Positions 1 to 64,000 of a stretch of 64,000 nucleotides of DNA are shown here, in pieces. The DNA comes from Candidatus Latescibacterota bacterium (GTDB lineage Bacteria; Latescibacterota; CBDEFO01). Positions within the stretch are counted from its first letter, which is position 1, and every line of letters begins with the position of its first letter. The notes below the pieces were generated by a model. That model made no database searches. It was not told where the DNA came from and saw nothing but the letters and a program-made list of their open reading frames with translations. Location: the NCBI GenBank assembly GCA_965248755.1, contig OZ252149.1, positions 1,824,001 to 1,888,000 of the forward strand, given 5' to 3'. The translations under genes were made by a program, and so were the position numbers.

Positions 1-88
1 TTTCAGAATATCTTTAATTCTCTCCCCTAATGTAATTGCCATTTTTTTGATTAGCTCAAGGACGGCACAGATCGAACTTGTGGTAGAT

Positions 89-1003
89 TCACCGTATGAG
101 CTCCAGTAGAAGAAAAGATGTTGCAACGAGACTCATAGCCTTTGTGAGGTTCAAAAATCCCGCCGGAGTAACTGAAAATAGGAAGATCGGAACAATTCCA
201 CTGGAGGTCAACAGTCCTATTAGAAGACCCAGTATTGCCAAGGCCATGAAAAACTGCGCGACACGAACTAAGATAAACTCTCCTCCCACGTTTAGTAGAC
301 TGGCGCGATGTTTACTACGAGCCCGACCTTTACCTGAAGCAAATTCCAGTAGAAGAAAAGATATTGCAACGAGACTCATAACCTTTGTGAAGTTCAAAAA
401 TCCCGCCGGAGTAATAGAAAATAGGAAGACCGGAACGATTCCACTCGAAGTCAAAAGTCCTATTAGAAGACCCAGTAATGCCAAGGCCATAAAAAACTGC
501 GCAGCGCGTATTAAGATAGACTTTTCTCCCTCTTTCGACAGATTAGCGCGATGTCTTTTATGTACACTACTTTCACCTGTCAGAAATTCCAGTAGAAGAA
601 AAGACATTGCTACCACGCCCAAAGTCTTTGTTAAGTTCAAAAATCCCGCCGGAGTGACAGAAAATAGGAAGACCGGAACGGTTCCACTGGAGGTCAGAAG
701 TCCTATCAGAAGACTCAGTACTGCCAAGGCCATAAAAAACTGCGCGACACGAATTAGGATAAACTCTCCCCCTTCTTTTAAGAGATCGGCTCGAAGTCTT
801 TTATGTGCGCGACTCTTACCTGTCAGAAACTCCAGTAGAAGAAAAGATATTGCAAGCGGACTTATCGCCTTTGTGAAGTTCAACAATCCCGCCGGAGTGA
901 CAGAAAATAGGAAGACCGGAACGATTCCACTGGAAGTCAAAAGTCCTATTAGAAGACCCAGTATTGCCAAGGCCATGAAAAACTGCGCAATATGTGTTAA
1001 CAT
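89..1003 (-). CDS. Membrane protein made of four tandem ~81-aa repeats (two hydrophobic segments plus a TPAG motif each)
   Basis: 243-nt DNA periodicity (ccagtagaagaaaag near 102, 346, 589, 832); hydrophobic repeats; GAGGG upstream of ATG. Confidence 0.8.
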   Translation of the reverse strand: MLTHIAQFFMALAILGLLIGLLTSSGIVPVFLFSVTPAGLLNFTKAISPLAISFLLLEFLTGKSRAHKRLRADLLKEGGEFILIRVAQFFMALAVLSLLIGLLTSSGTVPVFLFSVTPAGFLNLTKTLGVVAMSFLLLEFLTGESSVHKRHRANLSKEGEKSILIRAAQFFMALALLGLLIGLLTSSGIVPVFLFSITPAGFLNFTKVMSLVAISFLLLEFASGKGRARSKHRASLLNVGGEFILVRVAQFFMALAILGLLIGLLTSSGIVPIFLFSVTPAGFLNLTKAMSLVATSFLLLELIR

Positions 1004-1434
1004 CTTTTGGGTCCCTCTACTCAGAGAGTTGAAATCCAGTATGTGGTTTTGGTTTCAGGACTTATATAAAGACGTATATGTGTCAGAACCCGATTTAGAG
1101 AAATCTATGTGCGGTTTATATCCAAGACGAAAGATGCAAGACCGAACAATCAGGAGGAAAGATACAAAGGTAAGGGACTCATCAATTTGGTGGGAAGATA
1201 CAAAATAAGACGGTGGATGTCAACAAAAAGTTCTCAGTCCAGAACCAGTGTAAACTCCTTCGGCTGGCTGTCCTATCCAAACAGGTGTCTATTAAACCCA
1301 ATGCAAATTACTTGAACACTTAAGGAAGTATGAGTAAAGCAGGAATGGCCCATGCCCTCCCTCCGTCATCACGCTGGGCACTAAAGTATATGTCTCCGCA
1401 ACGATCCTGATCTAATAGTAACTTCACTTAAAGT

Positions 1435-1463
1435 AAAAAAAAGACCCTCGTAAAGAGGGTCTC
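1435..1463 (-). terminator. Rho-independent terminator after the kor/glutaredoxin genes
   Basis: agaccctc-N5-gagggtct stem followed by a T-tract on the minus strand. Confidence 0.75.
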
Positions 1464-1476
1464 CGTTCAAGGCAAA

Positions 1477-1499
1477 TCCCCGATTGAATCTATCGGGGA
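1477..1499. repeat. Dispersed 23-bp palindrome TCCCCGATTGAATCTATCGGGGA; related copies near 7911, 13113, 14957, 28268, 30815, 37468, 37854, 41010, 41098, 51741, 63281
   Basis: Direct comparison of copies; 8-bp arms TCCCCGAT/ATCGGGGA. Confidence 0.9.
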
Positions 1500-1524
1500 T
1501 CGGAGGTCGGTAATCGAATTTAGA

Positions 1525-1869
1525 CTACTTTTCGATCTCTCCGATCGATATCGGCTGAGAGTGATCATCACATGCGCGATCGGTAGGCACATCAGTTGCC
1601 GCACTTGACGGTTTGACATAGCCTTTTTCCAAAAGATACTGCTCCACTTCATCTCCATTTACGTCCGCCAGTATATTCTCATCTATCTCCACGCATGGTT
1701 GAAGATTCTGCCCGGTCTTTCGGACCATTTCCTCGTAGTTGCGCAAATTGTTTACAACATCTCTGTCTTCGAACTCCAGTCCATACTTTTGGAACACAGC
1801 GCGTACACCTCTACTCCATCCACAATCGGGCTTTAAGTATGCTACAATATTCGGACTGCTCATCACCAT
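1525..1869 (-). CDS. Glutaredoxin-like protein
   Basis: CGWS active-site-like motif; GQxxQPCVEID motif of the thioredoxin fold. Confidence 0.8.
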   Translation of the reverse strand: MVMSSPNIVAYLKPDCGWSRGVRAVFQKYGLEFEDRDVVNNLRNYEEMVRKTGQNLQPCVEIDENILADVNGDEVEQYLLEKGYVKPSSAATDVPTDRACDDHSQPISIGEIEK

Positions 1870-1946
1870 CTCCTTATCTATATAATGGGTGGATAACTGC
1901 CGATTTAAAAAGCACCCTCAGTCATTCTACAGCCGAGGGAGTGAAC

Positions 1947-2831
1947 CTACATGAATTCACTTTTCAGCTTTTGCACCTGTTCTTTATCTAACCCCAACTT
2001 CTGTTTGACTAAAGGACCCTCTTCTAAAGCAGGCTCTGCGTCTTCGTAAGTGGGCAGGTCTGTCTTGTAAAAGACTCCAAGGGGGATCTGATGACCCCAT
2101 TCTCGGCATTTTACAAGTGCCCGGTCAAAGTCATCCGGATCGTCATCGGACTCATCCTCAAGCTTGTAGACGCGCTCTTTGAACCAAGGATAGGTGTTGA
2201 CCTTATTGTATGTGACGCAGGGACTGAAGACATCGATAAGAGAAAAACCCTTATGCTGGATTGCCTGCTGCATTATCTGGGCTAATTGCTTTGCCTCCCC
2301 TGAGAATCCTCTGGACACAAAGGTCGCTCCTGAGATAAGGGCTAAGGCCAGCGGGTTTACAGGAACTTCTGAATTCCCATCCGGCGTGGATTTAGTTACG
2401 AAATCCTTATCACTGGTAGGGGACGCCTGACCTGTGGTAAGGCCATATATCTGGTTATTCATAACTACATAGGTAATATCCAGATTTCTCCTCATAGCGT
2501 GGATGAAGTGTCCCATGCCGATGCCGTAGCCGTCACCATCGCCGCCGGTTACGATCACTGTCAAATCTTGGTTTGCCAATTTGGCGCCTGTCGCCACCGG
2601 GACGGATCTTCCGTGGAGGCTATGAAATCCATAACAGTTAATAAATCCCGGGAGGTTCGACGAACATCCGATGCCGGAGACAGTAAGAACATCCTTAGGC
2701 TGGATCCCTAGTTTTCCTATCGCATTTTGAAGCGCTCTTAAGACTCCGAAATCCCCACAACCGGCACACCAATCTGGATCTACCTCCCCTTTATAAGTAC
2801 TCCAAGGAAGTTCTTCAACTACCTGAGCCAT
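1947..2831 (-). CDS. korB: 2-oxoacid:ferredoxin oxidoreductase beta subunit
   Basis: WCAGCGDFG, GIGCS and GGDGDG TPP-binding motifs. Confidence 0.93.
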   Translation of the reverse strand: MAQVVEELPWSTYKGEVDPDWCAGCGDFGVLRALQNAIGKLGIQPKDVLTVSGIGCSSNLPGFINCYGFHSLHGRSVPVATGAKLANQDLTVIVTGGDGDGYGIGMGHFIHAMRRNLDITYVVMNNQIYGLTTGQASPTSDKDFVTKSTPDGNSEVPVNPLALALISGATFVSRGFSGEAKQLAQIMQQAIQHKGFSLIDVFSPCVTYNKVNTYPWFKERVYKLEDESDDDPDDFDRALVKCREWGHQIPLGVFYKTDLPTYEDAEPALEEGPLVKQKLGLDKEQVQKLKSEFM

Positions 2832-4569
2832 TAAGTGCCTCCTTCACTTGTTCAACAATATGAACCGGTTCAAATGGTTCACCGTCATATTTTAGTATCT
2901 TTCCGTCCGCAGCAATTCCGGTCTCCGCCCGAATATGGCGGGCAAGTTGACCGTTATAGTTATTCTCAACCACAATGACCTTCTCGGAGGCGTTCAGGAT
3001 ATTGCCTACTTCCTCTGCGTGGAAGGGAACAAGGTATTTGATCTGGAGGTTATTAGCGTTGATTCCATCTTCCTCCAGTCGTTCTAATGCCTCTCTGATT
3101 ACTCCTGCTGTGGAGCCCCATCCTACCAAAGTCACGTCTGCGTTGGGGTGGCCGTAAAGCTTCGGCGGTTCCAGTTCTTCAAAGATTCCGTTCATCTTAC
3201 GCATTCTTTTTTCCATCATCTGCTTTCGGATGACCGGATCTGTGAAAACGTCGCTTATTAAGATTCCTCTTTCATCGTGCTCGTCGCTGGCCGCTACAAA
3301 GATGGTCCCTTCCCCTCCGGGCAGTGCTCTTGGTGACACGCCCGACTCGGTATACAGGTAACGCTTATATTCCCCGTTTTCCACATCTGAAACTACCTCG
3401 CCTCGATCGATGGGAACGTCAAAATCGAACGCCTCAGGCTCCGCCGTTTCGTAGTGCTCCGAAAGGTAAAGATCGGACACAACAATAACCGGACACTGGT
3501 ATCTCTCCGCTATGTTGAACGCCTCAGCTATGGTGTGGAAACAATCTACAATATCTGTTGGAGCTACGATCATATGCGGGTATTCTCCCTGGGAAGCTCC
3601 TAAGACTTGGTTTAAGTCTCCCTGTTCGGTCTTGGTGGGAAGTCCAGTCGAGGGACCTCCACGCTGTACTTCTATTATCACTATCGGCGTCTCCGTCATC
3701 CCGGCAAGGCCCACACCCTCCGTCATCAGGCAAAAACCGCCGCCGGACGTTCCGACCATAGCTCTGACACCCGCGTGTCCTGCTCCGACTGCCATGTTAA
3801 TGACAGCTATCTCATCTTCCGCCTGCTTGACCACTACACCGTATTCCTTAGCGTGGTTTGCCATAAAGTCCAGAATGGAAGACGCAGGGGTCATCGGATA
3901 AGCCGCGTAGAATTTACACCCTGCGGCTAACGCCCCCAGACTGAAGGATTCATTCCCCGTCAAAAACATTCGTTTCTTTCTACTGTAGTTCCACTCGTAA
4001 TCCATAGAGGGGCCCTGTCGTTTGGCCCAGTCATAGCCTGCCTGAGCAAGCGCTATGTTGGTGTCAATGACCTCCTGTCCCTTGTGAGCGAAGGTCTCTT
4101 TGATTACCTCGGCAAGTCCTTCAAGTTCCAACTGGGCCAGCCATAACGCGGCTCCTAAAGCTATCGTGTTCTGCATTATGACGGGTTGTCTGCCGAAGGG
4201 GGCCATTATCTCTGAAACTGGCAGGGCATAGACGCGCACACCAGGTTTTAAGCCCTCTGGATCAACCTGGATCTTGTCTCCGTTGAATATAATGGCTCCT
4301 CCAGGGTCCACTTCAACAGCGTGTCGGTCCGCGCAGTCCTGATTGAGCGCAATCGCAATATCCAGGCGGTCACCATGGTTCTTAATCTTCTCTTCGGAGA
4401 TCCGGCAGCGAAGCCAGATATGTCCGCCCATGATCACAGACTGATAACTTGTATAAGTAAAGATGTGAAGTCCGAGTCGAGAGCACATTGTGGCCAGATT
4501 TACGGCCGTCTTGCCCTGACCGTCCTGGGCTGCTCCGCCGACGCCGACCGTTATCTCTTGATGGTTCAT
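2815..4569 (-). CDS. korA: 2-oxoacid:ferredoxin oxidoreductase alpha subunit (fused gamma domain)
   Basis: YPMTPAS, QAEDEIA, QRGGPSTGLPTKTEQGD motifs. Confidence 0.93.
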   Translation of the reverse strand: MNHQEITVGVGGAAQDGQGKTAVNLATMCSRLGLHIFTYTSYQSVIMGGHIWLRCRISEEKIKNHGDRLDIAIALNQDCADRHAVEVDPGGAIIFNGDKIQVDPEGLKPGVRVYALPVSEIMAPFGRQPVIMQNTIALGAALWLAQLELEGLAEVIKETFAHKGQEVIDTNIALAQAGYDWAKRQGPSMDYEWNYSRKKRMFLTGNESFSLGALAAGCKFYAAYPMTPASSILDFMANHAKEYGVVVKQAEDEIAVINMAVGAGHAGVRAMVGTSGGGFCLMTEGVGLAGMTETPIVIIEVQRGGPSTGLPTKTEQGDLNQVLGASQGEYPHMIVAPTDIVDCFHTIAEAFNIAERYQCPVIVVSDLYLSEHYETAEPEAFDFDVPIDRGEVVSDVENGEYKRYLYTESGVSPRALPGGEGTIFVAASDEHDERGILISDVFTDPVIRKQMMEKRMRKMNGIFEELEPPKLYGHPNADVTLVGWGSTAGVIREALERLEEDGINANNLQIKYLVPFHAEEVGNILNASEKVIVVENNYNGQLARHIRAETGIAADGKILKYDGEPFEPVHIVEQVKEALNGSGS

Positions 4570-4625
4570 GCAAATAACTCCCTTAAAGCTTTGTTATCCC
4601 CTGAACAAGATTACCATAACACGAA

Positions 4626-4655
4626 AATATAACAAAAGTATGCTGCTCCTGTCAA
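4626..4655 (-). promoter_or_regulatory. Sigma70-like promoter for korA
   Basis: TTGACA-N18-TATATT about 55 nt upstream of the start codon. Confidence 0.55.
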
Positions 4656-4798
4656 CAACAAATAAGTAAATGAACCCTCAAATAAGAATTTTTCAAAAGA
4701 TGAGCGAACTGGAGTACCTGATGATCTATACCTATTAGACACTTTAGAGGGCTATTAGTTCAAAAATCACATCAGGCGTTCCCATCAGGGAAGACTAC

Positions 4799-5032
4799 CT
4801 ACTTGAAGAAATCAGCGTTCTTCTGTGTGTAGGAGTCCCATTCGGAAGGCACCTCCGATTCCTCAAAGATCGCCTCTACCGGGCATTCAGGCTCGCAAGC
4901 CCCGCAGTCTATGCACTCGTCAGGATGGATATAGAGTTGATCCTCGCCCTCATATATGCAGTCAACAGGACACACATCAACGCAAGCGGTGTCTTTAACG
5001 CCGATGCAGGGCTCAGCTATTGTGTAGGTCAT
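4799..5032 (-). CDS. fdxA: 7Fe-type ferredoxin
   Basis: CVDVCPVDC and [12 protein letters not shown] motifs. Confidence 0.93.
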
Positions 5033-5078
5033 CTTCTTCCCTCCTCAACATTTTTAGGTATCCATTTTAGGTTCAAAT

Positions 5079-5402
5079 CTACGCGCTGAAGGATTCGCCA
5101 CAACCGCAGGTTGACTTGGCATTAGGATTTTCTATCTTGAAGCCTGCATCCATCAATCCATCTGTATAATCCAGCTGTGAACCAGCAAGATATAACGAAC
5201 TCTTCATGTCCACAAAGACCTTGACACCTTTGCACTCTATTACCCTGTCGGACTCTTTGGGAGCCTCTTCATACTCAAGGCGATACTGAAATCCTGAGCA
5301 CCCACCTCCTATTACCATCATCCTTAAGCCGTATTCAGCATGTCCTTTTTCTTCCAACATGCTCTTGATCTTCTCGGCTGCTGAATCTGTCACTGTTATC
5401 AT
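5079..5402 (-). CDS. A-type Fe-S carrier (IscA/SufA/HesB family)
   Basis: GGCSGFQY and CGCGESF motifs. Confidence 0.93.
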   Translation of the reverse strand: MITVTDSAAEKIKSMLEEKGHAEYGLRMMVIGGGCSGFQYRLEYEEAPKESDRVIECKGVKVFVDMKSSLYLAGSQLDYTDGLMDAGFKIENPNAKSTCGCGESFSA

Positions 5403-5427
5403 CTTCTTAACCTCTTTTCTGTTGCTC

Positions 5428-5859
5428 TTACCCTTTTTTGTATTCTTTTATGCCCTTTTCAAGAGCGCTCCACGCTAAGGTAGCGCACTTGACACGTATT
5501 GGAAACTTTATGACTCCCTTTAAAGACTCGAGGTCTCCCAAATCTGCATCTTCAAATAGCTTATCACCCCGCATCATCATTCTGAAATCCTCTACAAATT
5601 CTTGGGCTTCCTTAAGGCCCTTCCCCTCTATTTCCTCCATCATCATCGAGGCAGAGGCCAGGCTTATGGCGCATCCTTGACCGGAGAACTTGATTGCCTT
5701 TATCCCATTGCCCTCAATCTTTACGTAAATCTCAATCTGATCGCCGCAGACGGGGTTGTATTCCTCCACTTTAATGTCCGGGTCTTTAAGCTCCCCTTTA
5801 TTGCTTGGACTCTTGTAGTGATCCAAGATGGTCTCTTGATAAAGTTCATGCAGGGACAC
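5428..5859 (-). CDS. sufU: SUF system U-type protein
   Basis: NPVCGD, GCAIS and RVKCA cysteines with the SufU-type insertion; overlaps sufS. Confidence 0.9.
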   Translation of the reverse strand: MSLHELYQETILDHYKSPSNKGELKDPDIKVEEYNPVCGDQIEIYVKIEGNGIKAIKFSGQGCAISLASASMMMEEIEGKGLKEAQEFVEDFRMMMRGDKLFEDADLGDLESLKGVIKFPIRVKCATLAWSALEKGIKEYKKG

Positions 5860-7072
5860 GAGTTAAAAGCTCCTTTGCTGTCTTTAAGCCTTCGACTAAG
5901 ACATCAACATCCCATTGGTTGTTATAGATATAGAGGCTTGCCCGCACCGTCGCGCTTACTCCCAGTCTCCGCATCAGCGGCATAGCACAGTGGTGTCCTG
6001 CCCTTATCGCTATGCCTTCCTGATCCAGGATAGTCGAAAGGTCGTGCGGATGGATGCCCTCCAGATTGAAGGAGACCACACCTCCCCTTTCATCTCTTGG
6101 GCCATATATCTCCGCCCCATCTAAAGAGCCTATCTGCTGGAGAGCATATTCCAGAAGTTGGCGTTCGTGCTCTCTGATCTTTTCCATACACAAGCTCTGC
6201 AGGTAGTCAACAGCTACGCCCAGACCGATCGCCTGGGCTATGTTGGGAGTTCCAGCCTCGAACTTCCAGGGCAGGTCGTTCCAGGTGGAAGAGTCCCATC
6301 TAACTTCACGGATCATCTCTCCACCGCCTAAAAACGGGTCCATCTCCTCTAAAAGCTCCCTCTTCCCGTAGAGCACCCCGACGCCTGTGGGTCCCATCAT
6401 CTTGTGTCCTGAAAAGGCCATAAAATCGCAATCTATCCTCTGGACATCGACGGGCATATGAGGCACACTCTGTGCTCCGTCTACTAACACTAAGGCTCCC
6501 TTTTGATGGGCAATCTCTGTGATCTCCTCCACCGGATTGATCGTTCCCAGGACATTAGATACCTGCGTCACCCCCACTATCTTGGTCAATGGGGTAATCA
6601 AGGTCTCGATGCCTTCTAAATTCAGCGTTCCGTCTGGCTTTATCCCGATGAATTTCAGTTCGGCACCGGTCTGTTTCGCTATCATTTGCCATGGGACCAA
6701 ATTGCTGTGGTGCTCCATCTGGGTGAGCAGAATCTCGTCACCTTCTCTAATGTTTTTTACGCCCCAACTTCGAGCTACGAGGTTTATGGCCTCAGTGGCG
6801 TTCTTCACAAAGATAACACTTTCTCGATCCTTAGCGTTTATAAATCCGGCGACCTTATCCCGCGCTTTTTCGTACTTTTCTGTGGCTATTTCGCTGAGAG
6901 CGTGTATCCCTCTGTGGACGTTGGCGTTCTCCATCTCGTAATAGTTTTTAAGAGCGTCTATTACGCACCGCGGTTTCTGAGAGGTAGCCGCGCTGTCAAG
7001 ATATACCAGCGGTTTCCCGTAGACCTTTCGCTTGAGGATGGGAATATCCTCTCTGACTTTCTCTATATCCAT
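5846..7072 (-). CDS. sufS: Cysteine desulfurase
   Basis: YLDSAATSQKP, SGHKM and RAGHHCA motifs. Confidence 0.95.
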   Translation of the reverse strand: MDIEKVREDIPILKRKVYGKPLVYLDSAATSQKPRCVIDALKNYYEMENANVHRGIHALSEIATEKYEKARDKVAGFINAKDRESVIFVKNATEAINLVARSWGVKNIREGDEILLTQMEHHSNLVPWQMIAKQTGAELKFIGIKPDGTLNLEGIETLITPLTKIVGVTQVSNVLGTINPVEEITEIAHQKGALVLVDGAQSVPHMPVDVQRIDCDFMAFSGHKMMGPTGVGVLYGKRELLEEMDPFLGGGEMIREVRWDSSTWNDLPWKFEAGTPNIAQAIGLGVAVDYLQSLCMEKIREHERQLLEYALQQIGSLDGAEIYGPRDERGGVVSFNLEGIHPHDLSTILDQEGIAIRAGHHCAMPLMRRLGVSATVRASLYIYNNQWDVDVLVEGLKTAKELLTRVPA

Positions 7073-7200
7073 GGGTCAGCTTCGACCTCAAATTCGCAAG
7101 ATAGGCTAAGGATCTTCAGCCACCAAGTCACAAAAGTTCACAAAGTTACTGTCTTCCTGTCACCCCCCTTATTAAGGGGGGTCGCTAACCTTAGCCTTAT

Positions 7201-7500
7201 TTAAAAGATGCCTAATTCGTCCTTGCCGTCGTCGCTCATCCTGGAGGGATCCCAAGCCGGAGACCAGACGACATTTATATTTACGTCGTCTATGTCCTCT
7301 AACTCCTTCAAGGACATATCGATCTCCGACAGTATCTGAGGACCCGCCGGACATGCTGGGCTCGTCAGGGTCATTTCGATGTTCACCTTAGACCCACTGA
7401 TGTCTACATTGTAGATAAGACCCATATCTACTATGTTCAATCCGACCTCAGGATCTTTTACTCCCTTGAGCGTCTCTTTAATTTTATCCTCTGTGATCAT
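7201..7500 (-). CDS. sufT: DUF59/SufT metal-sulfur cluster assembly factor
   Basis: DPE...DMGLIY...TLTSPACP...W motifs. Confidence 0.88.
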   Translation of the reverse strand: MITEDKIKETLKGVKDPEVGLNIVDMGLIYNVDISGSKVNIEMTLTSPACPAGPQILSEIDMSLKELEDIDDVNINVVWSPAWDPSRMSDDGKDELGIF

Positions 7501-7511
7501 CTTTTCGTCCT

Positions 7512-7823
7512 TTATTCGATAGAGATCTTTACATCCGATCCTTCGACCACAACCTCGTATGTCTCCACAGACTCAAACGCCGGCATGCAGAGTGCCTCTC
7601 CTGTCTTTACGTTAAACCTGGCGCCGTGTCTGGGACATTCTATCTCTTCGCCGTCCAGCTCTCCCTCAGCCAGGGGACCGCCGTCGTGCGTACACACATC
7701 ATCTATGGCGTAATACTCACCGTCCACGTTAAAAAGAGCTATCGCCAGTCCCTCCACTTCCACTAATTTCTTCTCTCCGGGAGCAAGTTCTCCCACCTCA
7801 GCTATCTTGACCAAATCTCCCAT
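7512..7823 (-). CDS. Rieske-type [2Fe-2S] ferredoxin
   Basis: CTH...CPRH motif; start moved to MGDLVK. Confidence 0.9.
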   Translation of the reverse strand: MGDLVKIAEVGELAPGEKKLVEVEGLAIALFNVDGEYYAIDDVCTHDGGPLAEGELDGEEIECPRHGARFNVKTGEALCMPAFESVETYEVVVEGSDVKISIE

Positions 7824-7937
7824 TTCCGAATTGTTTCTCCTATTTTTTGACGAGCCAAGAGTAGACAGCCAAGGTAGAAGAGACTGCACAACCTATTTCC
7901 TGTCTACCGATCCCCAACTGAATCTATCGGGGACTGT

Positions 7938-8360
7938 CTACTTAACTTGAGCTCCGATCTCCTTTAACATCTGATCTTGACGATACTTTTCAATCGCCAG
8001 CCTTACGGTATTTAAGCCCAACGTCGAACAGCGGGGCCGCGTCAGGGCTATCTCACGGCCTAAAATGTCTATTATCGTGTCGTGAGGCAGCGCCTTGATC
8101 TCATCCAGCGTTTTGCCTTCGACCATCTCCATTACTATAGAAGCCGCAGCCATACTTAAGGTGCATCCTTCGCCTTCGAATCTGATTGCCTCTATCAGAC
8201 CATCGTCTCCGACCTTCAGATAGATAACGATAATATCCGCACAGCCCGGATTACCGCCCTTTTGTATTGCATCCGCGTCTTCCAGCCGGCCATAATTTCT
8301 CGGATCCTCATAGTGATCCATGATAAATTCGATACGCTCTTCCCGTTCCGCCTGATCCAC
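7938..8360 (-). CDS. Second NifU/IscU-type scaffold-like protein
   Basis: NPGCAD, GEGCTLS and RPRCS; lacks the SufU-type insertion. Confidence 0.85.
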   Translation of the reverse strand: MDQAEREERIEFIMDHYEDPRNYGRLEDADAIQKGGNPGCADIIVIYLKVGDDGLIEAIRFEGEGCTLSMAAASIVMEMVEGKTLDEIKALPHDTIIDILGREIALTRPRCSTLGLNTVRLAIEKYRQDQMLKEIGAQVK

Positions 8361-8401
8361 TTACAATAACCTTTTATTTTTGATCTTCAAGTCTAACTAG
8401 A

Positions 8402-9247
8402 TTACGGTCTTTCAATAGGGACTCTCACAAGGTTTCCCCATTCTGTCCACGAGCCGTCGTAGTTTCGCACGTTGGAATACCCCAAAAGGTAGGTCAGCAC
8501 GAACCACGTATGGGACGACCTTTCGCCGATTCGGCAGTAGACGACCACATCGTCATCAGACTTGACGTTGTTCTCATCCCGGTATATCGCCAGAAGTTCA
8601 TCGGCCGATTTGAAGGTCTGATCCTCATTTGCGGCTCTTGCCCAGGGGATATTCGCAGCACCTGGGATATGACCTCCCCTCAAGGCTCCCTCCTGCGGAT
8701 AGTCCTCCATGTGGAGCAGTTCCCCGGTGTACTCCTTGGGCGAGCGGACATCCACAAGCGGCCTGTCCGCATCAGTGTGTCCCAACACTTCCTCTCGGAA
8801 GGATCGGATGCTGTAGTCGGGGTCTTTGGCTGTGTAGGTTGTAGCGGGGTAACTCGGAACATCCCTGGTCAGCTCCCTTTCCTCATCTATCCACTTCTGA
8901 CGGCCTCCGTTCATCACAAGGCATTTTTCGTGCCCCAAGAGCTTAAAGACCCAGAAAGCGTAGCACGCCCACCAGTTGTTCTTGTCTCCGTAGAACACAA
9001 CTGATGTATCGTTGGATATGCCCTTTTTGGACATCAGCTCCTCAAATCCTTCCCTGTCCACGTAGTCGCGCACAACCGGGTCATTGAGTTCTGTGTGCCA
9101 GTCCACCTTGACAGATCCCGGGACGTGTCCGATGTCGTAAAGCAAGACATCCTCGTCGGATTCTACGATCCTCACATTGGAATCATCCAGGTGTTCTGCA
9201 ACCCAGTCAGTGGAAACTAGCACTTCAGGATGTGCATATTCCGCCAT
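8402..9247 (-). CDS. Two-domain sulfurtransferase (rhodanese)
   Basis: [14 protein letters not shown] and YDGSWTEW motifs. Confidence 0.93.
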
Positions 9248-9319
9248 ATATTCCCTCTCCTTTTGATTAAGCTCACACTTGTTCGGATAAATGTCTGAAT
9301 CGAATTTGTATCTACGAAT

Positions 9320-10663
9320 CTATATTATGCCGAGCAGTTTTCGCTCAACTGCCGTCCTGAGATCTACCTTTACACTTTCGACGGGGATGCGCTCGAAGAC
9401 CTGCTCGAAGAATCCCTCTATTATCATGCGCTCGGCAGCTTTATGAGGGATCCCCCGGCTCATAAGATAGAAGAACTGTTCTTCATCTAGCTGGCCTATG
9501 GTCGCTCCGTGTGTGCAGCGGACGTCGTCCGCCTCTATCTCAAGACCCGGTATGGAATCTGCACGGGCGTCCTTGCTTAAAATTAGATTGTTGTTGACCT
9601 GATAGGCGTCCGTCCTTTGAGCTTGCGGACGGACCCTTATCATGCCCCGCCACACAGAGCGGGATCTATCTTTGAGGGCTCCCTTGTAGAGGAGGTCACT
9701 TGTGGTGTGAGGAGCCTTATGCTGCTGTCCGGTGTGGAAGTCTATGTGCTGACGTCTATTTGAAAAGAGCACACCTAACATCTCAGCATGGCTACCGGAT
9801 CCGTCGAGGGTAACCTCCTGATTGAGCTTGGAAAAGCGGCTCCCGAACGCCCCGATGACCCATCGTAAGTTAGCATCTCTGGAGACTATGGCTCTTTCGT
9901 GTGAGAAGTTCCAGACCTTCTGATTCCAGTTTTGTACTTTCAGGTAATTTACATCTGCTCCGGGTTTGACGAATATTTCGAGCGCGCCGACATGCAGCCC
10001 CGTGGCATCTCCCGTGGTCGAGATGTCCTCCTGAGTTAAGGTAACCTGGCTCCCCTCATCGGCTATAATAAGCGTGTGAGAAAAATCTGCCTGCCCCGGT
10101 TCTGTCAGACCCACCAAGAACTTTAAAGGCAGTTCTACCTCTACTCCCTTGGGGACATATAGAAAGACGCCGCCTGTCCACAGCGCTCCGTGAAGAGCCG
10201 TGAACTTATTGTACCCCGGCGTCACGCCATCTGTCATAAAGTGGGGCTCAACAAGGTCAGGGTGCTCTTTTGCCGCTGTCTGTAGATCGGTTAAGATGAC
10301 TCCCCGATGCACCAGATCATCGTTTATGTCGCGGTAATGGGGAAATCCATCGTTCTGAACTAAGATACCGCCAATTTTCCCGTTCTTATCGCTATCAGTC
10401 TTCAAGGATTCCGGGAGATGACTCTTTGTATCCTTCGCCAGCGCCGAAAAATGCTCCAATTTCAAAGCTCTTAGATCTGAGCGCCGCCATTCGTCCTCAT
10501 TGCTGCTGGGCATAGGGAGACTCTCAAATAGCTCCCAGGACTCCCTGCGCTTACTTCTGACCCATTCAGGTTCATCTTTACGGCTCAAAAGAGCTTCAAC
10601 TGCTTGCAAAAAATCGTCTTTACGCTCTACAACTGATTCCGTCTGCTCCAATTGTGGACTCAC
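9320..10663 (-). CDS. sufD: Fe-S assembly protein SufD
   Basis: PGLEIEADDVRCTHGAT and FYLMSRG motifs; operon position. Confidence 0.92.
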   Translation of the reverse strand: MSPQLEQTESVVERKDDFLQAVEALLSRKDEPEWVRSKRRESWELFESLPMPSSNEDEWRRSDLRALKLEHFSALAKDTKSHLPESLKTDSDKNGKIGGILVQNDGFPHYRDINDDLVHRGVILTDLQTAAKEHPDLVEPHFMTDGVTPGYNKFTALHGALWTGGVFLYVPKGVEVELPLKFLVGLTEPGQADFSHTLIIADEGSQVTLTQEDISTTGDATGLHVGALEIFVKPGADVNYLKVQNWNQKVWNFSHERAIVSRDANLRWVIGAFGSRFSKLNQEVTLDGSGSHAEMLGVLFSNRRQHIDFHTGQQHKAPHTTSDLLYKGALKDRSRSVWRGMIRVRPQAQRTDAYQVNNNLILSKDARADSIPGLEIEADDVRCTHGATIGQLDEEQFFYLMSRGIPHKAAERMIIEGFFEQVFERIPVESVKVDLRTAVERKLLGII

Positions 10664-10688
10664 TCTATTGCTTGTCCTCCGTCGCTAA

Positions 10689-10810
10689 GTAGGGCAAACC
10701 CCAAGGGCCAGTGCGGTGCGGCCACAAGCCACGCAGTGGTTCGCCCGATTTACTCACTCTATGTAGGGGCGAGGTTCGCTCGCCCCAAGGGGGAGGATGC
10801 CGTATCTACT
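10689..10810. repeat. GTAG-type REP-like hairpins; others near 37490-37575, 39367-39390, 63313-63365, 63782-63816
   Basis: GTAGGGGC...GCCC and GGGC...CCCCTAC stems in intergenic regions. Confidence 0.6.
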
Positions 10811-10824
10811 GTCTTCTTCCTTCG

Positions 10825-12246
10825 TTATCCGATCGATCCCTCCATCTGGAGTTCGATTAGTCTGTTCATCTCAACCGCGTACTCCATTGGAAGTTCTTTG
10901 ACCAGGGGCTCTATGAAGCCGCTGACGATCATCGTGGCAGCCTCCGCTTCGGTCAGCCCTCTGCTCATAAGGTAGAACATCTGCTCATCTCCGATCTTGC
11001 TGACCGTAGCCTCGTGTCCGATCGAAACGTCGTTTTCATCTATCTCGATGACAGGATAGGTATCCGAACGGGACTCCTCATCCAAAAGCAGGGCGTCGCA
11101 GACCACGTTCGACTTGGAACCATAAGCCCCATCGGCCACCTTCAAAAGGCCCCTGTAGCTTGCGCGCCCGCCGTCTTTGCTTATGGACTTAGACGTGATC
11201 CTGGATGAGGTATAAGGAGCGCCGTGAACAACCTTTCCTCCCGCGTCCTGATGCTGACCATTTCCGGCAAAGGCGATGGACAAAATCTCGCCCCTTGCCC
11301 CTTTGCCGAGCATATAGACGCTGGGATATTTCATCGTCAGCTTGCTACCCAAATTGCCGTCCACCCATTCCATAAGGGAGTCCTCGTATGCCACAGCCCG
11401 CTTTGTCACCAGATTATAGACGTTGTTAGCCCAGTTCTGTATCGTGGTGTATCTTACGCGAGAGTTGGGCTTGCAGATGATCTCAACGACCGCACTGTGC
11501 AGAGACTCGCTGGAGTAGGTAGGAGCTGTGCAGCCCTCCACGTAATGGACCTGGCTCCCCTCATCAACTATGATTAGCGTGCGTTCGAACTGTCCCATAT
11601 TCTCAGTATTGATCCTGAAATACGCCTGAAGGGGAACGTCTACGGTTATACCAGGCGGGACATAGATAAAGCTTCCGCCGCTCCAGACAGCAGTGTTCAA
11701 AGCGGCAAATTTATTGTCTGACGAGGGAATAATCGTTCCGAAGTACTCCTTCACAAGATCGGGGTACTCCCTGACCGCCGTGTCAGTATCCGCGAAGATG
11801 ACGCCCTGTTTCTCCAGATCTTCCTTCAGGCTGTGATAGACCACCTCAGAGTCGTACTGAGCTCCGACGCCGGCCAAAAACTTCTTTTCCGCCTCAGGGA
11901 TGCCAAGACGGTCAAAGGTCTTTTTGATGTCGTCCGGCACATCGTCCCACGAACGCTCCACTCCATCTGATGGCTTGACGTAGTAGTAGATGTTATTGAA
12001 GTCCAGATCGCCCAGATGGCCGCCCCAGTTGGGCATAGGCTTCTGATAGAAGATGTCCAGAGCCTGAAGCCGATAGTCCCGCATCCAGTCAGGCTCGCTC
12101 TTCATCTCGGAGATCTGACATACGAGCTCTCTACTGAGTCCCTTTTCGGCCTTGAACACAGATTTATCCGGGTCGTGAAACCCGTACTTATATTCGCTGG
12201 CAACACCGACGTCCTTCGTCCCTTCCGTGACTGTTTGCTCTACCAT
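10825..12246 (-). CDS. sufB: Fe-S assembly protein SufB
   Basis: [17 protein letters not shown] and HEATVSKI motifs; GAGGAGG RBS. Confidence 0.96.
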
Positions 12247-12250
12247 AATC

Positions 12251-13075
12251 TTAATCCTCCTCATCTATAGTTTCGACGTCCTCAGAGACGTCTTCTGCTT
12301 TAATACCATGCTTCTCTCGAATCCCGTCATAGCCATTGGCCTCTAATTCGTGGGCAAGCTCAGGACCGCCCGATTCGACGACCCGACCGTCCATCATTAT
12401 GTGAACAAAGTCGGGCTCGATATAGTTTAATATCCTCTGGTAGTGAGTAATGATCAAAACTCCAAGATCGGGCCCTATCAGGCGATTTACTCCCTCTGAG
12501 ACCGTCCTTACAGCGTCTATGTCCAATCCTGAATCTGTCTCATCTAAAACGGCTATCTTCGGCTTGAGCATCGCCATTTGAAGTATCTCTGCCCGTTTCT
12601 TTTCGCCGCCTGAGAAGCCGTCGTTCAGATATCGTCTGGCAAAGGAGACATCCATCCCCAATTGATTCATCATCCCCCTTAACTCCTTGCGGAATTCCCG
12701 CATCGGGATCAGCTTGATAGTATCACTGCCATCTTCGTGGCCTATCCTCACGGCGCTGACAGCCATGCGAAGGAAGTTGGCCACGCTGACTCCCGGTATA
12801 GATGTGGGATACTGAAACGCAAGGAAAAGACCTTTTTTGGCGCGCTCGTCAGGCGAACTTTCAAGAATGTTCTCCCCGTCGAAGAGCACCTCCCCTTCGG
12901 TCGCTTCGTATTTTGGATACCCCATAAGGCAGTAAGACAGGGTGCTCTTCCCCGAGCCGTTGGGACCCATAAGAGCGTGTATCTCCCCCTGCTTTACGTT
13001 CAGATTCACTCCCTTTAGTATCTCTTTGCCCTCTACATTTACCTTCAGGTTCTTAACAGCAAATTCTATCCCCAT
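12251..13075 (-). CDS. sufC: Fe-S assembly ATPase SufC
   Basis: GPNGSGKST Walker [18 protein letters not shown]. Confidence 0.95.
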
Positions 13076-13155
13076 ATTTCTTTTAACTCCCCTTCCTGAT
13101 GGAATCAAACTATCCCCAATAGAATCAATCGGGGGACTGATTCGACTATTGCAAC

Positions 13156-13782
13156 CTATTTTACACTGAAGTCACAGCACTCGCTTCCATCCATCATGCA
13201 CTCAGATAACTCCACATCTGCGTTCAGAACTCTGGTCATCATTTCCTGCTCCATCTCACAGATCTCTCGATGATCCTGGACCAATTCGTGATAGGGACAG
13301 CTAAAGACTTTGAATGTGAGTTCCTCTCCGATCTGATTCAGTTCTGCCAACATCCCTTTCTGATTTAACAAAACTATCAGTTGCGATAAACGATCCGATA
13401 TTTCCTCGCCCGTAATCTGTCCCAGATACTTCCTTGCCATACTCATCCCGACACTGTTAAGCAAAGATCGGAGTCCCTCCTTGCCGTATTGAGTCAATAT
13501 CTCCTCCAGTAAGGAGACCAGGAACTCATCGTAGTCACGGGGAAAGAGCTTCTGCCCCTTTTCTGTAAGATCATATACATCTTTGGGACGCCCGACTCCC
13601 CCGTGCACGCTCTGCTTGGCAATAAGGCCTTCAGCTAAGAGATGGCCAAGCTGATTACGAACTGCACCAGTGGTCACACCCAACGATGCCTTCAGTTCCT
13701 TGATGCCAACTGTGCCATTATGCTGTATCAGCCTGATGATCTGTGCAGCGGGCGTCTCTCCAAGCACAGTATCTAAAGACAT
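13156..13782 (-). CDS. sufR: SufR-like winged-helix regulator
   Basis: N-terminal HTH, GRP motif, CPY..C..E...C...CC ligands; first gene of the suf operon. Confidence 0.8.
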
Positions 13783-13841
13783 AGATCACTCTCCTTAAGA
13801 ATCGGCTCAAACCTGTAAGACTATAACGTCCTCGCAATGGA

Positions 13842-13900
13842 AATATATGAGAAAAGGAGAGCCTTGTCAAGCTGAAAAAACAATTTTATCAATGTTTTTT
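13842..13900 (-). promoter_or_regulatory. suf promoter with an adjacent inverted repeat (candidate operator)
   Basis: TTGACA-N17-TATATT at 13842-13870; AAAAAACA-N10-TGTTTTTT at 13875-13900. Confidence 0.65.
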
Positions 13901-13952
13901 GATTAAATTATTTAAATGCACCCAACACTGCCCTATTTGAGGATAGCCTAAA

Positions 13953-14672
13953 CTATCTGAAGACCCAAATCCTGATGAGCATAGCCAAGGCCAGAAAGGC
14001 AGTCGTGCACACAATAAGCTTTAGAGCGCGCTGGGGACTTGCAATGAGCTCCAACGTGCTGACATGCAACCTGGTGCCGTCGCTCAGGATGAGTCCTTCG
14101 ACATTTTTTCCCCGCCTAAATGTCTTAATCCAACGACTCAGTGTTATCTCTATAGCTGCAGTCCCCGAAAGGACGGCAGCCATAACTAACGATTCGAGCG
14201 TGATGGTGACTGCGTTGATAAAATAGCTTGTGAGGAAGGGCAGCGCTCCCCAGCTTATCGAGAACCACAGGTCGGTGTGGAATCTACCCTTAAACCACTC
14301 CAGGTTATACGCCAGGGCGAAGAAACTTTCAGCGGCTATAAAGAAAAGCAGCCAATAGCTCACCTTCCAGGCATAGTAAACTCCGATAGCCACAGCCGCG
14401 CTGAGCGTGATGGCCGACAACGCATACAGAATGCTGTCTGGTATCTTTGTGCCCCAGGGGTGTCCTCTCGTCTCGTCCAGGAAGTGAGCGGCACAGCCCA
14501 ATCCCAGAAAGTAAGCGGCTAAAGTCCAGAGCAATCGGTCGACATAGAAGGTCGGCGCCCACATCGCGCCTATGATCACGTAAGCAAAGACCATCGTGGT
14601 ATAAGGAATATGCAGCAGATTGATGAAGTCTTTAGCCCTGCTGTCCTCTAAGATGTACCAGGAACCTTTCAT
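13953..14672 (-). CDS. UbiA-prenyltransferase-like integral membrane protein
   Basis: Multiple TM segments; HIPYT, AHFLDE and AYNLE..GRFH motifs. Confidence 0.55.
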   Translation of the reverse strand: MKGSWYILEDSRAKDFINLLHIPYTTMVFAYVIIGAMWAPTFYVDRLLWTLAAYFLGLGCAAHFLDETRGHPWGTKIPDSILYALSAITLSAAVAIGVYYAWKVSYWLLFFIAAESFFALAYNLEWFKGRFHTDLWFSISWGALPFLTSYFINAVTITLESLVMAAVLSGTAAIEITLSRWIKTFRRGKNVEGLILSDGTRLHVSTLELIASPQRALKLIVCTTAFLALAMLIRIWVFR

Positions 14673-14822
14673 AGAGTGCGATATCCTTCTTGTGAGAGTC
14701 TTTATAAGGATCTATCTGTCCACAGCGGTCTTTTCTATATTTTCAGTATCGAGCCGAAATAGTCTGCACCAGATTGTCGAGATTCAGAATAGCAGTCCGC
14801 ATAGAAGGAGAGGCGACCTAAC

Positions 14823-14955
14823 GGAGATTGCTTTCCCCGCTTCGTGGGTTGCTTCCTCCTCTCCCAAATAATGCACCCAGTGCTTACGACGGCTCACAAT
14901 GACGTTGCCTTGGTTTGAACCTTTAGTCATTGCGAGGGCAACGCCCAAATCTCCC
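14823..14955. repeat. GTCATTGCGAG/GAGATTGCTTC-type REP-like elements; also near 28136, 30711-30800, 40988, 41121-41148
   Basis: Recurring gtcattgcgag and gattgcttc...gcaatgac half-sites. Confidence 0.55.
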
Positions 14956-15050
14956 ATCCCCGATAGAATCAATCAGGGGCAATCGGGACTCAAGGTATCG
15001 GAGGGTTGACCTGTCTACTCACCTAACGTATCCAAGCAAGTCTTGTGCAG

Positions 15051-15764
15051 CTACTTAGTTCCGATAAAAAAAGTAACTACTCCACCTGTCAGACTGCGTC
15101 TTTGAATATTCTGCAGGCCCGCTTGCTTCATTATGGCTTCCACTTCTTCTACGGGGTAAAACTCAAGGATAGATCGGCCCAGGTACTCGAGGATGTCGTG
15201 CCATTCGGCAGAGACCAGTCTGCCAATAATGGGCAGTACCTTGAGTAGGTAGAAATAGTATATCTTCCTGAAGAGTCTATTTGGAGGGCGTGTGAAGTCC
15301 AGAGAGATGATCCTGCCGCCTGACCTGACTACACACCTCATCTCTTCGAAAGTCTCCCTGACATTTGAGACGTTGCGCAGACCTAAACTTATAGTGGCAC
15401 ATTCAAAAGTATCTGCCCGAAAAGGAAGGTCTTCTGCTCTGCCGGTGACGAACTCGACCCTTGGGAGGTGGCTCCTTTTTTCCCTTACAGCCTTAGCCTT
15501 ACGCAGCATGTTCATAGTCAAGTCCAAGCCTACCACTTTTCCATTTGATCCTGCACATTTGGCTAAGTCGAAGGCCAAGAGCCCTGTTCCAGTCGCAATG
15601 TCTAAGACTTTCGTGCCTGAATCGATACCTGATCTTTTGACGATAGTTCTTCGCCAGTGCCTATCCATGGCAAAGGTGAGGAGCCAAAGTAGAGAGTCGT
15701 ACTCATTTGTGACTCCCGAGAAGAGACGACGGACAAGCTTCGCTTTCCTATCAAATCCTGGCAT
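15051..15764 (-). CDS. UbiE/MenG-family SAM-dependent methyltransferase
   Basis: VLDIATGTG, AEDLPF, LGLRNV and YLGRSI motifs. Confidence 0.88.
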   Translation of the reverse strand: MPGFDRKAKLVRRLFSGVTNEYDSLLWLLTFAMDRHWRRTIVKRSGIDSGTKVLDIATGTGLLAFDLAKCAGSNGKVVGLDLTMNMLRKAKAVREKRSHLPRVEFVTGRAEDLPFRADTFECATISLGLRNVSNVRETFEEMRCVVRSGGRIISLDFTRPPNRLFRKIYYFYLLKVLPIIGRLVSAEWHDILEYLGRSILEFYPVEEVEAIMKQAGLQNIQRRSLTGGVVTFFIGTK

Positions 15765-15958
15765 ATAAATAGACCATTAGTCGGTAGAACTTTGTCAAAG
15801 AGCATAAGAATTGTAGTAATTCACTATACCTGACCGATCCAGCCTCTGAAAACCGCCGAGACCTCCTGAGACAAAAAGGCTTCAACGGCATCTGAGCTAA
15901 TATCGGCATTAGATGAGGGCAACTCCCCCACTTTGCGGCACTGTCAAAAAGTGGAAGC

Positions 15959-16378
15959 TTACTCGTAGGTCTTGAGGTCTATAAAATCTATGGAGTGATC
16001 TTTGGCGTATTCCTCCACTCGTTTTACGACCATCTCCCGAACGAAGGGAATCGGAATACGCGACACACGTCCGTAAACGTCCCCTGTGCACTTGAGGTTC
16101 GTGCCTTCAAGCATTCTTTTCGCCTTTCAAATCCTCAGTCAGATGGTCGCAGGTCTCTGGTACAAGTCTTTCCAACTGTTTGACTACTATCTCGACGATA
16201 GCTTGCTCAGCATCCTTAATCTTTTCTCACCTTGGAGAATATCTCATGAGAAGGTATGGCAGTTTCTATCTTCTTCATAAAGTTTATGATAAGCTCCTGG
16301 AGATACACCACCTGATCTGGAACGGACTACATTTCGTTTTCGAGAGCTCCAATACGAGAATCCTGATCCTTTTCCATG
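15959..16378 (-). pseudogene. Decayed genes, ending in a PCP-reductase-C-terminal-like small domain (15959-16114)
   Basis: GGGAGG RBS + ATG followed by in-frame stops and a frameshift; VSRIPIPFVREMVVKRVEEYAK motif. Confidence 0.5.
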
Positions 16379-16426
16379 AAGCAGGTCTCCTCCCTATCTA
16401 CTGTACGCTGTCTACTTTCTATTTGT

Positions 16427-17419
16427 TTATACTACCTCCGACTCCGAAAGTTCAAAGTTGCTGTCATAAAGCCTTTCTATCTCCTTGAGCTCCTCGGGAG
16501 TCAAATCGTCGCAATCTGACGCCCCCACGAACTCATCTATATGATCCACATTGTAGATATTGGGAAGAGCAGAGGAGATGGAGGGCTCCGAAAGGACAAA
16601 TCTCAATGCCATCTGTCCTATCGTGGCATCTCTTACTTCAGTCAAAAAGCTTATCTTTTCCAATTTCTTGAGTCCTTCAGTAAGCCACTCATCCGGACGG
16701 TGGCTCCTGTGGTCATCCTTGGAGAATTTCGTGTCTTTATCGTATTTCCCTTCTAAAAGCCCCGATGAGTGAGGGACCCGCACCAGGACGCCTACGCCCT
16801 CTTCCCGGGCGACGGGAAAGAAGTCTCTCCCCGGGTCTTGCTCCAGAAGGTTATATATGATCTGAAGGGAGCATATGTCCCTCTTCTCCATCGCCGCTAA
16901 TCCCTCGTCTTTCCAGCCTATAGCCGGGCCCAGGGCCACACCGAAGTGCCTGATCTTGCCTTCATCCTGAAGTCGGGTCAGCGTGTCGAATAGATCGTCC
17001 GAATCTATGTCGTCCATCCGGGGGTTGTGAACCTGATACAGATCTATGTAATCGGTCTCCAATCTCTTCAAGCTCTCATCTGCTGCAAAGCGCACAAATT
17101 GGGGCGAAAAATCGTGCGGAAGTTCTACATGGCCCTTCCTTTCACCTGTGTCAGAATAGAAATCGTAGCCGAACTTTGTGGCGATCACAATCTGATCTCT
17201 CTTGTCCTTGAGGGCTTTCGCCAGGATCGTCTCACCCACTCCGCTGCCGTAGGTATCAGCCGTGTCGAAGAACGTAATGCCCCTGTCAAAGGCGTTCCTT
17301 AAAAGGTCTATTCCGAAATCCTCATCTGTTATTCCCCACCAGGATGTCCCTACCGTCCAGACTCCAAAGCCGACCTCTGACACCGCTATATCAGTATTTC
17401 CCAAATTCCTATATCTCAT
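16427..17419 (-). CDS. Aldo/keto reductase
   Basis: [15 protein letters not shown] and [12 protein letters not shown] motifs. Confidence 0.92.
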
Positions 17420-17577
17420 TATGTTTATGTCCTTTCTTAAGACCGATTCGAGTGATCTTCCCAACCCCTTGAGCTAATCTCCCGCCCTTTGGGGACAGCG
17501 CTCATGCAGAAGTGAGCCAAGTGGACGTTGCATCCCCTGTTCAGATTCCACGATACGCAATAGACCCTGCGGTCTCT

Positions 17578-18441
17578 TCAGTTCTCCTGTTTTCCCCTTT
17601 CTTCTCCAGAGAGCTCTCCGCTTGGCTTTGATACTTTGTGGGAGCCCCCTTCGAATACGGCGCAAACAGGATCGTCCCGGGCTACAGCTCCGACGATAAC
17701 ACGGCAGATCGTATTACAGGAAAGCAAGAAGCTGGCTATGATCTTTGCCGTTTTTAGCCTTTCTTCTCCGTCCCTGCTGAGTCGACGTTCCACCTTATTG
17801 ATAAGAGGGATGCAAGATGCGCCCGGCGGCGCTCCCTTCAGGCCGCCTTCTGGATGAGCCAGCACCTCTGCCACTGTTTCGGGCGTGATTATCTGGCCCT
17901 GCCGCAGCCCTGTCAAGGACTCCACCAGCTCCGGCCTGTGCACATACTGCTCTGAGAGCGTCTTCCCCACGGCGTCAACGCCCACAACGGGGATCAAAAT
18001 CGTCGTAGAGCCAGGCACTATGGGCTCATGGGCAGCGGGGGCCTTGAAGGGACGCCCCCTGCACCCGTCGGCTTCGACGATAACTGCATCCACCGCCGGT
18101 ATATCTCTGATCTGTTCGATCAGTTCGGGAGCTAGTCCCTCTATCCGCGGCAGCCATCCTGTACCCCTGGTCAGGCGTCCGGCGGCTACGGTGACGTGTC
18201 CGTACTCCTTAAGCGCGTCTTCTACCCGTGAGAGCAGCTCGTCCGGCTCCGGCGCGACTATAAGCTGCTGGCTCTGATCTTGCGCAGGCGGGGCGATCAT
18301 CGTTGTGGACGTAGTCACAACGCGCCATCCATCCTCCCTCAATTCCCGCGCTAATCTGTACATAGCCGTCGTCTTGCCCCCGGCTCCCACAAGCGAGACG
18401 ACGGCTCCACTCTTGACTTTTAGAGCTTGGCTCAGATACAA
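17578..18441 (-). CDS. yqeC: YqeC-family accessory protein of selenium-dependent molybdenum hydroxylases
   Basis: VGAGGKTT, VEADG...PFKAPAAHEP and HPEGGLKG motifs. Confidence 0.85.
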   Translation of the reverse strand: MYLSQALKVKSGAVVSLVGAGGKTTAMYRLARELREDGWRVVTTSTTMIAPPAQDQSQQLIVAPEPDELLSRVEDALKEYGHVTVAAGRLTRGTGWLPRIEGLAPELIEQIRDIPAVDAVIVEADGCRGRPFKAPAAHEPIVPGSTTILIPVVGVDAVGKTLSEQYVHRPELVESLTGLRQGQIITPETVAEVLAHPEGGLKGAPPGASCIPLINKVERRLSRDGEERLKTAKIIASFLLSCNTICRVIVGAVARDDPVCAVFEGGSHKVSKPSGELSGEERGKQEN

Positions 18442-18526
18442 CGTAGTTCATCCAACTTAAGGCCGATCCGTCAGGGATTCCGGGCGTCTGGACGTTTGCC
18501 AGCCGCTGCAACACCGGATGACACGC

Positions 18527-19879
18527 TCAGAGACGGGTAGCTTCCACCGAGACGACCGAGTCCTGAAGTCTCCTCAACTCCAGAAGCTCAGAGTCGGGCA
18601 CTTCCACATCGTCGAAGGTCACCATGTCATCTTCTGATATCTCGCGGGTCACAACTGCTCCCTGAGACAGTCCTATCGGCAGCAGTTTTTCTTCCCTGGC
18701 TACGGTGGCCTTCTCAAGGAGACCGTACACAGAGTAGCCGCCCTCGCCATCCAGGACCGTACCGGCGGGAATGGTCTTCTTGGCAGCTGCAACTACCTCG
18801 GCGAACTGACCGATGGGTGTCCCGCAGGTCTGGCCGTTCAAGATCATACGGGCGACGCTTACGGGCATCTCGTGGCCGATCCAGTGCTGCGGCCTGTAGA
18901 TCATAGCGTAGCCGCTGCGCTGGCCGATAATCATTCCGATAATCTCGCCGTACGAACTGAGAGATTCCATGATGAAGGGCGTCTGGCCATCGACCACGCA
19001 GTAGAGCCCTCCCCGCAGGTCCCTTTCGACGGCTACGTCGTTTGAGTCAATGGAGCTGACCGCTTCCACGATACCCTCCTGTCCCAGAATGCCTCCCTTA
19101 TCCTGGTGGGAGAGTATATCCGGTATATCCCTGAGATCTGACGTTGGGAAGTGCATGCCGCGAATATCTGGTACCAAACCGGTCATATTCGCGAGGGCCG
19201 CCATCTCGATGGCGTGTTTGGTGCCGTCCAGGAATGAGCCGAACATCTGGGCGTTGTAATCCTGGCCGGAAAAACCGTATATCTTGGCCACGTCGTCGGG
19301 GGTTGCCTTTCTGAAAGCGGTCTTAAAACGAGTGCCTTTGCCAGCAGCAATCACCCTGAAACCGAGGGTACGTGCCCAGTCCCAGAGCTCGAAGGCGATA
19401 GCCGGCTCATCGCCGTAGGCTGCCCCGTAGAGGACGCCTGCATCGTCCGCCAGTCTTTTCAGTTGATATCCCACGACCACATCCGCCTCTACCGTAACCA
19501 TGACGATGTGCTTGCGCTGTTCAATCGCATATCGGGCGTGCGAGGCGCCTGCTTCGACACTGCCTGTCGCTTCAATCACCACGTCCACTGCGCTCTCCAT
19601 CATCGCCCGGGCGCTCATGGTGACTGCGGGGCGTCCTGAAGCGATGGCCGCATCTATGTCTTCGGGGAACTCAGCCATCACTACCTGATCACTTGCAACG
19701 CCGCCGTGACCGTAAGCACGCAGGGCCTTTTCTGTGTCGAGTTCTGCTATGGCAGCCAGGCGCATCCCCGCAGCGTGGGCCATCTGGGCTGCGATCTGTG
19801 AGCCGAAGGTCCCGGCGGCGATCAACCCGACCTGGATGGTGTCGCCTCGCTCTTCGAGATCCCGTAATCTGTGATACAT
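18527..19879 (-). CDS. Homoserine-dehydrogenase-like NAD(P)-dependent oxidoreductase with a C-terminal SAF domain
   Basis: VEADVVVG, AYGDEP, AAGKG, FLDGTK and LDGEGGY motifs. Confidence 0.82.
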   Translation of the reverse strand: MYHRLRDLEERGDTIQVGLIAAGTFGSQIAAQMAHAAGMRLAAIAELDTEKALRAYGHGGVASDQVVMAEFPEDIDAAIASGRPAVTMSARAMMESAVDVVIEATGSVEAGASHARYAIEQRKHIVMVTVEADVVVGYQLKRLADDAGVLYGAAYGDEPAIAFELWDWARTLGFRVIAAGKGTRFKTAFRKATPDDVAKIYGFSGQDYNAQMFGSFLDGTKHAIEMAALANMTGLVPDIRGMHFPTSDLRDIPDILSHQDKGGILGQEGIVEAVSSIDSNDVAVERDLRGGLYCVVDGQTPFIMESLSSYGEIIGMIIGQRSGYAMIYRPQHWIGHEMPVSVARMILNGQTCGTPIGQFAEVVAAAKKTIPAGTVLDGEGGYSVYGLLEKATVAREEKLLPIGLSQGAVVTREISEDDMVTFDDVEVPDSELLELRRLQDSVVSVEATRL

Positions 19880-19931
19880 ATAAGCAGACCCCTAATTCAG
19901 TAATTCGTTTCCTTAGTTGTCAGGAAGTCGC

Positions 19932-20750
19932 TCATTCTCGACCGGCTTCCCCGATATCGCGCTCGATACCTCTATTGTAGTCGAACCTGGGCTTGGCGCC
20001 CGGGGCCTCAACTATTTTGAAGTTCCGGGGCGATTCCTCCCAGGCGGATTGACACTCGAAACCCCAGAGCCGGCGCAGCAGCGGCGTGGCGTTTTCTACC
20101 ACTTCTTTTGGTGTCGAGCGCGTGTGGTCGCAGAACGGCCGCGTGGTGCTGCGGCAACAGAACCCTAAAATGGCATAGCGTATCTCGTCGGTGGTGTTAG
20201 GACCACCCCCGTGGATCATGCGGTTTTCGTAGACCATCACGGTGCCAGGGCCGCAGATGAAAAGGCGCTCCTCCTCGGCAGACACAGACTCGGGGTCGAT
20301 ATCTCTGATATGCGATCCGGGAACCAGACGCGTGGCCCCGTTTTCAGCCGTGAACTCGGACAGCGTAATGACCGACTGCGCGGCCATAGGAAGCACAGTG
20401 TGCACATTGTACGGCGGATTCGGCACAAATGGCCCGCCGTCCCGATGCAGCTTCTGGGCCGCCATTCCGGGCATGGGCGAACGAGCGCTCATATCCGAGA
20501 GGATATAATCCTGGCCCATTAGGTACTCCATGCAGGCGACCAGCTTGGGCAACTGGATGATTTCCCGAAATATCTCCGCACGCGCAGTCAGGTTGTTAGT
20601 CCGTTTGGTACCCGGTTCATGGGACGAGATGTGCTCCTCCTCGTAGCTTTCTTTGAGGACCTCGATGGCCTCCTCAACCTGACGAGGTGTCAGCAGATCC
20701 TCCAGCAGGGTGTAGCCCTGTTCGTCCAGTTCGCGGAAATGTCTCTCCAT
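19932..20750 (-). CDS. Phytanoyl-CoA dioxygenase (PhyH) family Fe(II)/2OG oxygenase
   Basis: HRD triad start, ENGATRLVPGSH and HGGGPN motifs. Confidence 0.88.
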   Translation of the reverse strand: MERHFRELDEQGYTLLEDLLTPRQVEEAIEVLKESYEEEHISSHEPGTKRTNNLTARAEIFREIIQLPKLVACMEYLMGQDYILSDMSARSPMPGMAAQKLHRDGGPFVPNPPYNVHTVLPMAAQSVITLSEFTAENGATRLVPGSHIRDIDPESVSAEEERLFICGPGTVMVYENRMIHGGGPNTTDEIRYAILGFCCRSTTRPFCDHTRSTPKEVVENATPLLRRLWGFECQSAWEESPRNFKIVEAPGAKPRFDYNRGIERDIGEAGRE

Positions 20751-20787
20751 CTTTCTCCAAATCTCCTTCTGGTCTGTCTCTTTGAAT

Positions 20788-21102
20788 TTACTCTATCTCT
20801 TCGACTCTTATGTACTGCACCGAATTGGTAGTCAGCCAGATCAGGAAATCCTCCTGTTCCTCACTTATCTCTACCTCTGTCTTGTTTTCCACATCGAGGG
20901 GAGAGACCACGTAGAACACTCCCTCCTCCAGCCAATTTTCCGCATCGCTCAGGCGAATCCAGCACTCGTTTTCCTTCAGAGGCGGTACGTCAGGGTCCTC
21001 TGAAGAGGCTACGAAATAAGGCAGTTGCAACTTTAAGGCGTGGGATATCTTATAGAACTCGACGTTATCCTTGTCAGCGGGATAGACCCTGTAATGCGCC
21101 AT
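20788..21102 (-). CDS. Hypothetical acidic protein
   Basis: 104-aa ORF with a strong AGGAGAGGGAG RBS. Confidence 0.7.
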   Translation of the reverse strand: MAHYRVYPADKDNVEFYKISHALKLQLPYFVASSEDPDVPPLKENECWIRLSDAENWLEEGVFYVVSPLDVENKTEVEISEEQEDFLIWLTTNSVQYIRVEEIE

Positions 21103-21202
21103 GATGTCTCCCTCTCCTAACCGAAATCATCTCAAAATTGTCAATTATATTGTCAACTATTATGTGTGAAGGCCTATTTGTGGAAACTACTCATATGGAC
21201 TC

Positions 21203-22717
21203 TTATGTGTGGGCGCTGCGGTAATGCTCCTTCAGCGCTCTTCTCTGGACTTTCCCTACGGGGTTCTTGGGCAAGCTGGGCAAGAAGTGAATCTGCTCGG
21301 GAACTTTATGAGCCGCGATCCGCTCCTTGGCAAATTCAATCAATTCTGCCTCGGTAGCCGATACCCGTTCCTTCCTGGCGACATACGCGACCACGACCTC
21401 GCCCCATGTTTCATCCGGGATACCGATAACCCCGGCTTCAGCCACCGCCGGGTGCTGGTAGAGAACGGCTTCGACTTCCTGCGGCGAGATGTTGGAGCCG
21501 CCTCGGACGATGAGTTCCTTCTTGCGCCCAGCGAACCAGTAGTAGCCTTCGGCATCTTGCTTGACGAGATCCCCGGTATACAGCCACCCCTCGCGCAGAC
21601 TCTCAGCGGTGGCCTCGGGATTGTTCCAGTAGCCGATCGTATTTCCCGGAGACTTGACCGTCAGCTCGCCCACTTCTCCGGGTATCACTTCCTTGCCGGC
21701 CGCATCCACCACGCTCAACAGGACGGCCTCTAAAGGCACCCCGATGGATCCCGGGCGGATTTTCCCAGGGGGGTTCCAGGTGATCGGACAGCTTTCGGCC
21801 ATGGCCAAGAACTCGTGCAGAGGTAGAGAAAAGGAACGCATAAATTGCTCCTGCAAAACCGTGGGGACCGAGTCGCCGGCCGCGAAAAAGAGCATGTCGG
21901 GACAGATATCATAGGGGGTTGCCGTTTGGCATTCCACCAGAGCGTTGCACTGGACCGGCATGGCAAACGTGAAGGTGCACCGGTGTCGGTCAAAGGTCTG
22001 CAAAATCGTCTGGGGGTCACTTCCGGTGGGGAGAACCAGTGTGGCGCCGCAGGTGAGGGCGGGAAGCATCACAAAAATGAAACCAGCTGCATGGGTCATC
22101 GGCGTTAGCACCGCCGCCACCCGCTCACGAGACATCCCCATCTGTTCCATCAGGCCAATCATGTAGTGCAGCGTTTCGTGGGTGTGTGTGACCCCTTTGG
22201 GCCGTGCGGTCGTCCCCGAGGTGTAGAGGATGGCGGCCACCTGGCCGGGCTCCACGGCCGGCCATTCTACCGTTCCGGAGGAGGCAGTCAACAGATTCTG
22301 GAACGCACCGGTGTCTGGGAACTGGCTGTCGCCCGTCACATAGCACTGGTGTAACTGCGGCAGGTGCGGTCGGATCGAAAGGACCTTCTGATACAAGTCC
22401 GGCTGACCGATGTAAAACCGGGCTTCGCTGTGCTGTAGGAAGTATTCGATCTCCGACGGCCCCATGCGTTCATTGATCGGCACCGCAATGGCGCCGGCCT
22501 TGAAGCATCCATAGTAGCCGAAAACAAGTTCCGGACAATTGCTCATGTGGAATGCAACGCGATCCCCCGGCTCCAACCCTTGCGCGAGCAAGTTGGTGGC
22601 TAACCGGTCGGTCAGGGTGTCGACTTCGGCATACGTCCAGGCGTTCTCTCCAAAGATCAACGCCGTTTTTTCTGGATGGTGCACGTGTCCATCGCGTAGG
22701 AAACTGCCCAGTGTCAT
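21203..22717 (-). CDS. AMP-dependent acyl-CoA ligase
   Basis: YTSGTTARPKG, TGD, GRKKE and LPKNPVGK motifs. Confidence 0.92.
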   Translation of the reverse strand: MTLGSFLRDGHVHHPEKTALIFGENAWTYAEVDTLTDRLATNLLAQGLEPGDRVAFHMSNCPELVFGYYGCFKAGAIAVPINERMGPSEIEYFLQHSEARFYIGQPDLYQKVLSIRPHLPQLHQCYVTGDSQFPDTGAFQNLLTASSGTVEWPAVEPGQVAAILYTSGTTARPKGVTHTHETLHYMIGLMEQMGMSRERVAAVLTPMTHAAGFIFVMLPALTCGATLVLPTGSDPQTILQTFDRHRCTFTFAMPVQCNALVECQTATPYDICPDMLFFAAGDSVPTVLQEQFMRSFSLPLHEFLAMAESCPITWNPPGKIRPGSIGVPLEAVLLSVVDAAGKEVIPGEVGELTVKSPGNTIGYWNNPEATAESLREGWLYTGDLVKQDAEGYYWFAGRKKELIVRGGSNISPQEVEAVLYQHPAVAEAGVIGIPDETWGEVVVAYVARKERVSATEAELIEFAKERIAAHKVPEQIHFLPSLPKNPVGKVQRRALKEHYRSAHT

Positions 22718-22929
22718 CGGTCAGTCCTTTCTTCCATTGTATATGACATCTTTTTGATATTTAGGCTAACACAAACCTAATATTTATCCGCCATTTATCA
22801 GTCTTATTTATTGTAATATAACATGCTCTGGTGACTTTGACAACCATTTTTCGGGTCTAATATGGGGAATGGGGGCTAAATATACTTAATTAGCTCATTG
22901 AGGTCAAGTGTCCGTCTGCGAAATTATGA

Positions 22930-22958
22930 TTGACAGGACAATAAGGAAAATATATATT
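22930..22958 (+). promoter_or_regulatory. Sigma70-like promoter
   Basis: TTGACA-N17-TATATT. Confidence 0.6.
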
Positions 22959-23006
22959 CAAGTTGTATTTCTCAAACACATATTTTGGATGATAAGGAGG
23001 ACTCAG

Positions 23007-23228
23007 ATGGATCTGAATTTGATCCAAGATTCCCCGGATTGGAATGTAGGGGATACTCGTCAGGCAACGGAAAAGGACTTAGACCGTTTCTATCTGAACG
23101 ACCAGTACGATTCCTACTCACAGGAGTATCTTTTAGATGGGATGATATGGAAGATAGCAACTAAAATAGTAAACTCCGATCGGACGACTGAATATACACT
23201 GGTGTGCACAGGTGTTCAAGGCGAATAG
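23007..23228 (+). CDS. Small hypothetical protein (73 aa)
   Basis: TAAGGAGG RBS 6 nt before ATG; upstream promoter. Confidence 0.7.
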   Translation: MDLNLIQDSPDWNVGDTRQATEKDLDRFYLNDQYDSYSQEYLLDGMIWKIATKIVNSDRTTEYTLVCTGVQGE

Positions 23229-23403
23229 AAATTCAGATCGCATAACTTAGTAAACAGATGGTCGCAGCTGGATCGCGATCTATACAACTGCCGAACCCTA
23301 AAGATAATACAGCGAAGGATCCAACCTCAGAATATACCAAAAGGTTGGGATTTAGGGCGCGGGAGCCCGGCTCCTCTGGGAAATCTTATAGGCGTTGCAA
23401 AAC

Positions 23404-23642
23404 ATGGACGGATTCTCAAGCCTGGGTAAGATGCTAATGATCGTCGGGGGACTGCTGTTCCTATTCGGACTTTTTATAGTCTATGCCGATAAGATACCTC
23501 TCATAGGTAAGCTTCCGGGAGACATCTTCCGGGAGACATAAAGATAGAGAAAAGGAATTTTACACTTTATTTTCCCATCGTGACCTGCATCCTCTTAAGC
23601 ATCATCATCTCATTAATATTGAACCTGTTCTCAAGAAAATAG
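23404..23642 (+). pseudogene. DUF2905-family membrane protein frameshifted by a 14-nt tandem duplication
   Basis: GKLPGDI...FTLYFPIVTCILLS signature; cttccgggagacat occurs twice at 23512-23539. Confidence 0.85.
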
Positions 23643-23644
23643 CT

Positions 23645-23812
23645 TCAACTCTCCTGAAGATTCTGGATCGGCCAGTTCGAATCCGAAGACCTGCCAGTAG
23701 AAGTAGAGTTCACTATCGAGGACGCGCTTTATGTTCCGGGCGCTTTGGAGGCCCTGCAGTTCGCCCTCGAACGGGACGCATTCCATGGGGAATCCTTTCC
23801 GGCGCAGAACCT
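23645..23812 (-). pseudogene. Relic 3' end of an S9 peptidase
   Basis: Aligns to about 28800-28945 (PFEGE...[14 protein letters not shown]). Confidence 0.8.
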
Positions 23813-23964
23813 ATATGGATCGGGACTTAATGGGGTTTGGGTGGTAAATACGATTGGGACCAGTCCAGTTCAGCTTACCAGTGGGACATAGTACACCCTC
23901 AGAGCTGAAGATCGCAAATGACCCTCCAGTCTGGACTGGTCCCCGTAGCTTTCCAGATCAGCCG

Positions 23965-25938
23965 TCAAAAATATCCGAGGCCATTTCCGGTCATCCCTGT
24001 GAAATAGTCTATTACCAGCCACATCCCCGCAACAATTACCTGCCCCAAAATCAATCCCAGGAAAAACGGCCTTGTCTTTCTATACAGCAGCGATCCACCA
24101 TACTTGAGAATAATCGTCTTAAAGAGCCACGCCAAAAATACAGAAAACCAGACCCAATTCATAATATTGAACGTGCTGGTGGCAAACCCCAGAGGGTGTA
24201 CAGGCCACCACAAAAACCGATACCTGGCAAACGTCAAGAGACCCATTAGAAGAGCACCTATAGCCGTGAATATCCAACCTCCTATATTCGCCGCGACGGG
24301 CTCGGCCAATTTAGGGGCTATATGCCTGAAAGCAAATTGGGGAACAGCGATGAAAAAGTGTGAGTGGAGATTGATCCCGCCGTGCTTATAGGACATATTC
24401 ATAATCTCCCATATAGACCCGGCTATAGTAACCACCACTGCTAATGCCACTGCCCAAATTAAAGGTCTTTTACTCCCCTTTATCTCCTCTGCTAATTTCA
24501 GCGCATTGGCAAAACAGGGCATGAAGAAGATGCGAATGTTGGCGCTCCAGACATACGTGAATGCTAAACCTACCAGTCCGGACGATCCCAAAACAGTGGT
24601 CCCCAATCCAGAAATGACGAAGTCTGAGGGCATTATGGGCGTCCTGATGACCGATGCACCTCCCTCTATCACCGCTCTGGTTATGGCTGTAAATATAACA
24701 AAGACTGCAAATAAGAATATGGGCACGATCCAGAGGGGAAGACCCGATTTCCAAAACCAGATGCTCATAAGAACAAGCCCGATCAAAAGCCCAATAACAG
24801 CTGTTCGATAAGATAACACCTCCCCTGAATCATCTACATCCGGGTCTCCCCTGAAGGCCTTCCTGAACACATCTTTAAGATGTCCTCTGGCTACCCATAG
24901 CCCTGACAACACCAACATTATCATAGCTCCCATCGTCTGATGCGCAAAGTAAGGACCGACCGAATTTGCAAATCTGCTCAAATTCTCTGTGCTCTCAAAC
25001 CCAATCATTCTGAATATGCCCTTTTCTGCTATCAACAGAAGAAAAAAGAGCCAGAATCCCAATGCAATGTCGCGATTCAAAAGATACGCAAATCCGATAA
25101 GCGGTACGTTTAGATAGAGGAGAAGCCATGTAGTATTCCTGAACAGCGACAGACTGGTGTATGTGACGATATTCGGGATGAAAGGGAAGTAATGGTGCAA
25201 GGCATTGACATTTTCTATCATAAAGGGAATGGCAAAACCGGCCCACATAATCGGATTCTTAAAGAGAGGTTTGATAAGGGAGCCCCTCTCATCGTCCTGT
25301 ATCATCTCCAGGGGGACCTGAACCAAAGGATAGAGCAACCTTTCTCTCTCCATCCACTGCTTCCTCAAAATTATCATCACACATATCATCACAAAATAGA
25401 GCGTGACAATAAACAGACACCAGTAAAATATCGGCTCAAACCACTCGTTCCAGGGCACAGACTGGCCTTCAGGAAGACCCTCATAGAAATACCTTATTGC
25501 ATCCGGATCCTTGGGTGTTATCCACTCTGGCACATTGGGATGAATAAGAATTTCCCAGTTGTTCTCAGGCGTGGCAAAATAGTAAAGGCCAATGATGATA
25601 GGCAGGACATGTTCAGAAAATCCGATGGTGGGTATTGCTGTTGCGATCATCACCATAATATAGACTGTGGCTAACTCTGGACGGCTGAGGGCAAAGCTCC
25701 TTCTCAGGGCGCCTAAAATCACGTTGACGATCCCAACCAAGATGAAGAAGACAAACAGGGCGGCGGGAGTGCTGAAATTATGGGCAAGATATGTCCCCTT
25801 GATAATCATATTGGTATAGGGAACAGCAATACCTATAAAGAGTGATAACAGCGCTCCGATGAAAACAGCCCTGAACGTAATATCTGAACCTTTAGTTGGT
25901 TGTCCGTCGGATGGAGTCTGTCTTTGTGTTGAGATCAT
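23965..25938 (-). CDS. DUF6785/DUF6784-like multi-pass membrane protein (putative transporter), copy 1
   Basis: RKQWMERERLLYPLVQVP, RFLWWPVHPLGF and RPFFLGLILG motifs; many TM helices. Confidence 0.8.
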   Translation of the reverse strand: MISTQRQTPSDGQPTKGSDITFRAVFIGALLSLFIGIAVPYTNMIIKGTYLAHNFSTPAALFVFFILVGIVNVILGALRRSFALSRPELATVYIMVMIATAIPTIGFSEHVLPIIIGLYYFATPENNWEILIHPNVPEWITPKDPDAIRYFYEGLPEGQSVPWNEWFEPIFYWCLFIVTLYFVMICVMIILRKQWMERERLLYPLVQVPLEMIQDDERGSLIKPLFKNPIMWAGFAIPFMIENVNALHHYFPFIPNIVTYTSLSLFRNTTWLLLYLNVPLIGFAYLLNRDIALGFWLFFLLLIAEKGIFRMIGFESTENLSRFANSVGPYFAHQTMGAMIMLVLSGLWVARGHLKDVFRKAFRGDPDVDDSGEVLSYRTAVIGLLIGLVLMSIWFWKSGLPLWIVPIFLFAVFVIFTAITRAVIEGGASVIRTPIMPSDFVISGLGTTVLGSSGLVGLAFTYVWSANIRIFFMPCFANALKLAEEIKGSKRPLIWAVALAVVVTIAGSIWEIMNMSYKHGGINLHSHFFIAVPQFAFRHIAPKLAEPVAANIGGWIFTAIGALLMGLLTFARYRFLWWPVHPLGFATSTFNIMNWVWFSVFLAWLFKTIILKYGGSLLYRKTRPFFLGLILGQVIVAGMWLVIDYFTGMTGNGLGYF

Positions 25939-26150
25939 TTCAAAAAAGGTGAATCCTGAAGCAGGGCGAATCGTCTCCTGCAGAAAAGAGCGGCGGAAAA
26001 CTCCCGAATTTACATGGCTTAGTCATCACGGCTGTGGCTTGTTGTTCGGAGAAATAGATCTCTCTGTGTGCCAGCAGGAAGAGATCTATCTAGTGGGGAA
26101 AAAATCGACGAACAGTCTGGACTGGTCCCCGTAGCTTTCCAGACCAGCCC

Positions 26151-28124
26151 TCAAAAATATCCAAGGCCATTTTCGGTCATCCCTGTGAAAAAGTCTATTA
26201 CCAACCACATCCCCGCAACAAATACCGCCCCCAAAATCAATCCCAGGAAGAAGGGCCTCGTCCTTCTATACAACAGCGAGCCACCATATTTAAGAATTAC
26301 CGTCTTGAAGAGCCACGCCAAAAACACAGAAAACCAGACCCAATTCATAATATAGAAGGTGCTGGTGGCAAATCCGAGAGGGTGTACAGGCCACCACAAA
26401 AACCGATACCTGACAAAAGTCAAGAGACCCATTAGCAGAGCGCCGATAGCCGTAAAGACCCATCCCCCAATATTCACCGCGACAGGATCGGCAAATTTAG
26501 GGGCTATATACCTGAAAGCATTTTGAGGAACAGCGATGAACCAGAAGTCGTGGAGATTGATCCCTCCGTGCTCGTGAGATATTCTCATAATTTCCCATAT
26601 AGACCCTGCTAAGGTGACTGCTATAGCTACTGCAACTGCCCAAATTAAAGGTCTTTTACTCCCCTTTATCTCCTCTGCTAACTTCAGCGCATTGGCAAAA
26701 CAGGGCATAAAGAAGATGCGGATATTGGCGCTCCAAACATACGTAAAGGCTAAAGCTACCAGCCCGGACGATCCCAAAACACTCGTCCCCAATCCCGAAA
26801 CGACGAAGTCTGAGGGCATTATGGGCGACCTGATGACCGACGCACCTCCCTCTATCACCGCTCTGGTTACGGCTGTAAATATAATAAAGACTGCAAATAA
26901 GAATATAGGCACGATCCAGAGGGGGAAACCCGATTTCCAGAGCCAGATGCTCATAAGAATAAGCCCAATCAAAAGCCCAAAAACGGCTGTTCGATACGAT
27001 AGCACCTCCCCTGAATCATCTACATCTGGGTCTCCCCTGAAGGCTTTCCTGAATACATCTTTAAGATGTCCTCTGGCTACCCATAGCCCTGAGAGCACTA
27101 ACACTATCATAGCTCCCATCGTCTGATGCGCAAGGTAGGGACCGACCAACTCCGCAAACCTGCTCAAATCCTCTGTGCTCTGAAAGCCAATAATTCTGAA
27201 TGTGCCCCTTTCTAGTAGCGTCAGAAGAAAAAAGAGCCAGAATCCTAATGCAATGTCGCGATTCAAAAGATACGCAAATCCGATAAGCGGTACGTTGAAA
27301 AAGAGGTTCAGCCCTATAGTATTCCTGAACAGCGACAGACTAGTGCCTATATCAATACGCGGGATGATAGGGAAGTAACTGTGCAAGGCATTGACATTCT
27401 CTATCATAAAGGGAATGGCAAAACCGACCCACATAATCGGATTCTTAAAGAGAGGTTTGATAAGGGAGCCCCTCTCATCGTCCTGTATCATCTCCAGGGG
27501 GACCTGAACCAAAGGATAGAGCAACCTTTCTCTCTCCATCCACTGCTTCCTCAAAATTATCATCACACATATCATCACAAAATAGAGCGTGACAATAAAC
27601 AGACACCAGTAAAATATCGGCTCAAACCATTCGTTCCAAGGCACAGACTGGCCTTCAGGAAGTCCCTCATAGAAATACCTTATTGCATCCGGATCCTTGG
27701 GTGTTATCCACTCTGGCACATTGGGGTGAATAAGAATTTCCCAGTCGTTCTCAGGCGTGGCAAAATAGTAAAGGCCAATGATGATAGGTAGGACATGTTC
27801 GGAAAATCCGATGGTGGGTATAGCTGTTGCGATCATCACCATAATATAGACTGTGGCTAACTCTGAACGGCTGAGGGCAAAGCTCCTTCGCAGAGCGCCT
27901 AAAATCACGTTGATGATCCCAACCAAGATGAAGAAGACAAACAGGGCGGCGGGAGTGCTGAAATTATGAGCAAGATATGTCCCCTTGATAATCATATTGG
28001 TATAGGGAACAGCAATACCTATAAAGAGTGATAACAGCGCTCCGATAAAAACAGACCTGAACGTAACACCTGAAGATTTAGTTGCTTGTGCGTCGGATAG
28101 AGTCTGTCTTTGTGTTGAGATCAT
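26151..28124 (-). CDS. DUF6785/DUF6784-like membrane protein, copy 2 (tandem paralog)
   Basis: Near-identical to 23965-25938. Confidence 0.8.
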   Translation of the reverse strand: MISTQRQTLSDAQATKSSGVTFRSVFIGALLSLFIGIAVPYTNMIIKGTYLAHNFSTPAALFVFFILVGIINVILGALRRSFALSRSELATVYIMVMIATAIPTIGFSEHVLPIIIGLYYFATPENDWEILIHPNVPEWITPKDPDAIRYFYEGLPEGQSVPWNEWFEPIFYWCLFIVTLYFVMICVMIILRKQWMERERLLYPLVQVPLEMIQDDERGSLIKPLFKNPIMWVGFAIPFMIENVNALHSYFPIIPRIDIGTSLSLFRNTIGLNLFFNVPLIGFAYLLNRDIALGFWLFFLLTLLERGTFRIIGFQSTEDLSRFAELVGPYLAHQTMGAMIVLVLSGLWVARGHLKDVFRKAFRGDPDVDDSGEVLSYRTAVFGLLIGLILMSIWLWKSGFPLWIVPIFLFAVFIIFTAVTRAVIEGGASVIRSPIMPSDFVVSGLGTSVLGSSGLVALAFTYVWSANIRIFFMPCFANALKLAEEIKGSKRPLIWAVAVAIAVTLAGSIWEIMRISHEHGGINLHDFWFIAVPQNAFRYIAPKFADPVAVNIGGWVFTAIGALLMGLLTFVRYRFLWWPVHPLGFATSTFYIMNWVWFSVFLAWLFKTVILKYGGSLLYRRTRPFFLGLILGAVFVAGMWLVIDFFTGMTENGLGYF

Positions 28125-28444
28125 TTCAAGAATTGTCATTCCCGTGCAAACGGGAATCCAGGGATGCCATGAAACCCTATTACCTGAAGATGGATCCTGA
28201 AGCAGACCGAATCGTCTCCTGCAGAAAAGCGCGCCAGAAAGCTACGTATAATCGCAGGGATGAACCCTCCCCGATTGAATCCATCGGGGATCAATCATTC
28301 GGGGGCAGGCCTCCCCCGATCGGCCCAAGATCGACAATATAGGGAGAACCTTGTACGAGGGATTTTTATCCTAATTTCCACTAACACACTTCAAGAGGAC
28401 TTTCCGCGTGCAATCAAAGAGAAAATCCTGCAGGTGAGGAAAAC

Positions 28445-28760
28445 TTATGTCTTCCACTCCTCAAGCCACTTATACTTCTCCGGCAGGTATGCTCCCTGGG
28501 ACTGCTCCGCTGCTTGTGCATAGATCTGCAAAAGCCGCACGTCCGACGCACATAACCCATCACCCTGCCTCGCTCCTACGTTCTCCACAACCTCATCTAT
28601 AGCATTCATCGCTGGGATCGTGCTGGAAATCTCCTTGGTCCCCAAGATAAACCTCAATGCCGCCTGAGGGAGACTTGCCTCGACGCCCTTCAGCTCCACT
28701 ATGAGGGGATCGGAGGGTTGCAATTTCAGCAAAGCTCCTCTCTTTAAAGGAATTGCACAG
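28445..28760 (-). pseudogene. C-terminal fragment of an aldo/keto reductase
   Basis: QAALRFIL...ISSTIPAMN..DEVVENV motif; N-terminal part absent. Confidence 0.6.
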
Positions 28761-28767
28761 AACTGTC

Positions 28768-30693
28768 CTACAGATTGTGGATCGGCACTGGCTCGAACTG
28801 ATCGGCCAGTTCGAAGCCGAAGACCTGCGAGTAGAAGTAGAGTTCAGCATCGAGGGCGCGCTTTATGTTCTGGGCGCTGCGGAAACCGTGCTGTTCGCCC
28901 TCGAACGGGACGTATGCGACGGGCAATCCTTTCTTGCGCACAGCCTCGACCATCAACTCGGCCTGACTGGGCGGGACAACTTCGTCTTCGAGCCCCTGGA
29001 AGAGGATCATCGGGCACGAGAGCCGATCGGTAAAATGGATGGGCGAACGCTGCCGGTAGAGATCGCGACACGCGGGGTATGGACCGATCAGCCGATCCAG
29101 ATAGCGCGACTCGAACTTGTGCGTCTCTCGTGTTAATGCCTCTAAATCGCTGACTCCATAGTAGCTCGCGCCGACATGGAAGCAGTCGCGGAACGCCAGC
29201 GCACATAGCGTCGTATAGCCGCCTGCACTGCCTCCCTTGATCACGAGCCGATCGCCGTCCACCTTACCCTGCTCTACGAGGTAACGCGCGCCGTTTGCGC
29301 AATCGTCAACGTCAACTACCCCCCACTGGCCATCCAGCCTGCCACGGTACGCCCTTCCGTAGCCGGTGCTGCCGCCGTAGTTAACATCCAGGACACCGAA
29401 TCCGCGGCTGGTCCAGTACTGAATCTCTAACTTGAGAGCACTTGAGGTTGAGCTTGTCGGCCCGCCGTGACTCTTGACAATCAGCGGGGGCAACTCTCCC
29501 TCGGGAGCCACGTAGTCACGATTCGCTGGCGCATAGAAGAAGGCGTACGCTGTGAGTCCCTGCTCGGTCGGAAACTCAATCGCCTCCGGGATCGAGAGAT
29601 ATCCGGGGTCAATCGCTATTTCGCTGGATCGGCGCAGCACATCTATCCGCTCTGAAGCAAGGTCGAGATGGACGATGGATGTAGCTTCAGTCGGCGATCC
29701 GGCACAGAAGGCGATATGCCCGGGAGCAGCTTTGAGGTCCGATATATGGGAGTAAGGAGTCTGAATCACCTCTAGACTGTCCGACGCTGTGTCGATGCTC
29801 GCCAGGCCACATGCCCCGTGTCTGGTGTAGGTGCAGACGATGCGATCCTCCGACTCGAAGGCATAGGTGCACATCCCGAAGAGCCATCCTGGAACTCCGA
29901 ACTCAGCCTCCATCTGGACTAAAGGCTCCACCTGCCCGTCTCTAAAGCGGTAGAGATTCCACCAGCCGTTTCGGTCGGAGACAAAGTAAATGTTTCCATC
30001 CGGCGACCACTCCGGCTGGAAGATGGATTCGTCAATGTCCCCCGCGACTCTCTCAGCTTGACCCAGTGAGCCGTCCGCCTTCAACTCTCCGACCCAGAGT
30101 TCTGTCCCGTCCCACGGCATGTTCGGGTGGTTCCAGGTAAGCCATGCCAGATGAGACCCATCAGGGTTAAGGCGCGGTGAGGAGTAGAAGTCGTTTCCGG
30201 AGACGAGGACCTGAGGCTCCCCGTCACCTCCAAGGTCCAGGATCACAAGGCTGTTGACAGCCTCACGCCCGCTGTGGGTGTGGTCCTCACATACGCAGAT
30301 CATCCTTCCCCTAAACTTGTCAATGGCACCGTCGGCATAGCGCAGATCAGCCTCGGGAGTGATCGGTCGCGGTTCGGAGCCAGGATCCTGGCGGTAGATG
30401 CGCTGATCACTGAAATTCGAGAAGTAGACCGTTCCATCAGCGACTGCGAAGGCGCCGCCCCCGTACTCGTGGGAACGCGTCCGGGCGTTGAAGGGAGATG
30501 CAGTTACATCGGTCGTTCGCCCATCTGGAGTCCTCCGCACGATGACGTTCCGTCCACCCTCCCCCGGGCGCATCTCGACCCAGTAGACATCTTCGCCGTC
30601 AAGCTCAATCTCCCCCAGACCGACACTATCGGAGACGATCAGATCAGAAGTAATCGGTGATCTCCACGAACCGTGCGGCGCTGCTTGAGACAT
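28768..30693 (-). CDS. S9 family peptidase (acylaminoacyl/dipeptidyl peptidase-like)
   Basis: HGGPT, GGSAGG nucleophile, GLEDEVV Asp and EQHGF His. Confidence 0.93.
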
Positions 30694-31045
30694 CCTGTTT
30701 CTCCCTCCTTGAGATTGCTTCGTGACTCTATACCTGGCAATGACCCCAGTAAAAGCTTACTGTGACCGAAGACGAAATGCAAACATGTCGTTGCGACCCC
30801 CGCCTCCGATTGAATCCCCGATTGCTTCTATCGGGGATCTGGGGATCGGAGGTTAACCCGAGGGAAAGAAGCACCAGCCTGCCGCTTCAAGAAGTTTATT
30901 GAGCTTTATTCGGGATGTGGCTTCCTTACCTGACATTCAGCTTCCATGTCTCCCCGCGGTTTTCAAGCGTCATAACTGGTTATGTGGCGAGATTTCTTTC
31001 ATTTCCATACATTTGGGAAAAATACAGCAATGAACGATCAGTAGA

Positions 31046-31429
31046 TCACCTCAAATTTTTGTCCGATTTCAATAATGAACGAATTCCCTCTCCAGACAAG
31101 GGTTCATCCTTAAAACGTGGAATAACGTGCATATGAGCATGCAAGACTTCTTGACCACCAACTCTTTCACAATTCCAACCAATGTTGTAGCCGTCTGGTT
31201 GAAAGTTATCGTCCATCCATGATTTCACCGTTTTGAGAAGTTCAAATGTCGCTATTATTTCTTCTTGAGTAAGTTCAAATACTGTTCTCCTATGTTTTAC
31301 CGGAATAATAATCCCAGAATGCCTTAAAGCTCCTTGGTATTTTTCATTTTCGACGTATAGGACAATGTCGTTGCGAAAAATAATTTTGTTATCATGGTCG
31401 TTTTCTATTGGACAGTACGGGCAAACCAT
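31046..31429 (-). CDS. HIT family protein (gene cassette)
   Basis: CPYC and HAHMHVIPR histidine triad; follows an attC site. Confidence 0.88.
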   Translation of the reverse strand: MVCPYCPIENDHDNKIIFRNDIVLYVENEKYQGALRHSGIIIPVKHRRTVFELTQEEIIATFELLKTVKSWMDDNFQPDGYNIGWNCERVGGQEVLHAHMHVIPRFKDEPLSGEGIRSLLKSDKNLR

Positions 31430-31443
31430 CGTGAATGATTTCT

Positions 31444-32043
31444 TTAGTGATTTGTCATTACACATAACGTCAGGGCCGAGCCGACGCCGAGGACGGCTCG
31501 GCTCGAGAGAATGGTTAGGCTGCTGATCAAATGTTTTATCCAAAAACGTTGGATAATCTTTCCATTTGGTTCTGATAATTCCTCTGAATCAAAAATGCCG
31601 CCATTACGGAAAATTGTTTTTCTCGAGGCCTCATTGGTTTTATCGCAAGTGACAAGCATCTCGCTAATCCCTATACATTTAGCTTCCTGAAGCATCATTT
31701 CAAGGATTTTGGTGGCATGCCCTTTTTTGCGAAAAGATGGACCCACACCATATCCAATATGGCCACCCTCTTTCATTAACGCTTCGGTAAGTCGATGCCG
31801 CAAATTTGATGCGCCGACCATCTTTCCGGCATTATCAAGGAACCAATAACTTGAGTTCGCAACAAAACCTTTCGGCAAATCTTTCCCTTGCGAGTTATCT
31901 GAAAGCTTTCGAACCAATGTAGGGAAATCGTCATGAGGAAAATTTAGTGGAAAAGGGACTAAGGGTTCACTCCCAAAATCGGAAATGAACCGTTTATAAG
32001 GTACCTCAAACAAAATATCGGGCTTCACTAACCTTAATGACAT
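31444..32043 (-). CDS. GNAT family acetyltransferase (gene cassette)
   Basis: LRHRLT...GGHIGYGV.PS.RKKG and TCDKTNEASRK motifs. Confidence 0.85.
   Translation of the reverse strand: MSLRLVKPDILFEVPYKRFISDFGSEPLVPFPLNFPHDDFPTLVRKLSDNSQGKDLPKGFVANSSYWFLDNAGKMVGASNLRHRLTEALMKEGGHIGYGVGPSFRKKGHATKILEMMLQEAKCIGISEMLVTCDKTNEASRKTIFRNGGIFDSEELSEPNGKIIQRFWIKHLISSLTILSSRAVLGVGSALTLCVMTNH
31462..31520 (-). mobile_element. Integron attC site (59 bp)
   Basis: GCCTAAC ... internal palindrome ... GTTATGT. Confidence 0.85.
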
Positions 32044-32054
32044 TTCCCTAAACG

Positions 32055-32114
32055 TCCTAACGGCCAGCATCAACAGGGGCGCTCGGCGCCGTCCTCTGCA
32101 TGCCGTTGTTAGCC
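32055..32114 (-). mobile_element. Integron attC site (60 bp)
   Basis: GGCTAAC-AACGG-CATGCAG...TTGATG-CTGGCC-GTTAGGA, directly after the UDG stop codon. Confidence 0.85.
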
Positions 32115-32118
32115 CCAA

Positions 32119-32700
32119 TCATCGGGAAAGAACCTCTGACACACGTGTCCGAAGCGATGGGAGCAGCTCGGCCTCGAACCACGGATTTCGGCGCAGCCAC
32201 AGGTTGTTTCTCGGGCTGGGGTGTGGAAGCGGAACCATTTGTGGCCAATAGGTACGCCACGACTTCACCTGTTCCGTCAGGGAGGAACTCACTTTACCGA
32301 AGTGGTGGGCTTGCGCGTACTGTCCGAGCACCAACGTCACCTCCAGGTGGCGAAGCTGTCCAAGAAGCTGTTCGCGCCAAGCGGGGGCACACTCGGGTCG
32401 TGGTGGAAGGTCTCCCGACTTTCCTGAACCGGGGAAGCAGAAGCCCATCGGCAGAATCGCGATCTGCTCCGGGTCGTAGAACACTTCGCGTGTCACACCC
32501 AACCATCCGCGCAAGCGATTTCCACTGACGTCATCGAACGGAACACCTGATTCATGAACCTTTTTTCCTGGAGCTTGCCCCGCAATTAGAACCCTTGCCT
32601 TCGGGTGCAACTGAAGGACAGGCCGAGGACCGAGCGGTAAGTGATCCTCACAGATGGTGCAGGCTCGAACCTCAGTTAGCAAGGACGAAAACGACGTCAT
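32119..32700 (-). CDS. Uracil-DNA glycosylase superfamily protein (gene cassette)
   Basis: CTIC, GQAPG, PMGFCFPG and LPHPSPRN motifs. Confidence 0.9.
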   Translation of the reverse strand: MTSFSSLLTEVRACTICEDHLPLGPRPVLQLHPKARVLIAGQAPGKKVHESGVPFDDVSGNRLRGWLGVTREVFYDPEQIAILPMGFCFPGSGKSGDLPPRPECAPAWREQLLGQLRHLEVTLVLGQYAQAHHFGKVSSSLTEQVKSWRTYWPQMVPLPHPSPRNNLWLRRNPWFEAELLPSLRTRVSEVLSR

Positions 32701-32745
32701 GGCAGGCAATCTCTCAATACTTTTAAGAAACTCCTCAATCATTAG

Positions 32746-34264
32746 AAGCCATGTGAAATAGTTATGTCCTATGCAGCGTCTGAAGCGCCGATTATGGGTC
32801 AAAGAGTAGCATATCGTATCGTTTTGCTATGGAATAAGCAAAATAGTCTCATCAGAGTTCTGGTCAGCAAGGAATAGGAGCTGTTTGAAGAACAGGATGC
32901 ACTGTCTTTGACAGACAGGGCACACATAGACGCTTTCCCCCTTCTTATGAAAGATACAAGCCTCTTGAGATTCTGTACTGTTGCAACAAGATTCAACTGT
33001 TCATTCAGTGAGGCTAGTCCTCTGTAACGGGCTCGTCCCATACCGTGTTGTTGCTTGGCTTCAGCAAAGATATGTTCACTGCGTTTACGGAGTCTCTGGG
33101 AGAGTTTGTAGTCAGCTGTTAATGAGATAGACCGTGCATGATTTCTGGCTTTTGCCTCTCGCACTTTTCTATCCCGTTTGGCCTGAATATGTGCGAAATT
33201 TGTCTTGTTTTTCCATGTAGGAATCGGTTCAATCTTCTCATCGGCTCGCAGAGGAATATGGGGTATGATTCCCCGGTCAAGTACATCAGCGATAAAATTA
33301 CCAGAACCGTAACCGGTATCGGCACTAAGTGTCTGAATGTCTTTGGGCATGGTGTATGTTTCAAGGTCATCTACCATCTTAAGGGCACTTTCGGGCTCTG
33401 CTGTCCCTGTCGCCTGCGTGCCCTGAGTCTCAAGGATTACTCTGCTTTTTGTGTCGATCAGATCATGGCCCATAAACGAGAGAAAAGCCCCTTTGCCCTT
33501 CGATTTGCTGTATAAGCGCGCGTCGGGGTCTGTAGTCGAACGGTGTGTTTGGTTCGTCCACTTTTCACCATGAAAGTCTTTATCCTGAGGATGCCCAGAC
33601 CTACCCTTTGTCTTATCACCTTCAAAACCAATTCCCTTGAGATAATCATCAAGAGAAACAGGGGGTTCTATCGGCTCAATACTTTTCACTGAAGCATCAG
33701 CTTGTATCTGAGTGCCGTCGACACTAAGGTGTTTACCGCTCACAAGACCGACATCTATGCAACACTGGACTACCTGACGCATTATCCGTTCAAACAACCC
33801 ACTGGACGCCCACTTGTGATTGCGAAGCTTGTTGATTGTGCTCCTATCCGGAACCGCATCATCAAATGTCTGATGACAAAACAACCGATATGCCGCATGC
33901 ATCCCCACTTCCTGACAGAGCCGATTCTCACTGAAATTATACAGATAGCCAATAAGGATCATTCGAACAACTAATTCAGGATCAATACCGGGTCTGCCAT
34001 TGTCAGGGCAATAACAATCTGATACAACGTCTCGTACAAATGAAAAATCAACTGCCTCATCAATCTGACGAAGGATATGATCCTCGGGAACCATATCCTC
34101 CATCTGAAAATAGTGAAACATCGGATTTGTCTGTTCCTGCTTTTGTGGGGTCATTGTTTCCTCCATGTATAATATTATCAATAACATAATATAATACATC
34201 GGAGCTGCTTTATCAATGCTGTTCTTATACTGTTTTCTGAATCTAAGGGTTTTTCACAAGGCTT
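32746..34264 (-). mobile_element. IS1182-family insertion sequence
   Basis: Terminal IRs aagccatgtgaaata / tttttcacaaggctt; TTAG target duplication at 32742-32745 and 34265-34268. Confidence 0.88.
32799..34154 (-). CDS. IS1182-family DDE transposase
   Basis: GRPGIDP, VDGT, STTDPDARL, ADTGY and EHIFAEAK motifs; GGAGG RBS. Confidence 0.92.
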   Translation of the reverse strand: MTPQKQEQTNPMFHYFQMEDMVPEDHILRQIDEAVDFSFVRDVVSDCYCPDNGRPGIDPELVVRMILIGYLYNFSENRLCQEVGMHAAYRLFCHQTFDDAVPDRSTINKLRNHKWASSGLFERIMRQVVQCCIDVGLVSGKHLSVDGTQIQADASVKSIEPIEPPVSLDDYLKGIGFEGDKTKGRSGHPQDKDFHGEKWTNQTHRSTTDPDARLYSKSKGKGAFLSFMGHDLIDTKSRVILETQGTQATGTAEPESALKMVDDLETYTMPKDIQTLSADTGYGSGNFIADVLDRGIIPHIPLRADEKIEPIPTWKNKTNFAHIQAKRDRKVREAKARNHARSISLTADYKLSQRLRKRSEHIFAEAKQQHGMGRARYRGLASLNEQLNLVATVQNLKRLVSFIRRGKASMCALSVKDSASCSSNSSYSLLTRTLMRLFCLFHSKTIRYATL

Positions 34265-34456
34265 TTAGGTTATCGATGAACTCAACAATTCAGTTTAATC
34301 ATTTGATTCGTGAAGGTCTCTTTGAAAATTAAGCCAGTTTCGCCACCTCTACGCCTTGGCGCATCTTCCGCCTTAATGTATTTTCAGCCAATTTCACAGG
34401 CATATTTGGATTAAGCTGTCCTGTACTGATGATTTCTCGGCACCCAGCTTAGACAT
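34265..34456 (-). pseudogene. hsdR: N-terminal relic of type I restriction subunit R; continues past the IS at 32745-32701
   Basis: MSKLGAEKSSVQDSLI/KYACEIG*KYI...RRGGETGLIFKE...FIDNL|MIEEFLKSIERLPA, with stops and frameshifts. Confidence 0.65.
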
Positions 34457-34982
34457 TTTCAACCTGTATATTGGTATTAAATAATCTTGTTCTATTTTTG
34501 TGTTTTAGAATATCCAAGAGGAATTCTGCAGCTCTTAATTGTTGTTCTATTATCTCGACTAATTCATATAATTTATCGTTATGCATATTTTCTAAGGCCA
34601 GTGCAAAATCAAATCCAGCGTTATGTGTGAAAAATTTGTTAGTAATTACTTTCGTATTGCCAACTACAAGACCATATCGTAAATATGGATAAACTTCCTT
34701 ATGTTTAAGAGCTTTTGTTGAGTAAGTTAAAATATCGTGAGTTGAAAATCCTCCACATTTTGCTTCAATGACAACCAAAGGCAAATTGTTCTTTCTTATC
34801 AATAAGTCTGTCTGAAATGATAAGTTGCCTCTCCTAGGATTTTGTGGATCGCCTGGATTAAATTCACCATTTTCATTAACAATAACTTTGTAGATCAAAA
34901 CTTCACCTTTCTTAATTTCATAACCTTCCAGTGCTTTTCGAAGTTCTTTCAGAAGTGTTTCGGTAAATTCGGTTTCATTCAT
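34449..34982 (-). CDS. Putative PD-(D/E)xK nuclease-fold protein
   Basis: QTDLLI...VVIEAK motif; AT-rich; overlaps both R-M relics. Confidence 0.6.
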   Translation of the reverse strand: MNETEFTETLLKELRKALEGYEIKKGEVLIYKVIVNENGEFNPGDPQNPRRGNLSFQTDLLIRKNNLPLVVIEAKCGGFSTHDILTYSTKALKHKEVYPYLRYGLVVGNTKVITNKFFTHNAGFDFALALENMHNDKLYELVEIIEQQLRAAEFLLDILKHKNRTRLFNTNIQVENV

Positions 34983-35148
34983 TTTCAATCTCCAAATCTT
35001 TAACTCTGATTTTAGCAGTCATAAGGTTATGAAGCATCGATTTAGACAATTCTTCTAAAGCTGTTTTTTTGTTTTCTTCTTTTTGGATTTTTTCGTCAAT
35101 AGATGATAGGGTTAAAGCGATTTGTTGCTGGATTGGAATAGACGAATA
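34975..35148 (-). pseudogene. hsdS: C-terminal relic of type I R-M specificity subunit
   Basis: IQQQIALTLSSIDEKIQKEENKKTALEELSKSMLHNLMTAKIRV helix. Confidence 0.75.
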
Positions 35149-35151
35149 GAA

Positions 35152-35349
35152 TTATGGAGTATTTCCTGCAATTTGTTTATTTAATCCACTCCTGTCTTCA
35201 CCACGCGTCAACTTCCTAATGAAAGAGTATAAATGAGTAAGAGTGCCAAAACATGGTGTTCTTTCCAGCGTGATAACAACGCCCTCAAAATTCGTTATGG
35301 TCGCCAAAGGATTCCTTTCGGTACTCGAAGGCGTCTGTCTCATTTTCAT
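35152..35349 (-). pseudogene. Truncated DUF6438-like fragment
   Basis: VITLERTPCFGT motif followed by divergent sequence. Confidence 0.4.
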
Positions 35350-35781
35350 CTTATGTTTTTCCTTACTGTGAGTGTCTGCTGTATAAGAGCGTTGTCTTCC
35401 CTATTTATTCCTTTTACCAAGGCGTCTGGCTATCTAATGGAGCTTCCTGATACTCTTGTGAAGAAATTAAGAGATAAACTGGAAGCTTCGTATTCTCATC
35501 CAAGTATGTATTTTCAACCTGTTCCTTCAATCCTGAATTTACAAATTCTTTGTCGCTCTGTCAGGGGGAGCGATGTGAGTTCTACTTCCTTATGTTGATA
35601 TTGTCCGAAGCCAATGGCATATAACAGGAGACAACCGTATTCTTAAGTAACTCCGAATCCAAACTTAAAACACTGCGCACTTATTACCGCTCACTACGAC
35701 CTTATGCATAAACAGAAATCCCCAGTAAGTTCCTACCGGACACAACCGTAGTTCCGCATCCGCCTTTTCAACAACGGTCTC

Positions 35782-35810
35782 AATATATAGACCAAGCCCC
35801 CTCTTGTCAA
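35782..35810 (-). promoter_or_regulatory. Sigma70-like promoter facing the cassette region
   Basis: TTGACA-N17-TATATT. Confidence 0.6.
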
Positions 35811-35876
35811 CTCCAAAATCGCATAGAACGGAGCGTTCTAACAAAAGGGGGCGTCTTTGTCCTATTATGGTGTTTT

Positions 35877-36506
35877 TTAAAGCTCTCCCAACACCTCTTC
35901 AAAAGAACCTACAGCTTTTGCCACGTCCGGCGCCGCTATGACCGCTGAGATGCAGGCCACTCCATTAGCCCCGGCATCTAAACACTCTGCCACCCTTTCG
36001 GGCCTTACGCCGCCTAAAGCGAAGATCGGTATTCTGAGCCTCTTTGCTGTCTCCTCAAGGAGCTTTAGCCGCACAGGGGGGCCATACTTGAGTTTAGAGT
36101 CGGTAGGGAATACAGGCCCGAAGGTCACAAAGTCCGCTCCGCGCTCCTGTGCGCGCAAAGCTCCCTCTATATCGTGGGTCGAGACGCCTATAAGAGAACC
36201 GTCTGTGAGGCTCTTTCTCGCTTCATCGGGAGGGATGCTCCTTTCGGCCAGGTGCACTCCCGAAGCCCCGAGGGCGCGGGCTATGTCGGCTCTGTCGTTT
36301 ATCAAAATACGGACTTCAAGCTCCTTCAGGGCCTCCTTCACATCTGATCCAAGCCGGAAAAGATCTATCGGGTCGAGGTCTTTCTCCCTGATCTGTACAG
36401 CCCTGACGCCGGCTTTACAGGCATCCTTTAAGACCTCAGTGAGTTGTCCTGCTCGACACTGCCTGCGGTCTGTTATGAGATACAGCCTGAAATCCACCGA
36501 ACTCAT
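35877..36506 (-). CDS. thiE: Thiamine phosphate synthase
   Basis: QIREK, INDR, GVHL, STH and GPVFPT.SK motifs. Confidence 0.93.
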   Translation of the reverse strand: MSSVDFRLYLITDRRQCRAGQLTEVLKDACKAGVRAVQIREKDLDPIDLFRLGSDVKEALKELEVRILINDRADIARALGASGVHLAERSIPPDEARKSLTDGSLIGVSTHDIEGALRAQERGADFVTFGPVFPTDSKLKYGPPVRLKLLEETAKRLRIPIFALGGVRPERVAECLDAGANGVACISAVIAAPDVAKAVGSFEEVLGEL

Positions 36507-37285
36507 CAGGCCTCTATCAAATCCTCTATAGGACTTGAGGCAGTGGCGTAGAGCTTCTTGGGGATGCGGCCCGCTAGATACGCCAGTCTCCCGGACTCAA
36601 TGGCCAGCCGCATAGCCCGAGCCATCTTTATCGGATCCTTTGCGCCAGCGATACCCGTATTCATCAGGACACCATCACAGCCTAATTCCATAGCGATAGC
36701 AGCATCTGAGGCGGTTCCGACTCCTGCGTCCACAATGACCGGGATCTGTGCGTTCTCAAGTATGATCTTGATGTTGTAGGGATTCCTGATGCCCAGGCCC
36801 GAACCTATCGGCGCCCCCAGCGGCATAACGGCAGCACAGCCTATGTCCTCCAGTTTCTTGCATACGATTGGATCGTCATTTGTGTAGGGGAGGACTGTGA
36901 ATCCGTCCTTAACGAGGTGTTCTGAGGCTTCAAGGAGGGCGTTATTGTCCGGAAAGAGGGTCTTTTCATCCCCTATGACCTCTAACTTGACCAGACCAGT
37001 ACCCAGCGCCTCGCGGGCCAATTCGCACGTCAGTATCGCATCTTTAGCAGTGTAGCACCCGGCCGTATTGGGAAGGAGGGCGTACCTGTCCTTGTCAATA
37101 TAGTCCAGAAGCGATTCACCAGACGCATCGTTCAGGTTAATCCGCCTGATGGCCACCGTCACAAGCTCTGTCCCGCTGACCTCAAACGCCTGCGCCATCT
37201 CCTCGAAGCTTTTGTATTTTCCTGAGCCGAGTATCAGCCGCGAGGTGAAGGTCTTGCCGCCTAAAACGAGTTTATCGTCTTCCAT
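36506..37285 (-). CDS. thiG: Thiazole synthase
   Basis: [21 protein letters not shown] and DAGVG motifs. Confidence 0.96.
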
Positions 37286-37568
37286 CTTTTTCTCATCTCC
37301 TTATCTATTGTAAATTCTCACAGTGCTGGCATTTTCGTAAGAGCCAGCTTACGCGGCCCGCGAGTGGGCGAGGCGCCGTGTCTACTTCGTGGCTTGTTGC
37401 CATCCCAGTAAAGCACGAAGTTCCCTCGCCCCTACATGCGTCGCTATGGAGTGGAGGGATCAAGCCATCCCCGAAAGATTCAATCGGGGAAGTGGTTCGC
37501 CCGATTGTCCGTATTTTCAGTGCAGACACATGGGCCTGCCCTCGAACGATCCCATCGGGGGTCTGCCC

Positions 37569-37796
37569 CTACAGATTTACCCCTCTGGCCACATCTCTTC
37601 CTCCGGCTACGGCCCGAATGATCTCGACCTTGTCCCCTTCGACGATGAGGGTCTCGTCAAGCTTCTCCCTGGGAACGACTGACATATTTAAGGCTACTGC
37701 TACAGCCTCCCTTTCTATTTCGAGAGAATCCATCAGGTCGGCCATAGTCTTTTTCTCTTCAAGCTCGTATTCTTGGCCGTTCAGCGTGATCTTCAT
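37569..37796 (-). CDS. thiS: Sulfur carrier protein ThiS with a C-terminal extension after GG
   Basis: ITLNG...GDKVEIIRAVAGG, then RDVARGVNL. Confidence 0.9.
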   Translation of the reverse strand: MKITLNGQEYELEEKKTMADLMDSLEIEREAVAVALNMSVVPREKLDETLIVEGDKVEIIRAVAGGRDVARGVNL

Positions 37797-37971
37797 GATA
37801 TCTTATTGGAGGTTTAACAAGCTGCCAGCATAAGGGAGACCCCGGATCCCCGACCCCCGATAGAGTCAATCGGGGGCTCAATCAGGGACTCGCTTTTACC
37901 TTTAGTCACTGCGCCGACCGCGAAGGAGAAGCGAAGCCGAACTAAGCTCCCAGTTTACAGACTAATGTCCA

Positions 37972-39126
37972 CTAATTTTGGGCGTTAAATCTGCTAAGTA
38001 AAAAGGGCTCCAGTGGGAAAGACGTATCTCCGGTCGTTATCAGGTCACAGATAAGCTTCCCAGTTACAGGGGCAAGCAGGATGCCGTTTCGATAGTGACC
38101 TACAGCCATTATCAACCCCGCAAGCTCTGTAGCCCCCAGTATCGGCAGTTTGTCCGGCGTGCCGGGCCTCAATCCCGCATATGTGGAGGAAAGAGAGCAG
38201 TTTTTCAATACGGGAGCCATCTCGAGTGCGCCGTTAAGAAGATAAGAGACCCCCTCTGCCGTCACGCGCTTGTCATACCCCGCATCCTCGACCGTGGAGC
38301 CGACAACCAGTTGGCCGTCCAGTCTGGGAACGAAATATCTCTTGGAATAGATAACGTGCTGGAATAGTGGTTCGGACCCCATATCCAATGCCAGAATCTG
38401 GCCCTTAACAGGCCTGACAGGAGGCCTTAAGCTTTCGTCAACTCCGCCTATAGTATTAGCCCAGCTTCCGGCGGCGTTTACGACCGTCTCACAGGTGAAG
38501 TCGCCGCCAGTCGTCCGAACCCCTGTGACTTTAGACCCTTGAGACATATTAGATCCCTGAGACATACTAGATCCTTGAGACATAATGGACAGGGCCTGGA
38601 CTCCCTGCACGATCTCCACCCCCGAATTTACGGCAGCAAGGGACAGGGCATAAGACAGCTTCCGATTTTCAACTTGACGATCCCATGGGAAATACAGAGC
38701 GCCCCGGATATCGGGGGACAGGTTGGGTTCCAGCTTCAGGACTTCGTCGGACGTAAGTTCCTGGCCCGGCAGCCCGCCGTGGAACTGCCAACCGTAGTCT
38801 TCCTTCAGTCTTTCGTATTCCGTCTCGTTAAATGCCGGCATAATCGCGCCCTGGGTGCGATATTCGACGTCCACTTCAGTTTCGTCCTTCAACTGTTCAC
38901 AGAAATCCGGGTAGAGTTCTCTGCTTTTAAGCAGAAGATCAAAGAAGGCCTCATGCTTTATGTTTTCGCACTGAGGGGCGAGCATCCCTGCGGCTGCCCA
39001 GGAGGCTTCGCGGCCCGGCTGTGACCTCTCCAGGAGTACGGCGCTTGCTCCATGTTTGGCAAGCTGTCGGGCTATGGCGAGCCCTATGACTCCTCCCCCG
39101 ATTACGATCACGTCAGCAGTCTTCAT
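37972..39126 (-). CDS. thiO: Glycine oxidase
   Basis: GGGVIG, ASWAAAGMLAP and GHYRNGILLAP motifs. Confidence 0.92.
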   Translation of the reverse strand: MKTADVIVIGGGVIGLAIARQLAKHGASAVLLERSQPGREASWAAAGMLAPQCENIKHEAFFDLLLKSRELYPDFCEQLKDETEVDVEYRTQGAIMPAFNETEYERLKEDYGWQFHGGLPGQELTSDEVLKLEPNLSPDIRGALYFPWDRQVENRKLSYALSLAAVNSGVEIVQGVQALSIMSQGSSMSQGSNMSQGSKVTGVRTTGGDFTCETVVNAAGSWANTIGGVDESLRPPVRPVKGQILALDMGSEPLFQHVIYSKRYFVPRLDGQLVVGSTVEDAGYDKRVTAEGVSYLLNGALEMAPVLKNCSLSSTYAGLRPGTPDKLPILGATELAGLIMAVGHYRNGILLAPVTGKLICDLITTGDTSFPLEPFLLSRFNAQN

Positions 39127-39147
39127 ATAAGTTATCTCTCTCTGCAC

Positions 39148-39215
39148 AAAAAAGCCGCTTCTCTGTCTCCGAAGAGCATTGAAGAACCCTCTTGGGCCCT
39201 TTGGAGGGAAGCGGC
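39148..39215 (-). terminator. Riboswitch-associated terminator
   Basis: GCCGCTTC...GAAGCGGC stem followed by TTTTTT before thiO. Confidence 0.65.
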
Positions 39216-39240
39216 AAAAGAAACGGCTATATCTTTAGAC

Positions 39241-39325
39241 TGCTTCCCTACGCTGGCATTAACCAGATCAGGTTCAAGGGGTTGTCCGACACGGGACTCT
39301 CAGATAGTTACACCCCCAGCAAGCC
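39241..39325 (-). ncRNA. TPP riboswitch
   Basis: GGGG..CTGAGA..ACCCCTTGAACCTGATCTGGTTAATGCCAGCGTAGGGAAG upstream of the thi operon. Confidence 0.95.
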
Positions 39326-39903
39326 TTTCAATAATAAACTGCCAAGAATATAGACAGAAGGACTACCTGGGCGATGAAATCGCCCCTACTTTATAATAAG
39401 CATTTTGCCTCGAATTATCAAGGGGGAAATTGATTTGATGTACGGTCGAAGATCAGAATCCTCAAGCGTGTCAGTCTATCTGGACACAGGTGAGTATTCT
39501 CTACGTATCCAGTCAAAATAGTAATTGTAGAGATCCAAGTTACTTTCTAAGCAAGTAGAACCCCAAATTATCATTCACAAGGATTCCAGGCTCAAAGTAT
39601 TGTTGATTCTCATGCTATAGCATGCCTCGGCATCCTAAACGACTGTACCCAGAAAACAGGGGCAATCCATTCTTAATTTGCTAATCCTCAACGATTTAGG
39701 GAAAAAGCTTATCAATGAAATAGCTGATCAGATCCCTTGGTCTAAAGCACTGAAAATCTCTGATTATAATCAGTTTGATACGTTCTCTGATTCATTGATC
39801 GCAGTTAAGAAATGCGACTTTGGACAATTAAATAATTGCGCCTGGTTAGGTTGCATGGTTGCGGACGAATGTCGTGATATTGGATTTGATGCGATGTTCA
39901 CGC

Positions 39904-40836
39904 TTATGCCTTCCCTTTCAGCTCAAATCCCTCCGATGGGTAGCGAAAGATAGGGGTGAGAGTTTTTGCTTTCTGTCTGAGGGAGTGCTGTTCGTCTTCT
40001 GAGAGAGGGATGAACTTGGGTGCCAGATCCAGTGCCATCCGGAAGAGTACTTCCTCGCCCGGTGGGATAGCGGCCGTCACCGGCTGGGAAAGCGTGAACC
40101 GCAATCCTTCATAGGCTTCTTCTTCAGTATCCAGAGGCTTGTACCAGGTTTTTTCCCAGTTCCTTGTTTCACCATTGTCCCATGCGCTTTTTGCCATTGA
40201 TTTCAACGCAAGCACCGCAGCGCCTTTGCTCTTTGCATAACTAATGAGCTGCTCTCCAAAGTTGCCGTTGTAATACGTAACAAAATTCACCGGCATAAGC
40301 ACCGAATTAAAATCATAGTATTTAAGCGCCGCCATCCCTGCCTCGATTGAATGTGCGGAGAAGCCAAGGAACCGAATCTTGCCTTCCTGCTTCAGTTTAT
40401 CCACCGCCTCTACCGCGCCTCCGGGTCCAAACGCCACTTCAACGTCCTCCTTCGATGTAAGAGCATGGATCTGGTAGAGATCAAAGTAATCGGTGCGAAG
40501 CCGCTCAAGTGACCTGTGAAAATCCTCCAGCAGCTCGTCACCTTTCCGCGCTGTGCTCTTGCAGGCAAGAAAACACTCCTTCCGAAAAGGCTCCAGCGCT
40601 GGCCCCAGCTTCTCCTCAGCATTTCCGTAAGCAGGGGCAACGTCAAAATAATTTATCCCGCGCTCGTAGGCCTCCCTGACCACCTGATTGGCGTGTTCCT
40701 GCTCCGCATTCATCACAACTATCCCGCCCATACCTATTAAGGATAAATGCTCTCCTGTATTCCCATAGGGCCTCTTCGGCATCGGCCCCGATGGGCTTTT
40801 TATATCCCTGGCAAGAACCTTATCTGTCGTGTTCAT
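39904..40836 (-). CDS. Aldo/keto reductase
   Basis: NYFDVAPAYG, LRTDYFDLYQIH and GFSAH motifs. Confidence 0.9.
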   Translation of the reverse strand: MNTTDKVLARDIKSPSGPMPKRPYGNTGEHLSLIGMGGIVVMNAEQEHANQVVREAYERGINYFDVAPAYGNAEEKLGPALEPFRKECFLACKSTARKGDELLEDFHRSLERLRTDYFDLYQIHALTSKEDVEVAFGPGGAVEAVDKLKQEGKIRFLGFSAHSIEAGMAALKYYDFNSVLMPVNFVTYYNGNFGEQLISYAKSKGAAVLALKSMAKSAWDNGETRNWEKTWYKPLDTEEEAYEGLRFTLSQPVTAAIPPGEEVLFRMALDLAPKFIPLSEDEQHSLRQKAKTLTPIFRYPSEGFELKGKA

Positions 40837-40959
40837 AGTGTTACCCTTTCTTTTAACCTTCTGCTGTGCAGACGGCAAGCCACGAAGTGGACAAGGCCCC
40901 CAGAGAAATCTTAGGAGTTGGCTGTCTGCTACTTCCCTATTAGGCTTCTCAGGATACTT

Positions 40960-41225
40960 CACCCGATTAATTCATAAACTTGGTGGAGTCATTGCGAGGA
41001 ACAAAGCGGTCCCCGATTGAGTCTGTCGGGGAAGAAATCTCAAGGTTTTATAGTGGTCTCCTATGAGAGCCGGAGAGTATTACATCTACCACAGTAACCC
41101 CCGATTAAATCTATCGGGGGGATTGCTTCGCCTCCGGATCGCAATGACACTGAAGGTGGTTAAACGTCATAACTATAATATAATCCTTCAATTAATACAG
41201 GGCCTTTTCTTGTGAATTATTCGGG
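40960..41225. mobile_element. MITE-like non-autonomous element
   Basis: TIRs cccgattaattcataa / ttgtgaattattcggg; 23-bp flanking direct repeat. Confidence 0.65.
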
Positions 41226-41246
41226 CTATTAGGCTTCTCAGGATAC

Positions 41247-42497
41247 TTAATTGAATCTTTCAGCCTTGAGTGGGATCAAGTCTATTTCCGGCGTCTCATC
41301 TGACACGATCTGGGAGACCATCTTTCCCGTAATAGGACCCAGCGTTACGCCTATCATGGCGTGACCTGCTGCGATAGTCAGATTCTGGAATGACTCGGTG
41401 CGTCCTATAATCGGCAGACCATCGGGAGTACAGGGACGCAGACCGCGCCAGATTTCGATGATCTCCAGGTCTTCTGTCCCGGAGATGTACTTAGGGGCAG
41501 CGCGCATGATGGCTTCCACGCGCCCGCGGTTTATCGAAAGGTCGAGGCCAGCCAATTCAAGCGTCCCGGCAAAGCGCAGCGTCTGGCCCATGGGAGTAAT
41601 TCCCACCCTGGCCTCGCCCATAAGAAGCGGGATTGTTGGACACGTCTCCGGGCGTACCACAGTTATGCTGTAACCCTTGGCGGCCTGAATGGACAGTTTG
41701 AGATCAAGATCTCTTGCAAGGACGGGCGACCACGAGCCGCCGGCCAAGACTACCTGATCCGGATGGAAGTCGCCGCGGGTCGTCTTGACAGTCGAAATCC
41801 TGCTGCCGGAAGTTTCAAACCCCAACACTTCGGTTGACGTCTTGAGGATGCCGCCTGCCTCTTCGACGACGCGGGCAAGACCCCGAACAAACTCAGCGGG
41901 GATGAGGTGAGCGTCCTGTTCAAAGAAGACCCCGCCGACGACGCCGGGAAGGAGACAGGGCTGCATCTTGAGAACCGTCTCTCCGTCCAGCAGCTCTGCC
42001 TTGAGTCCGATATCCTGAAGTAGATGGGCCTCCTCGATCCCCTCCTTGTAACCGTTCTCTGTACTGTAGACCATCAGCACGCCGTCTTGTGTAAAGCCGA
42101 ATTCCAACCCGTCAATTGCGGCCAATTCTGCGTAGAGTTCGAGGCTGGCCAGACTCATCTCTCCGATGATCGGCATGGTCTTTCGCATCGCCTTTTGGTT
42201 GCAGAACCCCCGAAACTTCCAGAGCCAGGAGAAGAGTTCAAGATCAAGGCGCGGCTTGATATAGAACGGGCTCTGGCTGTCGAACATCCACTTGAGTCCC
42301 TTGGACAATACCCCCGGCGCGGGAAGTGGCACGCTGTGGCTGGGGACTAAAAGCCCGGCGTTGCCGTAAGAACAGCCCGAGCAGATTTCGCCTTTGTCCA
42401 GGATCGTAACCTGCATGCCCTTCTGCATAAGATAGTAGGCCGAGCAGACGCCGATGACGCCGCCGCCGATTACGAGTATGTCTTCCTTTTTTGCCAT
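41247..42497 (-). CDS. D-amino acid dehydrogenase-like FAD oxidoreductase
   Basis: GGGVIG, CSYGNAG, AKGYS and WRGLRPCTPDG motifs. Confidence 0.88.
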   Translation of the reverse strand: MAKKEDILVIGGGVIGVCSAYYLMQKGMQVTILDKGEICSGCSYGNAGLLVPSHSVPLPAPGVLSKGLKWMFDSQSPFYIKPRLDLELFSWLWKFRGFCNQKAMRKTMPIIGEMSLASLELYAELAAIDGLEFGFTQDGVLMVYSTENGYKEGIEEAHLLQDIGLKAELLDGETVLKMQPCLLPGVVGGVFFEQDAHLIPAEFVRGLARVVEEAGGILKTSTEVLGFETSGSRISTVKTTRGDFHPDQVVLAGGSWSPVLARDLDLKLSIQAAKGYSITVVRPETCPTIPLLMGEARVGITPMGQTLRFAGTLELAGLDLSINRGRVEAIMRAAPKYISGTEDLEIIEIWRGLRPCTPDGLPIIGRTESFQNLTIAAGHAMIGVTLGPITGKMVSQIVSDETPEIDLIPLKAERFN

Positions 42498-42655
42498 AAC
42501 GCTCTATTTACCTCTTTCCTTGTCACCGCGTTGGGGAGCCCCGTACAGATTGAAGCAAGCGCAGTTTCTCTTCGACGCTGTCTGTGCGGCGCTCATATTG
42601 GGTCTCTGGCTTGATGGTCCTCCTATCCGATCGGCTGTTATTGATCTTAACTATC

Positions 42656-42955
42656 CTATCTCATCAAGATCAACTTCCTTGTCTGTACAAATCCATCCGT
42701 CTCCATCCGATACAGATAGCCTCCGCTGGCAAGACTCTTTCCGTTATTATCTTTGCCTTCCCAGACTATAGAATAACTGCCTGTATCCATCTCTCTATCT
42801 ACCAATGTCGCAACCTTCTGTCCCATTACATTATAGGCAGATATAGTAACGTGGCTTTGAACAGGAAGGTCGTAATGGATCACCGTCAGGGGGTTAAACG
42901 GATTCGGGTAGTTCTGGGGGAGACAATAGTCGTGGGCACCGCAGCAATGTCCTCT
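42656..42955 (-). pseudogene. Orphaned T9SS-type/FlgD-Ig C-terminal domain
   Basis: QNYPNPFNP...GQKVATLVD...LASGGYLYRM...RKL; no start codon or RBS of its own. Confidence 0.75.
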
Positions 42956-42957
42956 AT

Positions 42958-43905
42958 CTATTCGTTTCCGGCTATCTCTATGGATGCAATAGAGATCTCT
43001 GTTCTACTGTCAACCCCTGTTACCCAAAGACGTACGTATTCTATACGCGTCGAATCGGGCGCAGCGTTTTGGGACCTTATTGGGGGCGAATCCCACAGCG
43101 GGACCCTGAAGAGTCGCCATCCGTTGCTGTATGTGTCTTCAACCAAATATGGAGTAGTATCATCAGAAAGAGGGATAGAATAGTGATAATACGCGTTCCT
43201 TGAGTCCAAGAAGCTGTTGTTGTTTATATCTTCTGTATCGGGAATTATCCCCCTGTCCGAATCGTTCTTGCTGTCTTCTGTTCCGTTGATCTGTTCGTAG
43301 TTGTCTCTGCTGTCCGTATCCGAATCGTAGTGCCAGTTATCCCCATTGGGATCGGGATTAAGGACGGGATCGTATCCTGGCTCAGCTTCATCGGCAAGCC
43401 CGTCTATTCCAACATCTTCACCCACGTCCAGGACATTATTTCTGATCCCGGATATATCTCTGTCCTCAGTGTCCAGCCTTCCGTTAAAAATAACATCCTC
43501 AGATATATCTCCTAAATCTATGTTAAGCGTCCCTGCATCGCCCTTTACCCACACCTCTACAAACTTAGACCAGGAAAAGTCACTGCTTCCTAAGGGGAGC
43601 GCCCGCATAACCCCTCCCCAGCGCTCCTCAATCGGTCCTGATGCTGTATCTTGATAGGTAGCTTTTCCCTCAGGATCAAAATCCAACACCAGAATATCTG
43701 TTTTGTTCTCTCTGCTTGAGACCTCCTTGTTGGGCCATATCTCCCCGGTGTCCACTCTATCGAAGGGATTATACCATATCAACCTTCCTTGATTAGATTT
43801 GAAGTCCTCTATTTGCTGTGGATCATCAACTGGGGGGCTGGCCTGGGTCCATACAGATCTAGATATTCCGAAGTTCGTCATCCCTGCTATTGCTCGATTG
43901 CCCAT
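42958..43905 (-). CDS. SprA-like protein fragment (non-barrel segment)
   Basis: WTQASPP, LIWYN, WGGVMR, IDLGDISED, EDVGIDG, INGTE, PDTEDIN, GWRLFRVPL and EIAGNE motifs. Confidence 0.75.
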   Translation of the reverse strand: MGNRAIAGMTNFGISRSVWTQASPPVDDPQQIEDFKSNQGRLIWYNPFDRVDTGEIWPNKEVSSRENKTDILVLDFDPEGKATYQDTASGPIEERWGGVMRALPLGSSDFSWSKFVEVWVKGDAGTLNIDLGDISEDVIFNGRLDTEDRDISGIRNNVLDVGEDVGIDGLADEAEPGYDPVLNPDPNGDNWHYDSDTDSRDNYEQINGTEDSKNDSDRGIIPDTEDINNNSFLDSRNAYYHYSIPLSDDTTPYLVEDTYSNGWRLFRVPLWDSPPIRSQNAAPDSTRIEYVRLWVTGVDSRTEISIASIEIAGNE

Positions 43906-45034
43906 CCTGAATCTTTACCTCTACACTGTCCTGAATGTTTACCCCTATAAAGTACCTGCTGGCGTTCTGCCTTACTATCTGGTCTTGACTTTCGTATATT
44001 TGGGGGATCGTCTCCTCCAGCGGCGGTATATCAAGACCGTTATCCCTTGCCCAGTCGGGGTTTAAAGGATCAAAAGGCTGAAGGTCGGGGAATACCAATT
44101 CTCCTCTTTCGAGGTCTAGCGGGACGAAACGGAAGTTGCCTATCTGTATCTCCCCGAGATCCACAAGATTGTCAGATTGAGGATTATTATCTCTATCTTT
44201 AAGGTCTAATCCTAAAATCTTTATGTAGGGAACGCCGTTTTGCGAATCGTCCGGATCGTCCCCGGGGAGGTCCCTGAATACCCTGAGGTCGAATCCTTCG
44301 AGGGGTATCCTCCTTGCTCCAAGGTCGTAGACGTTTTTCCACTCAAGTTCCCAAGTTGTCTCCTGACCCGGGATCGGTCTTTGATTTTTTGCCTTTATCA
44401 GTTTTAATGTAAGTTCCTCGCCCAGAGTGGCATGCGTGTCCACGTCTCCAAAGGAGTCTGCCCTCTTCGTTTCGTAGGTCACAGCTACAACGTGGTAATC
44501 TCCTACGGAGCTGTTCAGAATTATGTATCCCAGCCTGGGGTCCAGGAAGTAGTCATTAGGGTCTATCTCGTGGAACTTGCCTCTGTGGAAATTCGTAGCA
44601 GTTTTTTGGAAATTGTTCGGGTTGAAGTCCTGTCCTCCATCCCAATAGTAAGCGAGTCCATCTATAGCTCTGTCCTGGGCATCGTTTTGCTGATTCTGGT
44701 CGTCTACAAAGACTCTCAAGTCGACTACCGAGTCAAGGGATTTGTATTCTTTATCCCGAAACCTATCTCTGTAGAGCAGATCCAGAAAGAAGTACTTATT
44801 CCTTACGTACTGGAAATCCCTTATAATATTTGATGATAGCTTTGAGGGCTCTGTAGGGGAATCAGAACCACATCCAGAAAGTAACGTGAGGATCAATATT
44901 GCAACAAAACTGATAACAGCATCTACAGTTACAAGGCTCTTGAGTCTACGATTCTGTCTTTCTACGTTCTTTAGTCGCTCCACTATGACCTGCAAGTGCG
45001 GCATCTGTAGTATCATAAATGTTTCTTGCCTCAT
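43859..45034 (-). CDS. Membrane-anchored or lipoprotein SprA-like fragment
   Basis: TM segment plus LSGC lipobox; IRDFQYVRNKYFFLD, LKLIK, WELEWKNVYDLG and GELVFPDLQPF motifs. Confidence 0.7.
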   Translation of the reverse strand: MRQETFMILQMPHLQVIVERLKNVERQNRRLKSLVTVDAVISFVAILILTLLSGCGSDSPTEPSKLSSNIIRDFQYVRNKYFFLDLLYRDRFRDKEYKSLDSVVDLRVFVDDQNQQNDAQDRAIDGLAYYWDGGQDFNPNNFQKTATNFHRGKFHEIDPNDYFLDPRLGYIILNSSVGDYHVVAVTYETKRADSFGDVDTHATLGEELTLKLIKAKNQRPIPGQETTWELEWKNVYDLGARRIPLEGFDLRVFRDLPGDDPDDSQNGVPYIKILGLDLKDRDNNPQSDNLVDLGEIQIGNFRFVPLDLERGELVFPDLQPFDPLNPDWARDNGLDIPPLEETIPQIYESQDQIVRQNASRYFIGVNIQDSVEVKIQDGQSSNSRDDELRNI

Positions 45035-45059
45035 CCATCTCTCTTATAGAGAAAGGATC

Positions 45060-45214
45060 CTACCGCATCAATACCAGCTTTCTTATTCGCACAAATCCGT
45101 CTGCTACCATACGATAGAAATAGACTCCGCTGGCAAGGCTCTCTCCGTTATGGTCTCTGCCATCCCAGGCTAGAGAAGAACGTAAGTCTCAGGAACGTCT
45201 GATGATAGTTATGC
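45060..45214 (-). pseudogene. Internally deleted CTD relic
   Basis: SSDVPETY*, then jumps to WDG...[10 protein letters not shown]...RKL. Confidence 0.7.
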
Positions 45215-46210
45215 CTACTCATTTATGGTAGCGGGGGTAGCAGAAAGATTAAACAACACTGATACAATATCGCTGCCACTATTAGCCACAGCCAGGTCAT
45301 TATCTCCATCCCCGTCTAAATCCGCACTGAATACTGAACTGGGATCATCCCCAGCGGTATAGTCCACCTTATGTGCAAATGTACCATCTCCGTTGTTCAA
45401 CAACGATGATACAGCACTGGGGAAGGTGAAGCCACTATTAGCCACAGCTATGTCGTTATCTCCATCGCCATCTAAATCTGCTATGAATACTGACGAGGGT
45501 TGCCATCCAGCGTCATAGTCCATCTTATATGCAAACGTACCGTCTCCATTATTCATCAACACTGACACAGTTTTGCCAGGATGATGAAAGCGGCCCCAAT
45601 TAGCCACAGCTAGGTCATTATCTCCATCGCCATCTAAATCCGCAATGAATACTGAACGGGGATTACGCCCAGTTTCATAGTCCACCTTATGTGCAAATGT
45701 CCCATCTCCGTTGTTCAATAACACTGATACACTGCTCCACAAAATAACCCTACTAAACTGATTAGCCACAGCTAGGTCATTATCTCCATCGCCATCTAAA
45801 TCCGCAATGAATACTGAACGGGGATTACGCCCAGTTTCATAGTCCACCTTATGTGCAAATGTCCCATCTCCGTTGTTCAATAACACTGATACGGTATTGC
45901 TGTGAAAATTAGCCACAGCCAGATCATTATCTCCATACCCATCTAAATCCGCTATAAAAACTGAACTACCCCCAGCATCATAGCTCCCGTTAGGCGTAAA
46001 TGTTCCACCCCCATCATTCAACAACACTGATACACCTATACCACTAGCCACAGCTAAGTCATTATCTCCATCTCCATCTAAATCAGCACTGAATACTGAT
46101 ACAGCGCAAACAACATAGTCAGTCCTGGGTCCGAAAAGACCCTGTGCATAGGCAGGCGAATTCAAAGTGACTAAGAGCCAGAATGCAATGAAAAAGGAGA
46201 TATTGAACAT
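45215..46210 (-). CDS. Secreted FG-GAP/VCBS repeat protein, CTD lost
   Basis: Signal peptide; ADLDGDGDNDLAVAN repeats. Confidence 0.88.
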   Translation of the reverse strand: MFNISFFIAFWLLVTLNSPAYAQGLFGPRTDYVVCAVSVFSADLDGDGDNDLAVASGIGVSVLLNDGGGTFTPNGSYDAGGSSVFIADLDGYGDNDLAVANFHSNTVSVLLNNGDGTFAHKVDYETGRNPRSVFIADLDGDGDNDLAVANQFSRVILWSSVSVLLNNGDGTFAHKVDYETGRNPRSVFIADLDGDGDNDLAVANWGRFHHPGKTVSVLMNNGDGTFAYKMDYDAGWQPSSVFIADLDGDGDNDIAVANSGFTFPSAVSSLLNNGDGTFAHKVDYTAGDDPSSVFSADLDGDGDNDLAVANSGSDIVSVLFNLSATPATINE

Positions 46211-46246
46211 AGTTCGAATCTTCTTTATTACAGGGCTACATGGGTT

Positions 46247-46400
46247 CACCGCATCAACACCAGCTTCCTTGTATGCACAAATCCATCCGTCTTCATCCGA
46301 TAGAGATAAACTCCGCTGGTAAGGCTCTTTTGATTGTCATCTTTGCCATGCCGGGCTAGAGAAGAACGTAAGTCTCAGGAACTTCTGATGATAGTTATGC
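46247..46400 (-). pseudogene. Internally deleted CTD relic
   Basis: Same lesions as 45060-45214. Confidence 0.7.
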
Positions 46401-47522
46401 CTACTCATTCATGGTAGCGGGGGTAGTGGACAGATTGATCAACACTGATACATTATCGCTCCAATAATTAGCCACAGCCAAGTCATTATCTCCATCTCCA
46501 TCTAAATCTGCACTGAATACTGATATGGGGCCATCCCCAGCGGTATAGTCCACCTTGGGTGCGAATATTCCATCTCCGTTGTTCAACAATATAGACACAA
46601 CATCAGGGCTGTTAAGATTAGCGACAGCCAGATCATTGTCACCATCTCCATCTAAATCAGCACTGAATACTGAATAGGGATCAACCCGAACAGTATAGTC
46701 CACTTTAGGTGCAAATGTACCGATCCCGTAATTCAACAACACTGAGACATTATTACCACCCCTATTTGCCACAGCCATATCGTTATCTCCGTCTCCATCT
46801 AGATCCACACTGAATACTGAATAGGGACCAACAGTATCATAGTCTACTTTAGGTGCAAATGTACCATTCCCGTTATTCAATAACACTGATACAGTATTGC
46901 TGTTAGAATTAGCCACAGCCAAGTCCTTGTCTCCATCTCCATCCAAATCTCCACAGAACACTGATGCGGAACCAGACCCAGCAGGATAGTCCACTTTAGG
47001 TGCAAATGTACCATTTCCCTTATTCAACAACACTGATACATTATTGCTGTTAAAATTAGCTACAGCCAAGTCCTTGTCTCCATCTAAATCTAAATCAGCA
47101 ATGAAGACTGACCAAGGATGCATGGCAGTGACATAGTCCACCTTGGGTGCGAATGTTCCATTTCCGTTGTTCATCAACACTGACACAGTATGGCTGTGAG
47201 CGTTAGCCACAGCCAAGTCATTATCTCCATCTCCATCTAAATCTGCACTGAATACTGAACTGGGAACAAGCCCAACACCATAGTTCACCTTATCCACAAA
47301 TGTCCCATCTCCATTATTTAACAACACTGATACATCATTGCTGCCACCATTAGCCACAGCTAAGTCATTGTCCCTATCTCCATCTAAGTCCGCAATGAAA
47401 ACGGATTCGGGACTATCCCCGGTAGGATAGCTGGTCGGAGACCCGAAAAGATCCTGTGCATAGCCAGACGTATTCAAAGTGACCAGCAGTGTCAGAACAG
47501 CGGATGAAATTATATGCGTCAT
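46401..47522 (-). CDS. Secreted FG-GAP/VCBS repeat protein, CTD lost
   Basis: Signal peptide ending YAQDLF; seven DLDGDGD repeats. Confidence 0.88.
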   Translation of the reverse strand: MTHIISSAVLTLLVTLNTSGYAQDLFGSPTSYPTGDSPESVFIADLDGDRDNDLAVANGGSNDVSVLLNNGDGTFVDKVNYGVGLVPSSVFSADLDGDGDNDLAVANAHSHTVSVLMNNGNGTFAPKVDYVTAMHPWSVFIADLDLDGDKDLAVANFNSNNVSVLLNKGNGTFAPKVDYPAGSGSASVFCGDLDGDGDKDLAVANSNSNTVSVLLNNGNGTFAPKVDYDTVGPYSVFSVDLDGDGDNDMAVANRGGNNVSVLLNYGIGTFAPKVDYTVRVDPYSVFSADLDGDGDNDLAVANLNSPDVVSILLNNGDGIFAPKVDYTAGDGPISVFSADLDGDGDNDLAVANYWSDNVSVLINLSTTPATMNE

Positions 47523-47643
47523 TTTGAGACGTCCTCTTTAGGATTGATATTGACTACTAATGGAATAACTACAATGAGAACCAAACATGCTGTGTAAAAA
47601 CCTCCTGCTTCGTAGTCTAGACGTTCACTACCACTGATGCAGG

Positions 47644-48288
47644 TCAAACGTCGACGGCCAATCGTTTTCTCAAACTCCTGATTATATTTAGGTGCGGTAG
47701 AAAGCGCCCTTTATGCCTCATATACCCACAATACTCGTCGCCGAACCTCTCTATTAGTTTTTCCTCCTCAATGGGGGTTCGAATAAGGAGCACAGTAAAG
47801 ACCAAGATGAGCATTAGCATGAAAAACCAATTTGCCGCCAGTAGACCAAACCCAATCCAAGACAAAATCCACACAGAATACAGTGGGTTCCGAACCCAGC
47901 GATAGGGTCCGGTTGTGACCAACGTATGTCGTTTTCTGGTTACAACGGTATCAGTTACATTCTTGCCAAGACTGCTAAAGACCCAGTAGAATAAGGGGAC
48001 GGATACAGCCCCTAGAATCACGCCAAACCAACGCAATACTGTGGGGATCTGCAAAGTAGACCATTGCATCCACGGCGGATAAACGATGTAAACCAATATA
48101 GAAATCCAGGCAGCAAGGCTAAAAAGTCTCAGCGCGATCAATAAGGGCAGACCTTCTTCTTTCCTCGAGAGTTTTTCTCCAGATTGAGCCGCCTTCCCAC
48201 GATAGTACACCCCGACCGATAAGCCTGAAATGAACAGTGTGATGACGATTGCCCTGAAGACGAGTTCGTGATTCACTTGGGTCCTCAC
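47644..48288 (-). CDS. Isoprenylcysteine carboxyl methyltransferase (ICMT)-like membrane protein
   Basis: LVTTGPYRWVRNPLY and EEEKLIERFGDEY motifs. Confidence 0.85.
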   Translation of the reverse strand: MRTQVNHELVFRAIVITLFISGLSVGVYYRGKAAQSGEKLSRKEEGLPLLIALRLFSLAAWISILVYIVYPPWMQWSTLQIPTVLRWFGVILGAVSVPLFYWVFSSLGKNVTDTVVTRKRHTLVTTGPYRWVRNPLYSVWILSWIGFGLLAANWFFMLMLILVFTVLLIRTPIEEEKLIERFGDEYCGYMRHKGRFLPHLNIIRSLRKRLAVDV

Positions 48289-48593
48289 ATCTTGAATGAT
48301 ATTTAAGAGGGAAGATACAACGGTCGGGAGTAGATGTCAATAGAGGATAGACAATTGGGAAAATGGTAAAGAGAATCCGGAAAAGCAAAAATTCCTTTGA
48401 TAACCGGTAGCCTCAAGTAGTACTGACCAACACAAAATACGTACAGGGAAATCTACACTGACGAAAACATCACAGTTATTGTTCAATCATAAACTATTGT
48501 CATCGATGCTTCAATCAGGGCTGTCTAAGCAATATTTAGATATTAGATTTATTTGATACCAATTTTGACTACTTCGCAGGGGGTTTATGGAGT

Positions 48594-51500
48594 CTATCTC
48601 ATCAATAACAGCTTCCTCGTCTTCACAAATCCACCCGTCTCCATCCGATAGAAATAGACTCCGCTGGCAAGGCTCTCTCCATTATTACCTTTGCCATCCC
48701 AGACTACGGAGTAGCTACCGGCTGATCTGTGACCATCCACCAATGTCGCAACCTTCTGTCCCATTAAATTGAAGATAGATATGCTAACGCGGCTTCCAAC
48801 AGGAAGATCGTAATGGATCACCGTCTCCGGGTTGAACGGATTTGGATAGTTCTGGAAGAGGGAGTATCCTGAAGGTATAGACATCTCTTCTGACTCGTCC
48901 ACAGCCGTGATCCTTTCAACCTCCCGAGTCATCAATCTCATATCGTCAAGGTAGAATGTCTCCTCCACCGCCCCAGCGATTGGGATCGACACTATGCGGC
49001 CTTCCCGGTTCGCTGGAACCTCTGAGATCGGGATAGACACCAACTGCCAGGTGTCCGGCTGTGGCACAATCCCCAGGCCGCTCAACTGCTTGCCCGCAAT
49101 AATAGGACTCTGCTCGGAAGCATTTCCCCCGTTGATGTAGAACTCCAGGTGGGTGTAGCCGAAGAAGGGATCAATCCCTCCAGGATCGTACAACAAATAT
49201 TTTATTGCCCCTAGCAACGAGATGGCGTGAGAGGCGCTGCCACTATGGACGAATTTTGAGGACGTCAGATCAGATTCGACTCTGATGGCTCTGCCAAGCT
49301 CAACCGTCCATCCAGGTTCGATCCCATCCCTGTAAATCCATAGATCATCTGAGGGAAAGAGCTCGACCTTGCTCTTTGCAAAGACCCTGCTTGAAGCGGT
49401 GTCCTCGACAGTAATTTTTAGGGTATTCTCTCTCGTAAATCCCCTGGGTACCAAACTAACCGAAGCAGTGAAGATCCCATCGCCAAAGACCTCATCCCTT
49501 CCAGTTCCGTCATCGTGCAAAGGGATTTCAACCCCACCACCTATCGGGCTTAAATCCACAGTGACTTTGACCGGACCTCCATCGTCCCTTGAAGGGGAGA
49601 CCTTTGCAGCGATGGTCATATCAGTTTCAACACCCACGTGCACATCAGGAGGAGTTACCGAAACATCACGGCTGCGGACGAGGTAAGACGGCCTTCTGAA
49701 CCTGAGGATAAAAAGTCCATCATCTCTATCGCTGACGAAGACCAGATCCCCTGAGGGGAAGGAGCTCCAGGCCCCGCTGAATAACCCTCCAGAGTAGCTG
49801 TCGCTCAGGACGTAAAAGCCGACCTCTATGGGGTCCGTCGGATCAGAGACATCAACAACTCTGAAGCCGTCTTCATGGTTCCCTATGTATACAAGGTCGC
49901 CTTCCACAAGGATATTGTGGATCGAGACCCCTTCAACGGTACGGCTAGAGCTTTTATAACTGCCGACTTCTCTGGGATCGGAAAGGTCTCTTATGTCTAT
50001 AACTCGCATGAAGGCGCCAGGATACTCATCAGTTATAAAGACGAAATCCCCATTTGCAGAGGGTTCCACACTGTGCGTAGAGGCGTCAGGATAGGTGTAA
50101 GAGCCAATCTCCCTCGGGTTTTTGGGATCTGCAACATCCAGGATTCTAAGTCCAGCCCCCCAATATGCTAAATAGGCCCTGTCTCCTGAGACAGAGACGT
50201 CATGGAGGAAGCCACTAAAATCTAGCTCAAACTGTTCTGATCTAGGTAACTCCCAGTGTCCGATCTCGAAGGGCTGCTTCGGATTGGAGATATCCACTAT
50301 CCGGAGCTCGCCAAAATTGCTGACCAGATAGACGAGATTCCCCGCTATAAAGGAGTTGTGGACGCCAAATGGAAGGTTGCTTGTATATTTGGCCAGTTCC
50401 ACGGGGTTTGACGGGTCGGAGATATCCAGGATCTGGATCCCTCTCAGGCCGGCGTCCAAAGATAAAGAAGCCTCATTAGAGACAACAGCTAAGTTGCCTG
50501 AGACCTTAACGTCCCAGATTATGACCCTCTTAGAGACATTGATCCATATGACCTCCCCAGCTTTGCCCAGAGCCAAGCCAAAAGGGCCGGCAACCACGCC
50601 GCCAGTGGCCAAGGTGGTCAGGCCTCCGGTCTCCGGATCCAGTTTAAAGATCGCTCCTGTGGTGATGCCGAGCTCTTTGGGGTCGGCGTGGAGATCTGCA
50701 ATGATGATGGAACCATCATCATCCACCGCAAGACTTACAGGAGTGTGAAGGGGTGGACCAGACCTTAAAATCCTAACCTTACCTGTAGCCGGATCGATTC
50801 TGAGAATACTTGGCCGGAAGCCAAGAAAACCGGGGTCTATGCCGATTATAGCACCACTTGCATCAAGGGCTATAGCGCCTAAATCGGAGAAGTCACCCAG
50901 AAAATCCGACTCGGCTTCAACTACGGTGGTAAATTCTCCCGTGGCCGGGTCCAGCCTTATTAGCTTTCCCCCTTCATACTCTTCTGTCACTGGATTGAAG
51001 CCATCCGAATGCGAGATGAAGACGACTCCCGAGGAATCGACGGCAACCCCGTACGGGGAAGTGATGGAGGGATCTTTTAAAAGGGGGGTTACGGTTCCGG
51101 TCTCCGGGTCCACTTTAAAAAGACCCCGCTCTTTCCCCTGGCAGAGCTTGTAACTATAAGGGCGCCGGTCTCATCAATAGTTATGCCCAGAGGATGGATC
51201 AGGGGATCTCCCTTAACTACAGTCTTTATCTCCCCGGTCTCCAGGTCGACCCGTAAAATAGCTCCTTCTTGCTCTTTTACAGAGAAGGAAAAGGAGGACC
51301 TCCTGCCAAAATCCGCCACGAAGAGGGTACCGTTTCTGTCCAGAGCCACCCCGGCAGGGAATATCAAGGGTGTTCCTGTTGCGCGGAGAACGGTTTCACC
51401 CGAAATCCGATCCAAAGTGAAGACCCCTGCTGTATAGTTCGGAAAAGCGCCGACCTCTTTGGGGTTCGCAGGATCAGAGACATCTATAACCCGGAGGCCG

Positions 51501-51844
51501 TCGAAGGAGTTACCAAGATAGACATAGTTTCCGGAGACGTAAAGGTCCGCAAACCTCTCACGAGAATCGGGTTTGTAGCTGCCCACAAGCTCCGTGTTAT
51601 TGCTGCTCACCTGCGCGACAAGAGGCTTAAAGCGTTGGCTTTCCCCATAGTTTTGGTGCATCCTCTCACGATACCGAAGGTAGTTTTTGAGGAGCTCCCG
51701 CATCTCCGATCTATCCCCGATTGAGCCCCCGATTGACTGATCCCCGATAGATTCAATCGGGGAGGGTCGGGACTCAGCAAAGCTGGCTGAAACGGCCAGC
51801 AGGAATATCAGAGGTACTGCCCAAAGAGAAGTCAACTTCAACAT
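48594..51844 (-). CDS. Secreted LVIVD-repeat/beta-propeller protein with CTD, split by a frameshift near 51115
   Basis: ORFs 51089-51844 and 48594-51113 together align to the paralog at 52067-55288; two extra T in a T-run. Confidence 0.82.
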
Positions 51845-51863
51845 TAACGGCCTCCTGTTTATA

Positions 51864-52095
51864 AACAGCTTCTAATACGTTGACCCTACGTAATTACTTG
51901 CCTTTCTGCTGATGATCGTGCTCAAAAGCCCAGTCTTCAGGAGCATCTACAGTCCCTACCAAGCTGTCCAGGACTTCCCAGACACTCCACTATGACCTGT
52001 ACGTCCGGCATCTGTAGTATCATAAATGTTTCTTACGTCATCCATTTCTCTTATAGAGAAAGTATCCTACCGCAACAATAACAGCTTCCTCGTCT
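51864..52095. repeat. About 230-bp junction repeat, near-identical at about 55296-55527; partial copy at about 44980-45085
   Basis: Direct sequence comparison. Confidence 0.9.
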
Positions 52096-55000
52096 TCACA
52101 AATCCATCTCCTACCATCCGATACAAATAGACGCCGCTGGCAAGGCTCTCTCCGTTATCATCTTTCCCATCCCAGACTGCGGAGTGACTTCCCGCATCCA
52201 TCTCTCTGTCCACCAGTGTCGCTACCTTCTGTCCCATTATGTTATAGACAGATAGATCAACGTGGCTCCCATCAGGAAGTTCGTAGTAGATCACTGTCTG
52301 GGGGTTGAACGGATTGGGATAGTTTTGGGAAAGGGAATATCCTGAAGGTATAGAGATCTCTTCTGACTCGTCCACATCCGTGCTGATCTCTTCAATCTCC
52401 CGAGTCACCAACCTCATATCGTCAAGGTAGAATGTCTCCTCCACCGCCCCGGCGATTGGGATCGACACTATGCGGCCTTCCCGGTTCGCTGGAACCTCTG
52501 AGATCGGGATAGACACCAACTGCCAGGTGTCCGGCTGTGGCACAATCCCCAAGCCGCTCAACTGCTTGCCCGCAATAATAGGATTCTGCCCCGAAGCATC
52601 TCCCCCGTTGATGTAGAACTCCAGGTGGGTGTAGACGAAGAAGGGATCAATCCCTCCAGGATCGTCCAACAAATATTTTATTGCCCCTAGCAACGAGATG
52701 GCGTGTGAGGCGCTGCCACTATGGACGAATTTTGAGGACGTCAGATCAGAATCGACTCTGATGGCTCTGACGAGCTCAATCGTCCATCCAGGTTCGATCC
52801 CATCCCTGTAAATCCAGAGATCTTCTGAAGGAATGAGCTCGACCTTGCTCCTGGCAAAGACCCTGCCTGAAGCAGTGTCCTCAACAGTAATTTTTAGGGT
52901 GTTCTCTCTCGTAAGGACACTGGGTACCAAACTAACCGACGCAGTGAATATCCCATCGCCAAAGAACTCATCCCCTCCAGTTCCGTGATCGTCCATAGGG
53001 ATTTCAGCCCCACTGCCTATCGGGCTTAAATCCACAGTGACTTTGACCGGACCTCCACCGTCTCGTGAAGGGGAGACCTTTGCAGTGATGGTCATATCAG
53101 TTTCAATACCCGAGTGCACCTTAGGAGGGGTCACCGAAACATCACGGCTGCGGACAAGGTAGGACGGCCTTCTGAACCTGAGGATAAAAAGTCCATGATC
53201 TGTATCGCTTACGAAGACCAGACCCTTTGAGGGGAAGGAAGTAAAGGCTCCGTTTAATAACCCTCGGGAGTAGCTCTGGCTTCGGATGTAAAAGCCGACC
53301 TCTACAGGGTCCGTCGGATCAGAGACATCAACAACCCTGAAGCCGTCCTGATAGTACCCTATGTATACAAGGTCGCCTTCCACAAGGATATTGTGGATCG
53401 AGACCTCTTGATTCCCAACAACGATACGGTTGGAGCTTTTATAACTGCCGACTTCTCTGGGACTGGAAAGGTCCCTTATGTCTATAACCCGCAAAAAGCC
53501 GCCGGGCTGCTCATCGGTTATATAAACGAAATCCCCATTTGCGGAGGGTTCCCCACTGTGCGTAGAGGCGTCGGGATAGGTGTAAGCGCTGATCTCCCTT
53601 GGGTTTTCGGGATCTGCGACATCCAGGATCCTGAGTCCGGCCTCCATATAGGCTAAATAGGCTCTGTTTCCTGAGACAGAGACATCGTGGAGATGGTTGA
53701 ACCTAAAACCTCGCTCAGGGTATTCTGATATGGGCAATTCCCAGTGTGCTATCTCGAAGGGCTGCCACGGATCAGATATATCTACTATCCGGAGGCCTTC
53801 AAAATCGCTGACCAGATAGACGAGACTCCCATCTATAAACGAATTGTGGACGCCGAATGTAAGGTTGCTTGTATACTTGACCAGTTCCACAGGGTTTGAC
53901 GGATCGGAGACGTCCAGGATCTGGATCCCTCCCAGGTCAGCATCCAAAAAGTCAGGGAATGGAGGGACCTCATTGGATACAACGGCTAAGTTTCCTGAGA
54001 CCTTAACGTCCAATATACGGACCCTCTTAGAGATATTGGTCCACATGACCTCCCCAGCTTTGCCGAGAGCCAATCCGAACGGGCCTGTAACCAAACCGCC
54101 AGTAGCTAAGGTGGTCAGACTTCCAGTCTCCGGATCCAGTTTAAAGATCGCTCCTGTGGTGATTCCAAGCCCTTTAGGGTCAGCGTTGGAATCGGCAATG
54201 AGGATGGAACCGTCCTCAGCCACCGCAAGATTTACAGGAGTGCGGAAGGGCGGACCAGACGCTAAAATCCGAACCTCACCTGTATCTGGATCGATCCTGA
54301 GTATCTTTGGCTGGAGACCGAATGCTAAAGAACCAGGGTCTATGGCGATTACAGCACCACTTGAATCAAGGCCTATAGCGCCTAAAGAGATAAAGGAGTC
54401 CAGAGAATCCAGCTCAGCTTTAACTACGGTGATAAATTCTCCTGTGGCAGGGTCCAGCCTTATCAGCTTTCCCCCTTCGAACTCCCCTGTCACTGGATTA
54501 AAGTGAGCCAGATTCGAGATGAAGACATCTCCCAAGTGATCGATGGCAACCCCGTACGGAAAGGTAATGGAGGGATCCCTTAAGAGTGGTATTACAGTTC
54601 CAGTATCCGGGTCCACTTTAAAGACCCCACTTTTTTCCCCAGCAGAACTTGTAACTATAAGGGCACCAGTCTCATCAATGGCTATACTCAAAGGACGGAG
54701 CAGCAAGGAGTCCCCTTTAATTACGGTTTTTGCCTCCCCGGTCCCCATATTGATCCTTAAGATAGCCCCCTCTTCCCCTCTTGAGGACGTGCCGAAGTCT
54801 GCCACAAAGAGAGTGTCGAAGGCGGCCAGGGCTGCCCCGGCAGGGAATATGAAGGGTGCCCCTGTTGCACGGAGAACGGTTTCACCAGAAGTCTGATCCA
54901 AAGTGAAAACCCCTACTGTATAGTTTGGAAAAGTGCCAACCTCCTCGGGATTCGCAGGATCAGAAACATCAATTACTCGTAGCCCGTCAAAGAAGTTACC

Positions 55001-55288
55001 GAGGTAGACATAGTTCCCAGATACGTAAAGGTCTGTGAATATCTCATGAGAATCGGGTCTATAGCTCCCCACAAGCTCCGCGTTATTGCTGCTCACCTCC
55101 GCGACAACAGGCTTAAAGCGTTGGCTTTCAGCATAGTTTCGGTTTATCCTCTCATGATACCGAAAGTAGTTTTTCAGGATCTTCCACCTCTGGAATCTGT
55201 CTGTATCGGCAAAGCTGGTTGAAAATGCCAGCAGGAATATCAGAGGAACTGCCCAAAGAGAATTCAACTTCAATATTGAAGGTCTCAT
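52067..55288 (-). CDS. Secreted LVIVD-repeat/beta-propeller protein with CTD
   Basis: Signal peptide; [10 protein letters not shown] repeats; [12 protein letters not shown]. Confidence 0.88.
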   Translation of the reverse strand: MRPSILKLNSLWAVPLIFLLAFSTSFADTDRFQRWKILKNYFRYHERINRNYAESQRFKPVVAEVSSNNAELVGSYRPDSHEIFTDLYVSGNYVYLGNFFDGLRVIDVSDPANPEEVGTFPNYTVGVFTLDQTSGETVLRATGAPFIFPAGAALAAFDTLFVADFGTSSRGEEGAILRINMGTGEAKTVIKGDSLLLRPLSIAIDETGALIVTSSAGEKSGVFKVDPDTGTVIPLLRDPSITFPYGVAIDHLGDVFISNLAHFNPVTGEFEGGKLIRLDPATGEFITVVKAELDSLDSFISLGAIGLDSSGAVIAIDPGSLAFGLQPKILRIDPDTGEVRILASGPPFRTPVNLAVAEDGSILIADSNADPKGLGITTGAIFKLDPETGSLTTLATGGLVTGPFGLALGKAGEVMWTNISKRVRILDVKVSGNLAVVSNEVPPFPDFLDADLGGIQILDVSDPSNPVELVKYTSNLTFGVHNSFIDGSLVYLVSDFEGLRIVDISDPWQPFEIAHWELPISEYPERGFRFNHLHDVSVSGNRAYLAYMEAGLRILDVADPENPREISAYTYPDASTHSGEPSANGDFVYITDEQPGGFLRVIDIRDLSSPREVGSYKSSNRIVVGNQEVSIHNILVEGDLVYIGYYQDGFRVVDVSDPTDPVEVGFYIRSQSYSRGLLNGAFTSFPSKGLVFVSDTDHGLFILRFRRPSYLVRSRDVSVTPPKVHSGIETDMTITAKVSPSRDGGGPVKVTVDLSPIGSGAEIPMDDHGTGGDEFFGDGIFTASVSLVPSVLTRENTLKITVEDTASGRVFARSKVELIPSEDLWIYRDGIEPGWTIELVRAIRVDSDLTSSKFVHSGSASHAISLLGAIKYLLDDPGGIDPFFVYTHLEFYINGGDASGQNPIIAGKQLSGLGIVPQPDTWQLVSIPISEVPANREGRIVSIPIAGAVEETFYLDDMRLVTREIEEISTDVDESEEISIPSGYSLSQNYPNPFNPQTVIYYELPDGSHVDLSVYNIMGQKVATLVDREMDAGSHSAVWDGKDDNGESLASGVYLYRMVGDGFVKTRKLLLLR

Positions 55289-55498
55289 GTTTTTAAACAG
55301 CTTCTAATGCGTTGACCCTACGTAATTACTTGCCTTTCCGCTGATGATCCTGCTCAAAAGCCCAGTCTTCAGGGACATCTACAGTCCCTACCAAGCTGTC
55401 CAGGACTTCCCAGACACTCCACTATGACCTGTACGTCCGGCATCTGTAGTATCATAAATGTTTCTTACGTCATCCATTTCTCTTATAGAGAAAGTATC

Positions 55499-56923
55499 CT
55501 ACCGCAACAATAACAGCTTCCTCGTCTGAACAAATTCATCTGCTACCATCCGATAGAGATAAACTCCGCTGGCAAGGCTCTTTCCGTTATCATCCTTCCC
55601 ATCCCAGACTGCAGAGTGACCACTTGCTGATCTGTGGCCATCCACTAATGTCGCAACCTTCTGTCCCATTAGATTGAAGACAGATAGCTTAACGTGACTC
55701 TGGAGGGGAAGGTCATAATGGATCACTGTCCCAGGGTTAAACGGATTGGGATAGTTCTGCCACAGGGAGTAACTCTCAGGAACATCTGATGAGGGTTCTT
55801 CATACTCGGTTATATCAGTGGGGATATCCGAGAGATTCAAAAACACTGACACATTATCGCTCCAATAGTTAGCCACAGCCAGCTCATTATCTCCATCCCC
55901 ATTTAGATCTGCAATGAATACTGAACTGGGACCATTCCCAACACCATAGTCCGCCTTTGTTGCGAATGTCCCATCTCCCTTGTTCAGCAGCACCGATACA
56001 TTATCGCCTGCATTGTTAGCCACAGCCAGGTCATTATCCCCATCACCATCTAAATCCGCACTGAATACTGATATGGGATTATCCCCAACATCATAGTCCA
56101 CCTTAGGTACAAATGTTCCATCTCCATTATTCAACATCACTGATACATCATCACTTCCCCCATTAGCCACAGCTAGATCATTATCTCCATCTCCATCTAA
56201 ATCTGTACTGAATACTGAAGAAGGGCCATCCCCAGCAGCATAGTCGACCTTTGTTGCGAATGTCCCATCTCCCTTGTTCAGCAGCACCGATACATTATCG
56301 CTCCAATAGTTAGCCACAGCCAGGTCATTATCTCCATCCCCATTTAGATCTGCACTGAATACTGACCCGGGAGTATCCCCAGTTCTATAGTCCACCTTAG
56401 TTGCAAACGTCCCATCTCCGTTGTTCAGAAGCACCGATACATTATCGCTGAACCGATTAGCCACAACCAGGTCATTATCCCCATCACCATTTAGATCTGC
56501 AATGAATACTGACCCGGGACCATTCCCAACACCATAGTCGACCTTTGTTGCAAATGTCCCATCTCCCTTGTTCAGCAGCACCGATACATTATCGCTTAAC
56601 CGATTAGCCACAACCAGGTCATTGTCCCCATCACCATCTAAATGCGCACTGAATACTGATACGGGACCATCCCCAACACCATAGTCCACCTTAGTTGCGA
56701 ATGTCCCATCTCCCTTGTTCAGCAGCACCGATACATTATCACCGCCAGTATTAGCCACACCCAGGTCATTATCCCCATCACCATCTAAATCGGCACTGAA
56801 TACTGACCAAGGCCATTTCCCAGTGGCATAGTCAGCCTTGGGTCCGAAAAGATCCTGTGCATGGACAGTCGCATTCAAAGCGACTAACACCCAGAACGCT
56901 ATGAAAAAGTGTATCTTGAACAT
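55499..56923 (-). CDS. Secreted FG-GAP/VCBS repeat protein with CTD
   Basis: Signal peptide; seven FG-GAP repeats; intact CTD. Confidence 0.9.
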   Translation of the reverse strand: MFKIHFFIAFWVLVALNATVHAQDLFGPKADYATGKWPWSVFSADLDGDGDNDLGVANTGGDNVSVLLNKGDGTFATKVDYGVGDGPVSVFSAHLDGDGDNDLVVANRLSDNVSVLLNKGDGTFATKVDYGVGNGPGSVFIADLNGDGDNDLVVANRFSDNVSVLLNNGDGTFATKVDYRTGDTPGSVFSADLNGDGDNDLAVANYWSDNVSVLLNKGDGTFATKVDYAAGDGPSSVFSTDLDGDGDNDLAVANGGSDDVSVMLNNGDGTFVPKVDYDVGDNPISVFSADLDGDGDNDLAVANNAGDNVSVLLNKGDGTFATKADYGVGNGPSSVFIADLNGDGDNELAVANYWSDNVSVFLNLSDIPTDITEYEEPSSDVPESYSLWQNYPNPFNPGTVIHYDLPLQSHVKLSVFNLMGQKVATLVDGHRSASGHSAVWDGKDDNGKSLASGVYLYRMVADEFVQTRKLLLLR

Positions 56924-56958
56924 GGTTCAAATCTCGTTTCATTACTGGATACAGGGGT

Positions 56959-59900
56959 TCACCGCAACAATATCAGCTTCCTAGTCTGCACAAAGCCATC
57001 TGTCTCCATACGATACAGATAGACTCCGCTGGCAAGGCTCTTTCCATTATTATCTTTGCCATTCCAGACTGCAGAATGATCACTCGCCGATCTGTGGCCA
57101 TCCACTAATGTCGCAACCTTCTGTCCCATTAGATTGAAGACAGATAGCTTAACGTGACTCTGGAGGGGAAGGTCATAATGGATCACTGTCTCAGGGTTGA
57201 ACGGATTCGGATAGTTTTGATACAATGAATAGCTGTCAGGAACATCGGAAATGCTCTCAGATTGGGGAATGACCACACTGAAGAGACCTTCGTTCAATTG
57301 AGCAAAGACTATATCAACCCCGCTACTAGCCTCAATCCCCGAATCTATAGGCTCAAATATAATCTCTGCGATGCTACCACCGCGCCGAACCGATTCTACT
57401 CCGGCAAATGATAGCCTTAATCTGCCGTTTTGAGCATTATGGTCGAAAAGGTAATCAGAGGTCAGGTCGGATGTCGTGGCATATAAGTCTTTGAGCTTGG
57501 TAGGATCAAAGGACAGTTCAAGCTGACCTGACAGAACACCGTCCATTTCATCTATGAGAATAGGAACGGCAAAACGTCCATCAGACAAATCCTCTACATC
57601 ACCTATACTGATATTCCTTTCGGCAAGTACGATCTTAGAGATACCCCCATTCTGAACGGGAAATTCAGTTATTATCCCGATCGCAAATCTGAGTATGTAA
57701 GAAGCATCGAAGGAACTTATGGTGCCGTCGCCACTCACATCTGCTGTTATGGTGTCAGTGATTACATAGAGACGCACTGTGTGTTCAAGCACCAAGGCGG
57801 CATCAAACGCTGTCACCCTTCCATTGTTGCTGACATCTCCGAACAATCTTTCGAGAATTCTCACAGACCCGTCCGTGGTAGTTGCCGCTGGATCGCCCTC
57901 GTTGAAAAAGAATTCCTCAAAGACCACCGCCGTGGAATCACCGATAACTGCTGAATCGGAAACTACAAACGTAATAAGGGAAAGATTCCCTGACCCCGAT
58001 AACGCGTTGGCTCTCGTAGTCGCCATTGCTATCTTGACGGTGTCTACAGATGTTCCGACGCCCGTTGCAATCGTGTCAACCATTGTCCAGCCTTGGGTAA
58101 GTGTCCCTTCCGATGTCACATCTATTGTCTCTATTACATTTGAATCGTAGCTGATACTCATCTGAACTGAGATGATTCCAAGCCCTGTGGCGTCCTCTTT
58201 GATGACAACGGGAACTGAAATACCAGCTTTGTCAATAAAGACAGATGTGTCTGGGAAACTGACTGAGACTGTGTCTACAGGCACAACAGGAGGAGGAACG
58301 ATAAACTCAAATCCGTTAAAGAGTGTGTCCGCCAGAGTATCGGGATTCGTTACTATCACGTCCACAGTGCCAGCAGGATGAGCAGGAGTTGTAGCGGTAA
58401 TGGTACCCAGAAGCCCTACAGCCACATTTGAGGCTGTGCTATCGCCAAAAGTAACAGTAGCTCCGCTCTGGAAATTGCTACCTGCTATCCTCACAGGAGT
58501 ACCACCCGATTCTAGACCGGAGGATGGGGTGATACTAGTGATGTGTGGGGCGGGTGGCGACGCCACCCTAAACACCTTCCTCACGCGGTTGTTCCCGACA
58601 TCGGAGATGAATAAGTCGCCTGCATGGTTGATAGCGAGGTTGCGAGGTCCGCGAAGCGAAGCGCTAGTAGCAAGTCCGCTGTCGCCACTGAAGCCAGCTA
58701 TACCTGTCCCCACAATGGTGGTGATGATTCCCTGAGTGTCCACGTTCCGCACGCGATGGTTAAGTTCATCAGCGATATACAAGTTGCCCGCACCGTCCAG
58801 AACGAGGTCCGTAGGATTATTGATCCGAGCGGAGGTAGCGGGCCCGCCGTCCCCACCGAAGCCCGGCACGCCCGTCCCCACCACAGTGGTGATGATGCCC
58901 GTGATAGGATCCACCATTCTCACGCGGTGGTTCTCTCGGTCCGCGATGAACAAGTTTCCCGCGGGGTCAACAACCACGTCATTAGGGAAGCTGAGCCGAG
59001 CGGAGGTGGCAGGTCCACCGTCGCCGCTAAAGCCACCTGGATCCGCGAATCCGAAAGACCCACTTCCTGCGACGGTCGTAATAATGCCATGAGTATCTAC
59101 TTTCCGAATACGATGATTACGACTATCTGCGATGTAGAGGTTGCCCGCAGCGTCAACGGTGATGCCTCTATTCAAATCGATGGCAGCAGAGGTGGCCGGG
59201 CCGCCATCGCCGCTGAAGCCGGGCGAACCTACCCCAGCGAAGGTAGTGATGATTCCCTGCGGGTCCACTTTCCTTACTCGCTCTGCCTCGCGATCCGAGA
59301 TGAAGAGGTTTGCTGCAGCGTCGAGGGCAACATCAACAGGAAGTTCTAGTTGAGCAGCGGTGGCTGTGCCACCGTCCCCCCCGGAGCCTCTTGTGCTGCT
59401 CCCCGCGACAGTGCTGATGATCCCCAGAGTGTCCACCCTGCGCACGCTCCAGTTTTCACGGTCTGCGATGAACAGGTTGCCGGCGGAATCCACTTCGAGG
59501 CCAAAGGGATTCTGAAACTGTGCGCCAGTGGCGGGACCGCCGTCTCCAGTGAAGCCCGGCACGCCCGTCCCCGCGACGGTCACGATAATGCCTGTTCCCG
59601 GAACCTCGTACGCGAAGCCTGCACGTAGCGTTGTGCTCTGGCCGTCAGGATTGGTCACTATCACATCCACAGTGCCAGCAGGATGAGCGGGAGTCACAGC
59701 AGTAATAACGGTATCAGACACTACGACTACACCTGTAGCTGCGCTACCATCGAAATTAACAGTCGCTCCACTCTGAAAATTGCTGCCTACTATCGTCACA
59801 GGCGTACCGCCCAATTCCAGGCCGGAAGTGGGATCAATAGATATTACTTCTGGCTTACGTATTTGGTAAAGCTCCAGTATTTCTTCTTCGCTCAGAGCAC

Positions 59901-60558
59901 GTTCATAGATGCGGATGTCGTCAATGACACCATTGTAATATGGATCCCAAGGTACAGAAAGCGTATATCTTCCAATCTCTAATTCGGAAGAGTTAGTAGT
60001 TAACGCAGTGGTATCAGTTTCAACTCCATCTTGAATACCGTTAAGATAAAGAATCCTTGTTCCATTATTACTTACAAATGCGAAGTGATACCATTGACTT
60101 GGATTCAATTGAGTATCAGCAACAAAATTGGTGAAAAAACCCATAAATCCCAGTTTGTTTCTCCAGTCTATGCCAACCATGCTTAGACTATTATTATCAA
60201 AACCCCAAAAAACGAGAGGATGTAATAGATTATTAATTTCATTTGTATAAAACCACCCCGACATGGTCCTATCATCATTACCTGTTATCATAATACTGTC
60301 AATTGAGACTATATAATCATTTACACCGTCAAAACTATAAGCGCTATTTTCATTCCCAAATCGATCTGTAGTTAAAGTTGCTCCATTGACCGTTCCATGA
60401 TTGCCGTTTCCACTTTCATCATTAGCATTACCGTTAAAAGGATAGTAGGCAACAAGGCCAGAATCTAAATTTACTTGTGCAAAAAGATCCTGTGCATAGA
60501 CAGGCTCATTCAGAGCGACTAACACCCAGAACGCTATGAAAAAGTGTATCTTGAACAT
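56959..60558 (-). CDS. Secreted modular protein: LamG, IPT/TIG, NHL repeats, IPT/TIG, cohesin-like, dockerin, cohesin-like, CTD
   Basis: GLVAYYPFNGNAND; GGTPV.I.GSNF; GFSGDGGPAT repeats; GDVSNNGRVTAFDA...[23 protein letters not shown]. Confidence 0.88.
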   Translation of the reverse strand: MFKIHFFIAFWVLVALNEPVYAQDLFAQVNLDSGLVAYYPFNGNANDESGNGNHGTVNGATLTTDRFGNENSAYSFDGVNDYIVSIDSIMITGNDDRTMSGWFYTNEINNLLHPLVFWGFDNNSLSMVGIDWRNKLGFMGFFTNFVADTQLNPSQWYHFAFVSNNGTRILYLNGIQDGVETDTTALTTNSSELEIGRYTLSVPWDPYYNGVIDDIRIYERALSEEEILELYQIRKPEVISIDPTSGLELGGTPVTIVGSNFQSGATVNFDGSAATGVVVVSDTVITAVTPAHPAGTVDVIVTNPDGQSTTLRAGFAYEVPGTGIIVTVAGTGVPGFTGDGGPATGAQFQNPFGLEVDSAGNLFIADRENWSVRRVDTLGIISTVAGSSTRGSGGDGGTATAAQLELPVDVALDAAANLFISDREAERVRKVDPQGIITTFAGVGSPGFSGDGGPATSAAIDLNRGITVDAAGNLYIADSRNHRIRKVDTHGIITTVAGSGSFGFADPGGFSGDGGPATSARLSFPNDVVVDPAGNLFIADRENHRVRMVDPITGIITTVVGTGVPGFGGDGGPATSARINNPTDLVLDGAGNLYIADELNHRVRNVDTQGIITTIVGTGIAGFSGDSGLATSASLRGPRNLAINHAGDLFISDVGNNRVRKVFRVASPPAPHITSITPSSGLESGGTPVRIAGSNFQSGATVTFGDSTASNVAVGLLGTITATTPAHPAGTVDVIVTNPDTLADTLFNGFEFIVPPPVVPVDTVSVSFPDTSVFIDKAGISVPVVIKEDATGLGIISVQMSISYDSNVIETIDVTSEGTLTQGWTMVDTIATGVGTSVDTVKIAMATTRANALSGSGNLSLITFVVSDSAVIGDSTAVVFEEFFFNEGDPAATTTDGSVRILERLFGDVSNNGRVTAFDAALVLEHTVRLYVITDTITADVSGDGTISSFDASYILRFAIGIITEFPVQNGGISKIVLAERNISIGDVEDLSDGRFAVPILIDEMDGVLSGQLELSFDPTKLKDLYATTSDLTSDYLFDHNAQNGRLRLSFAGVESVRRGGSIAEIIFEPIDSGIEASSGVDIVFAQLNEGLFSVVIPQSESISDVPDSYSLYQNYPNPFNPETVIHYDLPLQSHVKLSVFNLMGQKVATLVDGHRSASDHSAVWNGKDNNGKSLASGVYLYRMETDGFVQTRKLILLR

Positions 60559-60593
60559 GGTTCAAATCTCCTTTCATTACTGGCTACAGGAAT

Positions 60594-60670
60594 CACCGCA
60601 TCAAGACCAATTTCCTCGTCTGCACAAAGCCATCTGTCTCCATACGATACAGATAGACTCCGCTGGCAAG
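60594..60670 (-). pseudogene. 3' relic of a CTD
   Basis: SLASGVYLYRMETDGFVQTRKLVLMR* with no upstream gene body. Confidence 0.7.
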
Positions 60671-60883
60671 CTATCCAAGGCGTCCCAGACACTCTCCGTT
60701 GCAGGACTGGTTCCCTCACGTTGGGTAGTCACGCCGAACGTAGTGCCTGTTGGGCTGAAGATCGGTGGACTCCTACGGATGAAGAACCTGCCCATCAAAA
60801 AGAACTCTCAATCTATCACTCAATTCAGATTTTCCTTTCGTCAATGCCATAGTACCTTCCCGCCGTTATTAACAGAAAGGGAC

Positions 60884-63217
60884 TTATATCCTCCCCTGCT
60901 GCTTCAAACCCATAACGATCTTCTCAGGCGTTATTGGCAGTTCGTGTATGCGGACGCCGCAGGCGTTGTAGATGGCGTTTCCCAGCGCAGGGGCTGTGGG
61001 CACTATCACGATCTCGCCAGCTCCTTTTGCTCCGTACGGCCCGTCCATATGAGCCTTCTCCACGATGATAGACTTCATATACTCGGCAATCGGCATCTCA
61101 GCTATGGAAGGTATCTTGTAGTCCAGAAAGTTGTTATTCACCATCCTTCCCTTGTCGAACACCATCTCCTCGTGCAGGGCGATGCCTATACCCATACATG
61201 CCCCGCCATGGTTTTGGCAGTCCACAAGCAGCGGATTTATGGCTTTGCCCACGTCTATTGCGCTTACGAACTTGACCACCTTTATCGCTCCGGTGTCCAG
61301 GTTCACATCCACCTCCGCCGCCTGGGCGCCGTGGCCCAGATAGGCCATCGTCCGCTCTCCATGTCCCGTCTCGGCGTCCATCGGGCTTGAACCCTGAACG
61401 AAGGTGGCCTTCCCCAATATCTCGCCGTCGGGCTGATAGACCCCCGCAAGGAGCACTACATCGAAGAGTTCCTCAACTCCCATAGATCTATCTGGACTCC
61501 CGGACACAAATATCTTACCGTCCTCTATCTGCAGATCCACAGGATTTGCTTCCAGCTTATCGGCCGCCCTTGCGAATATCTGTTCTTTTGCATTGTCGCA
61601 GGCCATCCTTACGGCGTTCCCGCTGTTGTACGTCTGACGGCTTGAGCCTGCAAGGTGGTCAAAGGGCGTTACGTCGGTGTCGGGGGTCACCAGCTTAACC
61701 TTCTCTATAGGGGTCTTAAACTCCTCCGCCACGACCTGGGCAAGGATGGTATGTGTGCCCTGTCCCAGATCCACGGCGCTGGTCCTGAGCTCTACTGTGC
61801 TGTCCTCGTGGACCTTTACGATCGCACTTGAGGCAGTCGGTGCAAAGCTGTACTTATTCCCGAGAGCGATGCCCTTGGCTCGCACCCAGGGCTTCTTCGG
61901 ATCTTCGGAGGTAGTAGTAGCCCCCCACTCTATCGCCTCTGCCGCCTTTTCCAGACACTCCCTTGCGCCGTAGCCGTGCATCCTCATGCCTACTGCGCTC
62001 TCCTCGTCCTCCTGCATTAGGTTGTCCAGTCTGAACTGCACAGGATCCAGTCCTAACTTCTCCGCCAGTATGTCCATCTGAGATTCTATCGCCCACGCCG
62101 ATTCAGCGCACCCGAATCCCCTCAAGGCCCCGCCGATCACAAGGTTGGTATAGACCCCGTAGGAATCCACGTCTAAATTGGTCATCCTGTAGCTTCCTGC
62201 GTAGAGAAACGTACCGAAGACGGGCTTCAGGAAACCTTCGCCCGAATACGCTCCGCCCTGGAAGATGGACTTGACCCGTCTGGCGACGATCTTGCCGTCT
62301 TTTGTGACTCCATCTTTGATGTAGAATATGATGGGACTCCGGCATCCTGTTCCTATGAACTCCTCATCTCTTGAAAAGACTACCTTGACGGGTCTCTTGG
62401 CCTTCCTTGCAAGGACGACAGTGAAGCCCTCAGGCTTTATGGTCACCTTGCCTCCGAAGGCTCCGCCGACATGAGGGACTATGACCCTCACTGTGGAGGG
62501 CGGAAGGTCCAGCGCCTTGCAGATCTCCTCTCTGACTATATAGGGGGACTGACTGGAGGTCCACAGCGTCACGTGCCCTGCCTGATCCACCGCTGCGACT
62601 GAGGCATGAGGCTCCAGGGAGGCAGTGTGGACGTAGCCTGTACGGAACCTGTTTTCGACTATGTAGTCGGCATCCTCGAAGCCCGCCTCCATATCTCCGT
62701 TTCTGATTCTGTACCTCTGGAAGGTGTTGGGTGGTCTGGGATCCATCTTCGCCACTGGGATCACGACCTCGTAGTCCTCCATATCTTCGTGGACTGTCAC
62801 CTCCTGACCGAAGTCCATCGCCTCCTCAGCGTCGAAGACGGCGGGAAGCTCCTCATATTCGACACGAATCAGATCCACCGCCTCCTGCGCCAGCTCCGGG
62901 GTCTCTGCGGCTGCGGCGGCTACCGGCTCTCCCACAAAGCGGACTAAGTCTCTGGCGATGAAGTACTCGTCCAGAGAACAGGTGCCCAGCCTTATGGCCG
63001 GGACATCCTCGTAGGTCATCACAGCTTTGACCCCCTTCAGCTCTTCGGCCTGGGTCGTGTCAATAGAGAGGATCTTGGCGTGAGGAAATGGGCTGCGCTT
63101 GATCTTGCCGTAGAGCATCCTCGGCAGAGTTATATCCACAGTAAACTGCGCAGCGCCTGTGACCTTGTCGCGCCCGTCTATTGTCCTGGTCTTCGTTCCG
63201 ACTGACGTGTATGGCAT
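60884..63217 (-). CDS. Xanthine dehydrogenase family molybdopterin-binding subunit
   Basis: KVTGAA, VGGAFGGK, ALRGFG, DLGQG and GAKGAGE motifs. Confidence 0.93.
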   Translation of the reverse strand: MPYTSVGTKTRTIDGRDKVTGAAQFTVDITLPRMLYGKIKRSPFPHAKILSIDTTQAEELKGVKAVMTYEDVPAIRLGTCSLDEYFIARDLVRFVGEPVAAAAAETPELAQEAVDLIRVEYEELPAVFDAEEAMDFGQEVTVHEDMEDYEVVIPVAKMDPRPPNTFQRYRIRNGDMEAGFEDADYIVENRFRTGYVHTASLEPHASVAAVDQAGHVTLWTSSQSPYIVREEICKALDLPPSTVRVIVPHVGGAFGGKVTIKPEGFTVVLARKAKRPVKVVFSRDEEFIGTGCRSPIIFYIKDGVTKDGKIVARRVKSIFQGGAYSGEGFLKPVFGTFLYAGSYRMTNLDVDSYGVYTNLVIGGALRGFGCAESAWAIESQMDILAEKLGLDPVQFRLDNLMQEDEESAVGMRMHGYGARECLEKAAEAIEWGATTTSEDPKKPWVRAKGIALGNKYSFAPTASSAIVKVHEDSTVELRTSAVDLGQGTHTILAQVVAEEFKTPIEKVKLVTPDTDVTPFDHLAGSSRQTYNSGNAVRMACDNAKEQIFARAADKLEANPVDLQIEDGKIFVSGSPDRSMGVEELFDVVLLAGVYQPDGEILGKATFVQGSSPMDAETGHGERTMAYLGHGAQAAEVDVNLDTGAIKVVKFVSAIDVGKAINPLLVDCQNHGGACMGIGIALHEEMVFDKGRMVNNNFLDYKIPSIAEMPIAEYMKSIIVEKAHMDGPYGAKGAGEIVIVPTAPALGNAIYNACGVRIHELPITPEKIVMGLKQQGRI

Positions 63218-63359
63218 ATATGACTCCTCTTTTTAAGTAGACAGTAGATAGGGACACAGCCTCCCATCCCGCGAGATTTGTCCCCGAATGACGGTATCGG
63301 GGATTAGACAGACTGTAGGGACGAGGTCCACTCGCACGTTGGCAGACACGCGGGTTCCC

Positions 63360-63599
63360 CTACAGCGACTCCCGTTCCAGCTCAAGGACCCGGCTGACCT
63401 CTTTTCTCTTTACCTTTTTTTTCTTCAAGGATTCCTTCAACCTGATAAGACGGTCTATTGTCCCTTCAGGGAAATATCTTTCGGAACATTCACCACACAC
63501 TTCTGCCGTGACGGGAACCAAAATATGGTCGTTGTCAAGCCTTATTTCTTCAGTGACCTCTTTCTCAACTAACTCGCCCCCACAAAAAGCACATTTTAT
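63360..63599 (-). CDS. YgiT-type zinc-finger (MqsA-like) protein; start codon is apparently ATA
   Basis: KCAFCGG...AEVCGECSERYF; GGAGG RBS before ATA. Confidence 0.7.
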   Translation of the reverse strand: MKCAFCGGELVEKEVTEEIRLDNDHILVPVTAEVCGECSERYFPEGTIDRLIRLKESLKKKKVKRKEVSRVLELERESL

Positions 63600-63877
63600 C
63601 TCTTCCTCCTTCGAACATCTATCCAAGATTTCGACCGCACTCAGAAACTTTCTCACTCCATATAGGAAGATTGCGGAAGATAGCGAACCTTGCGGTTTGA
63701 CTTTGGACTCTAATTGTCTTATTTTATGTCATATATAATAGTGCACTAATGTATATACTCCTAAATAGTAGACAGCAAATTTGTAGGGGCAGTCCCCGTG
63801 TGTCTGCCCTCCGTAGAAACACGTATCAATATACGAAATTCTGGGAGATTGTCAACAAGAAAGGGAAGCGTGCAAAG

Positions 63878-64000
63878 ATGCCAGACGAACTATTATCTGC
63901 GGCGCTCGGCTATGAATCCATCGGCTGGTCTGTGATCCCTGTTCGGCCGGACAAGAAGCCCTATATCTCGTGGCTTGCCTACCAGCGCGGGCGGGCGACT
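63878..64000 (+). CDS. Bifunctional DNA primase/polymerase (prim-pol) N-terminus, cut by the window edge
   Basis: AALGYESIGWSVIPVRPDKKPYISWLAYQ. Confidence 0.7.
   Translation, partial: MPDELLSAALGYESIGWSVIPVRPDKKPYISWLAYQRGRAT

Follow-up and report, generated by a model that had tools for sequence, protein, structure and literature searches.

Two cap domains of SprA in an apparently young, partly broken, barrel-less copy in a Candidatus Latescibacterota genome

Results

Layout of the locus

The DNA analyzed here, called the window, is a stretch of 64,000 nt of contig OZ252149.1 from Candidatus Latescibacterota; the host genome (G000) is one 4.54-Mb contig, G001 is its congener, and other P, G, and L numbers denote proteins, genomes, and loci of the comparison set. 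Two SprA-like open reading frames that overlap by 47 nt are found in it, with a detached CTD cassette behind them.

43859-45034, minus strand: ORF391 (391 aa), SprA-like, lipoprotein-A
44825..45034, minus strand: ORF391 leader, from the sequence a charged segment, a hydrophobic run, an LSGC lipobox (Cys55), and a DSPTEPS linker
43928..44824, minus strand: cap domain A, complete and in the same frame as the leader (own sprA 304-602; F. johnsoniae SprA 281-684)
43859..43927, minus strand: A/B junction by comparison with sprA, with the last strand of A repeated and joined to the start of B through QSS-N-SR, followed by 7 codons out of frame up to the ORF391 stop
42958-43905, minus strand: ORF315 (315 aa), SprA-like, domain B
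42961..43878, minus strand: cap domain B, inside ORF315 (own sprA 782-1104; SprA 858-1263)
43211..43428, minus strand: 218-nt tract identical to own sprA (nucleotide comparison)
42960-43062, minus strand: second tract identical to own sprA, 103 nt (nucleotide comparison)
42958..42960, minus strand: TAG, the end of ORF315 at a domain edge; TGG in intact sprA
42656..42957, minus strand: detached CTD cassette, with an IEDIAAVP linker that lacks one base at ~42931-42933, followed by a type-A-like CTD without damage (FlgD_ig E 8e-9, TIGR04183 E 3e-5)

The likely start of ORF391 is Met7 (45016). A sequence-only reading of the locus had noted a TM segment and an LSGC lipobox in this ORF, and indeed the lipobox lies at residues 52 to 55 after a hydrophobic run, from which a bacterial lipoprotein with an unusually long n-region is predicted. 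The source of the leader is not sprA: residues 2 to 48 match leaders of genes elsewhere in G000 and G001, including that of a further lipoprotein, making it a stock piece common to other genes of the genus. Taken alone, ORF391 makes up a full lipoprotein-A gene, to which a tail of 22 residues is attached. ORF315 has neither a signal peptide nor a hydrophobic segment at its start, and the idea that this start was copied from that of sprA (both read MGNR) was dropped since the DNA differs and the ORF391 frame accounts for MGNR.

The sequence also confirms what that reading had described at the end of the second ORF: after GNE-TAG, the in-frame readthrough is IEDIAAVPT, and a 1-nt shift gives [14 protein letters not shown]...RKLILMR and the CTD. 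The TAG and the one-base shift thus leave ORF315 without a CTD in frame at its C terminus, and the CTD-bearing chain has no export signal. A single well-conserved column is changed in the cassette, whose score falls within the top quarter of those of intact CTDs, and no decay of the CTD was apparent from this scoring. Elsewhere in G000, there are 21 detached CTD frames (20 loci) versus 93 intact ones. Some detached cassettes lie behind metabolic-enzyme-like genes or gene fragments, labelled by eye (G000 2299263, 375567, 1980943, and 3091606), which suggests that the CTD moves as a cassette.

The neighbors of the copy in the array are FG-GAP, LVIVD, and NHL cargo genes. One LVIVD/NHL gene (window 48594-51844) is split into overlapping frames of 251 and 839 aa, and its neighbor (52067-55288) is whole. 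FG-GAP genes ending in ...ATPAT[IM]NE-stop each precede one and the same CTD remnant with an internal deletion (window 45060-45215 and 46246-46401, and G000 1290903 and 1515122 as well), pointing to a broken tail that was copied as a unit. Promoter and terminator signals at the locus were at chance level only, and Rfam gave no match there.

Identity and fold of A and B

Both ORFs match the SprA profile TIGR04189 with the order kept, ORF391 at profile positions 375 to 543 (E 3.8e-19) and ORF315 at 846 to 1193 (E 3.3e-29), but their scores of 67.5 and 100.9 bits miss the cut-off of 200, which the full gene of G000 passes. Relative to that 2013-aa gene, residues 1-303, 603-781, and 1105-2013 are missing from the copy, and it lacks any barrel strands, compared with the 36-strand barrel and length of ~2000 aa or more of an SprA/Sov translocon. 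The profile search and the comparison with the host's own sprA therefore bear out the earlier description of two overlapping ORFs (391 and 315 aa) with ordered SprA-like blocks and no barrel stretches. Nucleotide identity to own sprA is 90% without gaps for A and 87% for B, where the internal gaps are all multiples of 3.

By sequence, ORF315 matches 6H3J/6H3I, and ORF391 does so by fold only; the AlphaFold models align end to end with 6H3I, A with residues 281-684 and B with 858-1263, so that sequence and fold together place homologous SprA cap domains in both ORFs. Domain A (AF2 pLDDT 89) matches only SprA by fold (6H3I, Z 15.0, rmsd 3.4, 279 aligned; next match Z 5.3). Domain B (AF2 pLDDT 72) gave Z scores of 19.7 to 6H3I, 13.0 to 7ZKQ, and 12.2 to CBM11 1V0A (rmsd 3.2, 156 aligned) and thus has the fold of a CBM11-like module; it is modeled as a CBM11/CIA30-like beta-sandwich with an acidic insertion, and a Pfam scan of B returned no CBM match. 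None of the 32 residues conserved in long and short forms, mostly acidic residues, Gly, and Trp, is changed in B of the copy. A predicted A-B complex scored 0.01, a value read neither for nor against pairing of the two domains.

According to the accessible text of PMC9127263, the SprA cap consists of two inserts, between strands 7-8 and 11-12, with two domains each, and A and B belong to this extracellular cap. They appear to fit as the first domain of each insert, with cuts that follow domain edges, and we read the missing middle as the second domain of insert 1 plus four strand-like stretches.

Stop and frameshifts

Intact sprA reads GAA TGG where the copy has GNE-TAG, in agreement with the earlier remark that TAG is one change from TGG. 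Compared with an in-frame A-B join, we infer that the GGG run at 43882-43884 is one G too long. Logan contigs of runs X1 and X2, which represent one sample that is possibly the source of the assembly itself and whose library type is not on record, showed 0 differences to the window across the +1 site (records 4 and 12) and the -1 site (records 1 and 9). An assembly error was rejected on this agreement between the contigs of two runs from one sample. At the level of these contigs, the proposed check of the breaks could be carried through for both frameshift sites; the TAG lies inside records 1 and 9 at ~30 letters from their end, short of the bridging rule of 31 letters.

All three breaks are at domain junctions, in linkers, which account for 93 of 2358 bases, and A, B, and the CTD are clean, which points to junction scars or to splits tolerated by selection. 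An in-frame ancestry of A-B-CTD would be the parsimonious reading of the sequence. The G[DN]E-stop end point also occurs in P0012 and P0116.

The host sprA and the history of the copy

G000 carries an intact 2013-aa sprA at 4145575-4151679, the separate full-length gene that the sequence-only reading had suggested looking for; with this gene 2.3 Mb away, we discarded a split sprA as an explanation of the locus. The T9SS genes of G000 comprise sprA, porU, and PorV-family genes (seven matches over the cut-off; 15 PorV-like matches), so translocon, PorV, and PorU are all represented. A whole-genome search gave no GldM match in G000, with the control search silent too, and the motor of the T9SS may be absent or divergent.

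At the syntenic site, the congener G001 shares the flanks and lacks the copy. Conservation of the copy in the genus was rejected on this ground, and runs X5 and X7 (other studies) showed only full sprA contigs among the pieces listed. At L021 (G001:C8 ~1476050-1476760), a 719-base insert lies between the oxidoreductase gene and a CTD stub; runs X2 and X7 show a join in which 719 letters likewise separate these places, and their samples may thus contain a relative resembling G001.

The 218-nt run identical to own sprA is longer than expected by permutation (p=2e-4) and is likely the product of recent gene conversion, judging from the sequence. The copy, the G000 sprA, and the G001 sprA are mosaic in both A and B (p=2e-4 each). 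Conversion tracts, which may have passed in either direction, are thus common to the copy and the expressed gene, as in a silent conversion cassette; in place of several unexpressed donor copies, however, there is one copy, and its A has a leader. Changes private to the copy are 38 silent and 26 replacing (dN/dS ratio ~0.18), and since the segments are mosaic this low value may be inherited from donor sprA alleles. Between the G000 and G001 sprA genes, A and B are the most variable parts, with a 10% nucleotide difference versus 3-5% elsewhere; amino acid changes are enriched in A and B over the rest of the gene (OR 2.8, p=3e-8), and silent divergence is raised as well (OR 1.7, p=0.001). Many partial duplicates are found elsewhere in G000. 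By these comparisons, two cap domains of the host's own SprA were evidently copied to the locus not long ago, and the copy is now broken in part.

Recurrence in other genomes

Protein searches found short forms of five kinds: 30 lipoprotein-B, 4 lipoprotein-B-A, 2 lipoprotein-B-C, 16 signal-B-CTD, and 2 lipoprotein-A. These counts were sorted by eye, include some partial sequences, come in one search from the best 150 of 1955 matches, and exclude any sequence of 800-1700 aa as well as ten fragments of <800 aa that did not amount to complete short forms. Word-index searches with A gave 4 proteins, and genome scans yielded more; an atlas search gave SprA_N clusters only. The intact signal-B-CTD proteins are among the similar architectures that the sequence-only reading had asked after. 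No short copies were carried by the phages or viral contigs searched.

In the phylum of the Zixibacteria record, short B was found in 8/131 genomes and short A in 13/131, 18/131 in all, each with a long sprA. The phylum of the Eisenbacteria record, scanned for B only, had short B in 8/151 genomes, again alongside intact sprA and with a CTD in 7 of them, and some of these genes were frameshifted or cut by contig ends. In the phylum of the window, a short copy was found in 1/168 genomes, G000 itself, among all but 17 of the matches and with G008, G030, G002, and G085 left aside. Second matches in G010, G071, and G131 proved to be contig-end splits, and those in G054, G055, and G059 were the starts of another long sprA-like gene instead of short copies. 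The latter (L044, L042, and L043) are on short contigs in three genomes of one genus and represent a second, divergent sprA-like gene start, either a paralog or a contaminant.

Among the homologs, lipoprotein forms have no CTD, and CTD forms have plain signal peptides. In 16/17 lipoprotein-A genes, a Cys lies 17-29 residues before the R/K/H-D motif. Lipoprotein-B-C and lipoprotein-A are in tandem in G406, A and B genes adjoin in G406 and G327, and in G441 lipoprotein-B directly follows sprA. The B-A order was seen five times among the homologs and the A-B order in none of them, and two separate ancestral genes for A and B at the locus are possible. Two genomes, G342 (L095) and G392 (L091/L092), have two lipoprotein-A genes each, that differ in age, with 38-41% and 67-69% identity to own sprA. 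In G194, one gene (L087:152-3862 and L088:1107-4931 being the two loci) joins the start of sprA through B to a CTD, and the other joins a signal peptide to sprA from B to the end; with B copies that are 72% identical, the pair looks like a reciprocal crossover of sprA with a signal-B-CTD gene, or a misassembly.

Short copies track the sprA of their own host

The best match of short B was the genome's own sprA in 16/16 genomes (among 117 long sequences), and that of short A in 12/14 (among 127), with one tie and one second place. In a 33-row tree, from a quick LG+G4 search with G251 and G169 left out, each short copy pairs with its own sprA (13/15 pairs starred), and a single clade of short copies was rejected (p-AU 6.8e-44). 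A 154-row tree needed 22 changes between long and short, at least 15 of them forced by starred branches; 15 CTD forms group together there, with few own-genome partners present, and these CTD forms may have had one origin followed by overwriting. The pairing and the rejected clade indicate that the short copies are not a family of their own but the likely outcome of repeated birth or repeated overwriting, either of which fits the data.

The older copies have open frames, signals, and 38-73% amino acid identity, and 26-58% of the codons for identical residues are silently changed. Near-saturated silent sites together with intact frames and conserved cores indicate that these copies are kept by selection as proteins. 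In 16 other genomes, the longest tract identical to own sprA is 12-41 nt.

Discussion

We are nearly certain of the anatomy and the recurrence of barrel-less copies. The parts are known, and the arrangement appears undescribed: no description of stand-alone SprA cap domains was found in the openly searchable literature, which included the accessible text of PMC12398890 and PMC7463736. Three proposals of the sequence-only reading need amendment or withdrawal. That non-barrel domains were excised stands insofar as SprA cap domains were cut at domain edges, and the alignment of both ORFs to SprA that it had called for shows the breakpoints there, but only the first domain of each insert was taken and not all non-barrel domains. 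A single protein with both a lipid anchor and a CTD tag finds no support, since 0/93 CTD-ending frames of G000 have a lipobox by a crude pattern and lipoprotein homologs go without the CTD. Decay is right to the extent that the locus is partly broken and is otherwise too simple, ORF391 being a complete gene of a recurring type and the end point of ORF315 being shared with other proteins.

A and B align by sequence and fold to the SprA/Sov translocon (TIGR04189, PF14349; PDB 6H3I, 6H3J, and 8GL8), but without the barrel strands, the N terminus, and the second cap domains, the 391 and 315 aa, compared to ~2000, cannot form a pore, and short forms add a lipoprotein leader or a CTD. The type-A-like CTD behind B, the sprA, PorV-family, and porU genes of the host, and the intact signal-B-CTD proteins of other genomes recall T9SS type A cargo (TIGR04183/FlgD_ig CTD), in contrast to which a stop and a frameshift sever the CTD here, B lacks a signal, and the passenger itself comes from the secretion machine. 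The fold of B resembles CBM11/CBM30 and CIA30 (NDUFAF1) beta-sandwiches (Z 11.5-13.0), although with 9-15% identity, a large acidic insertion, and no known ligand. The extra copies of a surface target resemble the phage decoys formed by outer membrane vesicles, as far as accessible sources describe them, except that the present gene is a dedicated one and encodes nothing of the target but its outer domain. In the silent-cassette antigenic variation of pilS/pilE, conversion also takes place between copies and an expressed gene, but the present one or two copies have export signals and form no array of silent cassettes.

We tentatively propose that the copy at the locus served for surface display as a decoy for phages or attackers that bind the SprA pore. 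Part of sprA would have been copied behind a stock lipoprotein leader, the stretch with barrel strands 8-11 lost through a short SS/SSR match, and a CTD cassette added downstream of B; the gene would then have been split by the insertion of one base, leaving lipoprotein-A still expressible and B without an export signal. The displayed cap domains would sit on the cell surface and bind phages or attackers in place of the pore. Short copies match the pore of their own host, as a mimic must and an independent adhesin need not, and A and B are the most variable sprA parts between G000 and G001. The older copies are selected as proteins, and the distribution is patchy with several copies broken, as in an arms race. 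The place of both domains in the extracellular cap (PMC9127263, accessible text) and the sprA mutants among phage-resistant Flavobacterium isolates (PMC9804748, accessible text) fit the same proposal.

Several points speak against it. The same accessible text of PMC9804748 allows that the phage receptor may be T9SS cargo rather than the pore. At 38-73% identity to the host pore, the older copies are a loose mimic, and the lipoprotein forms may face the periplasm. We know of no phage or predator of these hosts and of no surface export of lipoproteins in these phyla. No defense cluster was found among 51 of 77 neighbors scanned, the neighboring genes being mostly housekeeping; the low dN/dS may come from donor alleles, and the A-B order is absent from homologs. 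Still, a decoy seems to us the best, if provisional, fit to host-matched, patchy, and often-broken copies of the most variable exposed domains. Somewhat more speculatively, many FCB-related phyla may repeatedly mint barrel-less cap-domain genes from their own sprA as self-derived receptor decoys, renewed by re-copying or gene conversion, with the locus as the most recent case among those found, in which DNA still passes between the copy and its parent gene.

Other readings of the same observations are less probable. The domains might be stable folds, with probable calcium binding, that were put to new use as adhesins or glycan binders in the manner of other CTD cargo of the array, and the CBM11/CBM30-like fold of B with its invariant acidic motifs, the FG-GAP, LVIVD, and NHL company, and the signal-B-CTD forms agree with this; we consider it unlikely, because adhesins that bind a ligand of their own would be expected to descend as one family instead of pairing with the sprA of each host, and because the fold of B is common and says nothing on function while A has no such fold. 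Host-matched sequence would equally suit free domains that dock on their own translocon and aid folding, sealing, or regulation, as would the short gene right behind sprA in G441 and the adjacent A and B genes of G406 and G327. Cargo CTDs contact the SprA cap, with no residues named (Lauber 2024, PMC10994853, accessible text), making a cargo-binding role for the cap domains possible. Such an accessory would nevertheless be dispensable, as no copy was found in 113/131, 143/151, and 167/168 genomes searched, and most copies are far from sprA, which makes docking improbable in our view.

The mosaic ancestry of the copy and the G000 and G001 alleles, the 218-nt tract, the raised silent divergence in A and B, the crossover-like pair of G194, and breaks that spare the domains could instead mean that variant cap sequence passes from the copy into sprA by gene conversion, with any protein secondary. 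That the identical tracts in 16 other genomes are so short, that homologs have export signals, and that the G001 cap is equally variable without a copy, with conversion possible in either direction, leaves an allele reservoir very improbable. It is just as doubtful that leader and CTD cassettes of plastic genomes captured the domains at random and that the copy is debris. The detached CTD frames and partial duplicates of G000 and the empty syntenic site of G001 would agree with debris, and for ORF315 and the CTD today it may well hold; for the family, it is already disfavored by cuts that recur at the same residues in many lineages (the Cys position in lipoprotein-A genes) and by long-term purifying selection in older copies.

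The copies described here also account for short proteins labelled "SprA" in databases (P0003, P0009, and P0063). The naturally occurring short forms (300-450 aa) offer, in soluble form, two domains of a membrane protein of 2000 aa, which makes the question of binding directly testable. The repeated release of cap domains, with the same cut points and matched to the host, suggests an outside binder of the SprA cap, and if the copies are decoys, they would represent an anti-phage strategy that defense-gene catalogues would miss.
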